Positions 1 to 64,000 are shown, counted from the first letter of the stretch. The stretch: DNA of 64,000 nt from Planctomycetota bacterium (GCA_038213805.1 JBBQSO010000007.1:1-64000), one strand, 5' to 3'. Made by a program: numbers and translations. The notes: generated by a model from the sequence alone, not told the origin.

Positions 1-343
1 GATTGTCAACACGATACAGGCTGTAATTTTTTGGTAAGAACCAGACAGGCATGGAAGGATGATGTATTTCTTTCACCAAGCACAGACGGTGCTCGAAGTC
101 GGCCACCCAGGGAAAGTGATCAAGAACATGCTTTGGTTCAAAGGAATTGGATCGAAGGTCGAAATATCCTTGTCTATGAGACGTCGCCAATACCCATAAA
201 CCACAAGAAAATTCATAGCACCAATAATCACATGGTCCCGCTTCACCATCCCCCGTTTCGTTAGTTGAATGTGGATTTCCCAGTTTACTTACAATAATTT
301 TAGGATCGATTTGCGCACCTATTATTGTAGAATCTACAATCAC
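1..343 (-). CDS. Cassette 8 hypothetical protein (3'-partial, not in ORF track)
   Basis: Manual translation from GTG 343 gives VIVDSTIIGAQIDPKIIVSKLGNPHST...YSLYRVDN, open to position 1. An in-frame ATG at 370 is separated from it by TAA. Confidence 0.6.
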   Translation of the reverse strand, partial: MIVDSTIIGAQIDPKIIVSKLGNPHSTNETGDGEAGPCDYWCYEFSCGLWVLATSHRQGYFDLRSNSFEPKHVLDHFPWVADFEHRLCLVKEIHHPSMPVWFLPKNYSLYRVDN

Positions 344-374
344 TTCTTATGGCGGATCACGCTTTTTCATTCAG

Positions 375-585
375 GCCTAACATAGAGGTAACGGGGGCCA
401 TGGCCGATTGGCGTAGCATGCAGAAGGCCCGTCGTGGGCAATTGGAAAGACACCCGAGCACAAGTGGCGTGCCACCTAGCCGCGGCGGAGCGAGCAAAGC
501 GAGTGAGCACGGCGTAGTGGCATGCCACTTGTGCGGACAGTCGGAGCGTGAAGCCCATGGGCTCCCGTTCACCGACTGGTTAGAA
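375..585 (-). repeat. attC site 1 (211 bp)
   Basis: Minus strand TTCTAAC-CAGTC-GGTGAACG...CGTTACC-TCTAT-GTTAGGC; imperfect inverted repeat with R and L boxes. Confidence 0.93.
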
Positions 586-607
586 CGTAGCACTATTCCA
601 TCGATGG

Positions 608-853
608 TCACTTATCGTCTTCAGAATATTGCGGATCATTTTTCCTTGAAGACTTAGGGAATATTTTCCTATCAACCATTAGTCCAATCAGGAGGCCTGA
701 AATGAATCCATACAACGCAGCCTGTAATGAGAGCCATATGTTGATCCAGTTGCCAAAAATTATATAGAATACGGTGATACTAAGGATCCAGCAAAAAATT
801 CCGATTTTTAACCCTATCCGTATAGACCAAAACAAATGAGATTTTCTAGTCAT
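608..853 (-). CDS. Cassette 7 small membrane protein
   Basis: 81-aa ORF with two hydrophobic segments, fills the cassette. Confidence 0.7.
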   Translation of the reverse strand: MTRKSHLFWSIRIGLKIGIFCWILSITVFYIIFGNWINIWLSLQAALYGFISGLLIGLMVDRKIFPKSSRKNDPQYSEDDK

Positions 854-915
854 AGAAGACTTCTAGAGAAACTAAACCCTTTTACAACGAATCGCGTACG
901 GTCCAGGAGGTAAGA

Positions 916-1128
916 GTCTAACATAGAGGTAACGGGGGCCATGGCCGATTAGGCGTCAGTGTGCACAGCGCCCGTTGTGGGCAATTGGAAAGGCGCACGA
1001 GCGCATGTGGCGTGACGCCTTGCCGCGGCGGAGCGAGGCCCCCGAGTGAGCACGGCGTAGCGGCATGCCACTTGCGCGGCGAGCTGGAACGACCAGCCCA
1101 TGGGCTCCCGTTCACCGACTGGTTAGGC
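916..1128 (-). repeat. attC site 2 (213 bp)
   Basis: Same repeat family; GCCTAAC...GTTAGAC on minus strand. Confidence 0.93.
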
Positions 1129-1143
1129 CGATCTAATGTAATT

Positions 1144-1608
1144 TTAATTCCCAAACCTAGGCTTACGGCCATGGATAATTTCGAGCAAGGTAAATTCACC
1201 GAAGCGGTCACCAGTAAATAATTGAAGCGAAGTTTTTCCCGATACCCATGTTAATATTGGCATTACCAGAGCGCTGTCATTCATTGTTATTTCACATGGA
1301 TTTCCAAATTCATTTGATAAATGTTTCTTCATAAATTCATACTGATCTAGCGAATCTACCATATTTTTATTTACATTTTTATTTAGTGACACCGTAACAG
1401 AATCCAAGGTTACACCATTCGGTAAATAAGCCAATAAATCACAATTTATCCCATTGAATACCTTGCTTGACCATACAATTCTTGTTTGATCTAATGGATC
1501 ATTATAATGCCTTGGATTGCCAACTTCCCACGCGTCATTACAAGCAATTCCCCATGGCAAATATGAGCCACAATCTTCGAGACAAATACCGATACTCATA
1601 TCAATCAT
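1144..1608 (-). CDS. Cassette 6 hypothetical protein
   Basis: 154-aa AT-rich ORF bounded by attC2 and attC3. Confidence 0.75.
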   Translation of the reverse strand: MIDMSIGICLEDCGSYLPWGIACNDAWEVGNPRHYNDPLDQTRIVWSSKVFNGINCDLLAYLPNGVTLDSVTVSLNKNVNKNMVDSLDQYEFMKKHLSNEFGNPCEITMNDSALVMPILTWVSGKTSLQLFTGDRFGEFTLLEIIHGRKPRFGN

Positions 1609-1618
1609 ATTGTACTAG

Positions 1619-1829
1619 GCCTAACATAGAGGTAACGGGGGCCATGGCCGATATGACGCAGCATGGACAGCCCACGTGGTGGGCAATTGGAAAGAGGCCC
1701 GAGCGCAAGTGGCGTGCCGCATAGCCGCGGCGGAGCGAGTCTGCGAGTGAGCACGGCGTAGCGGCATGCCACTTGCGCGGCGAGTTGGAACGACCAGCCC
1801 ATGGGCTCCCGTTCACCGACTGGTTAGGC
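1619..1829 (-). repeat. attC site 3 (211 bp)
   Basis: Same repeat family; GCCTAAC...GTTAGGC. Confidence 0.93.
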
Positions 1830-1837
1830 AAATGTTA

Positions 1838-2206
1838 CTATTGATAATCACCACAACATTTTATGTGTTCGCGAAATGCAAACCCAGATTCTACAAAGAA
1901 TCCATCCTGGGCGGGAAAAACAAAATTGGGCTTTCCCCCATCACCGCCGTCCCAAATCATGCTGAGATAAGCGCGCTCTTTAACTTTTAATTCCCTAAAT
2001 TCACTGCCATCGACTTTAACAAATGGGAATGGCGTCCGATGAACAGCTGCGAGCGCCTGAGAAACCACTGCACTGATAAGAGCAGAGTCACTTACCCCGT
2101 TCTTTTCAAGATAATGGATATACCCCGGGCTCTCGCAGTCGTCATTCATCAAATCTAAGAACGTATTCCAAATATAAATATGAAGTGGTGATGGTTTCAT
2201 ATCCAT
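1838..2206 (-). CDS. Cassette 5 hypothetical protein
   Basis: MDMKPSPLHIYIW..., 122 aa; in frame with the attC4 ATG. Confidence 0.75.
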   Translation of the reverse strand: MDMKPSPLHIYIWNTFLDLMNDDCESPGYIHYLEKNGVSDSALISAVVSQALAAVHRTPFPFVKVDGSEFRELKVKERAYLSMIWDGGDGGKPNFVFPAQDGFFVESGFAFREHIKCCGDYQ

Positions 2207-2212
2207 GGGTTG

Positions 2213-2423
2213 GCCTAACATAGAGGTAACGGGGGCCATGGCCGATATGGCGTAGCATGCACGGCGCCCGTGGTGGGCAATTGGAAAGGCCCCCGAGCGC
2301 AAGTGGCGTGCCGCCTAGCCGCGGCGGAGCGAGTCTGCGAGTGAGCACGGCGTAGCGGCATGCCACTTGCGCGGCGAGTCGGAGCAAACAGCCCATGGGC
2401 TCCCGTTCACCGACTGGTTAGCC
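2213..2423 (-). repeat. attC site 4 (211 bp)
   Basis: Same repeat family; GGCTAAC...GTTAGGC. Confidence 0.93.
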
Positions 2424-2459
2424 ACGGTTTCGTTAGTTTTTCGTAAATGACCATGTCAT

Positions 2460-2888
2460 CTATTCAATGATGCGAGGTATGAACAGATCGCGTGGATAAA
2501 CGCGATCAAATGCCAGAAGGTCGGCCAATACTGTTACGAAGTCCGGTCGGAAGATGGTCGTATAGTCGACCACGAAGACTTGGCCATCACTTCGCACAAT
2601 CGTGAGATGCAACACTGGAGCAGGTCCGACAGGCTGCGAACCGCCATGCAAATCTAAGACATCAAGTGCGACCAGGCGCCCATGGAACTCCGGAAAATCC
2701 CGGAATTGCGTCATAGAAAGGTGTATGTTTGTCGCATCAGCCGATTCACCAATTTTAGATGCGCTTACATTTACGTTTTCAGCGGGACTTTTTGAAACCT
2801 GGTTTTCTGGCCTGCGGCTTGCGCACCCGGAAATAAAACTGGCTGATGCACAGAAATAAATGATAGGACGCAGCCAAGTCATTCGCAT
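2460..2888 (-). CDS. Cassette 4 putative lipoprotein
   Basis: MRMTWLRPIIYFCASASFISGC: basic N-terminus, hydrophobic stretch and lipobox-like SGC. Confidence 0.7.
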   Translation of the reverse strand: MRMTWLRPIIYFCASASFISGCASRRPENQVSKSPAENVNVSASKIGESADATNIHLSMTQFRDFPEFHGRLVALDVLDLHGGSQPVGPAPVLHLTIVRSDGQVFVVDYTTIFRPDFVTVLADLLAFDRVYPRDLFIPRIIE

Positions 2889-2912
2889 ACGATTAATGCG
2901 TGAGATGGAGAA

Positions 2913-3124
2913 GGCTAACATAGAGGTAACGGGGGCCATGGCCGATTAGGCGTCAGCATGCACAGCGCCCGTCGTGGGCAATTGGAAAGACGCCCTAGCG
3001 CAAGTGGCGTGACGCCTAGCCGCGGCGGAGCGAGTGTGCGAGTGAGCACGGCGTAGCGGCATGCCACTTGCGCGGGCAGTTGGAACGACCAGCCCATGGG
3101 CTCCCGTTCACCGACTGGTTAGAC
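2913..3124 (-). repeat. attC site 5 (212 bp)
   Basis: Same repeat family; GTCTAAC...GTTAGCC. Confidence 0.93.
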
Positions 3125-3486
3125 TGAACTTTTGATATCCAATATCCGCCACCAGCCGAAGGATCAGGGACGTACAATCTATTTTCTTCGCACTTGATTT
3201 CATCGAACGAAAAGTCATAGAATAAGTCAATGGATATAGTTCGTATTAGCGCGCCATTTTTATATATTTTGATCCGATTGTCTGTACTTTGGAATATATA
3301 TAACCCAAATATTGGGATATATATTACATTGTTGTCTGTTATTCCATAAACCGCCTCAACTTTATAAGGTCCATATGCCTTTGATTCATGGGGTGTAGCA
3401 ATTCGCCATTTACATGCGGCAATTTGTGCAGCATACAAAATAAACAAAAAACCCAATGCGATTATCCATTTCGTCTTAGAAGGCAT
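3016..3486 (-). CDS. Cassette 3 exported or membrane-anchored hypothetical protein (reads into attC5)
   Basis: N-terminal signal/TM segment (MPSKTKWIIALGFLFILYAAQ); last ~35 codons are attC-derived. Confidence 0.7.
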   Translation of the reverse strand: MPSKTKWIIALGFLFILYAAQIAACKWRIATPHESKAYGPYKVEAVYGITDNNVIYIPIFGLYIFQSTDNRIKIYKNGALIRTISIDLFYDFSFDEIKCEENRLYVPDPSAGGGYWISKVQSNQSVNGSPWAGRSNCPRKWHAATPCSLAHSLRRG

Positions 3487-3493
3487 GGCGACG

Positions 3494-3706
3494 GTCTAAC
3501 ATAGAGGTAACGGGGGCCATGGCCGATATGGCGTCAGTGTGCACTGCGCCCGTCGTGGGCAATTGGAAAGACGCCCGAGCGCAAGTGGCGTGACGCCTAG
3601 CCGCGGCGGAGCGAGCAAAGCGAGTGAGCACGGCGTAGCGGCATGCCACTTGTGCGGACAGCCGGAGCGAGAAGCCCATGGGCTCCCGTTCACCGACTGG
3701 TTAGAC
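3494..3706 (-). repeat. attC site 6 (213 bp)
   Basis: Same repeat family; GTCTAAC...GTTAGAC. Confidence 0.93.
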
Positions 3707-3718
3707 AAAACGGAACCC

Positions 3719-4033
3719 CTATCCACGGATTGAGCACCATAAGGTAGGATAGTACCGCCCTGATCTAAATCTGATAACGTTCCATTTAATTATAAAAAAT
3801 CCATTGTCTGTAATGTCTTTAAAGATCTGGCGGCGTGACGTATAAACATTTGCAAAGCTCTTACCAAAAACACAAAGTGAAGCCCTTGAATTCAGACCAT
3901 ACCCGTCGATGTAGAACCCGCCTATCTCGTCTTTATCGTATCCATACTTTAGCCAAACGTTCCAATTTGATAGACCTTGTTTCCCTCTAAACACAACTTG
4001 AAGCAAATTAGGCCTTGGTGTTTTGTCTAACAT
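3719..4033 (-). CDS. Cassette 2 hypothetical protein (ATG supplied by upstream attC7)
   Basis: Frame is open across the whole cassette; the only in-frame ATGs lie in attC7 (4033, 4051). Confidence 0.55.
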   Translation of the reverse strand: MLDKTPRPNLLQVVFRGKQGLSNWNVWLKYGYDKDEIGGFYIDGYGLNSRASLCVFGKSFANVYTSRRQIFKDITDNGFFIIKWNVIRFRSGRYYPTLWCSIRG

Positions 4034-4236
4034 AGAGGTAACGGGGGCCATGGCCGATTAGGCGTTAGCATGCGCAGCGCCCGTCGTGGGCAATTGGAAA
4101 GACGCCCGAGCGCAAGTGGCGTGCTGCTTAGCCGCGGCGGAGCGAGTCTGCGAGTGAGCACGGCGTAGCGGCATGCCACTTGCGCGGAGAGTTGGAACGA
4201 TCAGCCCATGGGCTCCCGTTCACCGACTGGTTAGAC
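4025..4236 (-). repeat. attC site 7 (212 bp)
   Basis: Same repeat family; GTCTAAC...GTTAGAC. Confidence 0.93.
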
Positions 4237-4238
4237 GA

Positions 4239-4580
4239 TCACTTGATATTTAATAGCGCGCCCACATCAATGCTAAAGTTTTTCCTTAAGTATGGGATTA
4301 CGACCGAATTGTAGCCGTCTCGATTCCTGAAAACTTCCCAGTCAGCTGCATCAACAACGGAATACCTAACGCCTTTATTCTTCAACGCATCAATGAGATT
4401 AGCCCTATTACTATTACCTAATCCGCTAAATTTGAATTCACATTTACCAAGAGCTAAGTCTTGCCGAGCCTCTGTGACACCACATTCAAATGCCATGGAT
4501 ACCTGATATAATTTTACGCCGGTCGGAACGGCAATCCCAAGTACAATAAGAAGCGCAATAATTACCAGCGACTTAGGCAT
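4239..4580 (-). CDS. Cassette 1 membrane-anchored or exported hypothetical protein
   Basis: 113 aa with N-terminal hydrophobic helix; first cassette after attI. Confidence 0.75.
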   Translation of the reverse strand: MPKSLVIIALLIVLGIAVPTGVKLYQVSMAFECGVTEARQDLALGKCEFKFSGLGNSNRANLIDALKNKGVRYSVVDAADWEVFRNRDGYNSVVIPYLRKNFSIDVGALLNIK

Positions 4581-4584
4581 GAGC

Positions 4585-4676
4585 GTCTAACATGGTATGG
4601 GACCTCGAATCAGGATGATAATGCATCAAAATACCCATTTGAAGCGCCCTAACCAGTCCCATGGCCGTGTTAGGGT
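4585..4676 (-). other. attI site (core GTTAGAC at 4591-4585; upstream extent uncertain)
   Basis: GTTRRRY core matches the R'' of attC7 (CGTCTAAC/GTTAGACG) but is not part of a full attC; lies between the array and the intI 5' end. Confidence 0.8.
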
Positions 4677-4888
4677 GTGTTGAGAGTCACCTGGAAGGCC
4701 GGATGTGAGGCCTTTGGGTTGGGTGTCCTGATCCTGGCCCTTGCCGGTTTTGTTTCTGAATTTTGGGTATCGTGTCGACAACTTCACTATTTCCTGCATT
4801 CCTTGGGAATTCGGCAATCGGGATTGGGCAAACTCGGGCTTGCGTGGGGTTGGTCGTCATGATGATAGGGTTGTTATGGACCTATTTT

Positions 4889-5992
4889 ATGACTGATGCC
4901 GCGAATCCACGACCTGGTCGCCGAGATGACCCGACCGCTGTGGAGTTACTCGCTGAGCAGCAGGCCGCGCCTGTCTTGGGCATGGGACACCCCATCCCCC
5001 TGAGCGATCTTGGAGCTGCCATAGAACGGGCCTGCGCCGTGCGGTACTTTTCTAAACGCACCTTCGAAGCCTACCTGGGGTGGGCGCGGCGCTTTGTGAT
5101 GTTTCATGGGCGGCGTCACCCGGCTGAATTGGGGGCGGGTGACGTCACTGCCTACCTGAGCCACCTGGTCGTGGCTGGCAATGTGGCGGCGGCGACGCAG
5201 TGCCAGGCGCTACAGGCCCTGGTCTTCCTGTATGCGCAGGTGCTTGAACGCCCCTTGCCGGAAGGTGCGCTGCGCATGGTGCGCGCGAAGAAGACCCGGC
5301 GCCTGCCCACCGTGCTGTCGCAGGAACAGGTCGCGGCCTTCTTCGACCACATCGCAGGAGTGCCACGCCTGGTCGCGCTGCTGCAGTATGGCGGTGGGCT
5401 GCGCCTGCTCGAGACCCTGCGACTGCGCACCAAGGATCTGGATCTGGAGCGGTGCATGGTGGTGGTGCGCAGTGGCAAGGGCGGCAAGGACCGCATGGTG
5501 CCGCTGCCGGCGGTCGCGGTGGCGCCGCTGCGCGAGCACCTGCGGGTGCGCCATCAACAATACCTGATCGACCGCGAGCGCGGTGAGGCTGCGGTGAACA
5601 TGCCCCAGGCCATGGCGCGCAAGGGGCCCACGCTCGCACACCAATGGCCTTGGCAGTATGTCTTCGCCAGCCAGCGGATCAGTCGCGATCCGCTGGATGG
5701 CAGGCCCAAGCGCCACCACCTGGATGAGAACCACATCCAGGCCACCTACCGACTCGCCTACCGCGCGGCTGGCATCCTGGTACCGGCCTGCACCCACACG
5801 CTGCGCCACTGCTTCGCGACCCACCTGCTGGAACGTGGACAAGACCTGCGCTCCATCCAAGAACTGCTCGGGCACAGCGACATCACCACGACTATGATCT
5901 ACACCCACGTCTCGACGCGTGGGCCGGGTGGCGTGACCAGCCCCGCAGATGACCTGTTCGGAAAATTCGCGGCCGCGCGCAGCAAGCACTAA
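4889..5992 (+). CDS. intI: Integron integrase (tyrosine recombinase)
   Basis: N-terminal Phage_int_SAM-like region (YFSKRTFEAY...RHPAELG); catalytic R (GLRLLE), K (GKGGKDR), HTLRH, LLGH, TTMIYTHV; IntI-specific insert MPQAMARKGP...WPWQYVF...RHHL. Confidence 0.96.
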   Translation: MTDAANPRPGRRDDPTAVELLAEQQAAPVLGMGHPIPLSDLGAAIERACAVRYFSKRTFEAYLGWARRFVMFHGRRHPAELGAGDVTAYLSHLVVAGNVAAATQCQALQALVFLYAQVLERPLPEGALRMVRAKKTRRLPTVLSQEQVAAFFDHIAGVPRLVALLQYGGGLRLLETLRLRTKDLDLERCMVVVRSGKGGKDRMVPLPAVAVAPLREHLRVRHQQYLIDRERGEAAVNMPQAMARKGPTLAHQWPWQYVFASQRISRDPLDGRPKRHHLDENHIQATYRLAYRAAGILVPACTHTLRHCFATHLLERGQDLRSIQELLGHSDITTTMIYTHVSTRGPGGVTSPADDLFGKFAAARSKH

Positions 5993-6151
5993 CCCTGCGT
6001 CGTCGCGCGGTCGGCGGTCGCCTACCAAAAAGGCGGGCACGCGGCAGCGCGGTCGCACCGTCTTGGTGGTGAGATCGGGCCATCAGCGAGATCGAACCCG
6101 AGGCTTCCGCTCCGGCCAGCGATCGCTGACAACGACAGTCGCACCTGTGCG

Positions 6152-7585
6152 CTACGCCACCACCCCCCGCACCACCTCCCCAGCCACATCCGTGAGCCGG
6201 AACTGCCGCCCCTGGTACCGGTAGGTCAGCCGCGTGTGGTCGATGCCCATCAGGTGCAGGATGGTCGCCTGCAGGTCGTGGACCTTCACCGGGTCCTTGA
6301 CGACGCTGTAGGCGAAGTCGTCGGTCTCGCCGTGCACGTGGCCGGCCTTGGCGCCGCCGCCCGCCAGCCACAGGCTGTAGGCGCCGCCGAAGTGGTCGCG
6401 GCCGTGGGCGGACGGTTTGGTGACGTCGCCCTGGACGAAGACCGTGCGGCCGAACTCAGTGCCCCACACCACCAGGGTGTCGTCGAGCATGCCGCGCTGC
6501 TTGAGGTCCATGACCAGGCCGGCGCTCGGCTGGTCGGTGTCGCGGCACTGCTCGGCGAGCTGGGTGTCGAGGTTCCCGTGCTGGTCCCAGCCGCTGTGCA
6601 TGAGCTGCGTGCAGCGCACTCCGCGTTCGGCGAGTCGGCGAGCCAGCAGGCAGTGGAAGGCAAAGCTGCCGCGACGCAGCACGTCGGGGCCGTAGAGGTC
6701 CAGGACATGCTTGGGCTCCTTGCTGATGTCGAGCAGTTCGGGCACGCTCGCCTGCATCTGGTAGCTCATCTCGTACTGGGCGATGCGCGTGTCGATCTCG
6801 GGGTCGCCCTGCTGCTGCAGGCGGTGGCGGTTGAGGTCGCCGAGGTCGTCGAGCAGGTCGCGCTTCTGCGCGCGGCTGATGCCGGCGGGGTCGCCCAGGT
6901 ACAGCACCGGCTCGCCTTCGCCGCGCAGGCGCACGCCCTGGAAACGCGAAGGGATGAAGCCGCTGCCCCAGTAGTGCTCGTAGAACAGCTGGCCGCAGGT
7001 GCGCTTGACGTCGGTCGAGGTCATCACTACGTAGCCGGGCAGGTCTGCGGCCTGCGCACCGAGCGCGTAGGTCAGCCACGCGCCCAGGCTGGGCCGGCCC
7101 GGCACCTGCGCGCCGGTCATCGCCAGGGTGACGCCCGGCGAGTGGTTGACCGCCTCGGTCTGCATCGAGCGGATCAGGCACAGGTCGTCGGCGATCGCAC
7201 CGATGCCGGGCAGCATGCTGCTCATCCAGGTGCCGGACTTGCCATACGCCTGGAACGGCTTCAGCGCGGGCAGGATCGGATAGGACTTCTGGCTGGAGGT
7301 CATCGCAGAAAGACGCACGCCGCTGCGCACCGAATCGGGCAGGTCTTTCAGGCGCATCGCCTCCAGACCGGGCTTGTGGTCGAAGAGGTCGACGTGCGAG
7401 GCGCCGCCCCCCTGCCACAGCACGATCACGCGCTTGGCCTTCGCGGGGAAGTGCGGCAGTCCGGGGATGCCGCCCACCCGCGCCGCGAGCGGTTCGTCGG
7501 CGCGCAGCAGACCGCTGGGCGCGAGCGCGGCCAAGCCGAGGCCGGCGGCGGCGTGGGCCAGGAACTGGCGGCGGGTGGCGTTCAT
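6152..7585 (-). CDS. DUF1501 domain protein (Tat-exported, sulfatase-like)
   Basis: RRQFL Tat motif, AKAKRVIVL..GGASHVDLFD, WDQH, EFGRT, GRDH. Confidence 0.9.
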   Translation of the reverse strand: MNATRRQFLAHAAAGLGLAALAPSGLLRADEPLAARVGGIPGLPHFPAKAKRVIVLWQGGGASHVDLFDHKPGLEAMRLKDLPDSVRSGVRLSAMTSSQKSYPILPALKPFQAYGKSGTWMSSMLPGIGAIADDLCLIRSMQTEAVNHSPGVTLAMTGAQVPGRPSLGAWLTYALGAQAADLPGYVVMTSTDVKRTCGQLFYEHYWGSGFIPSRFQGVRLRGEGEPVLYLGDPAGISRAQKRDLLDDLGDLNRHRLQQQGDPEIDTRIAQYEMSYQMQASVPELLDISKEPKHVLDLYGPDVLRRGSFAFHCLLARRLAERGVRCTQLMHSGWDQHGNLDTQLAEQCRDTDQPSAGLVMDLKQRGMLDDTLVVWGTEFGRTVFVQGDVTKPSAHGRDHFGGAYSLWLAGGGAKAGHVHGETDDFAYSVVKDPVKVHDLQATILHLMGIDHTRLTYRYQGRQFRLTDVAGEVVRGVVA

Positions 7586-10089
7586 TGACGGCTCACGGTC
7601 TCATCAAGGTTGAGGATGGCGAGGCATACCGCGGCGTTGGCGGCGAGCTCCACTGCGTCCAGCGCGGGGTCGGCGCGCATCGCGCCGACGGCGAGGAATG
7701 CAGCGGCGGCGGCGGGATCAGCCTGGAAGCGCGCGCGCTGCTTCGCTTGGCTGCGCGCAAGCAATGCGGTCTCAGCTGCGTCCGGCCAGCGCGCCAGCAC
7801 GCGGCGGAACGCCGTGGGCAGGCGCCGCTCCGCCGGCTCGCCGAGCACGCGCTGCGCAAGCAGGCGCGCGGCCTCGACGAAGGTCGGGTCGTTGAGCGTG
7901 GTCAGCGCGTGCAGTGGCGTGCTGGTGGCGGCAGTGCGGACTTTGCAGGTCTGGCGCGCGGACGCGTCGAACATGTTGGCCGGGGCCACGGTGCGCCGCC
8001 AGAAGGTGTAGAGGCTGCGCCGGTAGAGGTCGGGGCCGCTCGACTGCGGGTAGGTGAAGTCGCGCTCCTTGGTGATCGCCAGCGCGTCCCAGATGTCGGC
8101 GGGCTGGTAGGGGTAGACCGGTTTTCCGCCGAGGGCCGGCACCAGCAGGCCGCTCGCCGCCAGCGCCTGGTCGCGGATCAGCATCGCCGGCAGGCGGAAG
8201 CGCGAGGCGCGCGCGAACAGACGGTTCTCGGGGTCGCGCTCGAGCAGGTCCGCGCTGACGCGGCTGGACTGGCGGTAGGTGGCGCTGGTGACGATCAGGC
8301 GCACCAGGCGCTTCATGCCCCAGCCGCCCTCGCGGAAGTCGACCGCCAGCCAGTCGAGCAGGGCGCGGTGGAGCGGCGGCTCGCTCTGCACGCCGAAGTC
8401 CTCGGCGGTCTTGACCAGGCCGAGACCGAAGAACATCTGCCAGATGCGGTTGACCATGACCCGTGCGGTCAGCGGCTGCTCGGCCGCGACCAGCCAGCGC
8501 GCCAGTCCGAGGCGGTTGCGCGGCGCGTCCGCCGGCAGCGGCGGTAGGAAGCCGGGTGGGGCGATCTCGACCGCAGCCAGCGGCTTTTCGTAGTTGCCGC
8601 GCTCCAGCACGTGGGTCTCGCGCGGCTTGGCGTCGGACATCACCATCACCATCGGGTAGTCGTCCTTCAACGCCTCGACCTCGCCCTCGTGCGCCTTCAC
8701 CGCCTGCATGGGCTTGCCGTCGAGGCTGTCGGCGACGCGCGACTCGAAATAGGCCTTCAGTTTTTCAGCGCGCGGCTTGTCGCCGGGATCAACGCAGCGC
8801 CGCAGCAGCTCGCGGATGCCATCGTCGGCGACGCTGTCGTCACCGGCGGCGCGCTCTTCCCATACGGCCTGGGCGCTCTGCAGGGCGGTTTTCGCGGCTG
8901 CGACCGCGCGCTCGGCCGCGGCCTTGCGCTCGCGCTGCTCGGGCGAGGCGGCGTCCAGCAGCGGATCGGCCGGACGCAGGCGATTGCTGATGTGCCCGGC
9001 GGTGCCGGATTCCGGCACGTTGTTGAAGGCGGCCAGCCACGAATAATAGTCGCGCTGGGTGATGGGGTCGTACTTGTGGTCGTGGCACTGCGCGCACGCC
9101 ATGGTCAGGCCGAGGAAGGTGGTGGCGGTGGTGTCGACGCGATCGAAGAGCAGCACGTAGCGCTGCTCTTCGGCGATGTTGCCACCTTCGCCGTTGAGCA
9201 GGCCGCAGCGCACGAAGCCGGTGGCCAGGCGCTGGTCGCGAGTCGCGTCGGGCAGCAGATCGCCGGCGAGCTGCTCGACCGCGAAGCGGTCGAAGGGCAG
9301 GTCATCGTTGAAGGACTTCACCACCCAGTCGCGCCACACCCATTGAAAAGTGTCGCCGTCCTGCTGGAAGCCATTGGAGTCGGCGTAGCGCGCCGCGTCC
9401 AGCCACGGCAGCGCCATGCGCTCGCCGTAATGCGGCGAGGCGAGCAGGCGGTCGACCACGCGCTCGTAGGCGCCCGGTGCGGTGTCGGCGAGAAACGCAT
9501 CGACCTCGGCGGGCTCCGGCGGCAGTCCGGTGAGGTCGAGGGTGAGGCGGCGGACCAGCGTCTCCTTGTCGGCCTCCGGCGCGGGCGCCAGGGCGGAGGA
9601 TTCGAGGCGGGCGAGTACGAAGCGGTCAAGCGGATTGCGCGCCCACGCCGCGGAGCGCACCGCCGGTTCGGCAGGGCGCTGCGGCGCGCTGAACGCCCAG
9701 TGGCCGTCGAAGGGCGCGCCCTCGGCGATCCAGCGCCGCAGCAGCTGCTTCTGGTCATCGGTCAGGGTGCGATGCGACTCCGGCGGCGGCATCTGCTCGT
9801 CAGGATCGGCGCTGCGAATGCGCTTGACGAGTTCGCTGTCGTCGGGCCGACCGGGAATGATCACATCCTTGACGCGCTGCCCAGCGAAGGTGTCGAGGCG
9901 CAGCTTGCCCTTGCGGCGGTTGGCATCCTGTCCGTGGCAGTGGAAGCAGTTCTCGGACAGTAGCGGTCGGATGTCGCGGCCGTAGTCGATCTCCGTCGAG
10001 GTCGCGGCCGCCTGCGCACTGCCGGCGAGCCCAGCCAGGGCCAGAACGGCGGCGAGCGGGAAGGCGGGCGGCAGAACGGGCAGGCGCAT
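7582..10089 (-). CDS. PSD1 and planctomycete cytochrome c domain protein (DUF1549/DUF1553)
   Basis: [58 protein letters not shown]. Confidence 0.92.
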
Positions 10090-10168
10090 CCCGACAGCGT
10101 ACCAGGAGCGCCACCTCGACCACTTACGCGGGCGCGTAAACAACGGGCGGCCCCGGGGCGGGGGCCGC

Positions 10169-10304
10169 GGTCCGGAAGTCCGGGGGTCCGGAAGTCCGGA
10201 AGTCGGACAGCCCCGCACCCAAGGTTCCGACCGCCCCCCCGTTAATCTTTCAAGCACATCATCCCACGAGACTTCCGGACTTCCGGACCCCGGACTTCCG
10301 GACC
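10169..10304. repeat. ~35-bp inverted repeat built of TCCGGAAG 8-mers around a ~65-bp spacer
   Basis: 10169-10204 and 10270-10304 are reverse complements except for one G. Confidence 0.85.
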
Positions 10305-10310
10305 GGCGCG

Positions 10311-11009
10311 TCAGCGCCTAACAATGCCATCCTTCACCGCACGACGCACCGCGGCGGCGATGCAGTTGACGTGCAGTTTGCGGTAGATGCAGCGCGTCAC
10401 GTAGTCGACGGTGTGCTGGTTCAGCTCCAGGCGGCCGGCGATCTCCTTCTTGCTGAAGCCGTCGACCATCAGTTCGAGCACCTCGCGTTCGCGCGCGACC
10501 AGGCCGGGGTCGTCGCGGACGGTGGGCGCGCCAACGGGCGCCGCCTGCATTCCATCTGAGGCCGCGGACGGCGCCTCGCCCGGGGCGATGCGCGCGAACA
10601 TCGCCAGCACGCGGCGTGCGACGCGCGGATTCATCGGGGCGCCGCCGGCCAGCGTCTCGTCGATGGCGGTGAGCACGGTGGCGAGCGGTTCGGATTTGAG
10701 CAGGTAGCCGGAGGCGCCGGCGCAGACTGCCTGGAAGATCTTGTCGTCATCTTCGAACACCGTCAGCACCACGATGCCGGTGTCGGGCGCGACCTGCTTG
10801 ATGCGGCGGATGCCTTCGATGCCGTCGATGCCGGGCAGGCCGATGTCGAGCAGCACCACGTCTGGACGTTCGCCGGCGGCGAGGCGCGCGAGGGCGTCCT
10901 CGCAGCGCCCGAATTCGGCCAGTGCGTCGCCGGCGCGCCGTGCGGTCAAGGCGCGCGCGGTGGCGCGGCGGAACGCGGCGTTGTCCTCGATGATCCACAG
11001 CGTGGTCAT
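10311..11009 (-). CDS. NarL/LuxR-family response regulator
   Basis: REC domain (IIEDN, LLDIGLP, YLLK) plus LuxR HTH. Confidence 0.93.
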   Translation of the reverse strand: MTTLWIIEDNAAFRRATARALTARRAGDALAEFGRCEDALARLAAGERPDVVLLDIGLPGIDGIEGIRRIKQVAPDTGIVVLTVFEDDDKIFQAVCAGASGYLLKSEPLATVLTAIDETLAGGAPMNPRVARRVLAMFARIAPGEAPSAASDGMQAAPVGAPTVRDDPGLVAREREVLELMVDGFSKKEIAGRLELNQHTVDYVTRCIYRKLHVNCIAAAVRRAVKDGIVRR

Positions 11010-13051
11010 GACGCGCCACCCGGCGGAGCCGGCGCCGGCCCGCGCGGCGTGTGCGCGGTGGTGGCGCGCTGCCGCCCGGACAGGGCGGCGGGGCGCAGCC
11101 GCGCCAGCGGCACGATGCAGCGGATCAGCGTCCCACGCCCCGGCGCCGACTCGATGACCAGCCGGCCGCCGAGACTGCGCGCGCGCTCACGCAGGCTGGC
11201 GAGGCCGACGCCACCCTGCACCGCGCCGGGATCGAAGCCGCGGCCGTGGTCGCGGATCTCCAGGCGGGCTTCGTGGCCGTCCACCGCCAGGCCGAGCTCG
11301 ACCGCGCCAGCCTGGGCGTGGCGCACGATGTTCGCGAGCGCCTCCTTGGCGATCAGGAAGAGCTCGCGTCGCGCCAGCGGCGTCCAGTCGACGGGAATGG
11401 CGGCGAGCGGCGCCGTCCAGCGCACCGCGACGCCGCCGAGCATGCGCTCGGCCAGACGCTGCAGGTGGCTGGCGAGATCGGGGCCGGCCTCCTCGCGCGC
11501 GCCGGCCAGCCACAGCACCTCGCGCATGCCGTCCATGCTCTCATGGGCGATGCGGCCCACCTCGCGCCAGTCCTCGCCCTGACCGGCGGCGGGCGCGGCG
11601 TCGGCACCGAGCTCGCTGAGGCGTGCGATCGCGGCGAGGTTGCTGCCGATCTCGTCGTGCAGGTCGCGAGCCAGGCGCCGGCGCAGGCCGTCGAGCTCGC
11701 GCGCACGGCGGCGGCGCAGGGCGAGCAGCCAGGCGCCCAGGGCCGCGAGCACGAGCGCGCCAACCGCGCCGCCCAGCCACCACGCGCGCCGGCGCGCCTC
11801 CTCCACGAGTTCGCTGCGTGCACCCGCGAGGCGTGCCAGCTCGCCGTCCAGATGCGCGCGCCGGTCCCACTCGTCGAGCCAATCCGGCAGCTCCATCAGG
11901 CGGCCATAACTGGTGTAGCCGTCGACCAGCAGCGCGCGCGGCCAGGCATTGCTGTAGGTGCTGGGATCTTGGCTGGAGGTGACGGTGGCGTCGCGCGCGA
12001 GATTGCGGTCGCCGCTGTAGACCTCGACCTCGGACAGCGAAAAACGCCCATGATCGCCGGGTGGCAGGCTGACGCGTACGTAGCGCGCGGTGACGCCGGC
12101 GGCGCGCAGGGTGATGGCGTTGTCGCCGGGGTTGGGGTAGTCGGCGGCGGTGCTGTCGAGGATCATCGCCGGCGCCACGAAATCCGCGTTGGTCGCGGCC
12201 TGGACGCGGAAGCGCGCGGGGAAGCTGAAACCCGGGATGTCGGCGCCGAGGCGCGCGTGCGTGGCGTAGAGGCGCACCTCCTGAAGCTCGTGCGGGGCGC
12301 CCAGATCGAGGGTCATGCTGCTCGACTCGCCTTCGCCCGCTGGGCCGGCGAACAGCCCGTCCCAGGCGAGCAGCGCAACGTGGATGGGCGGGCCGAGCGC
12401 GGTGCGCCCGTCGACCAGCGCGCCGAGCGTCCAGCGCGGCGGCAGGTTGAGGCTCGACGAAGCGGTCACCGGACGGCCGATCGCGACGTCGCGTGGGCCC
12501 GACAGCACCACCAGTTCGCCGAGGGCGTAGAAGTACTGGCCGTTCTCCTGCGCCAGCTTGGTGACGGTGACGCGTACGTAGCGCGCGCGCCGGCCGCCGC
12601 CCTGCACCACCAGCGGCGCGATGCCCGGGTCGGGCAGGTCGGCTTCGGTGCAATCAGCGACGCGCACCGGATCGGCGAAGTCCGGGCTCGCCGCGAGATC
12701 GATGCGGAAGCGCGGCGGGAAACCATAGGTGCGCTTGGCATCGGCCTGCCAGTCGAGCACCGCGGGGATCAGCGCGATGCGCTCGATCGGCAGCTCCTCG
12801 CCGAGGTCGACCTGCACCCAGGGCGGGGTCAGCGGAGGCGTGCCGAGGCGTGGATGCTGATAGCCGAACTGCGGCGCGGTCTGACCAATCACCGGCGTGC
12901 CGAGGACGGCCAATTCCTGCTGAGTGCGCTGGCGGTCCGCGTCGAGCGCGCGCAGCTCGGGGCTCAACCAGCCCAGCCACGCGCCATCGTCGGCCGCGAA
13001 CGCCAGCGCCGGCAGAAGCGCGAGCAGGAGCGGAAGCGGACCCAGGGGCAT
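11006..13051 (-). CDS. HisKA_3 sensor histidine kinase with extracellular discoidin (F5/8 type C)-like domains
   Basis: Signal peptide, WVQVDLG/ARYVRV repeats, TM, RDLHDEIG, ANIVRH, DHGRGF, GRGT. Confidence 0.9.
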   Translation of the reverse strand: MPLGPLPLLLALLPALAFAADDGAWLGWLSPELRALDADRQRTQQELAVLGTPVIGQTAPQFGYQHPRLGTPPLTPPWVQVDLGEELPIERIALIPAVLDWQADAKRTYGFPPRFRIDLAASPDFADPVRVADCTEADLPDPGIAPLVVQGGGRRARYVRVTVTKLAQENGQYFYALGELVVLSGPRDVAIGRPVTASSSLNLPPRWTLGALVDGRTALGPPIHVALLAWDGLFAGPAGEGESSSMTLDLGAPHELQEVRLYATHARLGADIPGFSFPARFRVQAATNADFVAPAMILDSTAADYPNPGDNAITLRAAGVTARYVRVSLPPGDHGRFSLSEVEVYSGDRNLARDATVTSSQDPSTYSNAWPRALLVDGYTSYGRLMELPDWLDEWDRRAHLDGELARLAGARSELVEEARRRAWWLGGAVGALVLAALGAWLLALRRRRARELDGLRRRLARDLHDEIGSNLAAIARLSELGADAAPAAGQGEDWREVGRIAHESMDGMREVLWLAGAREEAGPDLASHLQRLAERMLGGVAVRWTAPLAAIPVDWTPLARRELFLIAKEALANIVRHAQAGAVELGLAVDGHEARLEIRDHGRGFDPGAVQGGVGLASLRERARSLGGRLVIESAPGRGTLIRCIVPLARLRPAALSGRQRATTAHTPRGPAPAPPGGAS

Positions 13052-13143
13052 GCGGGGATCGTGGCGGAGGTGACGGGGTTACAATCGCGGGGGAGGTAGG
13101 GTTGTGGGGGAGAGTAGGTTGGATTGCGGGGCATGGGGACTCG

Positions 13144-13267
13144 GGAGTGCGGAGTGCGGAGTGCGGAGTGCGGAGTGCGGAGTGCGGAGTGCGGAGTGCG
13201 GAGTGCGGAGTGCGGTGCGCGGTGCGCGGTGCTGGGTACGGGATGCGGGATGCGGGATGCGGGAATC
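13144..13267 (+). repeat. Heptamer tandem repeats: (GGAGTGC)x10, GGTGCGC x2, GGGATGC x3
   Basis: Directly visible; lies in a divergent intergenic region. Confidence 0.95.
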
Positions 13268-13412
13268 TAGGCACGTGTCCGGAGTTGGGGTGGTGAACGA
13301 TAAGCGCTCGACAGGGAAGTGGCGCCAGGGACCGGTCGGGCCTGTCCATGGTCAGGCAGGAATGACCATTGGCAGCGCGTGGGCTTGGGGACCATCGATC
13401 CAGGAGCCACGC

Positions 13413-14636
13413 ATGTCCCGTCCCCTTGCACCGATTGCGGCATTCGCTGCGCGAGCGGGCAGCGTCGCGTGGCTGCGGGCGGTGACCGCGCTGGGTCTGG
13501 CGGGTAGCGCGGCGGCGGCTGCGCTGCTGGCGCTGTGCCCGTCGTACACGCTGGGTCTGCTGATCGCGGCGCTGGTGGCGACCGAGTTGTGCGCATGGAC
13601 GGCGGCGTTCGGCGTCGCGGCGCTCGCGCTGTGCGCGTGGCCGAGCCCGCTGCGGCGTTGGCGGCCGGTAACCGGCGCGCTGGCGGTACTGGCGATCGCG
13701 TTGGCGCTGCCGCGGATGTTGGCGGTATCTGAAGCGGCACGCACGGCGGATGCGGCCCTGGCCACGTTCGACCTGGCCGCGCCCGCCACGCAGGCGGCGC
13801 CGCACCTGCGCGCGGCGCCGGTGCTGTGGAGCGAGTGCTTTCTGGGACTCGCCATCCCGCCGTCGCGGCCGGTGCAGGAACTCGCCATCCCAGGTGGCGA
13901 CGGTGCGCCGTTACCGGGGCTGCTCTACCGGCCGCTGACGGCGGCGCCGGCGCCGCTGGTGGTAATGGTGCACGGCGGCGGCTGGCATGGCGGTGGTCCG
14001 CAGGAATGCCCGGACAGCGCGCGCTATCTCGCCGGCCATGGCATCGCGGTCGCCGCGCTGTCGTACCGCCTCGCTCCGGCTGCGCGCTTCCCCGCCGCGC
14101 TGGACGATGTGCGCGCCGCGCTGCGCTGGCTGCGCGCGCAGGCCGGACCGCTCGGGCTCGATGGCGGGCGCATTGCGCTGCTCGGGCGCTCGGCGGGGGG
14201 CCAGCTCGTGCTGCTCGCCTCCACATCGCCGGAAGGCGCCGGCCTGCGCGCGGTGGTCGCCTGCTATCCCGCGGTCGACCTGCTCGACGGTTTCCACGAT
14301 CCGCCGCATCCGGACCCGATCAACGGCGCCCAGGTGATGATCGACTACCTGGGCGGCACGCCGGAGCAGCTTCCCGCGGTCTACCGCAATGCCTCGCCCA
14401 TGTTCGCGGCGCGCGCGGCCATGCCGCCGGTGCTGCTGCTGCACGGCGTGCGCGATCACGTCATCCAGATCGGCTATCTGCGGCGGTACCGCGACGTGCT
14501 GCTCGCCCAGGGTGGTGCGGCGGCGCTGATCGAGGTGCCGTGGGCCGAGCATGGGTTCGACCAGGTCGAGCAAGGACTGGGCGGCCAGTTCGCGCTCGAT
14601 TGCATCACGCGCTTCCTGGCGGGCAGACTGGAATGA
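13413..14636 (+). CDS. Membrane-anchored alpha/beta hydrolase (HSL-family esterase)
   Basis: N-terminal TMs, HGGGW, YRLAP, GRSAGG, D..HGF. Confidence 0.88.
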   Translation: MSRPLAPIAAFAARAGSVAWLRAVTALGLAGSAAAAALLALCPSYTLGLLIAALVATELCAWTAAFGVAALALCAWPSPLRRWRPVTGALAVLAIALALPRMLAVSEAARTADAALATFDLAAPATQAAPHLRAAPVLWSECFLGLAIPPSRPVQELAIPGGDGAPLPGLLYRPLTAAPAPLVVMVHGGGWHGGGPQECPDSARYLAGHGIAVAALSYRLAPAARFPAALDDVRAALRWLRAQAGPLGLDGGRIALLGRSAGGQLVLLASTSPEGAGLRAVVACYPAVDLLDGFHDPPHPDPINGAQVMIDYLGGTPEQLPAVYRNASPMFAARAAMPPVLLLHGVRDHVIQIGYLRRYRDVLLAQGGAAALIEVPWAEHGFDQVEQGLGGQFALDCITRFLAGRLE

Positions 14637-14652
14637 GCGGACCAGCGGCGCC

Positions 14653-15138
14653 TCAACCGGGGTGATTCGCCTCGGCCTGAGCAACCTCTGCATCGTCCTT
14701 CTTGCCGCGCCAGCGCTCGTCCGCTTCCTCGACGGAATGCGCGCTGCCGATGTCCTGCTCCTGGGTGATGATCTCGACCAGGCGCGCGTAGTGGTCGCGC
14801 AGAATCTGCAATTCGTGTTCCGGGCGCTGCTCGACGGCGATGAGGTGATTGCTGGCACCAGCGGTGGCGGCGATCAACTCGTTGAGCTTGAGCTGGATCG
14901 CCACCGCGTCCTTGTTCTGCGCGCGCTGAATGAGGAAGACCATCAGGAAGGTGACGATGGTCGTACTGGTGTTGATCACCAGCTGCCACGTGTCCGAGTA
15001 GTGGAAGAGCGGTCCGGTGACCAGCCAGGCGACGATGACCAGGACGGCGAGAATGAAGGCAGTGGAGCTGCCCGAGGCGGCGGTGGCCTGGCGCGAGAAG
15101 GACTCGAGCAGGCGGGAGCAGGTTGCGGTGAGCGGCAT
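14653..15138 (-). CDS. Low-affinity iron permease family protein
   Basis: GSSTAF...SDTWQLVINTSTTIVTFLMVFLIQRAQNKD...KLNELI. Confidence 0.9.
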   Translation of the reverse strand: MPLTATCSRLLESFSRQATAASGSSTAFILAVLVIVAWLVTGPLFHYSDTWQLVINTSTTIVTFLMVFLIQRAQNKDAVAIQLKLNELIAATAGASNHLIAVEQRPEHELQILRDHYARLVEIITQEQDIGSAHSVEEADERWRGKKDDAEVAQAEANHPG

Positions 15139-15544
15139 GGGGTGGTCCTCAGAACGGGCGGGCCACCGCGGCGGGAGGTGGCGTGGAATGGATCAGGCTG
15201 CTTGAGGTCGCACAGGATATGCGGCCCGTGATCGGGTGCCAAGAACGCGCCTTCGGCCCTGCATTCTGCATGGCTGCCACGGTGGACCGGCGGACCGCCA
15301 CCCACCCTGATGAGGTGGCGGAATCTGCCCGACCGCACTCGGCAACTGGGCGGTCGACGCCTGTATTCGACGCTTTGGTCCGTGAAACGCTTGGCACGTT
15401 CCGCGCGTTCAGCCTGTCCATGTTGCCCATCCATCCACCTTGCGGCGGACGGGCAGACCACGGACATTGATCAGCCGGTTGCCACGGAGGGCGCAACGCG
15501 GGATCCACCGGACGGCAACGTCCCCGATGCGAATGGAGCAAGCC

Positions 15545-17650
15545 ATGTCCTGTGCCGCCTGCGGAGCCACCCTGCTGGCCGACGCGCGCTTCTGCATCAT
15601 TTGCGGAGCCACGACCAAGGCGCAGCCGGCGGCCGCCGCTGCAGTGCGGCCACCGGCATCGTCCCAACCGTCCCGCGCGCTCACCGCGCCAGCGGTTGCC
15701 GCCGGCGCGGTAGCGCTGACCGGCAGCGCCGAGTCGGACCTCCTGCATCTGGTCGACGGCTACCTGATGTGGAACCTGCACCCTGGCCAGGTCGCGCGCC
15801 TGATCACGCCGGCGCTGGCCGACAGCCTTGACGGCGCACGCGGCGTGGCGGTCAACGACGGCACGCGCGCACTGGTGTACATCAACGGCGCCCTGGCCGC
15901 CGACCTGCAACACGGCCTGTTCGACGTCGCGCAGACACCGGCTGCTGAAGCCGGCACCAGTGAGCCGGCAGGGCCCGCCGCCGCACGGCGCGGCGGGCTG
16001 TTCGCCTTTGTCGCGGCCGGCACCGCGCACGCGGCGCGCATGCTGCGCGGAGCGAGCGAAGCCGCCGCGGTGCCCGCCGTTCGTGAGGGCGCGCCGGGGA
16101 CCGCGGGCGCGGCGCAGCTGGTGAGCGTGCTGCTGGTGCGCCAGGGACCGATGCCGCTCATCCTCTCGCTGACGCTACCCACCGCCACGGTCACCACCGC
16201 GGTGGCCGTGCAGCTGTTTGTCGAGATCACTGATGCGGCGGCCTTCAGCCGCGCGCTGATGCAGGTGCGCCGCGAACTCGGCCTCGACGCGCTGGCCGTG
16301 GCGCTGACGCCGGTCGTCGAGCCGGCGCTGCGCGCGGTGCTGCGCACGGTGCCCGCGGAAGGCTCATCCGAACCCGGACTGGAACTGCGCGTGGCCGCGG
16401 CGATGGGCGAGGCGCTGCGCCTGGACTGGGGCTTCCTGCGCATCGTGCGCGTCGCCACCGTCACCATGCGGCGCGACGAGCTCGAACGCCTGGCGAGATT
16501 CCGCGAGGCCACCTATCTGAGCGAGCAGGCGCTCGAGCAGGTCAGCGCCCGCAATGAATTCGCCAACCGCCTGCACCTCGAACGCAACCGCCAGCGCATC
16601 GACCAGGCGGCGAGCACCCAGCGCCTGCAGGCCGCGCTGACCGACATCAACCGCGACGAGCTGGTCGGGCGCGACGACCTGGCGCGCTTCACCCTGCTGC
16701 TCGACCACGGCCGCCGCCTGCGCGAGGCCGCGACCGAGGGCGACTACCAGGACGCCATCGCTGGATTGCGCCGCAGCGAGCTGCTGCGCGAGGACAGCGT
16801 CGCCTATGCCGCACGCGAGGCGCAGGAGCGCCGCGAGGACCACGCCCACCGCCGCCTGCACGCGCTCGAACTCTTCGACCTCAGCCGCCAGATGGAGAGC
16901 GACCAGGCGCGCCTGCAGTGGGAGTACGGCATCGGCGACCAGCGCATCGCGCTCGCGCTGCAGCGCCGCCTGGGCGAGCACGCGGCGCGCTTCAAACTCA
17001 CCGCCCTCGACCTTGAGGAGGAGCGCCTGCGCGACGATCACCTCGCCGAGCGCGAGCGCACCGCCGACGAGCGCCGGCGCAGCGTCGCAGGGCACGCGCA
17101 CGAGGAGCGTCTGGCCCAGCTCGAGATCGCCCGCCAGGCGCAGGCTCTGGGCGAAGACCGCCGCCGCGAAGAGCACGGGCGCACCCTGGCCGCCGAGGCG
17201 CAGCGCGCCCGCGACGCGCGCGAGGCCATCCTGGTCGAGGCGCAGCGCTGGGCCGGCATGACCGTCGAGCAGATCATCGCCGCCAACGCGACGCTGACCC
17301 CGGCCGCGGCCGCCGCGCTTGCGACCAAGTACCAGGCCGAGGCGCAGGCCAGTGGCGAGCGCTCCAAGGCCGAAGCCGCTGAGAACGCCGGCGACCAGCG
17401 CGCGCGCGCCGCTGAGAGCGGCAAGGACGAGCTGCGCCGTTTCATGACCGACCAGCTCGCGGCGATGCAGGAACTGATGCGTCAGACCCTGGATTCCAAC
17501 GCACGCATCGCCGGGGCCGGCCAGCAGGATGGGCGCCGGCCTGGCTGGGCCGCCGCAGCGCCGACCGCGGCGGCACCGACCTTCTGCAGCCGCTGCGGAC
17601 GGGCGCTCGGGGCGAGCGGCTGCCCGGCCTGCGATGCGCGGCCGGCCTGA
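15545..17650 (+). CDS. Zinc-ribbon / SPFH-like / coiled-coil protein
   Basis: N-terminal CAACG..FCIICG, putative band-7-like region, long E/R/A coiled coil, C-terminal FCSRCG..CPAC. Confidence 0.65.
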   Translation: MSCAACGATLLADARFCIICGATTKAQPAAAAAVRPPASSQPSRALTAPAVAAGAVALTGSAESDLLHLVDGYLMWNLHPGQVARLITPALADSLDGARGVAVNDGTRALVYINGALAADLQHGLFDVAQTPAAEAGTSEPAGPAAARRGGLFAFVAAGTAHAARMLRGASEAAAVPAVREGAPGTAGAAQLVSVLLVRQGPMPLILSLTLPTATVTTAVAVQLFVEITDAAAFSRALMQVRRELGLDALAVALTPVVEPALRAVLRTVPAEGSSEPGLELRVAAAMGEALRLDWGFLRIVRVATVTMRRDELERLARFREATYLSEQALEQVSARNEFANRLHLERNRQRIDQAASTQRLQAALTDINRDELVGRDDLARFTLLLDHGRRLREAATEGDYQDAIAGLRRSELLREDSVAYAAREAQERREDHAHRRLHALELFDLSRQMESDQARLQWEYGIGDQRIALALQRRLGEHAARFKLTALDLEEERLRDDHLAERERTADERRRSVAGHAHEERLAQLEIARQAQALGEDRRREEHGRTLAAEAQRARDAREAILVEAQRWAGMTVEQIIAANATLTPAAAAALATKYQAEAQASGERSKAEAAENAGDQRARAAESGKDELRRFMTDQLAAMQELMRQTLDSNARIAGAGQQDGRRPGWAAAAPTAAAPTFCSRCGRALGASGCPACDARPA

Positions 17651-17660
17651 GCGATCCGCC

Positions 17661-19223
17661 ATGATGCTCTGCCCCAGCTGCGGCCGCGCCTACGATCCAC
17701 CGGCGCGCTTCTGTGCGACCTGCGCACAGAGCGACGGTGCGCCGGTGGCGCTGCGCGCAGCGGGTGCGGCGCAAGCGGGCGCCGCAGCCCCAACGCGGCC
17801 CGCCGTCCAAGCCCCCACGGCCGCGGGCGGCGCTGCAGCGCGCGCTCCGGCGGCCCCGCCCACGCAGACGGCGGCCCCGCGGGCCGGGCCAGCCGCCACC
17901 CCGGGCAAACCGCAGGGCATCGCCATCGGCGAGCAGGCGGTGGTCAGCGGCGACGTCATCGGCCACCAGGTGCAGCACATCTACCAGGGCACCGCGAACG
18001 TCACCAACATCACCCAGGTCGACGACACCAAGCGCATGCTGAGCTGCGCGATCTGCGGCCTGGGCGGCACGCTGGCGGACGGATTCCACGCTTGCCCGGG
18101 CTGCGCGCGCACCACCTGCGCAAAGCATTTTGACGAGCAGGCGCGGCTGTGCGCCGACTGCCGCGATTCGGCGTCGACGGTCAAGGAAGACCTCTACCGG
18201 CAGCAGGTGCGGCGCTTCCTGGAACCGGGCTGCGTGATCGACGCGGTCGAACGCCAGCAGCTCGACGAATCGCGCCAGTCCCTGGGTCTGAGCGCGGTGC
18301 GCGCCGCCGACCTCGAACGCTCGGTCAAGGACTGCCACCCGGGTGGCGGCTGGGGCGCGCTGCAGCAGCGCCAGCTCGAGGCCGCACGGCGCATGCTGAT
18401 CGCCGGCGCAGTCACCCCCGAGGCGCTCTCCTACCTCGAACCGCTCGCCCAGCGCCACCCCGAACACCACGAGCTGCAGGCGCTGTGGCTGGAGGCCCTC
18501 GCCGAGGCCGACCCGGAGCGCGCCCTGGAGCTGAGCGCACACGCCGCGGTGGACGTGCCCGCGCATCCCCTGGTGCGCGCGCGCCTGCTCGCGGCGCGCG
18601 GCCGCTACCAGGAGGCCATCGATCTGCTCGACGACGCGCGCACCAAGCAGCGGCTTGAGGTCGCGCACGTGCGCTTCACCGCCGCCGCCGCCGAACTCGC
18701 CATGCTGCAGGCGCGCGCCACCGGCAACCGCCTGTATCTGGCGGACGCCGAGGCACGGCTCGCCGAGATCACCGGCAGCCGCGACCCCTACGTCCAGGCG
18801 TTGGTGCGCCTGCTGGCGCTGCTGCGCGGCGCCACGCCGCCGCCGCCGCCCGCGGTGCCGGCCGCGGACCTGGCGACGCGGCGCGCGCTGCTGCAGGAGG
18901 CCGCCGCGCGCGCCACCATCCAGGCGGCCGCGCCACCACCGACCGGCCGCATCCTGCGCAGCCACGCGCCGCGCTCGGCGACGGTCTGGACCACCGCACC
19001 GGGCCAGGCCGGCTACATCCGCGACGAGGACGCACGCGGCAGCGGCTCCAGCTCTGCGCAGCGTGCGATCGTCCCTGGCGCCAAACAGGTGCCGCTCGAC
19101 AAACCCCCGCGCGAAGGCGACCCGCCCACCACGCGCGTCTTCCACCGCCTGACGCCGACCGAGCGCATCGCCGACGAGGGTGACGCGCCGAACGTGGCCC
19201 CGCCGGGGGACGGGGCGATCTGA
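17661..19223 (+). CDS. Zinc-finger and TPR-like protein
   Basis: CPSCG..FCATC, second Cys cluster CAICG..CPGC..CAKH..CADC, helical TPR-like repeats. Confidence 0.6.
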   Translation: MMLCPSCGRAYDPPARFCATCAQSDGAPVALRAAGAAQAGAAAPTRPAVQAPTAAGGAAARAPAAPPTQTAAPRAGPAATPGKPQGIAIGEQAVVSGDVIGHQVQHIYQGTANVTNITQVDDTKRMLSCAICGLGGTLADGFHACPGCARTTCAKHFDEQARLCADCRDSASTVKEDLYRQQVRRFLEPGCVIDAVERQQLDESRQSLGLSAVRAADLERSVKDCHPGGGWGALQQRQLEAARRMLIAGAVTPEALSYLEPLAQRHPEHHELQALWLEALAEADPERALELSAHAAVDVPAHPLVRARLLAARGRYQEAIDLLDDARTKQRLEVAHVRFTAAAAELAMLQARATGNRLYLADAEARLAEITGSRDPYVQALVRLLALLRGATPPPPPAVPAADLATRRALLQEAAARATIQAAAPPPTGRILRSHAPRSATVWTTAPGQAGYIRDEDARGSGSSSAQRAIVPGAKQVPLDKPPREGDPPTTRVFHRLTPTERIADEGDAPNVAPPGDGAI

Positions 19224-19369
19224 AGTCCGGCACTGCGAGCGGCGGCCCGGGTGCCGTGCAGGCGACCTGTGACCTGGCGAACACCAGCTTCCGAATCCGG
19301 ATCAGAGATCCCGCAGCGTGACGAAGCGCTCTCCGCAAGCGGCTTGGCCTGGCCGCGCACCAACAGGGT

Positions 19370-19711
19370 TCACTGCGCGCCCGGAGGCCCTTGGGTATCC
19401 GCGTGGGGATCGCGCTTGGTAGGCTCGCCTGCGCCCGGCACGTCTCCGCATTTCCGCAGGTCAGCGCTGAGGCGGGCGATGCGCCGGCTCAGCCACCACA
19501 GCCGCAGCGTCCAGACCGCAAACGCGAGAAAGAACCCGAGGAGGATCAGGTATAGACCCACCGTCACGCAGAAGTGCGTGGTATCGTGCGCGAAGGTGAT
19601 CGGCTGGCCCCGCCGCCCGATCACCACGCCATGGAAGACGTCCTTGAGCGCGATGGCCAGAAGGACGATGAGGACGGGCAGGATGACGGCCAAAAACCAG
19701 CGCGCGCGCAT
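19370..19711 (-). CDS. Small membrane protein
   Basis: Two hydrophobic segments. Confidence 0.5.
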   Translation of the reverse strand: MRARWFLAVILPVLIVLLAIALKDVFHGVVIGRRGQPITFAHDTTHFCVTVGLYLILLGFFLAFAVWTLRLWWLSRRIARLSADLRKCGDVPGAGEPTKRDPHADTQGPPGAQ

Positions 19712-19792
19712 GGCGGCGATGGTAGCTGCGCGGCAGACCGCGCCAATCACGCGTGTCCACGACGCCTTGGCGTCGTGGACACGCGCGGCCGG

Positions 19793-20539
19793 TCAGCGCA
19801 GTCCGCCGCCGGTGAGCAGCTGCTCACCCGTCAACCAGCGCGCCTCATCGGAAGCGAGGAACACCACCACGTCAGCGATGTCGCCGGGCTGACCGAGGCG
19901 GCCGAGCGGGGTCTGGGCGACGATCTGGGCCTGGAATTCCGAGCCGATGAAGCCGGCGCTGTGCACGCCCTCGGTCTCGACCATGCCGGGATTCACGGTG
20001 TTGACGCGGATCTTCTTCGCGCCGAGCTCACGCGCGAGCACGCCGGTGATGGCGTCGACAGCGCCCTTGGTGCCGCTGTAGACGGCGCTGCCGGGGGGCG
20101 TGGTGCGCGAGACCACCGAGCCGATGTTGATGACGCTGGCGCCCTCGCCGAGGTGCGGCAGCGCGGCCTGGGTGGTGAGCAGCAGGCCGAGCACGTTGAC
20201 GCCAAACTGGCGGTGGAACTGCTCTTCGGTGATGTCCTGGAGGGCGGTGAACTCGTAGACGCCGGAGTTGTTCACCAGGATGTCGAGGCGGCCGAAGGCC
20301 TTGATGCCCGCGGCGATGATGCCCTGGGCGTCGGCCTTCTTGCTGACATCGCCAGCCACGGCGACGGCCTTGCCACCGGCCTTGACGATGGCGGCGACGA
20401 CCGCGTCGGCGCCGGCCTTGCTGGAGGCATAATTGACGACCACCGCCGCGCCCGCGGCGGCGAGGGCCTTGGCGATGGCTGCGCCGATGCCTTTGGATGC
20501 GCCGGTGACGACGGCTACTTTGCCGGTGAGCTTGGACAT
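19793..20539 (-). CDS. Short-chain dehydrogenase/reductase (FabG/glucose 1-dehydrogenase-like)
   Basis: TGASKGIG, LVNNSG, YSGTK. Confidence 0.95.
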   Translation of the reverse strand: MSKLTGKVAVVTGASKGIGAAIAKALAAAGAAVVVNYASSKAGADAVVAAIVKAGGKAVAVAGDVSKKADAQGIIAAGIKAFGRLDILVNNSGVYEFTALQDITEEQFHRQFGVNVLGLLLTTQAALPHLGEGASVINIGSVVSRTTPPGSAVYSGTKGAVDAITGVLARELGAKKIRVNTVNPGMVETEGVHSAGFIGSEFQAQIVAQTPLGRLGQPGDIADVVVFLASDEARWLTGEQLLTGGGLR

Positions 20540-20678
20540 GGGAGACTCCTGGGTTGGGGTTGGCTGGGGAAGGGCGGAAGAGGCGCGAGCGCCCCGCTTG
20601 CCGCCGTCTTCCTATGTTCTATAGTTCGGATCTTACGCACTATGGAACCAGGTCAAGGCCCGTTAGGATGCACCCGTC

Positions 20679-21074
20679 GTGAAGCCCCTCACCCATCCCG
20701 CGCTGCAGGACATCACCGTCGAGGGCATCCTCCACGCCCTGTCGGATCCAGTGCGGGTGGCGATCTACGTGGGCATCATCAAGGCCGCCTGCGCGCACAG
20801 TTGCGCCAGCCTGCTGACGGTGTGCGACCGGCCGATCCCCAAGTCGACGCTCTCCCAGCACTTCAAGGCGCTGCGCGAAGCCGGCCTGATCCGCGGCGAG
20901 CGGCACGGCGTCGAGATGCGCAACACCTCGCGCTGTATCGAAATCGAGCAACGTTTCCCGGGCCTGATCGCCGCCATCCTCCAGGCGCACAGCCTGCAGA
21001 TCGCGGAACGGGCCCAGGCCATGTCCCCCAGGCGCAAGCCGGCCGTCCGCGGCGCGGTGCGACCCGCCAGCTGA
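20679..21074 (+). CDS. ArsR/SmtB-family transcriptional regulator
   Basis: LHALSDPVR...KSTLSQHFKALREAGLI; divergent from the SDR gene. Confidence 0.9.
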   Translation: MKPLTHPALQDITVEGILHALSDPVRVAIYVGIIKAACAHSCASLLTVCDRPIPKSTLSQHFKALREAGLIRGERHGVEMRNTSRCIEIEQRFPGLIAAILQAHSLQIAERAQAMSPRRKPAVRGAVRPAS

Positions 21075-21111
21075 CGCCGCCACCCATCCACGGACCGACC
21101 TCCAGGCCCCT

Positions 21112-22260
21112 ATGACCGATCCCGCCCCCGCGTCCCAGGCCGCAGCACCGGAGGGCTGGTGGGACCAGCTGTGGTCGTCGTCCTTCATGCCGCACGGTTG
21201 CTGCTACAACTGGCAGCCGGGGATCATCTGGTCGCACGTCATCTCGGACGCGATCATCTTTCTCGCGTACTACTCCATCCCGCTCATCCTCTTCGCCTTC
21301 GTGCGCAAGCGGAGGGACATCCCCTTCAACGCGATCTTCATCATCTTCGGCGTCTTCATCCTGGCCTGCGGCACCACCCACCTGCTCGACGTGATCGATG
21401 TGTACGTGCCGCTCTACCGGCTGGCGGCGGCGGTGAAGATCGTCACCGCCATCGTCTCGATCGCCGCGGTGTGGATGCTGGTGCCGGTGCTGCCGCAGGC
21501 CCTCGCCCTGCCCTCGCTCAAGACCACGAACGCGCGCCTGGAATCGCTGACCGGCGATCTGCGCCGCTCGAACGCCGAACTCGAGCAGTTCGCCTACATC
21601 GCCTCGCACGATCTGCAGGAACCGCTGCGCATGATCAGCGTGCACCTGGACCTGCTCAGCCGCAGCCACGGCGCCCGCCTCGACGACAAGGGCCGCAGCC
21701 ACATCGACGTCGCGACCGCGGGCGCTGAGCGCATGCGCCAGCTGATCTCCTCGCTGCTCGCTTTTGCACGCATCGATCAGATCCCGACGGCCACCGAGGC
21801 GGTCGACGCCAACCTGGCGGTGGCCGACGCCCTGCAGAACCTTGCCGAGCAAATCGCCCAGTCCCGCGCCGAGATCGCGTGCGATCCCCTGCCGCGCGTG
21901 CCCATGGAGCGCGGGCAGCTGACCCTCATCTTCCAGAACCTGATCAGCAACGCCGTCAAGTTCGGCCGCGCGGACTCCGGACCGCCGCAGGTCGCAGTCC
22001 GCGCCGCCGCCAGGGACGGCGAGGTGGTGTTCTCGGTCCAGGACAACGGCATCGGCATCGATCCAGCCCATTTCGCCCGCATATTCCTGATCTTCCAACG
22101 CATCCACGACCGCAAGACCTTCGCGGGCAGCGGCATCGGCTTGGCGAGCGTCAAGAAGGTCGTCGAGCGGCATGGCGGCCGCATCTGGGTCGAGTCCAGG
22201 CCCGGCGCGGGCGCGACCTTCCATTTCTCAATCCCTGACCACCGCGAGGCGGCACCATGA
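21112..22260 (+). CDS. Sensor histidine kinase with ETR1-like ethylene-binding TM domain
   Basis: ISDAIIFLAYYSIP...FGVFILACGTTHLL; FAYIASHDLQEPLR; NLISNAVKF; DNGIGI; GSGIGL. Confidence 0.88.
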   Translation: MTDPAPASQAAAPEGWWDQLWSSSFMPHGCCYNWQPGIIWSHVISDAIIFLAYYSIPLILFAFVRKRRDIPFNAIFIIFGVFILACGTTHLLDVIDVYVPLYRLAAAVKIVTAIVSIAAVWMLVPVLPQALALPSLKTTNARLESLTGDLRRSNAELEQFAYIASHDLQEPLRMISVHLDLLSRSHGARLDDKGRSHIDVATAGAERMRQLISSLLAFARIDQIPTATEAVDANLAVADALQNLAEQIAQSRAEIACDPLPRVPMERGQLTLIFQNLISNAVKFGRADSGPPQVAVRAAARDGEVVFSVQDNGIGIDPAHFARIFLIFQRIHDRKTFAGSGIGLASVKKVVERHGGRIWVESRPGAGATFHFSIPDHREAAP

Positions 22261-22784
22261 ATACGAGCACGGCCAAGCGCCTTCTCATCGTCGACGACAA
22301 CGAGAGCGACATCGAGCTCATCACCCTGGCCCTCGAAGAGCTGGGCTGCACCCCCGCCGTCAGCACCGCCAGCAATGGCGCGGACGCCGTGGCCCTGCTC
22401 GACCAGATGGTCACCGGCAGCAGCGCCGCCCTGCCCGACGCCATGCTCCTCGACCTGAACATGCCGCGCATGGGCGGTCAGGAAGTCCTGGCGTACATCG
22501 CCAGCCAGCCCGCGCTCGCAGCCATGCCAGTGGCGGTCCTCACCACCTCGGATTCCCCGCGCGACCGCGCCACCTGCCTGCAGCTGGGCGCATGCCTCTA
22601 CATCGTGAAGGCCTACCGCCTCGCCGAATTCGTCGCCTCGCTGAAGCCGATCGTCGAGCTCCTCGGCCCCGCCACCGGCACGCCACCGCCGAACCCGCCC
22701 CAGGGCGGCAGCGCCACCGCGACACCGATGCAGGCATCGGCAGCCCGCACCGACCCACCACGAATCGAACGAACGCGCACTTAA
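22257..22784 (+). CDS. Single-domain response regulator (Rcp1-like)
   Basis: VDDNESD, LLDLNMP, VLTTS, YIVK; ATGA overlap with the kinase gene. Confidence 0.9.
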   Translation: MNTSTAKRLLIVDDNESDIELITLALEELGCTPAVSTASNGADAVALLDQMVTGSSAALPDAMLLDLNMPRMGGQEVLAYIASQPALAAMPVAVLTTSDSPRDRATCLQLGACLYIVKAYRLAEFVASLKPIVELLGPATGTPPPNPPQGGSATATPMQASAARTDPPRIERTRT

Positions 22785-22912
22785 GGCAGCGGGGTGTCCG
22801 GGGCCCTCCACACGCTCATCCAGCGCGCTTGCATGACGGGGCGGAGAAGGTCCCCACGGCGGATCTCGGGGCTCGCCGCGCGCAGGTCGCGTCCGGAGCC
22901 TAGAATCGTCCC

Positions 22913-24268
22913 CTAAACTTCAGCGAGCGGCTGGTCCGCATCCCCGAAGCGCGGCACCTTCAGCCCCATCTTGTCCATCAGCGACAGGTGCAGACGGCAC
23001 ATCTGCCGCGCCGGCTTGCCGGTGTAGTCGAGCACCCGCCCGCCGGCGATGCGCCCGCCGGCGCCGCCAACGAGCACCATCGGCAGCTGATCGTTGTTGT
23101 GCTGGCCGGTCATCATGCTTGAACCGTACACCAGCATGGAATTGTCGAGCAGGGTGCGCGGTCCTTCCTGGATCGCGTCGAGCCGGCGCGCGAGGTAGGC
23201 GAGCTGCTCGAGGAAGAAGACGTTGACCTTGAGCCAGTCCGCCGAGTCCGAGTGCGAGAGCAGGTGGTGGATCATGTAGTCCACGCCGAGGTCCGGATAG
23301 CGCTGCGAGGAGTGGTCGTTGTTGAGCTTGAGGGTGGCGAGGCGCGTGGTGTCGGTCTGGAAGCCGAGCACCACGATGTCGCACATCAGACGCATGTGCT
23401 CGCCGAGGTGCTCGGGCAGGCCGTCGGCGGGGCGCGCGCGGTCGGGCTTGGCGAGTGTCGGCTGCCAGTCCCGCGCGGTGCGCACGCGCGCCCCGGCGAG
23501 ACGCTTTTCGACGTCGCGCACCGATTCCAGGTACTCGTCGAATTTACGCTGATCGCCGCTGCCCAGCTCGCGGCGCAGGCCGCCGGCGTCGTCCAGCACC
23601 GCGTCGAGCACGCCCTGGTCGCCGCGCGCGGCGCCGTCGCTGAACAGCCGGTCGAAGGCCAGCGCCGGGTAGATCTCGAGCGGCGTCGGCGTGGTCGGCG
23701 AGCTCCACGAGATGTGCGAGCTGTAGAGCATCGAGTAGTTCTTGTGCACCGACGGATTCGACTTCTCGCAGCCCAGCACCAGGCTCGGCACGGTCGTCTG
23801 GTCGCCGAAGCGCTGCGCCAGCAGCTGGTCGACGCTGGTGCCGGAACGGATCTCGCCACCGGAGGCGAGCGGCGCGCCAGAGAGCCAGTTGCCGGTCTGT
23901 GAGCTGTGGATGTTGCCCTTGGTCGCCTCGTCGTGGTAGAGGCCACGGATGAACAGCAGTTTTTTGCGGAAATCGGCCAGCGGCGCCAGCACTTTGCCCA
24001 ACTCCATCTCCGCGCCGGCGCCCTTCGCCCACCATTCCTTGCTGTGGAAGCCGTTGCCCGAGAACAGCACCGCGAGACGCACCGGCGCTTCCGGTACGCC
24101 GCCCTGCGCCGCCGGTTCACCACCCCAGGCGGGCAGCGATTCGAGCCACGGCAGCGCCATGGCGACGCCCAGACCGCGCAGCAGGGTGCGGCGCGAGAGC
24201 CCGCGCGCGCGGTGCGCGCCGGGGACGCGGTGGATGCGGTCGTTCATGGGTGCTCCGTTGTGACTCAT
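22913..24268 (-). CDS. DUF1552 domain protein (Tat)
   Basis: SRRTLLRGLGVAMALPWLESL, SVDQLLA, PALAFDRLF, LDNSM. Confidence 0.9.
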   Translation of the reverse strand: MSHNGAPMNDRIHRVPGAHRARGLSRRTLLRGLGVAMALPWLESLPAWGGEPAAQGGVPEAPVRLAVLFSGNGFHSKEWWAKGAGAEMELGKVLAPLADFRKKLLFIRGLYHDEATKGNIHSSQTGNWLSGAPLASGGEIRSGTSVDQLLAQRFGDQTTVPSLVLGCEKSNPSVHKNYSMLYSSHISWSSPTTPTPLEIYPALAFDRLFSDGAARGDQGVLDAVLDDAGGLRRELGSGDQRKFDEYLESVRDVEKRLAGARVRTARDWQPTLAKPDRARPADGLPEHLGEHMRLMCDIVVLGFQTDTTRLATLKLNNDHSSQRYPDLGVDYMIHHLLSHSDSADWLKVNVFFLEQLAYLARRLDAIQEGPRTLLDNSMLVYGSSMMTGQHNNDQLPMVLVGGAGGRIAGGRVLDYTGKPARQMCRLHLSLMDKMGLKVPRFGDADQPLAEV

Positions 24269-27200
24269 GGTTCATCGTCCTCGGACACCGCGCCGCGGCC
24301 GCGGATCTCGCGGAACTGGCGGCTGCGCACGATCAGCTCGACCGCGGTGCCCGCGCGCCAGCCGTTCGCGGCGAGCGCGGACTGCATCTCGTGGAGCAGC
24401 GGCTCGTCGGACAGGCGCACGGCGCGACCGAGGGCGAAACCGAGCAGCTTGCGGCAGAACTGCCCGGTGAAGGCGGCCGCCCGCGGCCCGGCGAGGTAGG
24501 CGCGCAGGCCGTCCAGACCGGCGAGGCGCGTGCCGTCGGCGGTGGTCGCGGTGATATCGAGCGGTTTGCCGCCCGGGTCGCGGTCCTGGGCGTGGCCGAT
24601 ACCGTCGAAGCCCTCGAGCGCGAAACCGAAGGCATCGAAGCGCTGGTGGCAGCCGGCGCAGCGCGCGTCGCTGACGTGGCGTTCGGTCAGTGCGCGCACG
24701 CTCAGGGCGGCGTCGGCCTGCTCCGGGAAGGGCGGCACGTCCTTGGGTGGGCGCGGCAGGCGCTCGCCGAGGAGGGTCTCGGAGACCCACGCGCCGCGCA
24801 GGATCGGACTGGTGCGCGAGGCGCCCGATTGCTTCGCAAGGATCGCGGCCTGGCCGAGGATGCCGCCGCGGCCAAGCGCGCGCAGGCCCTCGACGCGCCG
24901 CCACTCCGGACCGTCCGCGCTCCATGGGATGCCGTAGTGAGCGGCCAGCGCCTTGTCGACGAAGGTGTGGTCGGCGTCGAGCAGGCTGAGCACGGAGCGG
25001 TCGCTCTGAAAGAGGTCGGCGAGGAAGCGGATGGATTCCTCGTACATGCTGCCGCGCAGCGCGAGGAAGGCGGGGAAGGCCTTCTCGCTCTTCTCGTCGA
25101 GCTGGTCGAAACCGCGCACGTGCAGCCAGCTGCAGCCGAACTCGACCGCCAGGCGGCGCGCGCGCGCATCGCCCAGCAGGCGCCGCGCCTGCGCAGCGAG
25201 CGCGGCCGGATCGCGCAGCGCGCCGGAGGCCGCGGCCGCGCGCAGGGCAGCGTCGGGCGGGCCGGACCACAGGAAGTACGAGAGGCGGGTGGCCAGCTCC
25301 CAGTCGCCGACCGGGCCCTGTGCGGCGCCCGGCACCGGACGCTCGGCACGGTAGAGGAAGGCCGGCGCCGCGAGCACGCGCGTCAGTACCAGGCGCAGCG
25401 CCTCGTCGTGGTGCAGACCCTCGGTGCGCCAGGTGCCGTAGCGAGCGCGCAAGGCCTGCTGCTCGTCCGCGGTCAGCGGCCGGCGCCACGCCTGCGCCGC
25501 GAAGGCGAGCGTGGCGTCGAGCTGCACCGGTTCGGCGTCGAGCAGGCGCTGGCGCAAGGCGGCGGCGCGCGCCGTGATCGGCTGGCGCAGCGGCTCGAGC
25601 TTACGCGGGTCGCCGTCCTGGGTGGCGTACTGCAGGATCTGCTCGAAGGCGTCGACGGTGGTCAGGGCGTCCTGGCTGACGAAGCGCAGGCGGTCCCACA
25701 GGCGGTCGAGCTGCACGCGCTGCGCGTCGTCCAGCATCAGGGTGACCAGCGGGCCGTCCTCGCGGTAGAACAGCGTCAGGGTGATGACCTCGTCCGCGGG
25801 CACTATCTTGGTGTAGCACAGCGCGGCCGGGAAGAGCGCGCGGAAATCGGCGTAGGCAGAGGTCCAACGCGCCTGCGCGGCGGCGCCGGCGATGATCGGC
25901 AACGTCGGGTCCGGAAGGAGGCCGGCGGCGGCCGGGGCGGTGGCGGCGAGCCGCGCCTGAGCGCTGGCCTCCGCCGCCGCGGGACCGGGCGCACAGGCCG
26001 CGGTGGCGACCAGCTCGCAGCCGGCGACCAGTCCGGCAGGCAGGCGCACGGCGAGGATGGTGCCAATCGCCACGCACAGGTCGTCGGCGTCGCAGGCGGC
26101 GCCGTCGGGGCGCTTGCCGAACAGCGCCGGATCGAGGCCCCACGGCGAGTCCGCGGCCGGGACCGCCGGCGTGGTGGCCGCGGCGAGCGGGCCGGCGAAC
26201 GAGGCGAGCTGCCGGTAGAGCTTCGCGTCCGCGCCGTCGCCCGCCGGAGCCGGTGCCAGCAGCAGGCGCTGCAGATCATCAGCGAGGCGCGCCTGCGTGG
26301 CCGGATCGGCGGTGGCCTGCCAGCGCGCCAAAAGCGAGTCTGCGGGCGCGCCGGGGTGCTCGCTCATCACCGCGGTCGGCTCGCTGTAGAAATGCCACAC
26401 CGCGGGATGCCCAGCGGCGTCGGCGTGCGGGTTGCCGGCAAGGATATCGCCCGACACCTCGCGCGTCAGCGACCACGTGACCGGGTTCGGGCCGTCACCG
26501 GTCAGGGTCAGCTCGACGTCGGTGAGGTCGCAGGAATGGTCGGCATTGCGCGGTCCGACCAGCAGCGCGATCAGGTCGCCCGGCTGCACGGTGACGCCGT
26601 CGAGCGGGCCGAAGGGCACGCTGTCGGCGTTGATCGCGGTGCCGGCGGCCAGACGCCGGCGCGCGCTGCCGCGGCGCAGCTCAAGCACCCACTCCACGCC
26701 GTTGCCGCATTCCGGATGCGCGTGCATGACCGCGCCGGCGATGCGCAGCGTCGCGGTCACCGGGCTTTGCCAGCCCACCGCCACGCAGCGCGTCGGCGAC
26801 GGGTGCACGACCACGCCGTGCGCCTTCATCTTGCCCGGGATGCGCACCGCCTGGTCGGAGGCGTTGGCCATCACCGACGGCGTTTCTGTCGAACCCCAGC
26901 CGGTGACGAACTCGTAGGCGCCGGCGCGGGGCAGGCGGTTGTCGAAGTGTTCAAGCGCGAGGTCGCCGGCGAAGCCGACGCCGAGATAGCCGAGCCACGC
27001 AGCGAGCACACCGGGATCGATATGGTGGCGCTGCGCCAGCTGCGCGACGTCGCCATGCGCGTCGCCAGCGGCGTCGACCGCGGCGGCGAGCGCCGCCGCG
27101 GTGCCGGCGAAGGTGCGCACGCGCCGCGCGAGCAGGTCGTCGACGTAGGCGCGCGCCACGCGCAGCGGCAGCGGCGGCCGGCCGGGGATGACCAGACGCG

Positions 27201-28350
27201 GCTGTCGCCATACCACCAGGCCGGCAGGCGCGCCGGGCACCGTCGCCAGCGCCGACAGGTACGCAGTCGCCTCGCCGCTGGTGTGGTCGGCGGGGAAGGC
27301 CAGCTTCAGCTCCTGCTCGGCGACCAGGGGCGAGACCGGCTCCATCCAGGCGGTGGCGCCGCCGGTGACGCCGATGTCGCCCACACTGTTGAAGCGAAAC
27401 AGTGCGCGCTGCCACTGCGCAACTGCATCGGCCAAGCCGGCGGCGTCGCCGGCACGCCAGCGCGCGCGCAGACCGTCGAGCAGTTCCGAGGGCGGGCCGC
27501 CGGCGAGGGACGCGATCAAATTGGCAAGGTAGCGCGGATTGAGGCCATGCGCGCGCGCCACCGCGGCCGCGTCACCGCCGGCGCGCAGTTCGTTGGCCGC
27601 AGCCAGGTAGCGCTCCAGCGGCAGGCGGCCGCCCTGGTTCTTGTCCATGGGGATGCCCTGCCGGGTCACCATGTCGCTGCTGCCGGTCGCGCTGAAGCCT
27701 GCGTAGAAGGCGCGCAGCTGCGCGACCAGTTCATCGGTGGCATCACGACGCGTGGTCGCCGCCGAGAAGCCGATGCCGTCCGGCAGCAGCAGCGCGTGGG
27801 CGGCGACGGCCTTGGCCGCATCCAGGTACTTGCCGAGCAGCGCCGGCGACATCGCCAGGGCCATGCCGGTGTTGCTGAAGCCTTCGCCGGCGGCGCCGTC
27901 GGCCGGGAACTCGCGCGCCACGTCCAGGCTCTCGACGCCGGTCAGGTCGCGCAGCGTGTAGGTGTACTCGGCATTCGACAGGCGGCGCAGCACCACCGGA
28001 CCGGGATCGCCCGCGGTCTGGCGGGCGACCACGTCGAGCGCGCCGCGCACGCCGGCGAGCAGGCGCGAACGCTCCTCGGCGGTCGACTGCGGTTTGCCCG
28101 CGGGCGGCATGTCGCCATCCGCGACCTGCTCGAGCACCTTCTGCCAGATGCGCGCGTGGCGGGCGAGGCGGCCATCGGCGACGACGCTTTCGAGGTCGAG
28201 GTCGCCCTTGTGCTTGGCCTGCGAGTGGCAGGTCAGGCAGCGGTCCTTGAGGATCGGCGTAACGGCGGCGAGCGGTGCGGCGCTCTCCGCGGACGAAACG
28301 GTGGCGGCGCAGGCGAACAGCGCGGCGACGAGCAGGCGGCGGGCGCGCAT
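24265..28350 (-). CDS. DUF1592/DUF1588/DUF1587/DUF1585-type cytochrome c protein
   Basis: CLTCH, LRRLSNAEY, ELATRLSYFLWSGPPD, TSPILRGAWV, CAGCH. Confidence 0.9.
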   Translation of the reverse strand: MRARRLLVAALFACAATVSSAESAAPLAAVTPILKDRCLTCHSQAKHKGDLDLESVVADGRLARHARIWQKVLEQVADGDMPPAGKPQSTAEERSRLLAGVRGALDVVARQTAGDPGPVVLRRLSNAEYTYTLRDLTGVESLDVAREFPADGAAGEGFSNTGMALAMSPALLGKYLDAAKAVAAHALLLPDGIGFSAATTRRDATDELVAQLRAFYAGFSATGSSDMVTRQGIPMDKNQGGRLPLERYLAAANELRAGGDAAAVARAHGLNPRYLANLIASLAGGPPSELLDGLRARWRAGDAAGLADAVAQWQRALFRFNSVGDIGVTGGATAWMEPVSPLVAEQELKLAFPADHTSGEATAYLSALATVPGAPAGLVVWRQPRLVIPGRPPLPLRVARAYVDDLLARRVRTFAGTAAALAAAVDAAGDAHGDVAQLAQRHHIDPGVLAAWLGYLGVGFAGDLALEHFDNRLPRAGAYEFVTGWGSTETPSVMANASDQAVRIPGKMKAHGVVVHPSPTRCVAVGWQSPVTATLRIAGAVMHAHPECGNGVEWVLELRRGSARRRLAAGTAINADSVPFGPLDGVTVQPGDLIALLVGPRNADHSCDLTDVELTLTGDGPNPVTWSLTREVSGDILAGNPHADAAGHPAVWHFYSEPTAVMSEHPGAPADSLLARWQATADPATQARLADDLQRLLLAPAPAGDGADAKLYRQLASFAGPLAAATTPAVPAADSPWGLDPALFGKRPDGAACDADDLCVAIGTILAVRLPAGLVAGCELVATAACAPGPAAAEASAQARLAATAPAAAGLLPDPTLPIIAGAAAQARWTSAYADFRALFPAALCYTKIVPADEVITLTLFYREDGPLVTLMLDDAQRVQLDRLWDRLRFVSQDALTTVDAFEQILQYATQDGDPRKLEPLRQPITARAAALRQRLLDAEPVQLDATLAFAAQAWRRPLTADEQQALRARYGTWRTEGLHHDEALRLVLTRVLAAPAFLYRAERPVPGAAQGPVGDWELATRLSYFLWSGPPDAALRAAAASGALRDPAALAAQARRLLGDARARRLAVEFGCSWLHVRGFDQLDEKSEKAFPAFLALRGSMYEESIRFLADLFQSDRSVLSLLDADHTFVDKALAAHYGIPWSADGPEWRRVEGLRALGRGGILGQAAILAKQSGASRTSPILRGAWVSETLLGERLPRPPKDVPPFPEQADAALSVRALTERHVSDARCAGCHQRFDAFGFALEGFDGIGHAQDRDPGGKPLDITATTADGTRLAGLDGLRAYLAGPRAAAFTGQFCRKLLGFALGRAVRLSDEPLLHEMQSALAANGWRAGTAVELIVRSRQFREIRGRGAVSEDDEP

Positions 28351-28351
28351 G

Positions 28352-29032
28352 TCAGGCGTCCCCTGCGGCGGCGGCGGCGCGCGGGATCCAGTCCTCCCAG
28401 CTCAGCACGTGCGCGCGCAGGTGCTCCTCGCAGACGGCCGGGGAGCGGCTGGTGAACAGGCGGATGATCTCGGTGTGCGCGCGCACGGTCTCGGCGCGCA
28501 CCTGGCGGGTGCGGCGCTCGTGCAAGCGGTGCAGGCGGCCCAGCCACATGCCGAGCTCCCAGCGCAGGGCGCGCCAGGCGCGCAACAGGCGGGCGTTGCC
28601 GCTGGCGGCGAGGATGAGCTCGTGGAATTCCAGATCGAGGCGGGTGATCTCGGCGATCGAGGTGGCGCGCGCAGTCGCGGCGACGTTGGCCATCAGCGCC
28701 GCGGGATCGGCGCGCAGCTGCGGCGCGGCGAGACGCGCCGCCAACGGTTCGAGCGCCACGCGCATGGTGAAGAGCTCTTCGAAGTCCTGGCGGGTCAGGC
28801 CGCGCACGTAGGCGCGGCCGGTGGGAGAGAAGCGCACCAGGCCTTCGCGCTCGAGCACCACCAGCGCCTCGCGCACCGGCACCCGGCTGACCCCCAGGCG
28901 CCGCGCCACCACGGCCTCGGCCAGGCGGTCGCCGGGGGCGAGGACTTCGGCGATGATGTCGGCGCGCAGCTGCGCGGCGGCGGCGTCGGAGCGGGGCAGG
29001 GGTCGCGCAGCGGCGGGGGCGGTGGTGGTCAT
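28352..29032 (-). CDS. GntR/FadR-family regulator (FCD domain)
   Basis: LAPGDRLAE..LGVSRVPVREAL; DLEFHELI; AHTEI. Confidence 0.9.
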   Translation of the reverse strand: MTTTAPAAARPLPRSDAAAAQLRADIIAEVLAPGDRLAEAVVARRLGVSRVPVREALVVLEREGLVRFSPTGRAYVRGLTRQDFEELFTMRVALEPLAARLAAPQLRADPAALMANVAATARATSIAEITRLDLEFHELILAASGNARLLRAWRALRWELGMWLGRLHRLHERRTRQVRAETVRAHTEIIRLFTSRSPAVCEEHLRAHVLSWEDWIPRAAAAAGDA

Positions 29033-29036
29033 GGTG

Positions 29037-29069
29037 TTCGGTATACCGTTCTGGGAACAGTATACCGAA
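29037..29069. promoter_or_regulatory. Palindromic putative GntR operator
   Basis: TTCGGTATAC-c-GTTC-tgg-GAAC-a-GTATACCGAA immediately upstream of the GntR start codon. Confidence 0.65.
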
Positions 29070-29189
29070 TCTTCCAACGGCCGTTGCCGGATACCGGGCG
29101 CGGTGGGTCTGCTACCGGACCAGGTCCATGAGATCGCTCGGCGACGCCACCGCAGTCGCGCCGTAGAGCTTTCCCGGAGCCTGCATCCC

Positions 29190-30428
29190 ATGCCTTTACG
29201 CCTACTCAGCGCCGCCCGGCTCAGCGCCTGCCTGCTCGCGTCCGTCTTGTCCGCCGCCGCCGACGACTACTTCCCCCCGCCCGACAGCGCCGGCGGCTGG
29301 CGCGTGCCCGCGGACGCGGCGGCAACGCGGACGCTCGGCGGCATGGACCCGGAGCGCCTGGCGCAGGCCGGCGAGCAGGCGCAGCGCTGCGGGGCCAACG
29401 TCGGGCTGCTGGTGGTGCGCCACGGCTATCTGGTCTACGAGCGCTATTGGGGCCGCGCGCACCGCGACGCCAACCCCGACATGGCCTCCACCGGCAAGGC
29501 CTTCACCAGCATCGCCTGCGGCATCATGCTCGAGAAGTTCCGCGACCAGTTCCCGACCGGGCTCGGTCAGAAGGTGTTCACCCAGACGTACCTGCCCGAG
29601 GCCTTCCCGCTCGATGATCCGCGCCGCACGCAGATCACCCTCGGTCAGCTGCTGTGCATGAGCGGCGGCTACCACGGCGAGGGTGGCAGCCCGGGGGTGG
29701 TCGACGGCAAGGTCGTGCCGCTGACGCCGGTGCCGGGGCAGGATCTCAAGGACCTCGACGGCAGTTCGCTGCGCACCGCGCTGTGGACCGATCCCGGCGC
29801 GGGCTATTCCTATTCCTCACCGGAGCCGCACATCGCCTCGATGGTGCTGCGCCGCGTCGCCGGCATGGAGCTCAAGGACTGCATCGATCAGTGGCTGGCG
29901 AAACCGCTGGGCTTCGGCGCGTGGAACTACTGCCTATTCCGCGGCTCCATCACCCTGCCGCATGCCAACGGCGCAGGCAGCATCGCGCTGCATGCCACCG
30001 ACGCGCTGCGCTTCGCCTACCTGCTGCTGCACCAGGGGCGCTGGGCCGGTCAGCAGCTGGTGCCGGCCGCCTACGTGGCCCAGTGCGGGCGACCGTCGCC
30101 GTTCAACCCGCACACGCCTTTCAGCCTGATGTTCGAGAACAATTCCGATGGCCACGTCGCGGGCGCACCGCGCGACGCCTTCTGGAAATCGGGCGCTGGC
30201 GGCTTCTGCATCTACGTCGTGCCCTCGCTCGACCTGGTGCTGTACAAGATGGGCGGCAGTGCCGGGCAGTATCAAGCGGAACTCACCGGCCTGCCCCAGC
30301 CCCCCTCGCCCGAGGCGCGCGACGACTGGAAGCCGATCCCGCGCACGCCCTTCCACGACGGCTCGCTGACCGGCGACGACGGCCTGCGCCGCGTGCTGGA
30401 GATGGTCGCGGCGGCGGCGCGGGACTGA
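29190..30428 (+). CDS. Serine hydrolase (beta-lactamase-related family), exported
   Basis: Signal peptide, STGK (SxxK), YSYSS, KSGAGG. Confidence 0.85.
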   Translation: MPLRLLSAARLSACLLASVLSAAADDYFPPPDSAGGWRVPADAAATRTLGGMDPERLAQAGEQAQRCGANVGLLVVRHGYLVYERYWGRAHRDANPDMASTGKAFTSIACGIMLEKFRDQFPTGLGQKVFTQTYLPEAFPLDDPRRTQITLGQLLCMSGGYHGEGGSPGVVDGKVVPLTPVPGQDLKDLDGSSLRTALWTDPGAGYSYSSPEPHIASMVLRRVAGMELKDCIDQWLAKPLGFGAWNYCLFRGSITLPHANGAGSIALHATDALRFAYLLLHQGRWAGQQLVPAAYVAQCGRPSPFNPHTPFSLMFENNSDGHVAGAPRDAFWKSGAGGFCIYVVPSLDLVLYKMGGSAGQYQAELTGLPQPPSPEARDDWKPIPRTPFHDGSLTGDDGLRRVLEMVAAAARD

Positions 30429-30440
30429 GCGTCCGCCCCG

Positions 30441-31715
30441 TCACGGCACCAGGTCGCCGATCAGCATGATCCCGCCCACGTACCAGTTGGTGCCCGCGTA
30501 CTTGGCCGGGTCCTTCTCCATATCCGGGCGGTTTGGGTCGAAGAGGATCTTCGCCTTGTCCGGCACCACCTGGTCGATGTGCACCTCGACGCGGTGCACT
30601 GCATCGGGCAGTTCCGAGGCGATGCGCAACGACGCGAGGCGGTGATAGGTGCAGAAGCCGTCGATGCGCGCCATGGCCGTGGGCGCGCCGCCATCGACGC
30701 TGATCAGCACCTGGCCGCAGTCTGGGCCGAGCAGGTCGTAAATCGACACCGCACTGCCCTTGAAGCGGAATGCCAGGGTGGTGCCGGGTTTGTTGGCGCG
30801 CCACAGGCTGGGCACGCGATCGCCGAAGCTCTTCGCGCGCGCATCCGTGGCGGCGTCGAGCTTTATCCAGCCGTCGCCCGGCTTGGCCTGCTCGAGCGGT
30901 ACAAGCTTGGCCTTTTCATAATTGTCGGCGACGAGCGGGGCGCGCAGCGCATGCGGCTTGTGCTTGCCAGCGAGGAGCTTGGGCAGGTGGCGCGTCAGGA
31001 TCTGCGTGTACAGATCGTGGCCCGCATCGGTGGGGTGGACGTTGTCCTCGACGAACACCAGCTTGTCGCCGAGCGCCACACGCTCCGCGTCGCTGGGCTT
31101 GCTGGTGCGGAAGACCAGCGTCCCGGCGCGTTCGCGCGCGGAGACCTCGACACCGAAGTGCACTGACGGGATGGCATAATGGTCGGCCAGCGACTCCATC
31201 GCGCTGGCAGCGCGCGGAAAATGGCCGTCCTTGAAGTCGCCAAGCATGCCGCCGGTCAGGGTGTAGACGTAACAGATGTCGGTGGCCGGATCTGCCGCCC
31301 AGGTCTGGCGGATGATGCCCTCCATGCAGCGCTGGATCTGCAACGGATCAGTGCCGCCGTCGTTGACCGCGAATTCGACGAACACCAGGTCGGGCTTGTG
31401 CTGCAGCACGTCGTGGCCGCAGCGGTAGACGCCGAGGTCTGAACCCGTGCCGCCGATGGCGGCGTTGATCTCGTGGATATCCGACTTCGGATACTGCTGT
31501 TTGAACCACGCCAGGCTCTTCACCCGCCAGCCGTTGGCCGCGGTGATGCTGCCGCCGAAGTAGGCGATGGCGATCGGCTTGCCGGCGGCGAGTTTGGCTG
31601 CGACGTTGGGCAGCCCGCCGCGCTCCTGGCACTCGACCGCGGGACGCAGGGGAAAGGCCTCAGCGGCGTGGAGGGCGGCAAGGACGGACAGCAGGAGCAG
31701 CAGGATGCGGTGCAT
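30441..31715 (-). CDS. SGNH/GDSL hydrolase, exported
   Basis: FGGSIT, AIGGTGS, EFAVND, DNVHP. Confidence 0.9.
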   Translation of the reverse strand: MHRILLLLLSVLAALHAAEAFPLRPAVECQERGGLPNVAAKLAAGKPIAIAYFGGSITAANGWRVKSLAWFKQQYPKSDIHEINAAIGGTGSDLGVYRCGHDVLQHKPDLVFVEFAVNDGGTDPLQIQRCMEGIIRQTWAADPATDICYVYTLTGGMLGDFKDGHFPRAASAMESLADHYAIPSVHFGVEVSARERAGTLVFRTSKPSDAERVALGDKLVFVEDNVHPTDAGHDLYTQILTRHLPKLLAGKHKPHALRAPLVADNYEKAKLVPLEQAKPGDGWIKLDAATDARAKSFGDRVPSLWRANKPGTTLAFRFKGSAVSIYDLLGPDCGQVLISVDGGAPTAMARIDGFCTYHRLASLRIASELPDAVHRVEVHIDQVVPDKAKILFDPNRPDMEKDPAKYAGTNWYVGGIMLIGDLVP

Positions 31716-31950
31716 GTGACGGACCCTTTGAAGATGATGGCGCCAGGATAGTACCCCGCGCCGTAGGCGACGCTGAGTCGCGGGGCGCGGCTGCCCACCA
31801 TGCATGAGTCGGTCCGACATGCCCGCCACGGACCCGGATACACCGGCGACCGGCAGCACGGCGCGCCAGCACGACCATGCGCGCCAGCGGCATCCGCCCT
31901 GCGTGCCCTGCCCCGCTGCCTTTTTCGGCTGAAGTCCTAGGATCCCGTCC

Positions 31951-33024
31951 ATGCCCCTGACTCCCAGCGGTCGTCGCCCATCCGGCAAGGCTAGCGAAGT
32001 CATGGCCATCCTGGAACAGCGCATCCGGGGCGGCGACTACCTGGTCGCGCCGCTGCCAAGCGGCCGCGAGCTGGCGGCCGAACTGGGCGTCAGCTACGTG
32101 ACCGCGCGCAAGGCCATCGGCGCGCTCCAGGCGCAGGGTCTGCTCTCGCGTGGTGGCAATGGACGCTTGGTGCTGGGTGGGCGGCGCGCCGGCGGTCAGC
32201 TCGCCCAGCTGGCCTTCATCGCCCCCAACTTCCCGTCGCTGGAGGTGATGCGCTGGCGCCTGGCCATCGACCGCCTCGCCGACGAGCACCCGTGCGCGGT
32301 GAAGAACCATTTCTTCCGCCACTGGCACGATCCTGCGCTGATCGACATCATCGAACGCAGCGATGGCGCCTTCCTCTATCCCAGCGCCGAGAAGGTGCCG
32401 GCCGCGTTCGCTGCACGCCTGCGCGCGCGCCGCATCGTGGTCATCGACCAGGACTGGAGCGCGCTTGGCGTGCCCTCGATCTGCTGCTTCCCCGCAACCT
32501 TCGTGCGCGCCCTGCTCGACCACTGCCGCGCGCGCGGGCACCACCGCATCGCAGTCCTCAACACCCAGCCGCACGATCATGCCATCCAGGCGCGCCTCGC
32601 CGCCTACCACGGCTGGGCCGTCGACCACGACATGGTCCCGTACCTGATCGACGCCCCGGTGCTCGTCGGCGAGGATCCCGCGGTGCATGCGCAGGCGGTG
32701 CTGGCCGCGGCGCTGCGCGGCGGCGTGCGCGACTGGAGCGCGTTGTTCTGCACCACCGGCACGGTCGCGCTCGCGGCGATGCGCGCGCTGCACCTCGCGG
32801 GCATCGCGCCCGGTCGCGACGTCGCCGTCTGCACGCTGAACGACGACGGCCTGGGCGAACTCGTCATCCCCTCGCTGACCGCGCAGGCGCCCGTCGACCC
32901 GACGCCCTACCTGCGCCAGACGCTGACGTGGATGCTCGATCCGCAGCGGGCGTGGCAGGGCGCGACGCTGATCCAGCCAGAGGGCTGCGAAGTGGCGGTC
33001 AGGGAATCGACGGGCGCGGGGTGA
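31951..33024 (+). CDS. GntR-HTH plus periplasmic-binding-fold (LacI-type) regulator
   Basis: LPSGRELAAELGVSYVTARKA; GHHRIA; PGRDVAV..PSLT. Confidence 0.85.
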   Translation: MPLTPSGRRPSGKASEVMAILEQRIRGGDYLVAPLPSGRELAAELGVSYVTARKAIGALQAQGLLSRGGNGRLVLGGRRAGGQLAQLAFIAPNFPSLEVMRWRLAIDRLADEHPCAVKNHFFRHWHDPALIDIIERSDGAFLYPSAEKVPAAFAARLRARRIVVIDQDWSALGVPSICCFPATFVRALLDHCRARGHHRIAVLNTQPHDHAIQARLAAYHGWAVDHDMVPYLIDAPVLVGEDPAVHAQAVLAAALRGGVRDWSALFCTTGTVALAAMRALHLAGIAPGRDVAVCTLNDDGLGELVIPSLTAQAPVDPTPYLRQTLTWMLDPQRAWQGATLIQPEGCEVAVRESTGAG

Positions 33025-33142
33025 TGGCGGCGTGCGGGATGCGGGGTGAAGGTGCCATGCGAACCCAGAGCGGGAAAAGCGTGATGGCGGCGTGCGGGCC
33101 GCGGGGTGAAGGTGCCATGCGAACCCAGAGCGGGAAAAGCGT
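33021..33142 (+). repeat. 60-bp tandem duplication
   Basis: 33021-33080 and 33081-33140 differ at 2 positions. Confidence 0.95.
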
Positions 33143-33233
33143 CGAGCCCAGGACTGCAGGCCACCGCATCATCCGCATCTTCTGGTGATTGCGTTGGCGT
33201 CAGCCGGGCGCGGAAATCCACGTAGCGATTTCG

Positions 33234-34134
33234 AGAGTGCCAACGGCGCGCCCTATCGCAGCCCAGGGCAATGCCCTACCCATTACCCACACCTGTTGTC
33301 GACAGCGCATAATAATCGGAAATCTGCCGATTTCTGAGCCTTCCGAGCAAGCGACATCGACTAGCCCAGGGCGTCAACCCTGCTCACTACCCACAAGTCG
33401 CAGCACTCGGGCACTGACCCTCATATCAACCCAGTCCTGTCCGCAGCCCGCGGAGCGGGCGACACATCGTAGCCCAGGGCGTGAGCCCTGGGAACCTCGG
33501 TTAGAGAGGAGGATAGGAGCCCGCGGAGCGGGCGGCACAGGTCCTGCCACTTCGAAATGAGGTGAATGCCGGGTGAGTCGTGATGATCCACGGACATCCC
33601 CAGATCGGGCCCCAATGGTCGTACATTACCGCTGAGCCTGCTGTGTCGCCACTCCGTGGGCTGGCCCGCAGACACGCCGCGCGACCCAGGGCTGGGGGCC
33701 CTGGGCTACGATGTGTCGCCCGCTCCGCGGGCTCTGAGTGGCTGCGATTCGACTGACGTGTGGGTAATGGGTAGGGCTGAAGATTGGCGCCGCGCCATTG
33801 GCGCTCACGACAGGCGCCCTGCATTTTTCAATGAATTGGAGGGGTTGGTCGACTTGTGGGGAATGAGCAGGGCGTTGTCCTGGGATGACCGTCTGGTCGC
33901 GCCGTTGGCGCTCACAGCAGACGTACTTCCGGCAAATGGTCCCGGACGACCCTGACTTGCGGGTAATGAGCAGAGCTCACGCCCTGGACTGCGCTCTTCC
34001 CCCCGCTCCGCGGGCGGAATTGCCGATGACCGACCATCTCAGCGCTTTGTCACAGGTCACCCAGCCCCACATGGAGTTGCGGGTGATGAGCAGGGCGTTG
34101 CCTTGAGCCAGGAGAGGTCGCGCCCTTGGCGCTC
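33234..34134. repeat. REP/BIME-like cluster of GCCCAGGGC..GCCCTGGG palindromic units in nested inverted orientation
   Basis: Exact 35-bp IR at 33446-33480/33698-33732, exact 20-bp IR at 33273-33292/33758-33777, and further degenerate copies. Confidence 0.75.
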
Positions 34135-34571
34135 GAGATCGCAATCGCGATCGTAGAGGCGCTCCTCTACCACAACATGGAAGCAACGAGCAGGGCATCC
34201 GACACCGGATTTCATCCATGCGGCCGAAGAACGCCGCGGATCAGACGCAGCACTGCCCGCGTCGCATGCCGGCATCCCCCGCTCCACGTGCCCCTGTTCA
34301 CCAACTTCGTATCCCTCCTCCTCCATGCCACGCGACACCATCCGTCGTCGTCACACACGGACTGTCGCGTTACTGGCCGCCTTTCGCCACGCAGCGGAAC
34401 GTTTCCTAAAATCAGGGGATCGTCGACCGCGTGTCCGCCAGGGATGGCCGGGACCCGGATATGGCGATCTCCATCCCCGCTCGCGCGCGCACTGCGGTCA
34501 TTCGCGCTGCGCAGTTCCATTCCGCACCATCGCCATCGTCCTCGCCCACGCCTCCCCCTCCTGAGGTGCCC

Positions 34572-37217
34572 ATGCGCATGCCATTCCTCCCCGTCGCACT
34601 CGCTCTGGCTGCCTGCGCGCCGCTGGCCGCCTCCGACGTGTTCGCAGATTTCGCCATCCCCGACCTGCTGCCGCTGGCCAAAAAACACAGCGTGATGAAC
34701 ACCGGCGCGATCAAGCTCAAGAGCCACTACGACCGCGACCTAGGCAAGCTCGGCGAACTGAAGGCGGGCTCGCTGCGCCTCGACCTGTCGATCGGCAAGC
34801 GCGACGATGCGCCGATGTGGTGGGACGTGGTCAATGGCCCGGATCCCGACCACCTTGGCTACAATTTCGCCAACGTTGACTGGCTGGATGGTGAACTGAC
34901 CAAGCAGGACACCCTGCCCTACTGGGGCCTCGTCTATATCCCGATACCATTCCAGGATCCACGTCAGCCAGCGGACGACTGGCGCTTCCTCGATCCCGAC
35001 CGCTTCAACTGGGACCGCTGGCAGGAGGCTTCACGCACCTTCGCGGGTCACGTGCGCGGCCTGCACCAGCATGGCTACCTCGAGGCGCTGAACGAGCCCG
35101 ACCTGTACCTGCCGTGGATCACCGGAACCGACACCGAAAACCTCAAGAAGGGATATTTCCTGCGCGTGCCCAACATGGACACCCAGCTTGAGCCGACCAC
35201 CTTCCAGATGTACGTGCGCACGGCCAAGGGCTTCAAGGAGGGCGATCCGGACGCGGTCGTCGGCGGTCCGGCGCTGGCGGGCGCAGCGATGCAGTGGACG
35301 GGCCCGTTCCTCGACTATGTCGCGGGCAACCAGGCGCCGATCGACTTCTTCTCGTTCCACGTGATCAGCGGCGACGATCCGTTCAGCGTGGTCATCCCGC
35401 GCACCCAGGGCGTGCGCAATCAGCTCGCCGAACGCGGCTGGGCGCACTCGGTCGAGATCCACATGAACGAGTACAACGCCTACGGTCATCCCTGGGACCA
35501 GGACACCAACTCCAGCGACCTCGCCGTGCATGTCATCGAGAACTGCCACGACCTGCTCGGCCAGCACGACCTGACCGTGATCAGCTGGGCACAGGCGATG
35601 GACAACAGCCAGGTACAGGGCGCAGTGAACGGCGACCAGACCGCCGGCCTGATCGACTGGGAGGGCAACCGCCGGCGCGCCTTCAGCGCCTTCGCGATGT
35701 ACGGCGACATCCCGATGCCGAGCTTTCGCAGCAGCGAAACTGGCAGCATCCACACCATGGCCGGCGCCGACGCGGGCAAGGCCGGCATCATCGTGTGGAA
35801 CAGTGATGGCGCGCAGGCCAGCGACGTGACCGTGACCGCGCACCACATCCCCTTCGCGAACGCGGTGTTCCGCCTGGTGGTGATCGACCCGACCGGCACC
35901 GGCAACCCACAGGGCCTGAACCCGTCGGTGCAGGAGACCCAGGCGATCACCAATCCGATGTTCCGCATCGTGCACCTGCCGCCGCGTTCAGTCGCCTACC
36001 TGTCGTGGACCAGCACCACCGCACCAGCGCTGGCGGCGCCCGCAGGCCAGGTGGTGCGCGTCCACCACGACTACCCGAACCGCGCCACCCACTCGTGGGC
36101 GGAATACGACCGCCGCGCCTGGACCGCGTGCCTGGGCATGGACGACGCGAACGACCTGCAGATCGTCGGCACCACGGTGCGCGAGCTCGCAACCACGGTG
36201 CACGTGTCCTGCCGCACGGCCGGCGCGCCCGCCAGCGGCACGCTGGGCATGCGCATCGACTACCTGACCGGCGGCGGCTATACGAAGAGCGTGCTCTTCC
36301 ACGGCGGCCTGGCCGCTGGCTTCACTCTCCCGTGGGGCAGCGGGCGCCCCGTCGACCAGAGCGTGGCGATCGCGCTCGGTGACGCCGACATCATTCCGGG
36401 CGATTTCGCACCGGCGGGCTGGCTCGGGCAGGCGGTGGTGACGTACGTGATGAACCATACTGGGAACGGCACGCGTGCGACCTTCGTGCTGAGCGCCGGT
36501 GGGTCGACGGGGACGGGAACAGGAACGGGAACGGGAACGGGAACGGGAACGGGAACGGGAACGGGAACGGGAACGGGAACCGGAACCGGTACTGGCACAG
36601 GGACCGGGACGGGTCTGCCCACCGGAGGCAGCGGCGTCGGCCTGACCGGCCAGTACTTCGCCACGAGAGACCTGAGCGGCCCGGCGCTGACGCGCACCGA
36701 CCCGGTGATCGATTTCACCTGGGACACCACGCCACCCATCGCGGGCATCGGTCTGGCCGACTACAGCGTACGCTGGACCGGCACCATCCAGGCGCCGACC
36801 AGCGAGCCCTACACCTTCCACGCGTTCAGCGACGATGGCGTGCGCCTGACGGTCGACGGCCACCAGCTCATCGATCATTGGGTCGACCAGGGGGTGACGG
36901 AATCCACCGGCACCATCGCCCTGACCGCCGGGCACAGCTACGCCATCACCATGGAATACTACCAGCACGCTGGCGGCGCGACCGCGCGGCTGCTGTGGAG
37001 CACGCCCTCAAGTCCGACCGCCGCCGTGGTGCCCCAGTCGCGGCTCATTCCGGCGGCGGGTGGCGCAGCGGGGACGGGAACGGGTGGCGGTACTCCGGCG
37101 ATCTCAAGCACGAACGGCAGCGGCTGCGGCTCAGGAATCGCGGCGGTGGTGCTGATGCTGAGCGCACTGTCGATGATACGCCTGCGCGGCGCGGGTGGGC
37201 GTCAGCCGCCGGAATGA
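34572..37217 (+). CDS. Secreted GH39-like glycoside hydrolase with Thr-Gly linker, PA14 domain and C-terminal TM tail
   Basis: Signal peptide, ALNEPD, VGGPA, DFFSFH, HMNEYN; GLTGQYF..YSVRWTG..SDDGVRL (PA14). Confidence 0.8.
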   Translation: MRMPFLPVALALAACAPLAASDVFADFAIPDLLPLAKKHSVMNTGAIKLKSHYDRDLGKLGELKAGSLRLDLSIGKRDDAPMWWDVVNGPDPDHLGYNFANVDWLDGELTKQDTLPYWGLVYIPIPFQDPRQPADDWRFLDPDRFNWDRWQEASRTFAGHVRGLHQHGYLEALNEPDLYLPWITGTDTENLKKGYFLRVPNMDTQLEPTTFQMYVRTAKGFKEGDPDAVVGGPALAGAAMQWTGPFLDYVAGNQAPIDFFSFHVISGDDPFSVVIPRTQGVRNQLAERGWAHSVEIHMNEYNAYGHPWDQDTNSSDLAVHVIENCHDLLGQHDLTVISWAQAMDNSQVQGAVNGDQTAGLIDWEGNRRRAFSAFAMYGDIPMPSFRSSETGSIHTMAGADAGKAGIIVWNSDGAQASDVTVTAHHIPFANAVFRLVVIDPTGTGNPQGLNPSVQETQAITNPMFRIVHLPPRSVAYLSWTSTTAPALAAPAGQVVRVHHDYPNRATHSWAEYDRRAWTACLGMDDANDLQIVGTTVRELATTVHVSCRTAGAPASGTLGMRIDYLTGGGYTKSVLFHGGLAAGFTLPWGSGRPVDQSVAIALGDADIIPGDFAPAGWLGQAVVTYVMNHTGNGTRATFVLSAGGSTGTGTGTGTGTGTGTGTGTGTGTGTGTGTGTGTGTGLPTGGSGVGLTGQYFATRDLSGPALTRTDPVIDFTWDTTPPIAGIGLADYSVRWTGTIQAPTSEPYTFHAFSDDGVRLTVDGHQLIDHWVDQGVTESTGTIALTAGHSYAITMEYYQHAGGATARLLWSTPSSPTAAVVPQSRLIPAAGGAAGTGTGGGTPAISSTNGSGCGSGIAAVVLMLSALSMIRLRGAGGRQPPE
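36507..36615 (+). repeat. (ACGGGA)n coding repeat encoding a (Thr-Gly)~18 linker
   Basis: Directly visible in DNA and protein. Confidence 0.95.
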
Positions 37218-37346
37218 ACGGCGCTTGAAGCGCGACGCCGGGGATGACTGGGGTCGATGCGCGACGCAGCCGGCCGACACCTCCACCAGCCCACGCCTTG
37301 CATCCTTCCTGTTCCAGGCATTCTGCCCCGCATCGAGGGCTCTCCC

Positions 37347-38307
37347 ATGCGGCTGTGGATGATGCTGGTGGGTGACCCTGGCCAGCACTTCGGTGCCGAA
37401 TCCCGCGCTGACCACCGTCACCTACGACCTGCGCGTGCTGACCGCGCCGCTCCATGACCGCAAAGGTCCCAACCTCGAACCGCCGGTGCCGCAGGGCTCG
37501 CACATCGGCCCACCCACCGAGCCCGAGAGCAAGCCGGAGATCAACGAGTTCATCGAACTCGTTCAGAAATTCGTCGCCCCCGAGGCGTGCAGAGGCGAAG
37601 GCGTCGCCATCAGCGAGTATAATGGCGCGGTGGTGGTGACCCAGGTTTCAGCAGTGCAGCAGCTGGTCCGAGCCGCCTTCGCGCAGCTGGAGCGGCGCCG
37701 CGCCACCCAGCTGGTCTGCCGTTTCTACCGCTTGACCAAGCCACCCGCCGCCGCGGGCGCGACCCTGGACGCCGAGCAGTGGGCGGCCGTGGCCCCCACC
37801 GCGACGCTGGTCGAGGCCGCGCTCGCCCACCACGGTATGCGCCAACACATCGCCAGCGGCCACGAGCGGCTCTATGTCCAGGACCTGGACCTCAACCAGT
37901 TCGTCCACGTGCCGATCGTCGCCGCGCTCGGCACCGGCATCGACCTCGACCTGACCGCCACCGCCACCATCGCTGGCGTGCTGGTCGACCTGCGTCTGAT
38001 GGCCACCGTCGACGCGCAGTGGCCGATGCGCGAGGTCAGCGACGACCACGGCCAGGTCGTGGGGGTCATCACCACGCCACGCCTGACCACCGATACGTCG
38101 TCCGAAACCCGCCTCATCCCGCCCGGCGGCGCGGCCATCTCCCGCTGCGGGACACGCGCCTACGCGCTCACCTGCGAGGTGCTGAGCGACGCAGGCGGAC
38201 ACCCGTTCGGACCCTGGCACGCGGATGGCACCATCGGCGACAAGCCCGCCCCGCCGGCGGACCCGGCGCCCACGCCGGCGGACGGTCGGTATCGGGGAAT
38301 CCCGTGA
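37347..38307 (+). CDS. Hypothetical protein with secretin-N (NolW)-like domain; probable 5' frameshift
   Basis: TYDLRVL...IELVQKFVAPE..ISEYNGAVVVTQ..QQLVRAAFAQL; ATG 37347 is out of frame with the main ORF (37372-38307). Confidence 0.45.
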
Positions 38308-38338
38308 ACTTCTGAGGCGCGGCAGCGCCGCAGGCCCC

Positions 38339-38782
38339 CTACCCGCGGCTGTCCATGCTCTGCTCCGCACTGCGCGCCAACAGGTTGGCGAGTTGGAGGA
38401 AGCCGTCCCAGCTGCTCGGCTTGGTGAGGAAGTTGCGCGCCGGGATGAGGCCCTCGGAGAGCATGTCCTGGTATTCCGCCACCGACGCGAAGATGTAGAC
38501 CGGGGTCTGGTCGAAGATGGGCTGCGCGCGCACGAAGCGCAGCAGTTGCGCACCGGTGACCACCGGCAGATGCGCGTCGAGGAGGATGCAGTGCGGTGGC
38601 GGGACGTCGCGGGCGCTGACCTTGATCTGGAAATAGTGCAGGGCGTTGTCGCCCTTGTCGATCACCTGCAGGCGCAGGGAATGGCCGGTGACGCGCACGG
38701 CCTCTTCAAGCAGCGTCGCGTCGCCCGCGTTGTCTTCGACGTAGACGATGGTGGGCAGGTGGTCCGGCTTGATGGTGGTCAT
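38339..38782 (-). CDS. Single-domain response regulator
   Basis: VEDNAGD, LLDAHLP, FLTKP. Confidence 0.88.
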   Translation of the reverse strand: MTTIKPDHLPTIVYVEDNAGDATLLEEAVRVTGHSLRLQVIDKGDNALHYFQIKVSARDVPPPHCILLDAHLPVVTGAQLLRFVRAQPIFDQTPVYIFASVAEYQDMLSEGLIPARNFLTKPSSWDGFLQLANLLARSAEQSMDSRG

Positions 38783-39019
38783 GGGCGCGAGAATCGCGGG
38801 GGGGCGTCAGGCACAGCGGAATAGTCGCGCACCTTCGGCGCGGTCAGTCACGCAGCGCGCCAGGGATTCCTGACAGAGCGGCGGGCCACTGCGCGTCCAC
38901 CGGGTCACATCGACTCCCGCTGACCAAGTTGTCCTGGTCGGAATCGCGGTCGACCTTGACGCGCGCTGCGCCGGCGCCAAATCGCACGGAGGCTCGGAAG
39001 ACTTTCCCGCAGTCTGCTT

Positions 39020-39042
39020 GCTAAAGTTTAGCTAAATATTAG
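39020..39042. promoter_or_regulatory. Tandem AT-rich palindromes (putative operator)
   Basis: GCTAAAGTTTAGC overlapping CTAAATATTAG, 25 bp upstream of the HAD gene in a GC-rich context. Confidence 0.45.
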
Positions 39043-39067
39043 ATTCGGCCGCGGAAGACCTGCGCCA

Positions 39068-39907
39068 ATGACCTGCAACCGCCGTCACCCCACCCCCAGC
39101 GGACCACGCGCCGCCGCCCGCCTGGTGGTCTTCGACTTCGATGGCACGCTGTCCTGGTTGCGCCATGGCTGGCCGTGCATCATGACCGCGGTGATGCGCG
39201 AGCACCTGCCGGCCATTGCAGGCGAGGATGCGGTTGCGATCGACGCGCTGCTGACTGGCATCGTCCTGGGCATGAACGGGCACCCGACCATCATGCAGAT
39301 GACGCGTTTCGCCGCGCTGGTGCAGGAGCGCGGCGGCCAGGTCCGCGCTCCCGAGGACCTGCGCGCGGAGTATCAGGCCCGCCTCGACACCGAGATCGCC
39401 GCGCGCGTGGCACGCATCCGCGGCGGCAGCGCGGCCACCGACGACTTCGTGGTGTGCGGCGCGCGGGCACTGTTGGAGCGCCTCGCGGCCAGCGGCGCTA
39501 CCCTGGCGGTGCTGAGCAGCACGGTCGAGGAGCGCGTACGCGAAGAGGCCGGCATCCTCGGCTTAACCCGCTACTTCGGTGGCCGCATCCACGGCTGCGT
39601 CGGTGATCCCTCCACGTTCACCAAACGCGCGGTGTTCGAGCGGCTACTGCGCGAGACCGGATGCTCAGGCGGTGAACTGCTGTCCTTCGGCGACGGCCCA
39701 GTCGAGATCGCCGAGACCAGGCGGCTTGGCGGCACCGCCATCGCGGTGTGCAGCGACGAGGACGACAACGGCTCCGGCATCTGCGACCCCTTCAAGCGTG
39801 AGCAGCTGCTGCGCGCCGGCGCGCACGAAGCGATCGCGGACTTCCGCGACGCCGACGCGGCACTCGCCCGGCTCCAGCTGGTGGTGGCCGCGTCCGCGCG
39901 CGCCTGA
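39068..39907 (+). CDS. HAD-family hydrolase
   Basis: FDFDGTL, LSS, K, FGDGPVE. Confidence 0.9.
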   Translation: MTCNRRHPTPSGPRAAARLVVFDFDGTLSWLRHGWPCIMTAVMREHLPAIAGEDAVAIDALLTGIVLGMNGHPTIMQMTRFAALVQERGGQVRAPEDLRAEYQARLDTEIAARVARIRGGSAATDDFVVCGARALLERLAASGATLAVLSSTVEERVREEAGILGLTRYFGGRIHGCVGDPSTFTKRAVFERLLRETGCSGGELLSFGDGPVEIAETRRLGGTAIAVCSDEDDNGSGICDPFKREQLLRAGAHEAIADFRDADAALARLQLVVAASARA

Positions 39908-40009
39908 TCCCCCTCCCATACCGAGCGACCGGACCCCCATGCCCCTCATCACCATCGCCACCGCGCTCATGGACATGTTGGCGGAGCCGGTACGGGAGCA
40001 GACGGTCGC

Positions 40010-41122
40010 ATGCCCATGACCACCCGACCCCTCGACCTCAAGCGGTTGAAAGTCCTGCCGCTGGCGCAGCGCGCGAGTCTGACCAAGGCCGACGACATCC
40101 TGATCCAACCGGACGCGACTCCCAAGCCGCTGAACGCCCACCAGGATGCCCTCACCAGCGCCTGCGCGGCGCGCATCCGCGCGGCAGAGGTGCGCGGCGC
40201 CAGCATCATGCTGATCTACGGCGCGCACCTGCTGCGCAACGGCGCCGCGCTGATCCTTGAGCGCATGATGGCGCAGGGTTGGGTCACCCACCTCGCCACC
40301 AACGGCGCCGGCACCATTCACGACTGGGAATACGCGTGGTTCGGCGCCAGCACCGAGAGCGTCGAGATGAACGTCGCCAGCGGCACCTTCGGCACGTGGC
40401 ACGAGACCTCGACGTCGATCCACCTCGCGCTGATGGCGGGCGCGCTCGACGGGCTCGGCTATGGCCAGGCGCTCGGGCGCTTCATCTGCGACGACGGCGC
40501 CACCCTGCCCACCACCGCGTCGCTGGCCGCGGCGATCGCGGCGGAGCCCGGTCACCGTCTCACCCCGGCGCGCGCCGACCTGCTGCGCGCGATGACGGAA
40601 TTCGGGATTCCCCCCGGCCCGTACCGCATGGAGCACCGCTGGAAACACGCCTCGATCGTGGCGTCGGCGTGGCGGCACGGCGTGGCCCTGACGGTGCATC
40701 CCGGCATCGGCTACGACATCATCGCCAACCATCCGATGTTCAACGGCGGCGTGATCGGGCGCGCGGCGGAATGGGACTTCGCGCTGTTCGGCGGCGCGCT
40801 CGACGGCCTCGACGGCGGCGTGGCGATGTCGGTCGGCTCGGCGATCATGGGCCCGCAGGTGTTCGAGAAGTCGGCGAGCTGCGTCAACAACCTGCGCCTG
40901 CAGGACGGCCGCGGGCCGGTGCGCGATCACGCGATCTTCGTCGTCGACCTGCAGGACGGCGGCGGGTGGGACTGGGAAAAAGGTGAACCGCCCAAGACCA
41001 ACCCGGCCTATTACCTGCGCTTCTGCAAGAGCTACTCGCGCATGAACGGTGCCATGCAGTACCTCCAGTGCGACAACGCCGCGTTCATGCACAATCTCTA
41101 CCGCAAGCTGGCAACGCCGTGA
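40010..41122 (+). CDS. Uncharacterised protein, deoxyhypusine-synthase-like fold
   Basis: GAHLLRNG..THLATNGAGTIHDWE..TVHPGIGYDII..GSAIMGPQVFEK. Confidence 0.6.
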   Translation: MPMTTRPLDLKRLKVLPLAQRASLTKADDILIQPDATPKPLNAHQDALTSACAARIRAAEVRGASIMLIYGAHLLRNGAALILERMMAQGWVTHLATNGAGTIHDWEYAWFGASTESVEMNVASGTFGTWHETSTSIHLALMAGALDGLGYGQALGRFICDDGATLPTTASLAAAIAAEPGHRLTPARADLLRAMTEFGIPPGPYRMEHRWKHASIVASAWRHGVALTVHPGIGYDIIANHPMFNGGVIGRAAEWDFALFGGALDGLDGGVAMSVGSAIMGPQVFEKSASCVNNLRLQDGRGPVRDHAIFVVDLQDGGGWDWEKGEPPKTNPAYYLRFCKSYSRMNGAMQYLQCDNAAFMHNLYRKLATP

Positions 41123-42144
41123 CGCCGGACCGCCTGCGCGCGCTGACGGCGCGCTACGCCGATCTCGATCTCGCCATCGTCGGCGACTTCTGCCTCGACC
41201 GCTACCTGGAGATCGACCCGGCGCGCGCCGCGGTGTCGATCGAGACCGGCCTGCCGGTGCACAACGTGGTGGCGGTGCGCGCGCAGCCCGGCGGCGCCGG
41301 CACCGTGCTCGGCAACCTGGTCGCGCTGGGCGTGGGCACGCTACGCCTGGTCGGTTTCTGCGGCGACGACGGCGAGGGCTATGAATTGCGCCGCGCGCTG
41401 GGCGCCTTGCGCGGGGTCGCACTCGACCACTTCATCACCACTTCGGCGCGGCGCACCTTCACCTACTGCAAGCCGATGGTCTACTCGCCCGGTGCCCCGC
41501 CGCGCGAACTCGAACGACTCGACTCGAAGAACTGGACGCCGACACCCGTCGACCTTGGCGCGATGTTGACGCGCTCGTTGCGCCAGCTCGCCGCCACCGC
41601 CGATGGCGTGATCGTCATGGATCAGGTCGACGCGGCCGGCACCGGCACGGTCAGCGCCGCGCTGCTCGACACGCTCGGCGCCTGCGCCGCCGCGCGCCCG
41701 CAGATGCCGGTGATCGCGGACTCGCGGCGCAGCCTGCGCGACTATCCGCCGGTGATCTTCAAGATGAACGCCGCCGAGCTTGCCGCCATGTCCGGGGGCG
41801 CGGGCCACCGCGGCCTGGACGACGTGAAAACCGCCGCGCGCGCCCTGGCGGACGCCAACGGCCAGCCGGTGTTCATCACCCTGGCCGAGCAGGGCATCGT
41901 CGGCGCCGCGCCCGGCGGCGCGCTGGAACATGTCCCCGCCCTGCCCCTGCGCGGACCCATCGACATCGTCGGCGCCGGCGACTCGGTCACCGCCAACCTG
42001 ATCGCCGCGACGGCCGCCGGCGCCACCCTGCGCGAGGCCATCGAACTCGCCATCCTCGCCTCGTCGCTGGTCATCCACCAGCTCGGCACCACCGGCACGG
42101 CCAGTGTGGACCAGATCGCGGAGCTGCTGCCGGCGCTGGGGTGA
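41119..42144 (+). CDS. PfkB-family sugar kinase (RfaE/HldE kinase-like)
   Basis: IVGDFCLDRY, PGGAGTV, KMNAAE, DIVGAGD; GTG start overlaps the upstream TGA. Confidence 0.88.
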   Translation: MTPDRLRALTARYADLDLAIVGDFCLDRYLEIDPARAAVSIETGLPVHNVVAVRAQPGGAGTVLGNLVALGVGTLRLVGFCGDDGEGYELRRALGALRGVALDHFITTSARRTFTYCKPMVYSPGAPPRELERLDSKNWTPTPVDLGAMLTRSLRQLAATADGVIVMDQVDAAGTGTVSAALLDTLGACAAARPQMPVIADSRRSLRDYPPVIFKMNAAELAAMSGGAGHRGLDDVKTAARALADANGQPVFITLAEQGIVGAAPGGALEHVPALPLRGPIDIVGAGDSVTANLIAATAAGATLREAIELAILASSLVIHQLGTTGTASVDQIAELLPALG

Positions 42145-42195
42145 GGCGCCACGCCGGACCTTGCCATCGCCGCGAAGGCCGATGCACTCGCAGCG

Positions 42196-43038
42196 ATGCC
42201 GGATGTCCCCACGCGCTTCGTGCTGTTCGCCTTCGGCGAGGAGCTGGCCGCCTACACCCAGGCGCACCTCGCCCTGCTGACCACGATGGCCAACGCGCCC
42301 GCGGGCTGTGAATTCGTGGTCGTCACCACCCACCCACGGCATTTCCACTGGTTCGACGGGCGGCTGCGCTTGGTCGTGATCGACAACGCGCAGCTCACGG
42401 CCTGGAAGGGCCCCAGCGGGTTCTTCTGGCGCACCAAGATCGAGGCCATCCGCCACGCGGCCGCGCTCGGCCCGGCGCACATCGTCTACCTCGACTCCGA
42501 CGTGCTCGCCACCGCCCCGCTTGCCGACCTGTGCGCGGGCCTGGCGCAGGGCCGGGTCTACATGCACCAGCGCGAGTTCACCCTCGGCGGCACCCGCCGC
42601 CGGGGCCACCGCCCCCTGCGCCAGCTCATCCCGCGGACCCACGTCGGCACCACCGTGTCGCTGGACACTGAAATGTGGAACGCCGGCGTCGTCGCCGTCG
42701 GCGCTGCGCAGCACGGCCTGCTTGACCGCGCCCTGGCGCTGTGCGACTCCTTCATCGCCGATGGCCAGCACACCTTGCACGAGCAGTTCGCCTTCAGCGT
42801 CGCCCTCGCCGGCACCGGCGCGCTACACGCCGCCGAGCCCTGGATCCTGCACTACTGGGGCAACAAACCCGGCTTCCAGGAGGCGATCAATGCCCAACTC
42901 GCCGCCATCTGGATCCGCCAGCTGAACGTCGACCAGGCCATCGCCTTCGTCCAGGCCAACCCCATCCGCCGCCCGGTCTCAGTGCGCCGGCGCTGGTGGA
43001 ACCGCTGGTTCAAGGGTCTGGCGGGCGTGGCGAGCTGA
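42196..43038 (+). CDS. Putative GT-A glycosyltransferase / nucleotide-diphospho-sugar transferase
   Basis: YLDSD, WNAGVV, HEQ, HYWGNK. Confidence 0.65.
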   Translation: MPDVPTRFVLFAFGEELAAYTQAHLALLTTMANAPAGCEFVVVTTHPRHFHWFDGRLRLVVIDNAQLTAWKGPSGFFWRTKIEAIRHAAALGPAHIVYLDSDVLATAPLADLCAGLAQGRVYMHQREFTLGGTRRRGHRPLRQLIPRTHVGTTVSLDTEMWNAGVVAVGAAQHGLLDRALALCDSFIADGQHTLHEQFAFSVALAGTGALHAAEPWILHYWGNKPGFQEAINAQLAAIWIRQLNVDQAIAFVQANPIRRPVSVRRRWWNRWFKGLAGVAS

Positions 43039-43096
43039 AGGATTTGAGGGAGTTCATTTACCTTTTCACGTCACCGGGTAGTTTCGCCGCAGCGCC

Positions 43097-43510
43097 ATGA
43101 TCCACCGCCTTCCACTCCTGATCTGCGCGGTGCTGGTCGCCTTGGCCGCAGCACTGCCGAGTGGCCGTTGGTACCAGTGCCACATGGACGGAACCCTGCA
43201 CGCGGCATGCTGTTGCCAGACCGCGCTGCCCGCCCTTCCTGATGCTGATCAATCCTGCACCGCCCATGACGGCGGCTGCTGCACCGTGATCATCCTTCCC
43301 GACCACCCGGATCAGCAGGTCGCCGCCACGCCGTGCGTTCCGGATGATGGGCTTGCCGTCATCGCTGCGCTCGACCTGCTCGGGGACGGCCCCGTCGTGC
43401 TCGACCTGTGCGACCGGAACCGCCGTTCCCTGGTCACACGTCGACCGTCGGCACCTCGCGAACCGTCGTCGCCGCAGCTTTTCCAGCGGTACTGCTCCTA
43501 CGTGATTTGA
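43097..43510 (+). CDS. Cys/His-rich exported protein upstream of metal-efflux operon
   Basis: Signal peptide, CHMDG..ACCC..GGCC, C-terminal P..LFQRYCSYVI. Confidence 0.6.
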   Translation: MIHRLPLLICAVLVALAAALPSGRWYQCHMDGTLHAACCCQTALPALPDADQSCTAHDGGCCTVIILPDHPDQQVAATPCVPDDGLAVIAALDLLGDGPVVLDLCDRNRRSLVTRRPSAPREPSSPQLFQRYCSYVI

Positions 43511-43739
43511 CGGTCAATGGATGTGCCGGAGCGCCCAGTGGGCGCTTGGCCGCACCGTCTCTCCACACGGATCGCCCGGCTTCTTCCCGTAAGAGTCGTC
43601 GGCGCATCCCCCATCCGCAAACGGTTCGCCACCCGCCAAGCATCGGGCCTCGCGATCACATCACTGCCTGCGTGCAGGATGTGCGCTGCAGGTGTGCTCC
43701 GCATTGCGGCCAGATGGATCTCCCAGAAGGATTGCTCAC

Positions 43740-45146
43740 ATGCACCAGCGACCGCTTCGCCTGATCCTTGCGCCGTCTGGGCTCGCCCTGCTGGCGATGC
43801 TCAGCGGCTGCTCCTCCTCCGATGATGGGACTGGCTCCAGGCAGCAGCGTGCCGATCTCGGACCGAGCGCGTCTCCTTCCGCCATGCCCGACATGGCGGA
43901 CGGATCCGCAGCACATGCGCCGCCAACGGATGAACTGCCAGCGTTGATCGCCAGTGCGACCCTCGAACGGGCAGCGCTCGTCCGGGCTGTCCTTCAGCGC
44001 AATCCCGGCATCGCAGCCGCGCGCGCAGGATGGCTCGCCGCGCTCTCCCGGTATCCCCAGCAGTCGGCCTGGGATGACCCGATGCTCTCCTACCGCACCT
44101 ACCCCAGGAGCATTGGCGCCGGCGTCCACTACGGGCAAGAGATCGAGATCAGCCAGCGCATCCCAATCGGCGGCAAGCTCGACCTGCAGGGCGAGATCAC
44201 CCTGGCTGAGGCCGATGCCGCGCGTGCGGATTACCAGTCCGTGCGGCTGCGGCTGGGGATGATGGCGTCGCAGCTCTGCGACGACTATGGCCTCGCGGTC
44301 CGTTCCCTGGCGATCCTCTCCCGCCAGGCGCAGGTACTGGCCGACCTGAAGGCCAGTGCCCAGGCCCACGTCGCGAATGGCACCGCGTCGATCCAGGATG
44401 CGCTGATGGCCGACGCCGAGGCGGCCGAACTGCAGCAGGAAGTGATCCTGGCGACTGCCGATCGCGATGTCGCCATCACCCAGCTCAATGGACTCCTGCA
44501 CCGTCTTCCCATCGATGCTCCGCTTCCGGTCCCGGGTGATGAGGCCGTGGCCACGCCTGGAACAGCGAGCGCGGCCCTGCAGGAGATCGCGGTGCGGGAA
44601 CGGCCAGAGCTCAGCGCGGTCGAGGCGCGGGCGCGCCGCGCGGATTCGTCGCTGGTGCTGGCCGAGCGCCAGTACCGGCCCGATGTCATGGTCTCCGGCA
44701 CCTACAGCTCGCTCTGGGACCAGCGCGAATACCGCTATGGCCTGGGCGTGTCAGTGGCGCTGCCGGTGCATGGCGACCGCCTGCAGGGCGGCATCGATGA
44801 AGCCCATGCCCAGATCACCCAGGCGCACCTCGAACGCGAGCACATGGAACGCGACATCCGCGTGGAGGTGGCGGAAGCCATCCGTCGCCTGACCGCAGCC
44901 GAGTCCATCGCGACGGTCATCCATGATCAGCTGCTGCCGGCACTCACCAACCGCAGCGACGCCGCACGCACCGCGTTTTCTGCCAACCGCGCATCGTTCG
45001 AAGCGATCATCGCCGCGACGCGCGCGCAACTCAGCGCCGAGCTCAGGTACCAACAGGCCCTGACCGACGTTTCCCGTCGTCGCGCCATGCTCATCCGTGC
45101 CATCGGACGCCTCCCCATACCCGCCCAGGCTGGAGCCACCCCATGA
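43740..45146 (+). CDS. TolC-family outer membrane efflux lipoprotein (CusC-like)
   Basis: Lipobox LSGC, RNPGIAAAR, DDPML, SQRIP..GKL, RPEL. Confidence 0.88.
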   Translation: MHQRPLRLILAPSGLALLAMLSGCSSSDDGTGSRQQRADLGPSASPSAMPDMADGSAAHAPPTDELPALIASATLERAALVRAVLQRNPGIAAARAGWLAALSRYPQQSAWDDPMLSYRTYPRSIGAGVHYGQEIEISQRIPIGGKLDLQGEITLAEADAARADYQSVRLRLGMMASQLCDDYGLAVRSLAILSRQAQVLADLKASAQAHVANGTASIQDALMADAEAAELQQEVILATADRDVAITQLNGLLHRLPIDAPLPVPGDEAVATPGTASAALQEIAVRERPELSAVEARARRADSSLVLAERQYRPDVMVSGTYSSLWDQREYRYGLGVSVALPVHGDRLQGGIDEAHAQITQAHLEREHMERDIRVEVAEAIRRLTAAESIATVIHDQLLPALTNRSDAARTAFSANRASFEAIIAATRAQLSAELRYQQALTDVSRRRAMLIRAIGRLPIPAQAGATP

Positions 45147-46891
45147 ACACCACCGCGAAGCTCACCGCCATCGTCGCCACGCTCGCCGCGGCGGGTTCGC
45201 TCCTGCTCGGCTGGAGCGTGCGCACCGGCAGCAGTCGTCCGATCCCAGGGGCGGTCAGCGCCAGTGAGCAGGTCGCAGTGGCCCTCAGCAAGCCGATGCC
45301 CGTGCCGGATGCCGCGCTCATGCCCCTCGAGCAGGTCTATGCGGCCTACGAACATCTCCGCGATCACCTGGCGCTGGACCAGCTGCCGGGAGTGGCGACC
45401 GATGCACAGGCGCTGACCGCGGCTTTGACCGCCGCCAAGCTGGCCCTGCCGGCCGATCATCCCGCAGCGGAGCTGGTCATCACCGCCTTGGCACACGGCG
45501 GGCATCTCGCCGCCGCCGCCTCGCTTGAGGATGCGCGGGAACATTTCGCCACCATCAGCCACGCCCTGGTCGCGATCGCCGAGGGCGAGCCCCGCCTTCA
45601 GAAAGGGCATGTCGTCTTCAGCTGCCCGATGACCAAGGGCTACAAGAAATGGATTCAGGGAACCTCGGCCAAGAGCAATCCCTACATGGGCACGATGATG
45701 TCCACCTGCGGGACGACCACCACCTGGATGGCCGACGAGCACGCCACCCCGCACGCGGCGATGAGCCCCGGGGGCGCCAAGGACATCGCCTTCTTCACCT
45801 GCTCCATGCACCCAGCGGTGAAGATGCAGACACCCGGGAGCTGCCCCATCTGCAGCATGGATCTGATTTCGGTGACCAAGGAACAGGTCGCCTCAGGTGA
45901 GATCATGGTGGACGAATCCCGCCGCCAGCTGATCGGCATCCGCACCGCCGCGATCATCAAGCAGCCGATGCACATCCTGATCAATGCGGTCGGCCATGTC
46001 GCCTATGACGAGTCCGGGTATTCCGACGTCAGCCTCAAGGTCGGTGGCTGGGTCACCAAGCTCATCGCCGACACCACCGGGGCATTCGTCGAGCAGGGTC
46101 GGCCGCTCTTCACCCTGTACAGCCCTGAGCTTTACGCGGCAGAGCAGGAATACCTGCTGATGCTCCATGCCCAGCCCACCACCGCCACAGCGGTCGGTGG
46201 TGGCATCCTTGAAGCCGCCCGCGAACGCCTGCGGCTCTGGGACCTCGATGACGCCCAGATCAGCGAGATCCGCGAGCACGGCGCGCAAAAGGACCAGGTC
46301 ATCGTCGCCCCGGCCTCAGGGTACCTCATCGCCAAGGACATCGTGCAGGGCGCTGCGGTGGTGCCGGGACAGCGGCTCTTCCGCATCGCCCCCATCGACC
46401 GCATCTGGATCCTGGCCGAGATCTTCGAGACGGACATCGCGGTGGTCGCGGTCGGCCAGTCGGCGACGGTGACGCTGCCCTACGCGCCTGGCGAGACCTT
46501 CACCGGAACCATCGACTACCTCTATCCCTACCTCAATGCCGATACGCGCAGCGTGCGCGCCCGCATCCGGCTCGAGAACGTCGACCACCACCTGCGACCC
46601 GAAATGTATGCGACGGTGGCCATCGCGGTCGAGGTCGGCGAGCGCCTGCTGGTACCGAAGTCGGCGGTGGTCTACACCGGTCCACGGCGACTGGTGTTCG
46701 TCGACCTGGGTGAAGGGCGGCTGCGTCCACACCAGGTGAAGCTCGGCCTCGCCAACGCCGAGTCCTACGAAGTGCTCAGCGGCTTGGCACCGGGCGACAA
46801 GGTCGTGACCTCCGGCAACTTCCTGGTCGCGGCCGAGAGCCGCATCCGTTCGGCCGAGCAGTACTGGGGAGATGACCATGACGCCAAATGA
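45143..46891 (+). CDS. cusB: RND periplasmic adaptor (CusB-like) with DUF3347-like and heavy-metal-binding domains
   Basis: FSCPM..NPYMG..CG; FTCSMHP..PGSCPICSMDL; LYSPEL; LRPEMY. Confidence 0.88.
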   Translation: MNTTAKLTAIVATLAAAGSLLLGWSVRTGSSRPIPGAVSASEQVAVALSKPMPVPDAALMPLEQVYAAYEHLRDHLALDQLPGVATDAQALTAALTAAKLALPADHPAAELVITALAHGGHLAAAASLEDAREHFATISHALVAIAEGEPRLQKGHVVFSCPMTKGYKKWIQGTSAKSNPYMGTMMSTCGTTTTWMADEHATPHAAMSPGGAKDIAFFTCSMHPAVKMQTPGSCPICSMDLISVTKEQVASGEIMVDESRRQLIGIRTAAIIKQPMHILINAVGHVAYDESGYSDVSLKVGGWVTKLIADTTGAFVEQGRPLFTLYSPELYAAEQEYLLMLHAQPTTATAVGGGILEAARERLRLWDLDDAQISEIREHGAQKDQVIVAPASGYLIAKDIVQGAAVVPGQRLFRIAPIDRIWILAEIFETDIAVVAVGQSATVTLPYAPGETFTGTIDYLYPYLNADTRSVRARIRLENVDHHLRPEMYATVAIAVEVGERLLVPKSAVVYTGPRRLVFVDLGEGRLRPHQVKLGLANAESYEVLSGLAPGDKVVTSGNFLVAAESRIRSAEQYWGDDHDAK

Positions 46892-49800
46892 GCCACCCGT
46901 GTCCGCGGCGCCGAAACTCGGGCCCATCGCCCGGATCATCGCGGTCTGCGCCCGCCATCCGGCGATGACCATCATCCTGGCCCTGGCCCTGGTGGGCTGG
47001 GGCTATTTCTCACTGCGTAAAACGCCGCTGGACGCCATCCCGGACCTGTCCGACATCCAGGTGATCATCTTCACCGACTGGCAGGGCCGCAGCCCCGACC
47101 TGGTCGAAGACCAGGTCACCTATCCGATCATGACCACGCTGCTCGCGGCGCCGAAGATCAAAGCGGTGCGTGGCCAGTCCTTCTTCGGTCTGTCCTTCGT
47201 CTATGCGATCTTCGAGGACAACACCGACATCTACTGGGCGCGCAGCCGGGTCCTGGAATACCTCAACACCGTGCAGGGGAAGCTGCCCGAAACCGCCAAG
47301 CCACGCATCGGTCCCGATGCGTCGGGCGTCGGCTGGGTCTTCGAATATGCCCTGGTGGACCGGTCCGGCGGACACGACCTCCAACAGCTGCGCGCGCTGC
47401 AGGACTGGAACCTGCGCTATGCGCTGGAGAGCGTTCCGGGCGTCGCCGAGGTCGCCTCGGTGGGCGGATTCGTCAAGCAGTACCAGGTCCAGTGCGACCC
47501 CGCCAAACTGCTCTCCTACCACGTCGCCATCCCGGAGATCGTCAAGGCGATCCGCGCCTCGAACGCGGACGTCGGCGGCGAGGTCATCGAGATCAGCGGT
47601 CACGAGAACATGGTGCGCGGTCGCGGGTACGTGAAGTCCATCGCCGACCTGGAGGACATCCCGGTACGCTTCTCCGACAACGGGGTCCCGGTCTTCCTCA
47701 AGGATGTCGCGGTGATCAACCTCGGCCCGGAGACCCGGCGGGGCATTGCCGATCTCAACGGCGAGGGCGAGGTCGTCGGCGGCATCGTCGTCATGCGCTA
47801 CGGCATGAACGCCCTGTCGGTGATCGATGCAGTGAAGGCCCGCCTGAAGGAGATCCAAGCGGGCCTGCCCGCCGGCATCGAGGTGGTCCCCACCTATGAC
47901 CGTTCCGGTCTGATCCGCGATTCGATCCACACCCTGACACGCACCATCATCGAGGAGATGGTGGTGGTCAGCCTGGTGATCTTCCTGTTCTTGCTGCACG
48001 TGCGCAGCGCGCTGGTGCCGATTCTGACCCTGCCGATCGCGGTCCTGCTCGCATTCATCCCGATGTATTACCAGGGTCTGACCGCCAACATCATGTCGCT
48101 TGGCGGCATCGCCGTGGCGATCGGCGCGATGGTCGACGCCTCGATCATCATGGTCGAGAACATCCACAAGAAGCTGGAAGCCTGGGAGAGCCATGGGCGC
48201 CAGACCCCGCGAATCGAGGTGGTGATCGGGGCGATGCAGGAGGTCGGCCCGTCGATCTTCTTCGCGCTGCTGGTGATCACGGTGTCGTTCATGCCGATCT
48301 TCACCCTGGAAGGCACCGAGGGGAAGCTGTTCAGCCCCCTGGCTTACACCAAGACCTACTCGATGGGCTTCGCGGCGATCCTGGCCGTCACCCTGGCCCC
48401 GGCCCTGGCCGCCATCTTCATCCGCGGCAAGATCCTCAAAGAGGACCACAACCTCGTCAATCGCTGGCTGATCCGCCTGTACGCGCCGGTCGTGCGCTTC
48501 GTGGTGCGCTTCCGCTGGCCGGTGATCATCGCGGCGCTGATCACGGTGCTGGCGACCATTCCCGCCTATCTGCATCTCGGCAGCGAGTTCATGCCGCCGC
48601 TCAATGAAGGCGCCATCCTCTACATGCCGACCAGCCCGCCCGGGATGTCGATCACCGAGGCCGGCAACGTCCTCCAGGCGATGGACCGCGAACTCAAGAC
48701 CTTCCCGGAGGTGGTCTCGGTGTTCGGCAAGATGGGGCGCAGCGAGTCCCCGACCGATCCGGCGCCGATCAACATGGTCGAGACCGTGGTCGTGCTGAAA
48801 CCGCGCAGCGAATGGCGTGCGGGGATGACCTGGGACAAGCTCATCAAGGAGATGGATACCAAGCTGCTCTATCCGGGCATGCCCAACGTCTGGTGGATGC
48901 CGATCCAGACCCGCACCGAGATGCTCGCCACCGGCATCCGCAGCCCGCTCGGCATCGAGGTCTACGGCAACACGCTGGAAGACATCGAGAAGACCACCCT
49001 GGCGATCGAGCGGGTCGTCGGCCAGGTCATGGGCACGCGCTCAGCCTTTGCCGAGCGCACGGTCGGAGGATTCTATATCGACTTCGCGGTCAAGCGCCGC
49101 GAGGCGGCGCGGCTTGGGCTGCGGGTGGAAGACGTCAACCAGATGGTGGCGACCGCGATCGGTGGGCTGAGCGTTGGCGAAACCGTCGAGGGTCGCGAGC
49201 GTTACCCCATCAACGTCCGTTACGCGCGCGAATTCCGCGATGACCCGAACGCCCTCGGCAAGACCCTGATCGCCCTGCCGAGCGGCGCTCAGGTGCCGAT
49301 GTCGGAAGTCGCCGACATCCGCTTCGTCAACGGCCCACCGATGCTGCGCAGCGAAGGCGGCAAGCTGGTGAGCTATGTATTCGTGGACGTGGCCAACCGG
49401 CCGTTCGCCGACTACGTCGACGAGGCCAAGGCGGTGGTCGCCAAGGAAGTCGTGCTGCCAGCTGGCGTGCGCCTGGACTGGGTCGGGCAGTACAAATATT
49501 TTGAACGCGCCAAGGCCAAGCTGGCCCTGGTCGTGCCGATCACGCTGCTGATCGTGATGTTCCTGCTTTTCCTGAACACCAAATCGGTGGTCGAGACCAT
49601 GATCGTCATGATGGCGGTGCCATTCTCGCTGGTCGGAGCGATCTGGTTGTTGTGGCTGCTCGACTACAACATGAGCGTAGCGGTGTGGGTCGGCCTCATC
49701 GCCCTGGCGGGCCTCGATGCGGAGACCGGGGTGATCATGCTCCTCTATCTGACCTTCGCCCATCGCCGCTGGCTTGACGAGGGTCGCCTGAGGACGGCTG

Positions 49801-50066
49801 ATGACCTGCGCGACCTCATCGTCGAAGGTGCGGCCCAGCGCATCCGCCCCAAGCTCATGACCGTCCTCGCGGCCATGGTTGGTCTGATCCCGATCCTGTG
49901 GAGCGACGGCACCGGCGCCGATGTCATGAAACGCATCGCGGCACCGATGATCGGCGGCCTGGTGACCTCCTTCCTGCTGGAGCTGACGGTCTATCCGGCG
50001 CTCTTCGCCCTCTGGAAAAGCCGCAGCCTGCCGGTCACGGCTCCCGCGATCACCTCCCCACTCTGA
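46872..50066 (+). CDS. cusA: Cu(I)/Ag(I) heavy-metal efflux RND transporter
   Basis: DAIPDLSDIQV, AIGAMVDA, EFMPPLNEG.ILYMP, RIRPKLMT, MKRIAAPMIGG. Confidence 0.95.
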   Translation: MTMTPNEPPVSAAPKLGPIARIIAVCARHPAMTIILALALVGWGYFSLRKTPLDAIPDLSDIQVIIFTDWQGRSPDLVEDQVTYPIMTTLLAAPKIKAVRGQSFFGLSFVYAIFEDNTDIYWARSRVLEYLNTVQGKLPETAKPRIGPDASGVGWVFEYALVDRSGGHDLQQLRALQDWNLRYALESVPGVAEVASVGGFVKQYQVQCDPAKLLSYHVAIPEIVKAIRASNADVGGEVIEISGHENMVRGRGYVKSIADLEDIPVRFSDNGVPVFLKDVAVINLGPETRRGIADLNGEGEVVGGIVVMRYGMNALSVIDAVKARLKEIQAGLPAGIEVVPTYDRSGLIRDSIHTLTRTIIEEMVVVSLVIFLFLLHVRSALVPILTLPIAVLLAFIPMYYQGLTANIMSLGGIAVAIGAMVDASIIMVENIHKKLEAWESHGRQTPRIEVVIGAMQEVGPSIFFALLVITVSFMPIFTLEGTEGKLFSPLAYTKTYSMGFAAILAVTLAPALAAIFIRGKILKEDHNLVNRWLIRLYAPVVRFVVRFRWPVIIAALITVLATIPAYLHLGSEFMPPLNEGAILYMPTSPPGMSITEAGNVLQAMDRELKTFPEVVSVFGKMGRSESPTDPAPINMVETVVVLKPRSEWRAGMTWDKLIKEMDTKLLYPGMPNVWWMPIQTRTEMLATGIRSPLGIEVYGNTLEDIEKTTLAIERVVGQVMGTRSAFAERTVGGFYIDFAVKRREAARLGLRVEDVNQMVATAIGGLSVGETVEGRERYPINVRYAREFRDDPNALGKTLIALPSGAQVPMSEVADIRFVNGPPMLRSEGGKLVSYVFVDVANRPFADYVDEAKAVVAKEVVLPAGVRLDWVGQYKYFERAKAKLALVVPITLLIVMFLLFLNTKSVVETMIVMMAVPFSLVGAIWLLWLLDYNMSVAVWVGLIALAGLDAETGVIMLLYLTFAHRRWLDEGRLRTADDLRDLIVEGAAQRIRPKLMTVLAAMVGLIPILWSDGTGADVMKRIAAPMIGGLVTSFLLELTVYPALFALWKSRSLPVTAPAITSPL

Positions 50067-50269
50067 TTCCACGTCGCGGCCTGCGGGCAAAACGGCCCTC
50101 ACCCGCTTACGTTTCCGATGCGAACCAAAAGCGCGTCGGGACCTGACTCGCAGTGTGTTCCCGCACGCGCGGTTCCCGGCAGCACAGGATGGCCACGGGT
50201 TGCCCCCCCGTGCAAGCCGGCAGTGCTCCCGCCGGCGCCGGCTACCAGAACCCTGCACTCACTTGCTGG

Positions 50270-50566
50270 CGGCAACCTCATCACGTGGTCCACATGGACC
50301 ATCAGGGTCGGCAGGGTCTGGGCAGCGAAGACGCGTAATCTGGTGTCCTTTTCGTCCTGACTCTCAGCGGTGAACAGGTAGACCGCTTGTTTGAGGGTCT
50401 TCTCGTGGCATTCGAAGTAGTCCTTCGCGAAGTCCTTGTCCGCGGCGCTGCCGAGCTTGTCGAGTTTCACCTGAAGTTTCTTGTCGAGGTCGTTCGCCAG
50501 CGTGACGCCCTGCTTCGCCGCGAGGGCGAAAAATCCGCTGTTGGCCTTGGTATGATCGTCGATCAT
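50270..50566 (-). pseudogene. DUF4142 domain remnant (5'-truncated)
   Basis: MIDDHTKAN...DFAKDY..HEK..LF..LRVFAAQTLPTL..H; lacks the N-terminal part and runs on into unrelated sequence. Confidence 0.6.
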
Positions 50567-50618
50567 CTGGCGTCGCCGACTACCTGGTGGCCATGACCGC
50601 CCGAGCAGATACGGTCAT

Positions 50619-51686
50619 ATGCAGACCATGCCATTCGCCCCCGTGCCCAGCCTGCGCGAGATCTCAGAACGTTGCGGCATGGCCAGGTCGACGGTCGGCC
50701 ACATCCTGGGCGGTCGCTCGCACCTGTTCCGGCCCGAAACGCGCGAGCTGGTGCTGCGCACGGCGGAGCAGCTGGGCTGGAAGCGGCCCGCGGACTGGCG
50801 GTCCGTGCGGCGTGCGCGCTTCGGCTGCGCTGTGCTGCTGAAGAGCGTCATGCAGGAATGCAGCTGGATCGGGATGAATTTCCTCGTCGCCCTCGAAGAC
50901 CGCCTGCTGGATCGGAACATGCACCTGGCGATGGCGCGCCTGCCCGACGCCACCCTCGCCTCGGAGACCGCCCTGCGCCGGCTGCTGAAGCAGTGGTCGG
51001 CCGATGGGATGTTCATCAGCTACACGCAGCGGCCCCCACCGCGCCTGCACGCGCTGATCGCCGGCCTGGACCTGCCCGCGGTGTGGCTGAACAGCTGCGC
51101 CGCGATGGATGCGGTGCACCCCGACGACCTGGGGGCTGGACGCAGCGCAGCGGAGCTGCTGCTCGCAGCGGGTCACCGCCGCATCGCCTACGTCGGATAT
51201 GCTTTTCCGCTCAACACGCCAGCCGACAAACTGCACTACAGCGACGCGGATCGTCCAGCCGGCGCCCGGACTGCGGTGCTCGCCTGCGGAGCGGACTGGC
51301 GGCATGTCGGTGGCGTCGACAGCACCTTGGTCGCCACGTGGCGCGAGCGCCTGGCGCGCAGCGACCGCGAGACCGCCGTGATCGCCTACAGTCCGCACCA
51401 GATCCTGCCCGTGCTCCATGCCGCGGCGCTGCTGGGCCTGCGCGTGCCCCATGACCTGTCGCTGATCACTTTCCACGACGAGAACGTGCGGCTGCTCGAC
51501 CAGGAGATCGCTTGTCTCGAGCTGCCCGACGCAAACCTCGCCGAGATCGCTGTCGCGCATCTCTGCGCCCGCATCGGTGGCGCGCCGTCCCGTGCGCTTG
51601 ATCCGGTGCCGTTCACGGTGCGTTCGACGCTGACGGTCGGGCCGCCTCCAGCGCGCGGACCGTCGCGGTCGGGCACGCGGCACTGA
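50619..51686 (+). CDS. LacI-family transcriptional regulator
   Basis: SLREISERCGMARSTVGHIL..ETRELV; GHRRIAY; LRVPHDLSLI. Confidence 0.9.
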   Translation: MQTMPFAPVPSLREISERCGMARSTVGHILGGRSHLFRPETRELVLRTAEQLGWKRPADWRSVRRARFGCAVLLKSVMQECSWIGMNFLVALEDRLLDRNMHLAMARLPDATLASETALRRLLKQWSADGMFISYTQRPPPRLHALIAGLDLPAVWLNSCAAMDAVHPDDLGAGRSAAELLLAAGHRRIAYVGYAFPLNTPADKLHYSDADRPAGARTAVLACGADWRHVGGVDSTLVATWRERLARSDRETAVIAYSPHQILPVLHAAALLGLRVPHDLSLITFHDENVRLLDQEIACLELPDANLAEIAVAHLCARIGGAPSRALDPVPFTVRSTLTVGPPPARGPSRSGTRH

Positions 51687-51885
51687 CGCGGACGGGCGCT
51701 GCCCGACCAGACGCGGCGCGGCGCGCATCAGCAGCGCTGCAGCGTGGAAGAAAAATCAGCACTACATGAGGCAGGCGCGTTCGCGCCGACCCGCAAGCGT
51801 CCACGTTTCCGGACGTGTCATACTCCACCGATCGTGCCGATTTTTAGACAGCTGCTTAGACATGGGTGGGCTACGCTGCCGGGCC

Positions 51886-52050
51886 ATGCCCCAGCCCGCC
51901 CGACCCGGCCATCCACGCGCACGCGCGCCCTCGGGGCATTGCTTGCCGTTACTTTGCTGGTCGGCGCGACCGCCTGCATCCGGGCCGCGGATCTGCAGGT
52001 GATGACCGTCGGCGACGCGATCACCGCCGGCTTCCAGTATCAGCCTCACT
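51886..52050 (+). pseudogene. N-terminal remnant of a secreted SGNH hydrolase
   Basis: Signal-like ALGALLAVTLLVGATA followed by VMTVGDAITAG (GDSIT-like); truncated just before the GH31 RBS. Confidence 0.45.
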
Positions 52051-52065
52051 CAAAAGGAAAAGCAC

Positions 52066-55000
52066 ATGAGCCTCGCTCCCCGCCGCGACACCACGCTGTC
52101 GATCCGCTCCTCGCGCCTGCTGTCGACCGCCCTTGGCGGGCTTGGCTGCCTGGCCCTGTCCACCGCGGTGGCGGCGGCCGAGCCTGGGAACGTCACGCTC
52201 CAGGCGCAAACCGCGGAATCGGTCACCCTGGCCAACGCCGGGGGTGATCGCGTCTTCGTGCGCGTGCTGAAACCGAATCTGCTGGAGGTCGATTACCGCC
52301 CCGGCAACCAGACCTCGCCAATGACGCTGATCATGGATCCCGGCTTCGCCGCGAAGACCTGGTCGCCGGGCACCGTCTCGATCGCCGATGGCGCGTCCGA
52401 GGTGGTGCTGACCACGTCGGCCATGGTCGTGCGCATCGCCAAGTCCCCCTGCCGCGTGAACGTCTACGAGACCGACGGCACGACGCGCATTTTCGGCGAG
52501 GCGGCCGCCGCGGGCATGACCGACGCGCGGGTGAAGTTCGAGTTCGACGCGAACCTCAACTGGTACGGCATCCAGTCCGCGCCCAGCACGCGCGGACGGG
52601 AGATGGGCTCCACGACCTTGGGCGATTATGTGACCAAGACCTTCGTCACGCAGCTCACCCGGCAGAACGTCACGCCGGCCGTCGACCTGAACGCGCGCTG
52701 GCACGGCAGCGAGACCGGACCCTTCGCGTGGACGACCGGCGCCGCCAGCAAGCGCGGCTTCGGTGTGCTCTGGGACAACGATGGCGGCAGCGTCGCCTTC
52801 TCAAGCACCACGCTGGAGATGAACAAGACCAACGAGCGCTGCGTCAGCGCCGTCTCGTCGACCAAGCTGGACACCCTGTGGTTCGCCATGGTGGGCACGC
52901 CCACCGAAATCACCCAGGCGATGATCGAGCTCAGCGGCCGCCCCCAGATGTTCCCCAAGTACGCCCAGGGCTTCGGCAACACCGAGTGGGGCATCAACGA
53001 GGAGGAGCTGCGCTCGCACATCAACGCCTACCGCTCGCGCCACATCCCGCTCGACCACTTCATCCTCGATTTCGACTGGAAGGCGTGGGATCTGAACGAC
53101 TACGGCAACTTCGAGTGGAACCTGCGCGCAACGAACGTCGCGGCCAGCGACTTCCGCGGCTTCCCCGCGGCCAGCGACACCACGCTCAAGACCTACACCG
53201 ACGCCATGGGTGTGAAGCTGATGGGCATCACCAAACCCCGCCTGCACGTCGACACCGTGCAGGGCGCGGTGATCACCGCGGGGGCGGCGACCGGGGCCAC
53301 CTGGCGCAACGCCGGCAGCGTCGGCTGGTGGCTGCCGTCCGGTAGTCCGAGCACCTTCAAGACCGACTACTGGGGTTCGCAGCGCGGCCGCAGCGACAAG
53401 GTCGGCAACCTGAACTTCTTCATCCCCGCAGCGCGCGCCTGGTATGCGCAGAACAGCATCGACCGCGCCTTCGATAAGGGCATCGTCGGTTACTGGCACG
53501 ATGAAGGCGACGAAGGCCCGGATTCGGGCGACATCCCGTCCGCGAGCAACTTCTACAATCCGCTCTACCAAGAAGGCATCTACACCTACCAGCGCGCCAA
53601 CAAGCCGGGGACCCGCGTCTGGTCGATGAACCGGCACTCGTACCTGGGTTCCCAGCGCTACGGCTATGGCGTCTGGAGCGGCGACATCAGCACCGACTGG
53701 CGCACGCTCAAGACCGAGGCGCCGCGCATGCTGCAGACCATCAACGCCGGCATGGCGCGCACGGGCACTGACGCGGGCGGGACCGCGGGAAGCGCGGATT
53801 CCATCGGCACGATCGCGACCGACGGCGTGAGCAAGAACGTCCCGACCGACGAGTTGTACGCGCGCTGGCTGCAATTCGCGGCCATGCAGCCGACTTTCCG
53901 CATCCACGGCGTCTACCTGATCAACCGCCAGCCGTGGTTCCACGGCAGCGAGGCCGAGATCGCGGCGACCGAGGTCATCCGCCTACGCTCGCGGCTGATG
54001 CCGTACATCTACGCGCACGACCGCATTTACAGCGAGACGGGTGTGCCCTTCGTGCAGCCGCTGGTGTGGGACTATCCCAAGGATGCCAACGTCGCGGAGC
54101 GCACCGACGCGTGGATGTTCGGCCGCGCACTGCTGGCCGCTCCGATCCTCGAACCCCGCGCCACCGTCACCAGCCCCGACGGCAGCCTGTCGATGGCCGG
54201 GACCACCAGCAAGTCCATCTACCTGCCGGCGGGAACCTGGTACGACTACTTCCGCGGGACGGTGCACGCGGGCGGCGCCACTTTCATCTACCCGGTGTCC
54301 ACGTCGACGCTGCGCGAACTCCCGCTCTTCATCAAGAAAGGCGCGATCATCCCCAGCCTGCCCACGGCGCTCGACCACGTCGCTGCCGCGCCCATCACCA
54401 CGGTGCGCCTGGACATGTTCCCGGACACCGCGCTGACCAGCTTCACCTATTACGACGATGACGGCGTCAGCTACCAGTACGAGAGCGGAACCTTCTTCAA
54501 GCAGGCCGTGTCGGTGCAGCAGAGCGGGTCAACCGTCACCGTCGCCTTCGCCGACAAGCAGGGCGGATTCGCACCCGCGCTGCAGCACTATCTGATCGCG
54601 ATCAACAAGTTCTCGGCAACCACGGTGGCCGGCTTCACCAGCTTCGCTTCGCAGGCCGCGCTGGAGGCTGCCTCCGGTGAAGGCTATGCCATCGGGTCGG
54701 GCGTGCACGGCAGCATCACGTACATCAAGGTCGCTGCAGGCTCTGCGCGCACCATCACCGCGACCGGGACGAATCCGGGTCTGGGCATTGCGACCACCAC
54801 GCTGCCCGCGGCGACGCGGAATGCCCCCTATGACGCGCAGCTCGGCGCAGATGGTCTCGGCGCCAGCTCCACCTGGAGCGTCACGCCCGCCCTTCCCGCC
54901 GGCCTGGTCTTGGATGCGCGCACCGGGCGCATCACTGGTGCAGCGACTGTCGCGGGCAGCACCTCGTACACCTTCCAGGTGTCTTCGGGCGCGACCGCCA

Positions 55001-56610
55001 GCAAAGCGCTGACGCTGACCGTGACCGCCGCGCCGCTGCTCGCCCATGAAGCGTTCCCGTACACCAGCGGCGCCATCGACTGGAATGGCCAGGGCGGCGA
55101 GAACGGCTTCGCCGAACCTTGGAACCGGCTGGTCGGCGGAAATGGCCAGGGCCAGGTTCCGGTGTATCCCGCAAGCTACGTGGCTGGGCTTTCCGCTTTC
55201 GGAGTCACCGCCACGGGCGGCGCCGTGCAGCTGACGAGCGTGCAGCAAATCCCCGGAAATACCAACAGCCAGAAGAACCCCGAGTATGCGCGGCGCCTGC
55301 TGACCGGGTTCAGCGATGGCGGCTCTGCTGGCGCCAACGCCTGGATCAGCTTCATCGGCAAGGGTACGACTCCCGGCACAGGCTATCTCGGCGTCGGCCT
55401 CTTCAACGGCAACACCGAGAAGATGTTCATCGGACAGCGCTTCGGGATGAGCAACTGGGGTGTCGAGGTCGCCGGTGGTGGTGGATCCGCCGACAGCACC
55501 TCCAGCCTGTCGAGCACCGCCTTCGTGGTGGTGAACATCCGCGTGCTCAGCGGCAGCTCGCGGGAGGTGCGGCTGTGGGTGAACCCGACCCCTGGAACGT
55601 CGGCGCCGAGCGATGCGGGCGCCGCCCTGGTCACCACGGGCACGGAGCTGTCATTCGACACGCTGCGCCTGCGCGGCGACAGCATGGTATCCAAGCTGAC
55701 CGTCGACGAGTTGCGCGTGGGCGCATCCTTCGCCGATATCAGCGGCGTCACCGTGGCGCATCCGACGCTGCAGGTGTCGCGGGCCGGCAACGCGATCGGC
55801 GATGGCGGCAGCGATGTGGTCGTCGGAAGCGCTGCGGGCACCGCCCAGGCGCTGACCTTCGTACTGACGAATTCAGGCTCCGCCCCGCTTTCGGTCACCA
55901 CACCGGTCACGGTGTCGGGCATGACGAACTGCTCTGCGTCGGTCACGACCCAACCGGGCAGCGCGATCGGCACTGGAGCCACGTCCGACCTGGTGGTGAC
56001 CGTGACGCCGACCGCCGTCGGCGCGTGGTCGCTCGCGCTGGCGGTGGTGAACACCGACAGCAATGCCACCCCGTACGACTGGACGGTGACGGGCACGGCG
56101 GGCGCCGTCGCGGTTCCCGGACTCGCCATCACCCGCAGCGGGACGACCATCGCCGATGGCGGGACGGATGGGGTCGCCGGTGCAGTCGCCGGCTCGCCCC
56201 AGGCGCTGACCTACGTGCTCGCCAACAGCGGCGGCGCTGTGCTCGGAGTGACCGTTCCCGTGACCCTGTCGGGCGTGACCAACTGCACCGCGACCGTGAC
56301 GACGCAGCCTGCTGCATCGATCCCCGCCGGTGGAAACGGCACGTTCGTGCTGACGGTCACCCCGACAGTCGCCGGGCCGTGGTCGTGCTTGGTCTCGATC
56401 ACGAACACCGACGTCAGCCACGCGCCCTACGACTGGACCGTCTCCGGCACCGCGCAGGCGGCCGTCAGCGGGCCGACGGGCGGCTCGAGTGGTGGCTCGA
56501 GTGGTGGCGGCAGCCATGGCTGCGGCCTGGGGCAGGGCATTGCGTTGGTACTCATGCTCGGGTTCAGCCTGATGTGGCGATTCAGGAGCGGGCGTCGGCC
56601 CACGGGCTGA
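52066..56610 (+). CDS. Secreted GH31 glycoside hydrolase with DUF5110, Ig-like repeats and C-terminal TM tail
   Basis: LDFDW, YWHDEGDE, WSGD, ELYARWLQF..FRIHG, YLPAGTWYDY, YDDDG; He_PIG-like LPAGLVLD..GRITG; two similar Ig-like repeats. Confidence 0.9.
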   Translation: MSLAPRRDTTLSIRSSRLLSTALGGLGCLALSTAVAAAEPGNVTLQAQTAESVTLANAGGDRVFVRVLKPNLLEVDYRPGNQTSPMTLIMDPGFAAKTWSPGTVSIADGASEVVLTTSAMVVRIAKSPCRVNVYETDGTTRIFGEAAAAGMTDARVKFEFDANLNWYGIQSAPSTRGREMGSTTLGDYVTKTFVTQLTRQNVTPAVDLNARWHGSETGPFAWTTGAASKRGFGVLWDNDGGSVAFSSTTLEMNKTNERCVSAVSSTKLDTLWFAMVGTPTEITQAMIELSGRPQMFPKYAQGFGNTEWGINEEELRSHINAYRSRHIPLDHFILDFDWKAWDLNDYGNFEWNLRATNVAASDFRGFPAASDTTLKTYTDAMGVKLMGITKPRLHVDTVQGAVITAGAATGATWRNAGSVGWWLPSGSPSTFKTDYWGSQRGRSDKVGNLNFFIPAARAWYAQNSIDRAFDKGIVGYWHDEGDEGPDSGDIPSASNFYNPLYQEGIYTYQRANKPGTRVWSMNRHSYLGSQRYGYGVWSGDISTDWRTLKTEAPRMLQTINAGMARTGTDAGGTAGSADSIGTIATDGVSKNVPTDELYARWLQFAAMQPTFRIHGVYLINRQPWFHGSEAEIAATEVIRLRSRLMPYIYAHDRIYSETGVPFVQPLVWDYPKDANVAERTDAWMFGRALLAAPILEPRATVTSPDGSLSMAGTTSKSIYLPAGTWYDYFRGTVHAGGATFIYPVSTSTLRELPLFIKKGAIIPSLPTALDHVAAAPITTVRLDMFPDTALTSFTYYDDDGVSYQYESGTFFKQAVSVQQSGSTVTVAFADKQGGFAPALQHYLIAINKFSATTVAGFTSFASQAALEAASGEGYAIGSGVHGSITYIKVAAGSARTITATGTNPGLGIATTTLPAATRNAPYDAQLGADGLGASSTWSVTPALPAGLVLDARTGRITGAATVAGSTSYTFQVSSGATASKALTLTVTAAPLLAHEAFPYTSGAIDWNGQGGENGFAEPWNRLVGGNGQGQVPVYPASYVAGLSAFGVTATGGAVQLTSVQQIPGNTNSQKNPEYARRLLTGFSDGGSAGANAWISFIGKGTTPGTGYLGVGLFNGNTEKMFIGQRFGMSNWGVEVAGGGGSADSTSSLSSTAFVVVNIRVLSGSSREVRLWVNPTPGTSAPSDAGAALVTTGTELSFDTLRLRGDSMVSKLTVDELRVGASFADISGVTVAHPTLQVSRAGNAIGDGGSDVVVGSAAGTAQALTFVLTNSGSAPLSVTTPVTVSGMTNCSASVTTQPGSAIGTGATSDLVVTVTPTAVGAWSLALAVVNTDSNATPYDWTVTGTAGAVAVPGLAITRSGTTIADGGTDGVAGAVAGSPQALTYVLANSGGAVLGVTVPVTLSGVTNCTATVTTQPAASIPAGGNGTFVLTVTPTVAGPWSCLVSITNTDVSHAPYDWTVSGTAQAAVSGPTGGSSGGSSGGGSHGCGLGQGIALVLMLGFSLMWRFRSGRRPTG

Positions 56611-57524
56611 GGGCATCGTCCGCCAGGTGCCCGTGGAAGCGATCCCCGTGATCGATCCCGCATGGATGGGCGAGGGCTCTCAACCGACGAAATCCATGCG
56701 GACACGCCCCTACCATCGAGCCAACGCCAATGAGCCAGGTCACCACCCGCACCTATCGTCAGAAATCAGACCACGCTGCCAGGGCAGACGAAGTAACCTG
56801 CCTGGGCTGCAAGAAAAGTGCACCGTGTGCATGCGGAGACGCCGCCAAGGACCCGGTGCGCATCTTCCAACAGCTGTTCGCGACCGCGATCCGCGCGTCC
56901 CGCCAACCAAAATTGTATCTGAGCGCGTGGGTCGAGGCACATCAGAGACGCGTACGGTGGGGCAGTCGGCGCCTCAGCCGGTGGAGCAAGGGCCCTGAAG
57001 GCCACATGGAGTGAGGAATCGCGATCACTCATCGGTGCGGGACCCGCCTTCGATGACTGTGCTGGCGAAACGCCTGAAGGTCAGGCGCGAACACCTGGGC
57101 CGGCTTGCGCACGGTGCCTGAGGACAGCCCCGGAGGTGTGGTTGCGCAGGTACCGGCTGGGACAGACCGTCGACCTGCCCGAATCGGGCATGGCCATCCC
57201 GCCGCGGTCACCTGCGGCTGCAGTTCCACGGCGCACCGCATCCATGCCTGCGGCCGGCTCCGCGGCACCACACCCAGACGCGGCTGACCGATCGCCACCC
57301 ATGAATGGTCCGCCATCACCTACTGTGCAGCTGCTGCCGCTCCACTACCCTGGCTGCGTCAGCCCCGATCAGCCGTCGTGCAGGATGGGTGGATTTGTGG
57401 TTTCATAAATACTGGTCCCATCGTACCTTTACCACGATGACGCATGGCATTGCCCCGCATAGCAGCATGGCCGCGCACCGGCACCACGCCGACTGCGAGC
57501 GCCCGTCGCGAGGCATGGTGAACG

Positions 57525-59498
57525 ATGGCTGATGCGGCTGCACCTTTGCCTCCTCGCGGACCGTTTCGCCTCCGCGGCCAGTGGGGCGAATTGGAGGTGG
57601 CACGCGCAGCCGATGTACCCCGCGCCCTCGCCAGCGCCTTCGCTGGAGAATCGGGGATTGAGATCACCGATGCGCGGAGTGGCGAGCACATCTCCAGGGA
57701 TTCGCTTCGCGAATGGTTCGGGGACGATGCTGACCGCTTCCTCACCTTGTCGCCATCCATCATCATCCCGCCGATGAAACAACGTGCCTCATCGGAAGAG
57801 GTTTCTGAGAGATTGCGGCAGCTTCGCAGCACAGCGCCTTCAGCAAGCGACTCCAGTGGGAATCGCAAGCCCGTAGCGCGCTCGAGGATGATCGCCGGCG
57901 GGGCGGTTGGCATCTCCGCGCTGGCGGTCGTGGGCTACTTTCTTGTCACCATCGCTAGCGCCCATGACCCCGTTTCGGCCAACCTCCCACAGGCCGAAAT
58001 CCAGATTCCCCGGGGGTCAGCCCAGGCGGACGCTCGCGCGCCTCGCTCTGACCAGGGCGGCCATCCCGCGGTGCCGGCAGCCCTCCACGAAATCCATTTC
58101 AGCAGCAGCACCCCGATCGCGTGTGACCCCGGGCGCTCCGTCACTCTCGGAAGGGCATCGCTTGCGCTGGCCCAGTCCGGGGCGACGCCTGACGAGCTCA
58201 TCTATAAACTAACGGTAGCGCCAGCGCACGGCTGGCTGCGCAGGGATTGCCTGCCCCTGGTTGCGGGCGCGACTTTCAGCCAAGCGGACGTGGACGACGA
58301 CCGCATCAGTTATGAGGCGGGCGACCTGGCGATGGCCGGAGACGCGTTCCAGGTCTCAGCCATGGGTCTTCAGCATGGGACCGTGCAGCCCACAGGGTGT
58401 CCGATCGTCGTCAGGAGCGCGGGCGCGGACCAGGGCCTGATCGCGTGGTACTCATTCGAGGAGGGAGTGGGCGATACCGTCGCTGATCGTAGCGGCCACG
58501 GCAACACCGGTACGCTTCGCCATGCCACATGGACCGCCGGTCCCCTCGGCACCGCCGTGACGTTCGATGGCCACGGCGGCATGGACGGTGGGAACGCGGC
58601 ACTGACTCGGCCATCACAAGCCACAACGCTGAGCGGCTGGGTGCGGACCACGCAGCGGACCTCTGATGCTTCGGTTTTCCGGCACGACGGGTACTTCACC
58701 CCCCTGCAGGTTCTATTCGGGAAGTCGTGGGTATCGCTTTGGAGCAATAACTCGTGGAGTAAGCTTGAGTTCGCCTGGAACGGCGTCCTCGCTACCGGCA
58801 CCTGGCACCATTTCGCAGCGAGTTATGGCGCTTCCAGTGGATTGAAAGTCTATGTGGATGGACACACGTACGCCAGCAACGACCAACTGCGTGGCCCACT
58901 GGCGAGCGGCACCACGAGCTCGTTCCTCATTGGAAATAGCGAAAATGGCAAGGAGCCCTACTTCGGGGACATCGATGAGGTGCGCATCTATGACCGAGTG
59001 CTGGAGCCAGGTGAAATCCGGTTACTCGCCCAACAAGCAGCGCCTGTGATATCGCATCTCGATGGCGGGACCGCTGCATATGTGACGGGCGGACCTGCAG
59101 TCACACTTGATGGGGCCAAGGTCGCGGCGGTCAGCGACCAGGACGACCTCTGCTTCGCGGGAGGCGGACTCCTAGTCGAACTGGCCAATCCGCTCGACGG
59201 CGACCTGCTCGGAATAAACGCCGCTGGGGCCATCAGCGCCACCGGCCAGGAAGTAAGCTTCCAGGGCAAGCATCTCGGCCTCATCTCAACGACGCATGAC
59301 GGTGCGCACGGGCATTCGCTCGAGATCACTTTCGACACCCAGATCGCCAGCCCAGAAGCCGTGTCCAACCTCATTCACGCGCTGGCGTATAGCAGTAGCG
59401 CGCCAACGGTGGAGGGCTCACGGACTGTCCGCATCCGGCTGAGTGATGGGGTGCTGACGAGTCTGGCTGCGACGGTGGTGGTGACGATCACGCCCTGA
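57525..59498 (+). CDS. Membrane-anchored cadherin-like (CSPG) plus LamG domain protein
   Basis: TM, FSQADVD..ISY, GLIAWYSFEEG..DRSGHGN, WHHFAASY, GDIDEVRIY. Confidence 0.8.
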   Translation: MADAAAPLPPRGPFRLRGQWGELEVARAADVPRALASAFAGESGIEITDARSGEHISRDSLREWFGDDADRFLTLSPSIIIPPMKQRASSEEVSERLRQLRSTAPSASDSSGNRKPVARSRMIAGGAVGISALAVVGYFLVTIASAHDPVSANLPQAEIQIPRGSAQADARAPRSDQGGHPAVPAALHEIHFSSSTPIACDPGRSVTLGRASLALAQSGATPDELIYKLTVAPAHGWLRRDCLPLVAGATFSQADVDDDRISYEAGDLAMAGDAFQVSAMGLQHGTVQPTGCPIVVRSAGADQGLIAWYSFEEGVGDTVADRSGHGNTGTLRHATWTAGPLGTAVTFDGHGGMDGGNAALTRPSQATTLSGWVRTTQRTSDASVFRHDGYFTPLQVLFGKSWVSLWSNNSWSKLEFAWNGVLATGTWHHFAASYGASSGLKVYVDGHTYASNDQLRGPLASGTTSSFLIGNSENGKEPYFGDIDEVRIYDRVLEPGEIRLLAQQAAPVISHLDGGTAAYVTGGPAVTLDGAKVAAVSDQDDLCFAGGGLLVELANPLDGDLLGINAAGAISATGQEVSFQGKHLGLISTTHDGAHGHSLEITFDTQIASPEAVSNLIHALAYSSSAPTVEGSRTVRIRLSDGVLTSLAATVVVTITP

Positions 59499-59984
59499 AC
59501 CGGTGCCGGCGCTCGTCCGCACGTGCTGCCCAACGCCGTCTGGCTGGGCCGCTTTCCCGGCTGATCAACACGCCACCATCGGCGGTCGGAAACATGGGAT
59601 CCGCGTGGTACGCGAAACCTCGACCAAGGCGGCGCTGCGTGCGGCGAGGAACTCCTCGAGGGACTCCTGCCGCCGCCATTCCGGGCGGTGGGCGGCCAGC
59701 GCCTGGGCCTTGGCGTCATCGCTGGCCAGCTCGCGTTGACCGCAGCCAGCGAGCACGAGGGCGAGCGCGAGCGTTGGACCCACCAGCGAGCCGCTCACCA
59801 TCGCAGATCCAGGTCGAGCCAGGGAATTCGTGCAGCGTCGCCGGCCCCGATTCCGCTCTGGCCACCACCGTCCACTCGCCCTCCCCTCCACGGGGCATGG
59901 TCGCCACGCAGCGCGTTCGGCAGGCGCAGCTGCAGGACGGCAAGATCCGCTCACCTGCGCGGGAAACCCGCGCGACCTCCCCCA

Positions 59985-60983
59985 TCACTTGCCGCGCAGC
60001 TTGTGCAGCTTTGCGCGGAACGCCGCCACATCCGGCGCGCGGATCGTCTGGGTGGGGACGTAGATGTGCTTGTCCGCGGGAATGAAGGATGCATCGCCGG
60101 CGAGCTGGCGAGCCAGCAATTTCAACGACTGGTAGCCGAACTCGTACGGTTGCTGCACGATGGTGCCCACCACGGTGCCGGATTCGATGCCGACCAGGGT
60201 CGCGTCTTCTTCATCGAACCCCACAACCTTGACCTTGCCGAGCTTGCCCGCGTCCGCGAGCGCGCTGAGGATGGCGGGAACGTTGTAGCCCGAAAGCCCG
60301 ACCATGCCGGCGAGCGCCGCATGGCTGACCAGGCTGTCGGCGGCGTTGGCCTTGGAGCGCGCGCGGTCGCCATCGTCGGCACGCAGGTCGAGGATGGTGA
60401 CATTGCTGCCGGCCAACCCCTCTTTCAGGCCCTGGAAGCGCTCGATGGAGTTCTGCTGGTCCTTCTTGCTGATAAAGACCATGATCTCGCCCCCGGCAGG
60501 CAGGGCCTCCTTGACCAGCACAGCGGCAGCGCGCCCGGCGGCGACGTTGTCGGTGCCCAGGTAGTACGCGCGTTTCGAGGCGGGCGCGTCGCTGTCCTGA
60601 CAGATCAGCAGCGCCTGCTGCGCCGCGTGGTCGAGCATCGCGCCCTGGTTGCCGGCGTCGACCGGGCTGATGGCGATCCCGACCGCGCCCTTCACCAGCA
60701 GATCTTCGACAATCTCCTTCTGCTTGGCGGCCGTGCCGTCGCCGATGCGGAACTCGAGGACGTAGCCCGGCAGTTCCCGTTGTGCCGCTTCGGCACCTGC
60801 GCGCGCGATGTTCCAGAAATCGGCAGGAAGGTTCGTGACGAAACCGAGCGTGCGTACCTGCGCAGCGCCAGCGGCCGGACCGGTCGGCACGGTGGAGTGC
60901 GGATCCTCGCCGCAGCTGACGAGCAGCAGGAGCGCGAGCGAGGTCAGTCCGAGAGCGGAAGCTGGGTGGGAGGCGATACGCAT
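59985..60983 (-). CDS. Sugar ABC-transporter substrate-binding lipoprotein
   Basis: Lipobox LVSC, DFWNIARAG, DSDAP..YLGTDN, VGFD, IVQQPYEFGY. Confidence 0.9.
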   Translation of the reverse strand: MRIASHPASALGLTSLALLLLVSCGEDPHSTVPTGPAAGAAQVRTLGFVTNLPADFWNIARAGAEAAQRELPGYVLEFRIGDGTAAKQKEIVEDLLVKGAVGIAISPVDAGNQGAMLDHAAQQALLICQDSDAPASKRAYYLGTDNVAAGRAAAVLVKEALPAGGEIMVFISKKDQQNSIERFQGLKEGLAGSNVTILDLRADDGDRARSKANAADSLVSHAALAGMVGLSGYNVPAILSALADAGKLGKVKVVGFDEEDATLVGIESGTVVGTIVQQPYEFGYQSLKLLARQLAGDASFIPADKHIYVPTQTIRAPDVAAFRAKLHKLRGK

Positions 60984-61078
60984 GGGGAAGTTCCAGGGGA
61001 TGGTGCCGGCGTGCAAATCACGTGCAGGTCGCGCTTGCAGAAGTGATGGATCACGCGCGGGAGCGCGCGGCCTGACGT

Positions 61079-61951
61079 TCAGCAAGCCGCCCGCGCGACA
61101 TCCCGGAAGATCCCTTCCAGGGCTTGGCGCATGACCATCGCGTCGGGCTGGATCCCGGTCCAATAGTGGACGCCGATGACGCCCTGGCCGACCAGCATGG
61201 CGAGTCCATCGATGACGCGGCAGCCGCGCTGCCGCGCCGCCCGAACCAAGTGCGTGGCGGGTGGATTGGGTATCACGTCCGCGACCACCATGTGCGGTCG
61301 CAGCGTCGCCACATCAAGCGCGAGTCGCGCATCCCCGTGCGGATGAAGGCCGATGCTGGTCGCGTTGATCACGATGTCGACGTCGTCGGGGACGGCGTAT
61401 TCCGTGGCCCAAGCCACGCCTTCGGCAGCGACGCGCAGGCTGGTGCGCAGCAGGTCGACAAGGTCGGCCCGTCGCTGTCCGCCCCGATTGACGATGACGA
61501 AGGAGGCCGCGCCGGCCAAGGCCAGTTCGACGGCGATCGCGCGCGCCGCGCCGCCGGCGCCGAGGATCACCACCCGTCTGCCGGCGGGGTTGGCGACCCC
61601 CTGCAGCGCCTGCACGAAGCCCTTGCCGTCCGTATTCTCGCCGATCAGGCGGTCACCGCGTCGCACCACGCAGTTCACCGCGCCCATGAGCGCCGCCGAC
61701 TCGCCGAGACCGTCGAGATACGGTATGATCGCCAGCTTGTGCGGCTGGGTGCAGTTGAAGCCGCGAAAACCCATGGCCCGCGCTCCGCGCACCGCGGCCG
61801 CCAGATCCGTGGGCGCGACTTCGATGGTGAGGTAGCGCCATGGCAGCCCGAGGTGGCGGTAGGCCGCCTCCACCATCGGTTGGGAGGGGTTTTCGGCGAC
61901 GGGCTGGCCGAACACGCCGGTCAGCTCCTGCTTGAAATCAAGGTCGGTCAT
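61079..61951 (-). CDS. aroE: Shikimate dehydrogenase
   Basis: GFNCTQPHK, AVNC, GENTDG, GAGGAARA, INATSIG, DGLAML. Confidence 0.92.
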   Translation of the reverse strand: MTDLDFKQELTGVFGQPVAENPSQPMVEAAYRHLGLPWRYLTIEVAPTDLAAAVRGARAMGFRGFNCTQPHKLAIIPYLDGLGESAALMGAVNCVVRRGDRLIGENTDGKGFVQALQGVANPAGRRVVILGAGGAARAIAVELALAGAASFVIVNRGGQRRADLVDLLRTSLRVAAEGVAWATEYAVPDDVDIVINATSIGLHPHGDARLALDVATLRPHMVVADVIPNPPATHLVRAARQRGCRVIDGLAMLVGQGVIGVHYWTGIQPDAMVMRQALEGIFRDVARAAC

Positions 61952-62005
61952 GGCCTGTGCTCCAACGGGGTGCGGCGGATGATCGGCGCGGCAGAGACGA
62001 CTGGA

Positions 62006-64000
62006 TCAGGGCCCATCGGTCGTGCCCAGCTTGTTGATCGTACCGTAGAAGTCCCGCTGGATGGACGTGCCATCCGCGCCGGTGAGTTCGTACTTGAGCT
62101 TGATCTGCATCACCGGCTGGATCTTCGGAATCGCCAGGAACACCGTCCTGCCGTCGGCCGAGAGCGTCGCGGCCGTGATGTCGATGGCATCGTGGCCGTT
62201 CTTTCGGGGATCGTCGACATGCACTTCGGGCGAGCCGTAGCTGCTGGTCCAGAGGTAGTTCCACTGCTCGCCGCCGTAGTTGTCCTTGTCGGTGGCGGAA
62301 GCGCGGTCGAGGGGACTGGAGAAGGTCAAGCTCAACCCGTTCTTCTTCACGACCATGCCTACCACCAAGTGCGAGGTCTTGCCGGTGTAACGTACGCGCT
62401 GGAATCCGCCGTCCTTGGCGCCAGTGGTCTGCCAGCCCTTGAGACCGGTGAGGTAAAGCTGACCGTCGCGGTCATTGAAGCGGGCGCGCATGACCCCCGT
62501 ATTGAACTCCAGGGGGACGCGCGTCACGCCGCCTTGGGGAACGCCGCCTTCCTTGCTCCACGCGACCACGAACAGCGAGCAGGTCCCGTACGACAGGTGC
62601 AGCAACTGGCCCTTGGGCATGCCCCACTTATCGCTCGGCACCCACGCCTGACCGCCGCAGGAGTTGTCGACGCCACCATGGGGCAGCCAGACGATCGGGC
62701 GGTCGTAGTCGGTCGGTGCCTCTTTGCGATGGGCCAGGTCGGGAACACCGTAGAAGCCGCCGCGCTGGACCAGGTTGATGCGCGATGTCGGAGTCCACGT
62801 GCCTTCATTGTCGCCGCAGGTGATCTGGCCATCCGGACTGACGCTCATGCCATTGGGCGCGCGGAATCCTGTAGCGACGATCTCCATTGACGAGCCGTCC
62901 TTGGCAATCTCGAACATGCAGCCGTGGTGCTCGCTGATGCGCTCCCAGCCACGCCCGCCGTCGCGCACCGGACCCGCCTTGGCGAAGTAGAAGTTCCCCT
63001 TGGGGTCGGTCCACAGGTCGAAGGCGAACTCATGGAAGGCCGGGGTGGTGTGGATGTCGTTGTTAAAGTTCTCATAGAAGTCCGCTTCGCCGTCCTTGTT
63101 GAGATCGTTGAGGCGCACCAGGCCCTCGCGGCAGAGCACATAGACCAGGTTGTCGACGATTTTCAGGCCGAGCGGCTGGTGAAGACCGGTCGCGAACCGC
63201 TTCCAGCTGAGCCTGGTGAGCTTGTCATCGACGCCCGAGACCACCCACACATCGCCATTCCAGGTGCAGACCGCAGCGCGGCCGTCGCTGAAGAAATCAT
63301 GGCCGGCAAGGCGCATCTTGGACTTGAACGGATTGTCATAGGGGACGGTGATGGTATCGACGACGTACGCACCCTGGCCCTTGCCGAGCTCGCCCACTGT
63401 TTCCACGGACTGAGGATAGCGCGCCGCGCCCCCTTTGATTAGGGTGGCGGGGTCGATGACGTCGAGGGCGGCCTTGACCAGGGCGGCGCACTCGGCCGCA
63501 GCTGCCTTGGCGATCACCACTTTGAAGTTCGCGGCCTTGAGCGCCGGGATCTTGAGCACGATGCGGTTTTCGACCACCGCCAGGGTCACACCGGCGGGGG
63601 CGCCGACCAGGCCCGCGCTGACGTGGTCGCCGCCGGCGCTGAGCGTGGCGAGACCGTCGCCCACGGTGCCCGTCGCCCCCGTGAGCTCCGCGACCAGCAT
63701 GGTCGACGCCGAGAAGCCGCTTACCGATAAGGTGCGCGACACGGCCTGGCCGTTGGCCTCGAAACTTGGCAGCTCGAGAACCTTGCCAGTGCCGACCGTG
63801 TACGAGAAGACGACCTTGTCGCCGTTGATGTAGTGGCCGATATAGTGGGCCCAGTTTCGAGGCAACGGACCGAACGGTTCACTGCGTGGATCTGCGAAGC
63901 TGTCGCCCTTGGCCCAGCCGGGCACCGCGGCCGTTCCGAAAATCTGGGTGCCCACGGTCTTGGGACCGGTCGAGCTGTCCCCGAGGTACGCGATACCCCT
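62006..64000 (-). CDS. PVC-type beta-propeller (glucose/sorbosone dehydrogenase-like, DUF6797-type) protein, 5'-partial
   Basis: FATGLHQPLG, DGEADFYE, HEFAFDL, ATGFRAPNG, DNEGTWTP; frame is open to the window edge. Confidence 0.75.
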   Translation of the reverse strand, partial: RGIAYLGDSSTGPKTVGTQIFGTAAVPGWAKGDSFADPRSEPFGPLPRNWAHYIGHYINGDKVVFSYTVGTGKVLELPSFEANGQAVSRTLSVSGFSASTMLVAELTGATGTVGDGLATLSAGGDHVSAGLVGAPAGVTLAVVENRIVLKIPALKAANFKVVIAKAAAAECAALVKAALDVIDPATLIKGGAARYPQSVETVGELGKGQGAYVVDTITVPYDNPFKSKMRLAGHDFFSDGRAAVCTWNGDVWVVSGVDDKLTRLSWKRFATGLHQPLGLKIVDNLVYVLCREGLVRLNDLNKDGEADFYENFNNDIHTTPAFHEFAFDLWTDPKGNFYFAKAGPVRDGGRGWERISEHHGCMFEIAKDGSSMEIVATGFRAPNGMSVSPDGQITCGDNEGTWTPTSRINLVQRGGFYGVPDLAHRKEAPTDYDRPIVWLPHGGVDNSCGGQAWVPSDKWGMPKGQLLHLSYGTCSLFVVAWSKEGGVPQGGVTRVPLEFNTGVMRARFNDRDGQLYLTGLKGWQTTGAKDGGFQRVRYTGKTSHLVVGMVVKKNGLSLTFSSPLDRASATDKDNYGGEQWNYLWTSSYGSPEVHVDDPRKNGHDAIDITAATLSADGRTVFLAIPKIQPVMQIKLKYELTGADGTSIQRDFYGTINKLGTTDGP

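Follow-up and report, generated by a model that had tools for sequence, protein, structure and literature searches.

A start codon at the recombination crossover of a planctomycete integron may start or restart translation of its gene cassettes

Introduction

Translation of neighbouring genes in bacterial operons can be coupled through overlapping stop and start codons, such as ATGA or TAATG. The attI1 site of class 1 integrons carries short open reading frames, ORF-11, ORF-17 and ORF-18 (Hanau-Bercot et al. 2002; Papagiannitsis et al. 2017, as cited in PMC8876359), and ORFs of the ORF-11 type are also mentioned in PMC11511950 and PMC4670013. In the account given in PMC8876359, ORF-11 starts upstream of the crossover with a GGAG of its own, ends at the TAG of GTTAG, and is of a type proposed to supply ribosomes to cassettes without a translation initiation region. 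According to the same account, a short ORF inside attC can relieve the block imposed by the attC hairpin by a termination-reinitiation mechanism (Jacquier et al. 2009).

The window analysed here, a stretch of 64,000 nucleotides from a Planctomycetota bacterium (GCA_038213805.1, JBBQSO010000007.1:1-64000), contains an integron in which a start codon overlaps the crossover point of attI and of every attC. An earlier note on this DNA had claimed that this ATG fuses to, or couples with, the gene of the downstream cassette. Comparison of about 80 junctions supports that claim in part and suggests that the site ATG may be used to start or restart translation of the cassette behind it.

Results

The product of intI matches the integron-integrase profile TIGR02249 (E 3e-112; 375 bits, cutoff 265), and the true start of the gene probably lies further in than that of the longest ORF at 4763. 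The gene is divergent from the array, attI lies in between with its crossover at 4591, and the cassettes are on the minus strand (Table 1); this is a sedentary chromosomal integron in an uncultured Planctomycetota genome. The seven attC sites of the window are unusually long (about 207-213 nt). In all seven, R'' (RYYYAAC) pairs with R' (GTTRRRY), and the first six bases of the cassette are the exact complement of the R'' of its own attC in six of the seven cases, with one mismatch in the other. They fold with R''/R' paired, an unpaired spacer of 5-6 nt next to it and a long stem after that; for attC 1 the predicted RNA fold reaches -97.1 kcal/mol (z -4.2) and that of the bottom-strand DNA -56.1 kcal/mol (z -4.8). 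These are true attC sites. Past the end of the window contig the array carries on in other contigs of the assembly (C97 and C177), and other cassettes flanked by the same attC family are found in G003, in G010 and in DNA runs of three studies.

Table 1. Positions of the integron features in the window.
Feature	Position	Strand	Remarks
intI, integron integrase	4763..5992	+	TIGR02249 match; longest ORF taken
attI end region	4585..4643	-	crossover ATG 4593..4591; TTAGAC 4590..4585; SD-like GAGG 4606..4603
leader 1, MLDAHA-stop	4573..4593	-	TAA 5 nt past A of cassette 1 ATG 4580
cassette 1 ORF, 113 aa	4239..4580	-	hydrophobic N-terminus; no Pfam family
attC 1	4025..4236	-	R'' GTCTAAC ... R' GTTAGAC; crossover ATG 4033..4031; nhmmer
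cassette 2 ORF, 104 aa from site ATG	3719..4033	-	no Pfam family
attC 2	3494..3706	-	crossover ATG 3502..3500
leader MLDRRHAF-stop	3476..3502	-	TAA 8 nt past ATG 3486
cassette 3 ORF, 156 aa	3016..3486	-	extends ~110 nt into its own attC
attC 3	2913..3124	-	crossover ATG 2921..2919
cassette 4 ORF	2460..2921	-	in frame with site ATG; own ATG 2888
attC 4	2213..2423	-	crossover ATG 2221..2219
cassette 5 ORF	1838..2221	-	in frame with site ATG; own ATGs 2206, 2200
attC 5	1619..1829	-	crossover ATG 1627..1625
leader MLGLVQYD-stop	1601..1627	-	TGA 5 nt past ATG 1608
cassette 6 ORF, 154 aa	1144..1608	-	
attC 6	916..1128	-	crossover ATG 924..922
24-codon leader	850..924	-	ends as ATGA overlap with ATG 853
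cassette 7 ORF, 81 aa	608..853	-	hydrophobic
attC 7	375..585	-	crossover ATG 383..381
leader MLGLNEKA-stop	357..383	-	over ATG 370; ends 16 nt 5' of GTG 343
cassette 8 ORF	2..343	-	cut by contig end

As described earlier, an ATG lies over the crossover at all eight junctions of the window: attI and the seven attC sites read ATG/TTAG on the minus strand (the slash marks the crossover), and all seven attC sites end in ATG GCC CCC GTT ACC TCT ATG TTA G. The crossover triplet is ATG in 18/18 junctions of this genome and at 52 of 53 attC ends in G000, G003 and G010, which share the attC family. Since the last 30 nt or so are near-invariant within the family of the window, repetition of the ATG alone is uninformative; what goes beyond chance is that it is kept in diverged attC families and in attI, together with the positions of the leader stops described below. 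Among 21 attC sites of diverged families, picked by profile and independently of the ATG, the triplet is ATG in 16, GTG in three and ACG in two, and the three spacer bases preceding it vary. Related attI regions carry ATG in nine of 14 cases; eight integrons, with IntI identities of 66-90%, have ACCATG/TTAG in attI and a ninth has ACAATG/TTAG, the remainder of attI being diverged. These counts support the claim that an ATG over G/TT is universal in this integron and its relatives. In other lineages the triplet differs, being TTG in a Pseudoxanthomonas array and TGG or CGG in a betaproteobacterial array.

The minus-strand end of attI reads ...CCCATACC ATG TTA GAC, and GAGG 9 nt upstream of this ATG is shared only with the two closest relatives (L038 and L039). 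A sigma-70-like TTCAAA-17-TATCAT is present at 4643..4615 on the minus strand, promoter-like matches in the region being at chance number (9 vs 7.1 expected). Neither a Shine-Dalgarno nor another purine-rich motif was found upstream of any attC ATG (...CCCCCGTTACCTCT ATG). Each attC ATG sits at the foot of the -97 kcal/mol RNA hairpin, its A and U in the unpaired spacer and its G in the R stem. Structure in mRNA hinders initiation, and de novo binding of the 30S subunit at the foot of such a hairpin should be poor. Upstream ORFs in the window stop 7-40 nt before R'' or within the 5' arm, about 200 nt from the crossover ATG and before the hairpin, and no upstream cassette of the window has its stop close to the attC start codon.

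The ATG is in frame with the longest ORF of cassettes 2, 4 and 5 (at 4033, 2921 and 2221), as the earlier note had stated, and opens a short leader at the other five junctions. Cassette 2 has no internal ATG, its next candidate starts being TTG at +27 and GTG at +39; a homologue search with this ORF found nothing informative, and every cassette ORF tested was an orphan in Pfam and homologue searches. Cassettes 4 and 5 have ATGs of their own 33 and 15 nt further in, so that these two in-frame 'fusions' are probably incidental; from ATG 2888, cassette 4 reads MRMTWLRPIIYFCASASFISGC, which we take to be a normal lipoprotein signal peptide from its resemblance to the lipobox consensus. The peptides and ends of the five leaders agree with the earlier description, except in one point: the leader at 383 does run over ATG 370, but this is not an overlap with a real start, because the frame of ATG 370 stops after seven codons and its TAA is in phase with the ORF from GTG 343, where cassette 8 probably starts and before which the leader ends.

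The comparison set comprised about 80 junctions from about ten related assemblies, all of them MAGs, and the junctions are therefore not independent; ORFs and starts were assigned by simple rules instead of a gene finder. Thirteen ORFs open from the site ATG, seven of them with no other ATG within 36 nt. One of these start-less ORFs (L031, in G003) reads MLDLPKVIIAVLCFSLTGC from the site ATG, with a lipoprotein-type signal, and others open with MLAKKWAILAL..., MLANFHFPVARRQLVLISVGIF... and MLATTSRSIGITEKYGRLLSLIVITVGL..., which supports the existence of cassettes with no other plausible start. The first internal start also lies deeper in frame 0 (median 30 nt) than starts do in the other frames (median 19 nt; p 0.03). 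Most cassette starts are found 13-23 nt past the crossover, which leaves no space for a ribosome-binding site of their own; a clear Shine-Dalgarno sequence is present in some cassettes, as in AAAGGAGA (L041) and AAGGAAG (L032).

The phase of the cassette ORF relative to the site ATG is random (19/25/25, n=69, p 0.37), so that fusion is not favoured: in-frame cases exist, as claimed for the window, but at the frequency expected by chance. Translation from the site ATG is nevertheless suggested by two signals, the ORFs that lack a nearby start of their own and the positions of the leader stops. In 25 of 45 out-of-frame cassettes the leader ends from -4 to +8 nt of the cassette start, a range picked after the data had been seen, with 13 stops at +1, six at +5 and two at +8. 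NTGA on the cassette start ends 13 of the 45 leaders, and three end 2-4 nt before the start. The claim of coupling does not extend to every leader, as 11/45 stop short of the start by 5-34 nt and 9/45 run more than 8 nt inside the ORF. When 5' UTR bases and ORF codons were shuffled over 5000 rounds, a control that the earlier note had proposed, a mean of 12.8 leader stops fell near starts and none of the rounds reached the 25 observed; leaving the window out, the mean was 11.9 against 21 observed, a count reached in 4/5000.

In a set of 39 cassettes, the leader frame closes in this range in 22, and the remaining non-ORF frame does so in 11. As an internal control, each relative frame was compared when it is the leader and when it is not. 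The median distance from start to first stop is 12 nt for leaders against 56 nt for non-leaders in the ORF-1 frame, where 8/21 have a stop at +5 or +8 against 1/32, and 1 nt against 7 nt in the ORF+1 frame. NTGA is common in the control ORFs (13/33), so that the ORF+1 signal alone is weak (p 0.03-0.24). The combined p for the internal frame controls is 0.0006 with ATG and GTG starts and 0.004 with ATG only; it is 0.002 or 0.02, respectively, with the window left out, and 0.04 or 0.16 for the other attC families alone, and permutation of labels gives p 0.003-0.047. In two paralogous cassettes of contig C97, whose ORFs are in different phases, the leaders are kept open for 64 and 66 codons; one ends 6 nt ahead of its ORF start and the other 1 nt past it. 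Taken together, these comparisons support an excess, over control frames, of leader frames that close at the cassette start or shortly past it.

Discussion

The position of the crossover suggests how a start codon could be renewed at each junction. In G/TT the G is the third base of the ATG; attI or the upstream attC would supply the A, T and G, and TTAGRC would be contributed by the incoming cassette. With the start split in this way between upstream site and cassette, each integration would regenerate ATG-TTA-GRC. We infer that ribosomes may initiate at this ATG and that termination-reinitiation would be the benefit. For the smaller share of cassettes that lack a start of their own, roughly one in seven to ten, the site ATG would be a 'split start codon'. 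For the majority, with their own ATG or GTG 13-40 nt on, it would open a micro-ORF, 4-24 codons long (64-66 in one cassette pair), with a stop maintained at the cassette start or shortly past it (ATGA, ATGNNTRR, TAATG), and the ribosome would terminate and then restart at the cassette start, or at least clear it. We give an even chance to this reading, in which ribosomes would start at the site ATG both as the start codon of start-less cassettes and as the opening of a terminating micro-ORF for the others. The position-independent initiation at attC proposed in the earlier note would be a possible outcome of it.

It could also be that the ATG is a by-product of recombination, with the AT before G/TT needed by the integrases of this clade, or attC sequences homogenised, and with no effective translation; the pattern of stops would then come from second codons rich in A, from short 5' UTRs, and from small samples and post hoc choices. 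On the opposite arm of attC, AAC is followed by two bases (mostly CA) that vary between families about as little as the AT preceding GTT, which translation cannot explain, so that conservation of the AT can be a recombination constraint, and bases before GTT are also fixed in chromosomal arrays of other lineages (AATTG/TT in 12/13 Pseudoxanthomonas attCs). The lack of a Shine-Dalgarno sequence at an attC ATG placed within so stable a hairpin, the random phase of the ORFs, the frequency of NTGA in control ORFs, and the p values of 0.04-0.16 in the stop test with other attC families alone all go in the same direction. However, tests with internal controls still give p 0.002-0.03 after removal of the window that prompted the analysis, the signal in the ORF-1 frame is independent of how A-rich the second codons are, start-less ORFs with signal peptides open exactly at the site ATG, and three of the five non-ATG triplets in attCs found by profile are GTG, which is also a start codon. 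On balance we regard such a by-product as rather unlikely.

A recombination-set ATG could instead be translated and simply tolerated, as the earliest AUG past the hairpin, in RNA that is AT-rich and unstructured, the cassettes that are retained being those that close the junk frame fast and so unmask their own start, with no benefit and no 'device'. The stop-position statistics would be the same as under initiation with reinitiation, both the random phase and the early ends of 11/45 leaders, well upstream of the start, would be accounted for, and the conservation of both spacer flanks is in line with an origin in recombination. It would leave unexplained the seven of 13 frame-0 ORFs with no other start and the two paralogues whose long leaders stay open up to the ORF start, and the stops gather at the overlap geometries of coupled genes (13 at +1) rather than anywhere early. 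We find this explanation improbable.

If ribosomes do start at the site ATG, cassettes may move as start-less gene bodies, for example with a lipoprotein signal whose M-L-D is formed at the joint, or keep a start of their own that is coupled to a micro-ORF made by recombination, and integration or reshuffling would rebuild a start codon ahead of any incoming cassette in a bacterial chromosome. That the split start codon is a design principle, by which attC would be both a recombination site and a module for starting or restarting translation, is a more tentative proposal, to which we attach somewhat less than even probability.

The scheme proposed here, read from sequence patterns, is a variant of the idea behind ORF-11 and the short ORFs of attC. 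As with ORF-11, in the account of PMC8876359, a short ORF borne by the site crosses the crossover and the cassette provides its stop, and in attI of the window an SD-like GAGG precedes the ATG by 9 nt, so that the analogy fits attI best. Unlike in that account of ORF-11, the ATG straddles the crossover, the TAG of GTTAG is in frame +1 and is not the stop of the leader, the same ATG is found in every attC besides attI, and some cassettes appear to use it as their start codon; ORF-11 is unrelated in sequence to the leaders, which are known from their sequence alone. The system of Jacquier et al. (2009), as described in the same source, is also one where an initiation codon borne by attC is proposed to hold ribosomes on the polycistronic mRNA and so aid the next cassette. 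It concerns particular attCs of mobile resistance cassettes and an ORF inside attC, whereas here every attC of a chromosomal array has the ATG in its final bases, the frame of this ATG lies in the next cassette, and the upstream cassette stops about 200 nt away, before the hairpin. The ending of 13/45 leaders in NTGA on the cassette start resembles the coupling of genes in operons, although the upstream partner is here no gene, but a frame of 4-24 codons made by site-specific recombination.

Results

The window covers the opening 64 kb of contig C7 in an assembly of 5.5 Mb and 180 contigs, and it encodes an integron integrase whose closest relatives are found in Planctomycetota MAGs; 71 of the 401 Planctomycetota genomes that were sampled contain an integron-integrase relative (E <= 1e-60), in several cases with stop codons inside the match. 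Beyond attI lie seven cassettes, each closed by an attC in which R'' (RYYYAAC) pairs with R' (GTTRRRY), followed by an unpaired spacer of 5-6 nt and a long stem. These sites fold far beyond shuffled sequences (RNA -97.1 kcal/mol, z -4.2; bottom-strand DNA -56.1 kcal/mol, z -4.8), and R'' of a cassette's own attC is complementary to the cassette's first six bases, exactly so in six of seven. Pairing, spacer and stem, folding and cassette-end complementarity together identify the attCs of the window as genuine. Their length is well over the 57-141 nt usually quoted for attC, and also exceeds the default size limit of a common attC finder; arrays with long attCs may be under-reported in Planctomycetota.

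The array reaches the contig start, and the same attC family recurs on two other contigs of the genome, C97 (nine sites and a half site) and C177 (one site). The C97 piece begins with an attC reduced to its 3' 115 nt beside unrelated DNA, and the attC on C177 lacks its 5' end; either the array was split by the assembly or attCs cluster away from intI. Over positions 1-9000 of the window, the unique parts of the cassettes have a G+C content of about 0.33-0.47 and the host flank one of 0.65-0.74, the attCs themselves being GC-rich (0.55-0.59 in the 300-nt bins that hold them). From this sharp contrast in composition, the cassette genes look foreign to the host genome. None of the eight cassette ORFs of the window, nor one ORF from the sister genome G003, matched a Pfam family.

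Coordinates of the integron and of related features
Feature	Sequence	Position	Strand	Basis or remark
Integron integrase ORF	window	4763..5992	+	TIGR02249, E 3e-112, 375 bits against a cutoff of 265
End of attI, ...GAGGTCCCATACC ATG TTAGAC	window	reading away from integrase	minus	sequence
Sigma-70-like TTCAAA-17-TATCAT	window	4643..4615		just upstream of the GAGG in attI
attCs	window	375-4236	minus	207-213 nt each
Frame …NQSVNGSPW…	window	357-611, 1601-1831	minus	open across whole attC 7 and attC 5
In-frame TAA of cassette 8	window	349..347	minus
Second array piece	C97	1-5814	minus	nine attCs
Third array piece	C177	1660-1850		one attC
attCs split by insertions	G003, L031	6376-7253, 12053-13332
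attCs split by insertions	G003, L032	6222-7747, 10038-11668
ORF-poor cassettes	G003, L031	near 5940, 8654, 9734
ORF-poor cassettes	G003, L033	near 917, 2593, 4446	reverse
ORF-poor cassettes	G003, L032	near 2179
Non-ATG triplets	G007, L041	2844, 2362, 3753	reverse
Non-ATG triplets	G007, L037	975	reverse

An ATG whose G sits at the G|TT crossover, claimed for every junction in the earlier note, is present at all eight in the window. The three cassettes described as in frame with this site ATG are so, but only cassette 2 (crossover ATG at 4033) has no ATG of its own; cassette 5 has one 15 nt inward, and cassette 4 has one 33 nt inward that begins a normal lipoprotein-type signal, MRMTWLRPIIYFCASASFISGC. 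Likewise, all five out-of-frame leaders said to run over cassette starts exist, but the one at 383 stops 16 nt before GTG 343, the probable start of cassette 8. In that cassette, ATG 370, which the leader overlaps, shares the frame of the long ORF, but an in-frame TAA separates the two and leaves GTG 343 as the sole start; this could reflect a nonsense mutation close to the N-terminus or a true GTG start. As for the frames that cross the joint, the …NQSVNGSPW… frame joins that of the crossover ATG, frame +1 is always closed by the TAG of GTTAG, the same TAG at which ORF-11 of class 1 integrons ends, and in frame +2 another attC ATG some 45 nt upstream (…CATGCTACGCC…) reads across the joint as MLRHIGHGPRYLYVR.

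The crossover ATG is found at 18 of 18 junctions of the genome under study and at 52 of 53 attC ends when G003 and G010 are included, but the last 30 nt of these attCs are near-identical, so that a single genome cannot show the ATG to be more than part of a repeat. More telling are 21 attCs of other families (G007 = L037/L041, G061 = L042, G425 = L083, G017 = L121, plus L118 and L120), which were found by a profile that made no use of the ATG: 16 carry ATG, three GTG and two ACG, and the three spacer positions in front of the triplet vary freely. On the attI side, ACCATG|TTAG is present in eight of 14 related loci (the window, L038, L039, L040, L041, L083, L121 and L122 = L046), whose IntI proteins are 66-90% identical and whose remaining attI sequence is unalignable; L042 has ACAATG|TTAGGC, and five loci gave no attI of the ATG|TTAG type (L043, with only 172 nt of flank, L044, L045, L054 and L058). 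The triplet differs in other lineages, being TTG in 12 of the 13 Pseudoxanthomonas attCs and TGG or CGG in a betaproteobacterial array, and in class 1 integrons attC and attI share only three nucleotides, according to PMC2811028. Judged from these comparisons, ATG|TT is a trait of the clade. In G007, the non-ATG triplets are paired with AAC-AA on the other arm (GTG, twice) or with AAC-TA and AAC-AA (ACG), indicating either sub-families or spacer flanks that co-vary. Among 48 genomes of the order, the attC family of the window is confined to G000 (the genome under study), G003 and G010, with a weak presence in G007. A scan across metagenomes for the 3' arm of attC, with no constraint on the spacer, returned a single locus and thus no large replication set; in contigs of four DNA runs the family adjoins other cassettes, with loose ends of 30 nt that are too short for ORF calls, and no sequencing run of RNA is on record for this DNA.

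The relation between site ATG and cassette ORF was examined at 82 junctions (74 attC and 8 attI; 76 ATG, 4 GTG, 2 ACG), left from 87 after removal of five near-duplicates; five junctions of the set came from a pattern requiring RTG. The ORF was assigned mechanically as the longest open frame starting within 100 nt of the joint, with the first ATG (or ATG/GTG) in frame as its start. There is no excess of fusions to the cassette ORF, as the 69 junctions with a usable frame fall 19/25/25 in frames 0/1/2 (p 0.37). In the 45 out-of-frame cassettes, the leader ends within -4 to +8 nt of the start in 25 (13 at +1, giving NTGA, 6 at +5, 2 at +8 and 3 at -2 to -4); of the remaining leaders, 11 end 5-34 nt upstream of the start and 9 reach more than 8 nt into the ORF.

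Since the leader frame is set by phase alone, the other non-ORF frame and the ORFs of other phases serve as controls. The median distance from start to first stop in frame ORF-1 is 12 nt when that frame is the leader (n=22) and 56 nt otherwise (n=39; p 0.002); in frame ORF+1 the medians are 1 and 7 nt (p 0.03). For both frames combined, p is 0.0006 with ATG and GTG starts or 0.004 with ATG only, 0.002 or 0.02 without the window's own junctions, and 0.04 or 0.16 when only the diverged attC families are kept (n=24 or 19), the corresponding permutations of phase labels giving 0.003/0.010, 0.008/0.029 and 0.045/0.047. Whereas the -4 to +8 range was picked post hoc, these distance tests are independent of it. 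Shuffling of cassette 5' ends, the check proposed in the earlier note, yielded a mean of 12.8 leader ends in that range against the 25 observed, a count reached in none of 5000 shuffles (11.9 against 21 without the window, reached in 4 of 5000), but this control is too generous, because shuffling destroys the A-rich second codon behind the common NTGA (13 of 33 control ORFs). The leader-stop signal is consistent, and it survives loss of the data that prompted it, yet it is modest, and it is limited by small numbers, related MAG assemblies and orphan ORFs. A purpose-built attC finder (R''/R' complementarity and folding), applied to the flanks of 17 more distant Planctomycetota integrases, recovered three of seven control attCs and was dropped as mostly noise in GC-rich DNA, which leaves the leader-stop test without a negative-control clade. 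Two paralogous cassettes on C97 have ORFs in different phases through an indel; their leaders, open for 64 and 66 codons, still end close to the starts, 6 nt before and 1 nt after them.

Thirteen ORFs are open from the site ATG, seven of them with no ATG within 36 nt. In frame-0 ORFs the median position of the first possible internal start is 30 nt inward, against 19 nt for the starts in other phases (p 0.03); absence of ATG from the first 12 codons of the longest open frame did not differ significantly between frames (10/18 against 9/23 and 7/23), GTG starts being common in the other frames. In four frame-0 ORFs, apparent N-terminal segments of the export or membrane type start directly at the joint; the clearest case is MLDLPKVIIAVLCFSLTGC in G003, where the next candidate start is a GTG at +30, only nine residues before the cysteine. 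Homologue searches with three frame-0 ORFs returned no matches, and an exhaustive search with cassette 2 gave three weak, repeat-like ones that are uninformative on the N-terminus; as the cassette ORFs are orphans, no start is confirmed by a homologue.

Some cassettes of G003 form a family of similar sequences starting GCC(N)TCGAAATAGA(A/T)GTGCGG...GTAAATGGCATG, with no convincing ORF, and may be gene-less or RNA cassettes. Four attCs of the same genome are split by insertions of 0.9-1.6 kb with terminal inverted repeats, three of which encode transposases (DDE_Tnp_1, 5e-25; Mutator family, 1.6e-112; DUF772+DDE, 1e-17); these attCs seem to be a target for insertion sequences, or a place where they accumulate.

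Discussion

The idea of a translation device built into the att sites is supported in part, by the clade-wide ATG, the excess of leader stops at cassette starts and the start-less ORFs, but not by the phase of the ORFs, in which fusion is not enriched. In the window and its two closest relatives, attI has GAGG 9 nt before the ATG, and in the window a sigma-70-like site lies upstream, one among a chance-level number of matches; the arrangement may resemble that of ORF-11 in the class 1 attI1. The attC ATG is preceded by ...CCCCCGTTACCTCT, with no GAGG-type help; at the base of the -97 kcal/mol hairpin, its A and U fall within the unpaired spacer and its G is part of the 7-bp R stem, and the RNA behind the ATG is AT-rich cassette sequence. 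An SD-like motif precedes the first ATG in 19.9% of 3745 long host ORFs, against 9.5% in a control window; a 16S tail for this count was not found, and host SD use looks low from a crude count that is too rough for more. Given AT-rich RNA and little SD use, we infer that the site AUG may simply be the one that comes first in accessible RNA behind each hairpin. From there, ribosomes would make the cassette protein from start-less bodies in frame 0, and in out-of-frame cassettes they would terminate on the cassette's own start, which lies 13-40 nt further on, and initiate again at that point. Upstream cassette ORFs stop ahead of the hairpin, some 200 nt short of the site ATG, so that a direct termination-reinitiation relay from the preceding gene is not supported. 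Two further ideas were discarded: that the TAA of R'' acts as an upstream stop facing the ATG across the helix (the upstream ORFs of the window stop elsewhere), and that an attC promoter yields leaderless mRNA from the ATG (no promoter-like match recurs inside the attCs).

We consider the chances about even that the site ATG is both used and useful. It may instead be a silent by-product of the recombination site, which we regard as rather unlikely; in favour of that reading, the pair of bases that follows AAC on the opposite arm (mostly CA) shows about the same conservation as the AT of the site, so that conservation alone cannot separate translation from recombination, and what bears on translation is the position of leader stops and the start-less ORFs. 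The same leader-stop statistics could also arise if initiation at the site ATG were a nuisance, used but only tolerated, with resident cassettes adapted to end the frame quickly; this we hold to be improbable.

Integron biology has yet to settle how cassettes far from the Pc promoter, or without a ribosome-binding site, are translated, and work on the question has dealt almost exclusively with class 1 integrons (ORF-11/17/18 and effects of attC hairpins). If the site ATG is a used and useful start, it would explain the expression of a long array of orphan, AT-rich genes in a GC-rich, SD-poor host, cassette starts lying 13-23 nt from the joint, and cassettes without any start codon. The last matter for annotation, as gene callers now start at an attC-internal ATG or truncate such genes. 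Were it a mere by-product, the sequence would still define, for attI/attC recognition in Planctomycetota, an extended core particular to the clade (ACC..ATG|TTAG).

None of the titles and abstract openings returned by full-text literature searches describes a start codon on the attC or attI crossover, which is no proof of absence. The nearest systems on record are ORF-11, ORF-17 and ORF-18 of attI1 (PMC8876359; also mentioned in PMC11511950 and PMC4670013) and the attC short ORF of Jacquier et al., for which a class 1 termination-reinitiation relay was proposed (PMC8876359, section 3.2). The integron of the window differs from these in that the start codon straddles the crossover itself, in that attI and every attC of a chromosomal integron clade carry this codon, in that the codon apparently also serves as the start of some cassettes, and in belonging to Planctomycetota.
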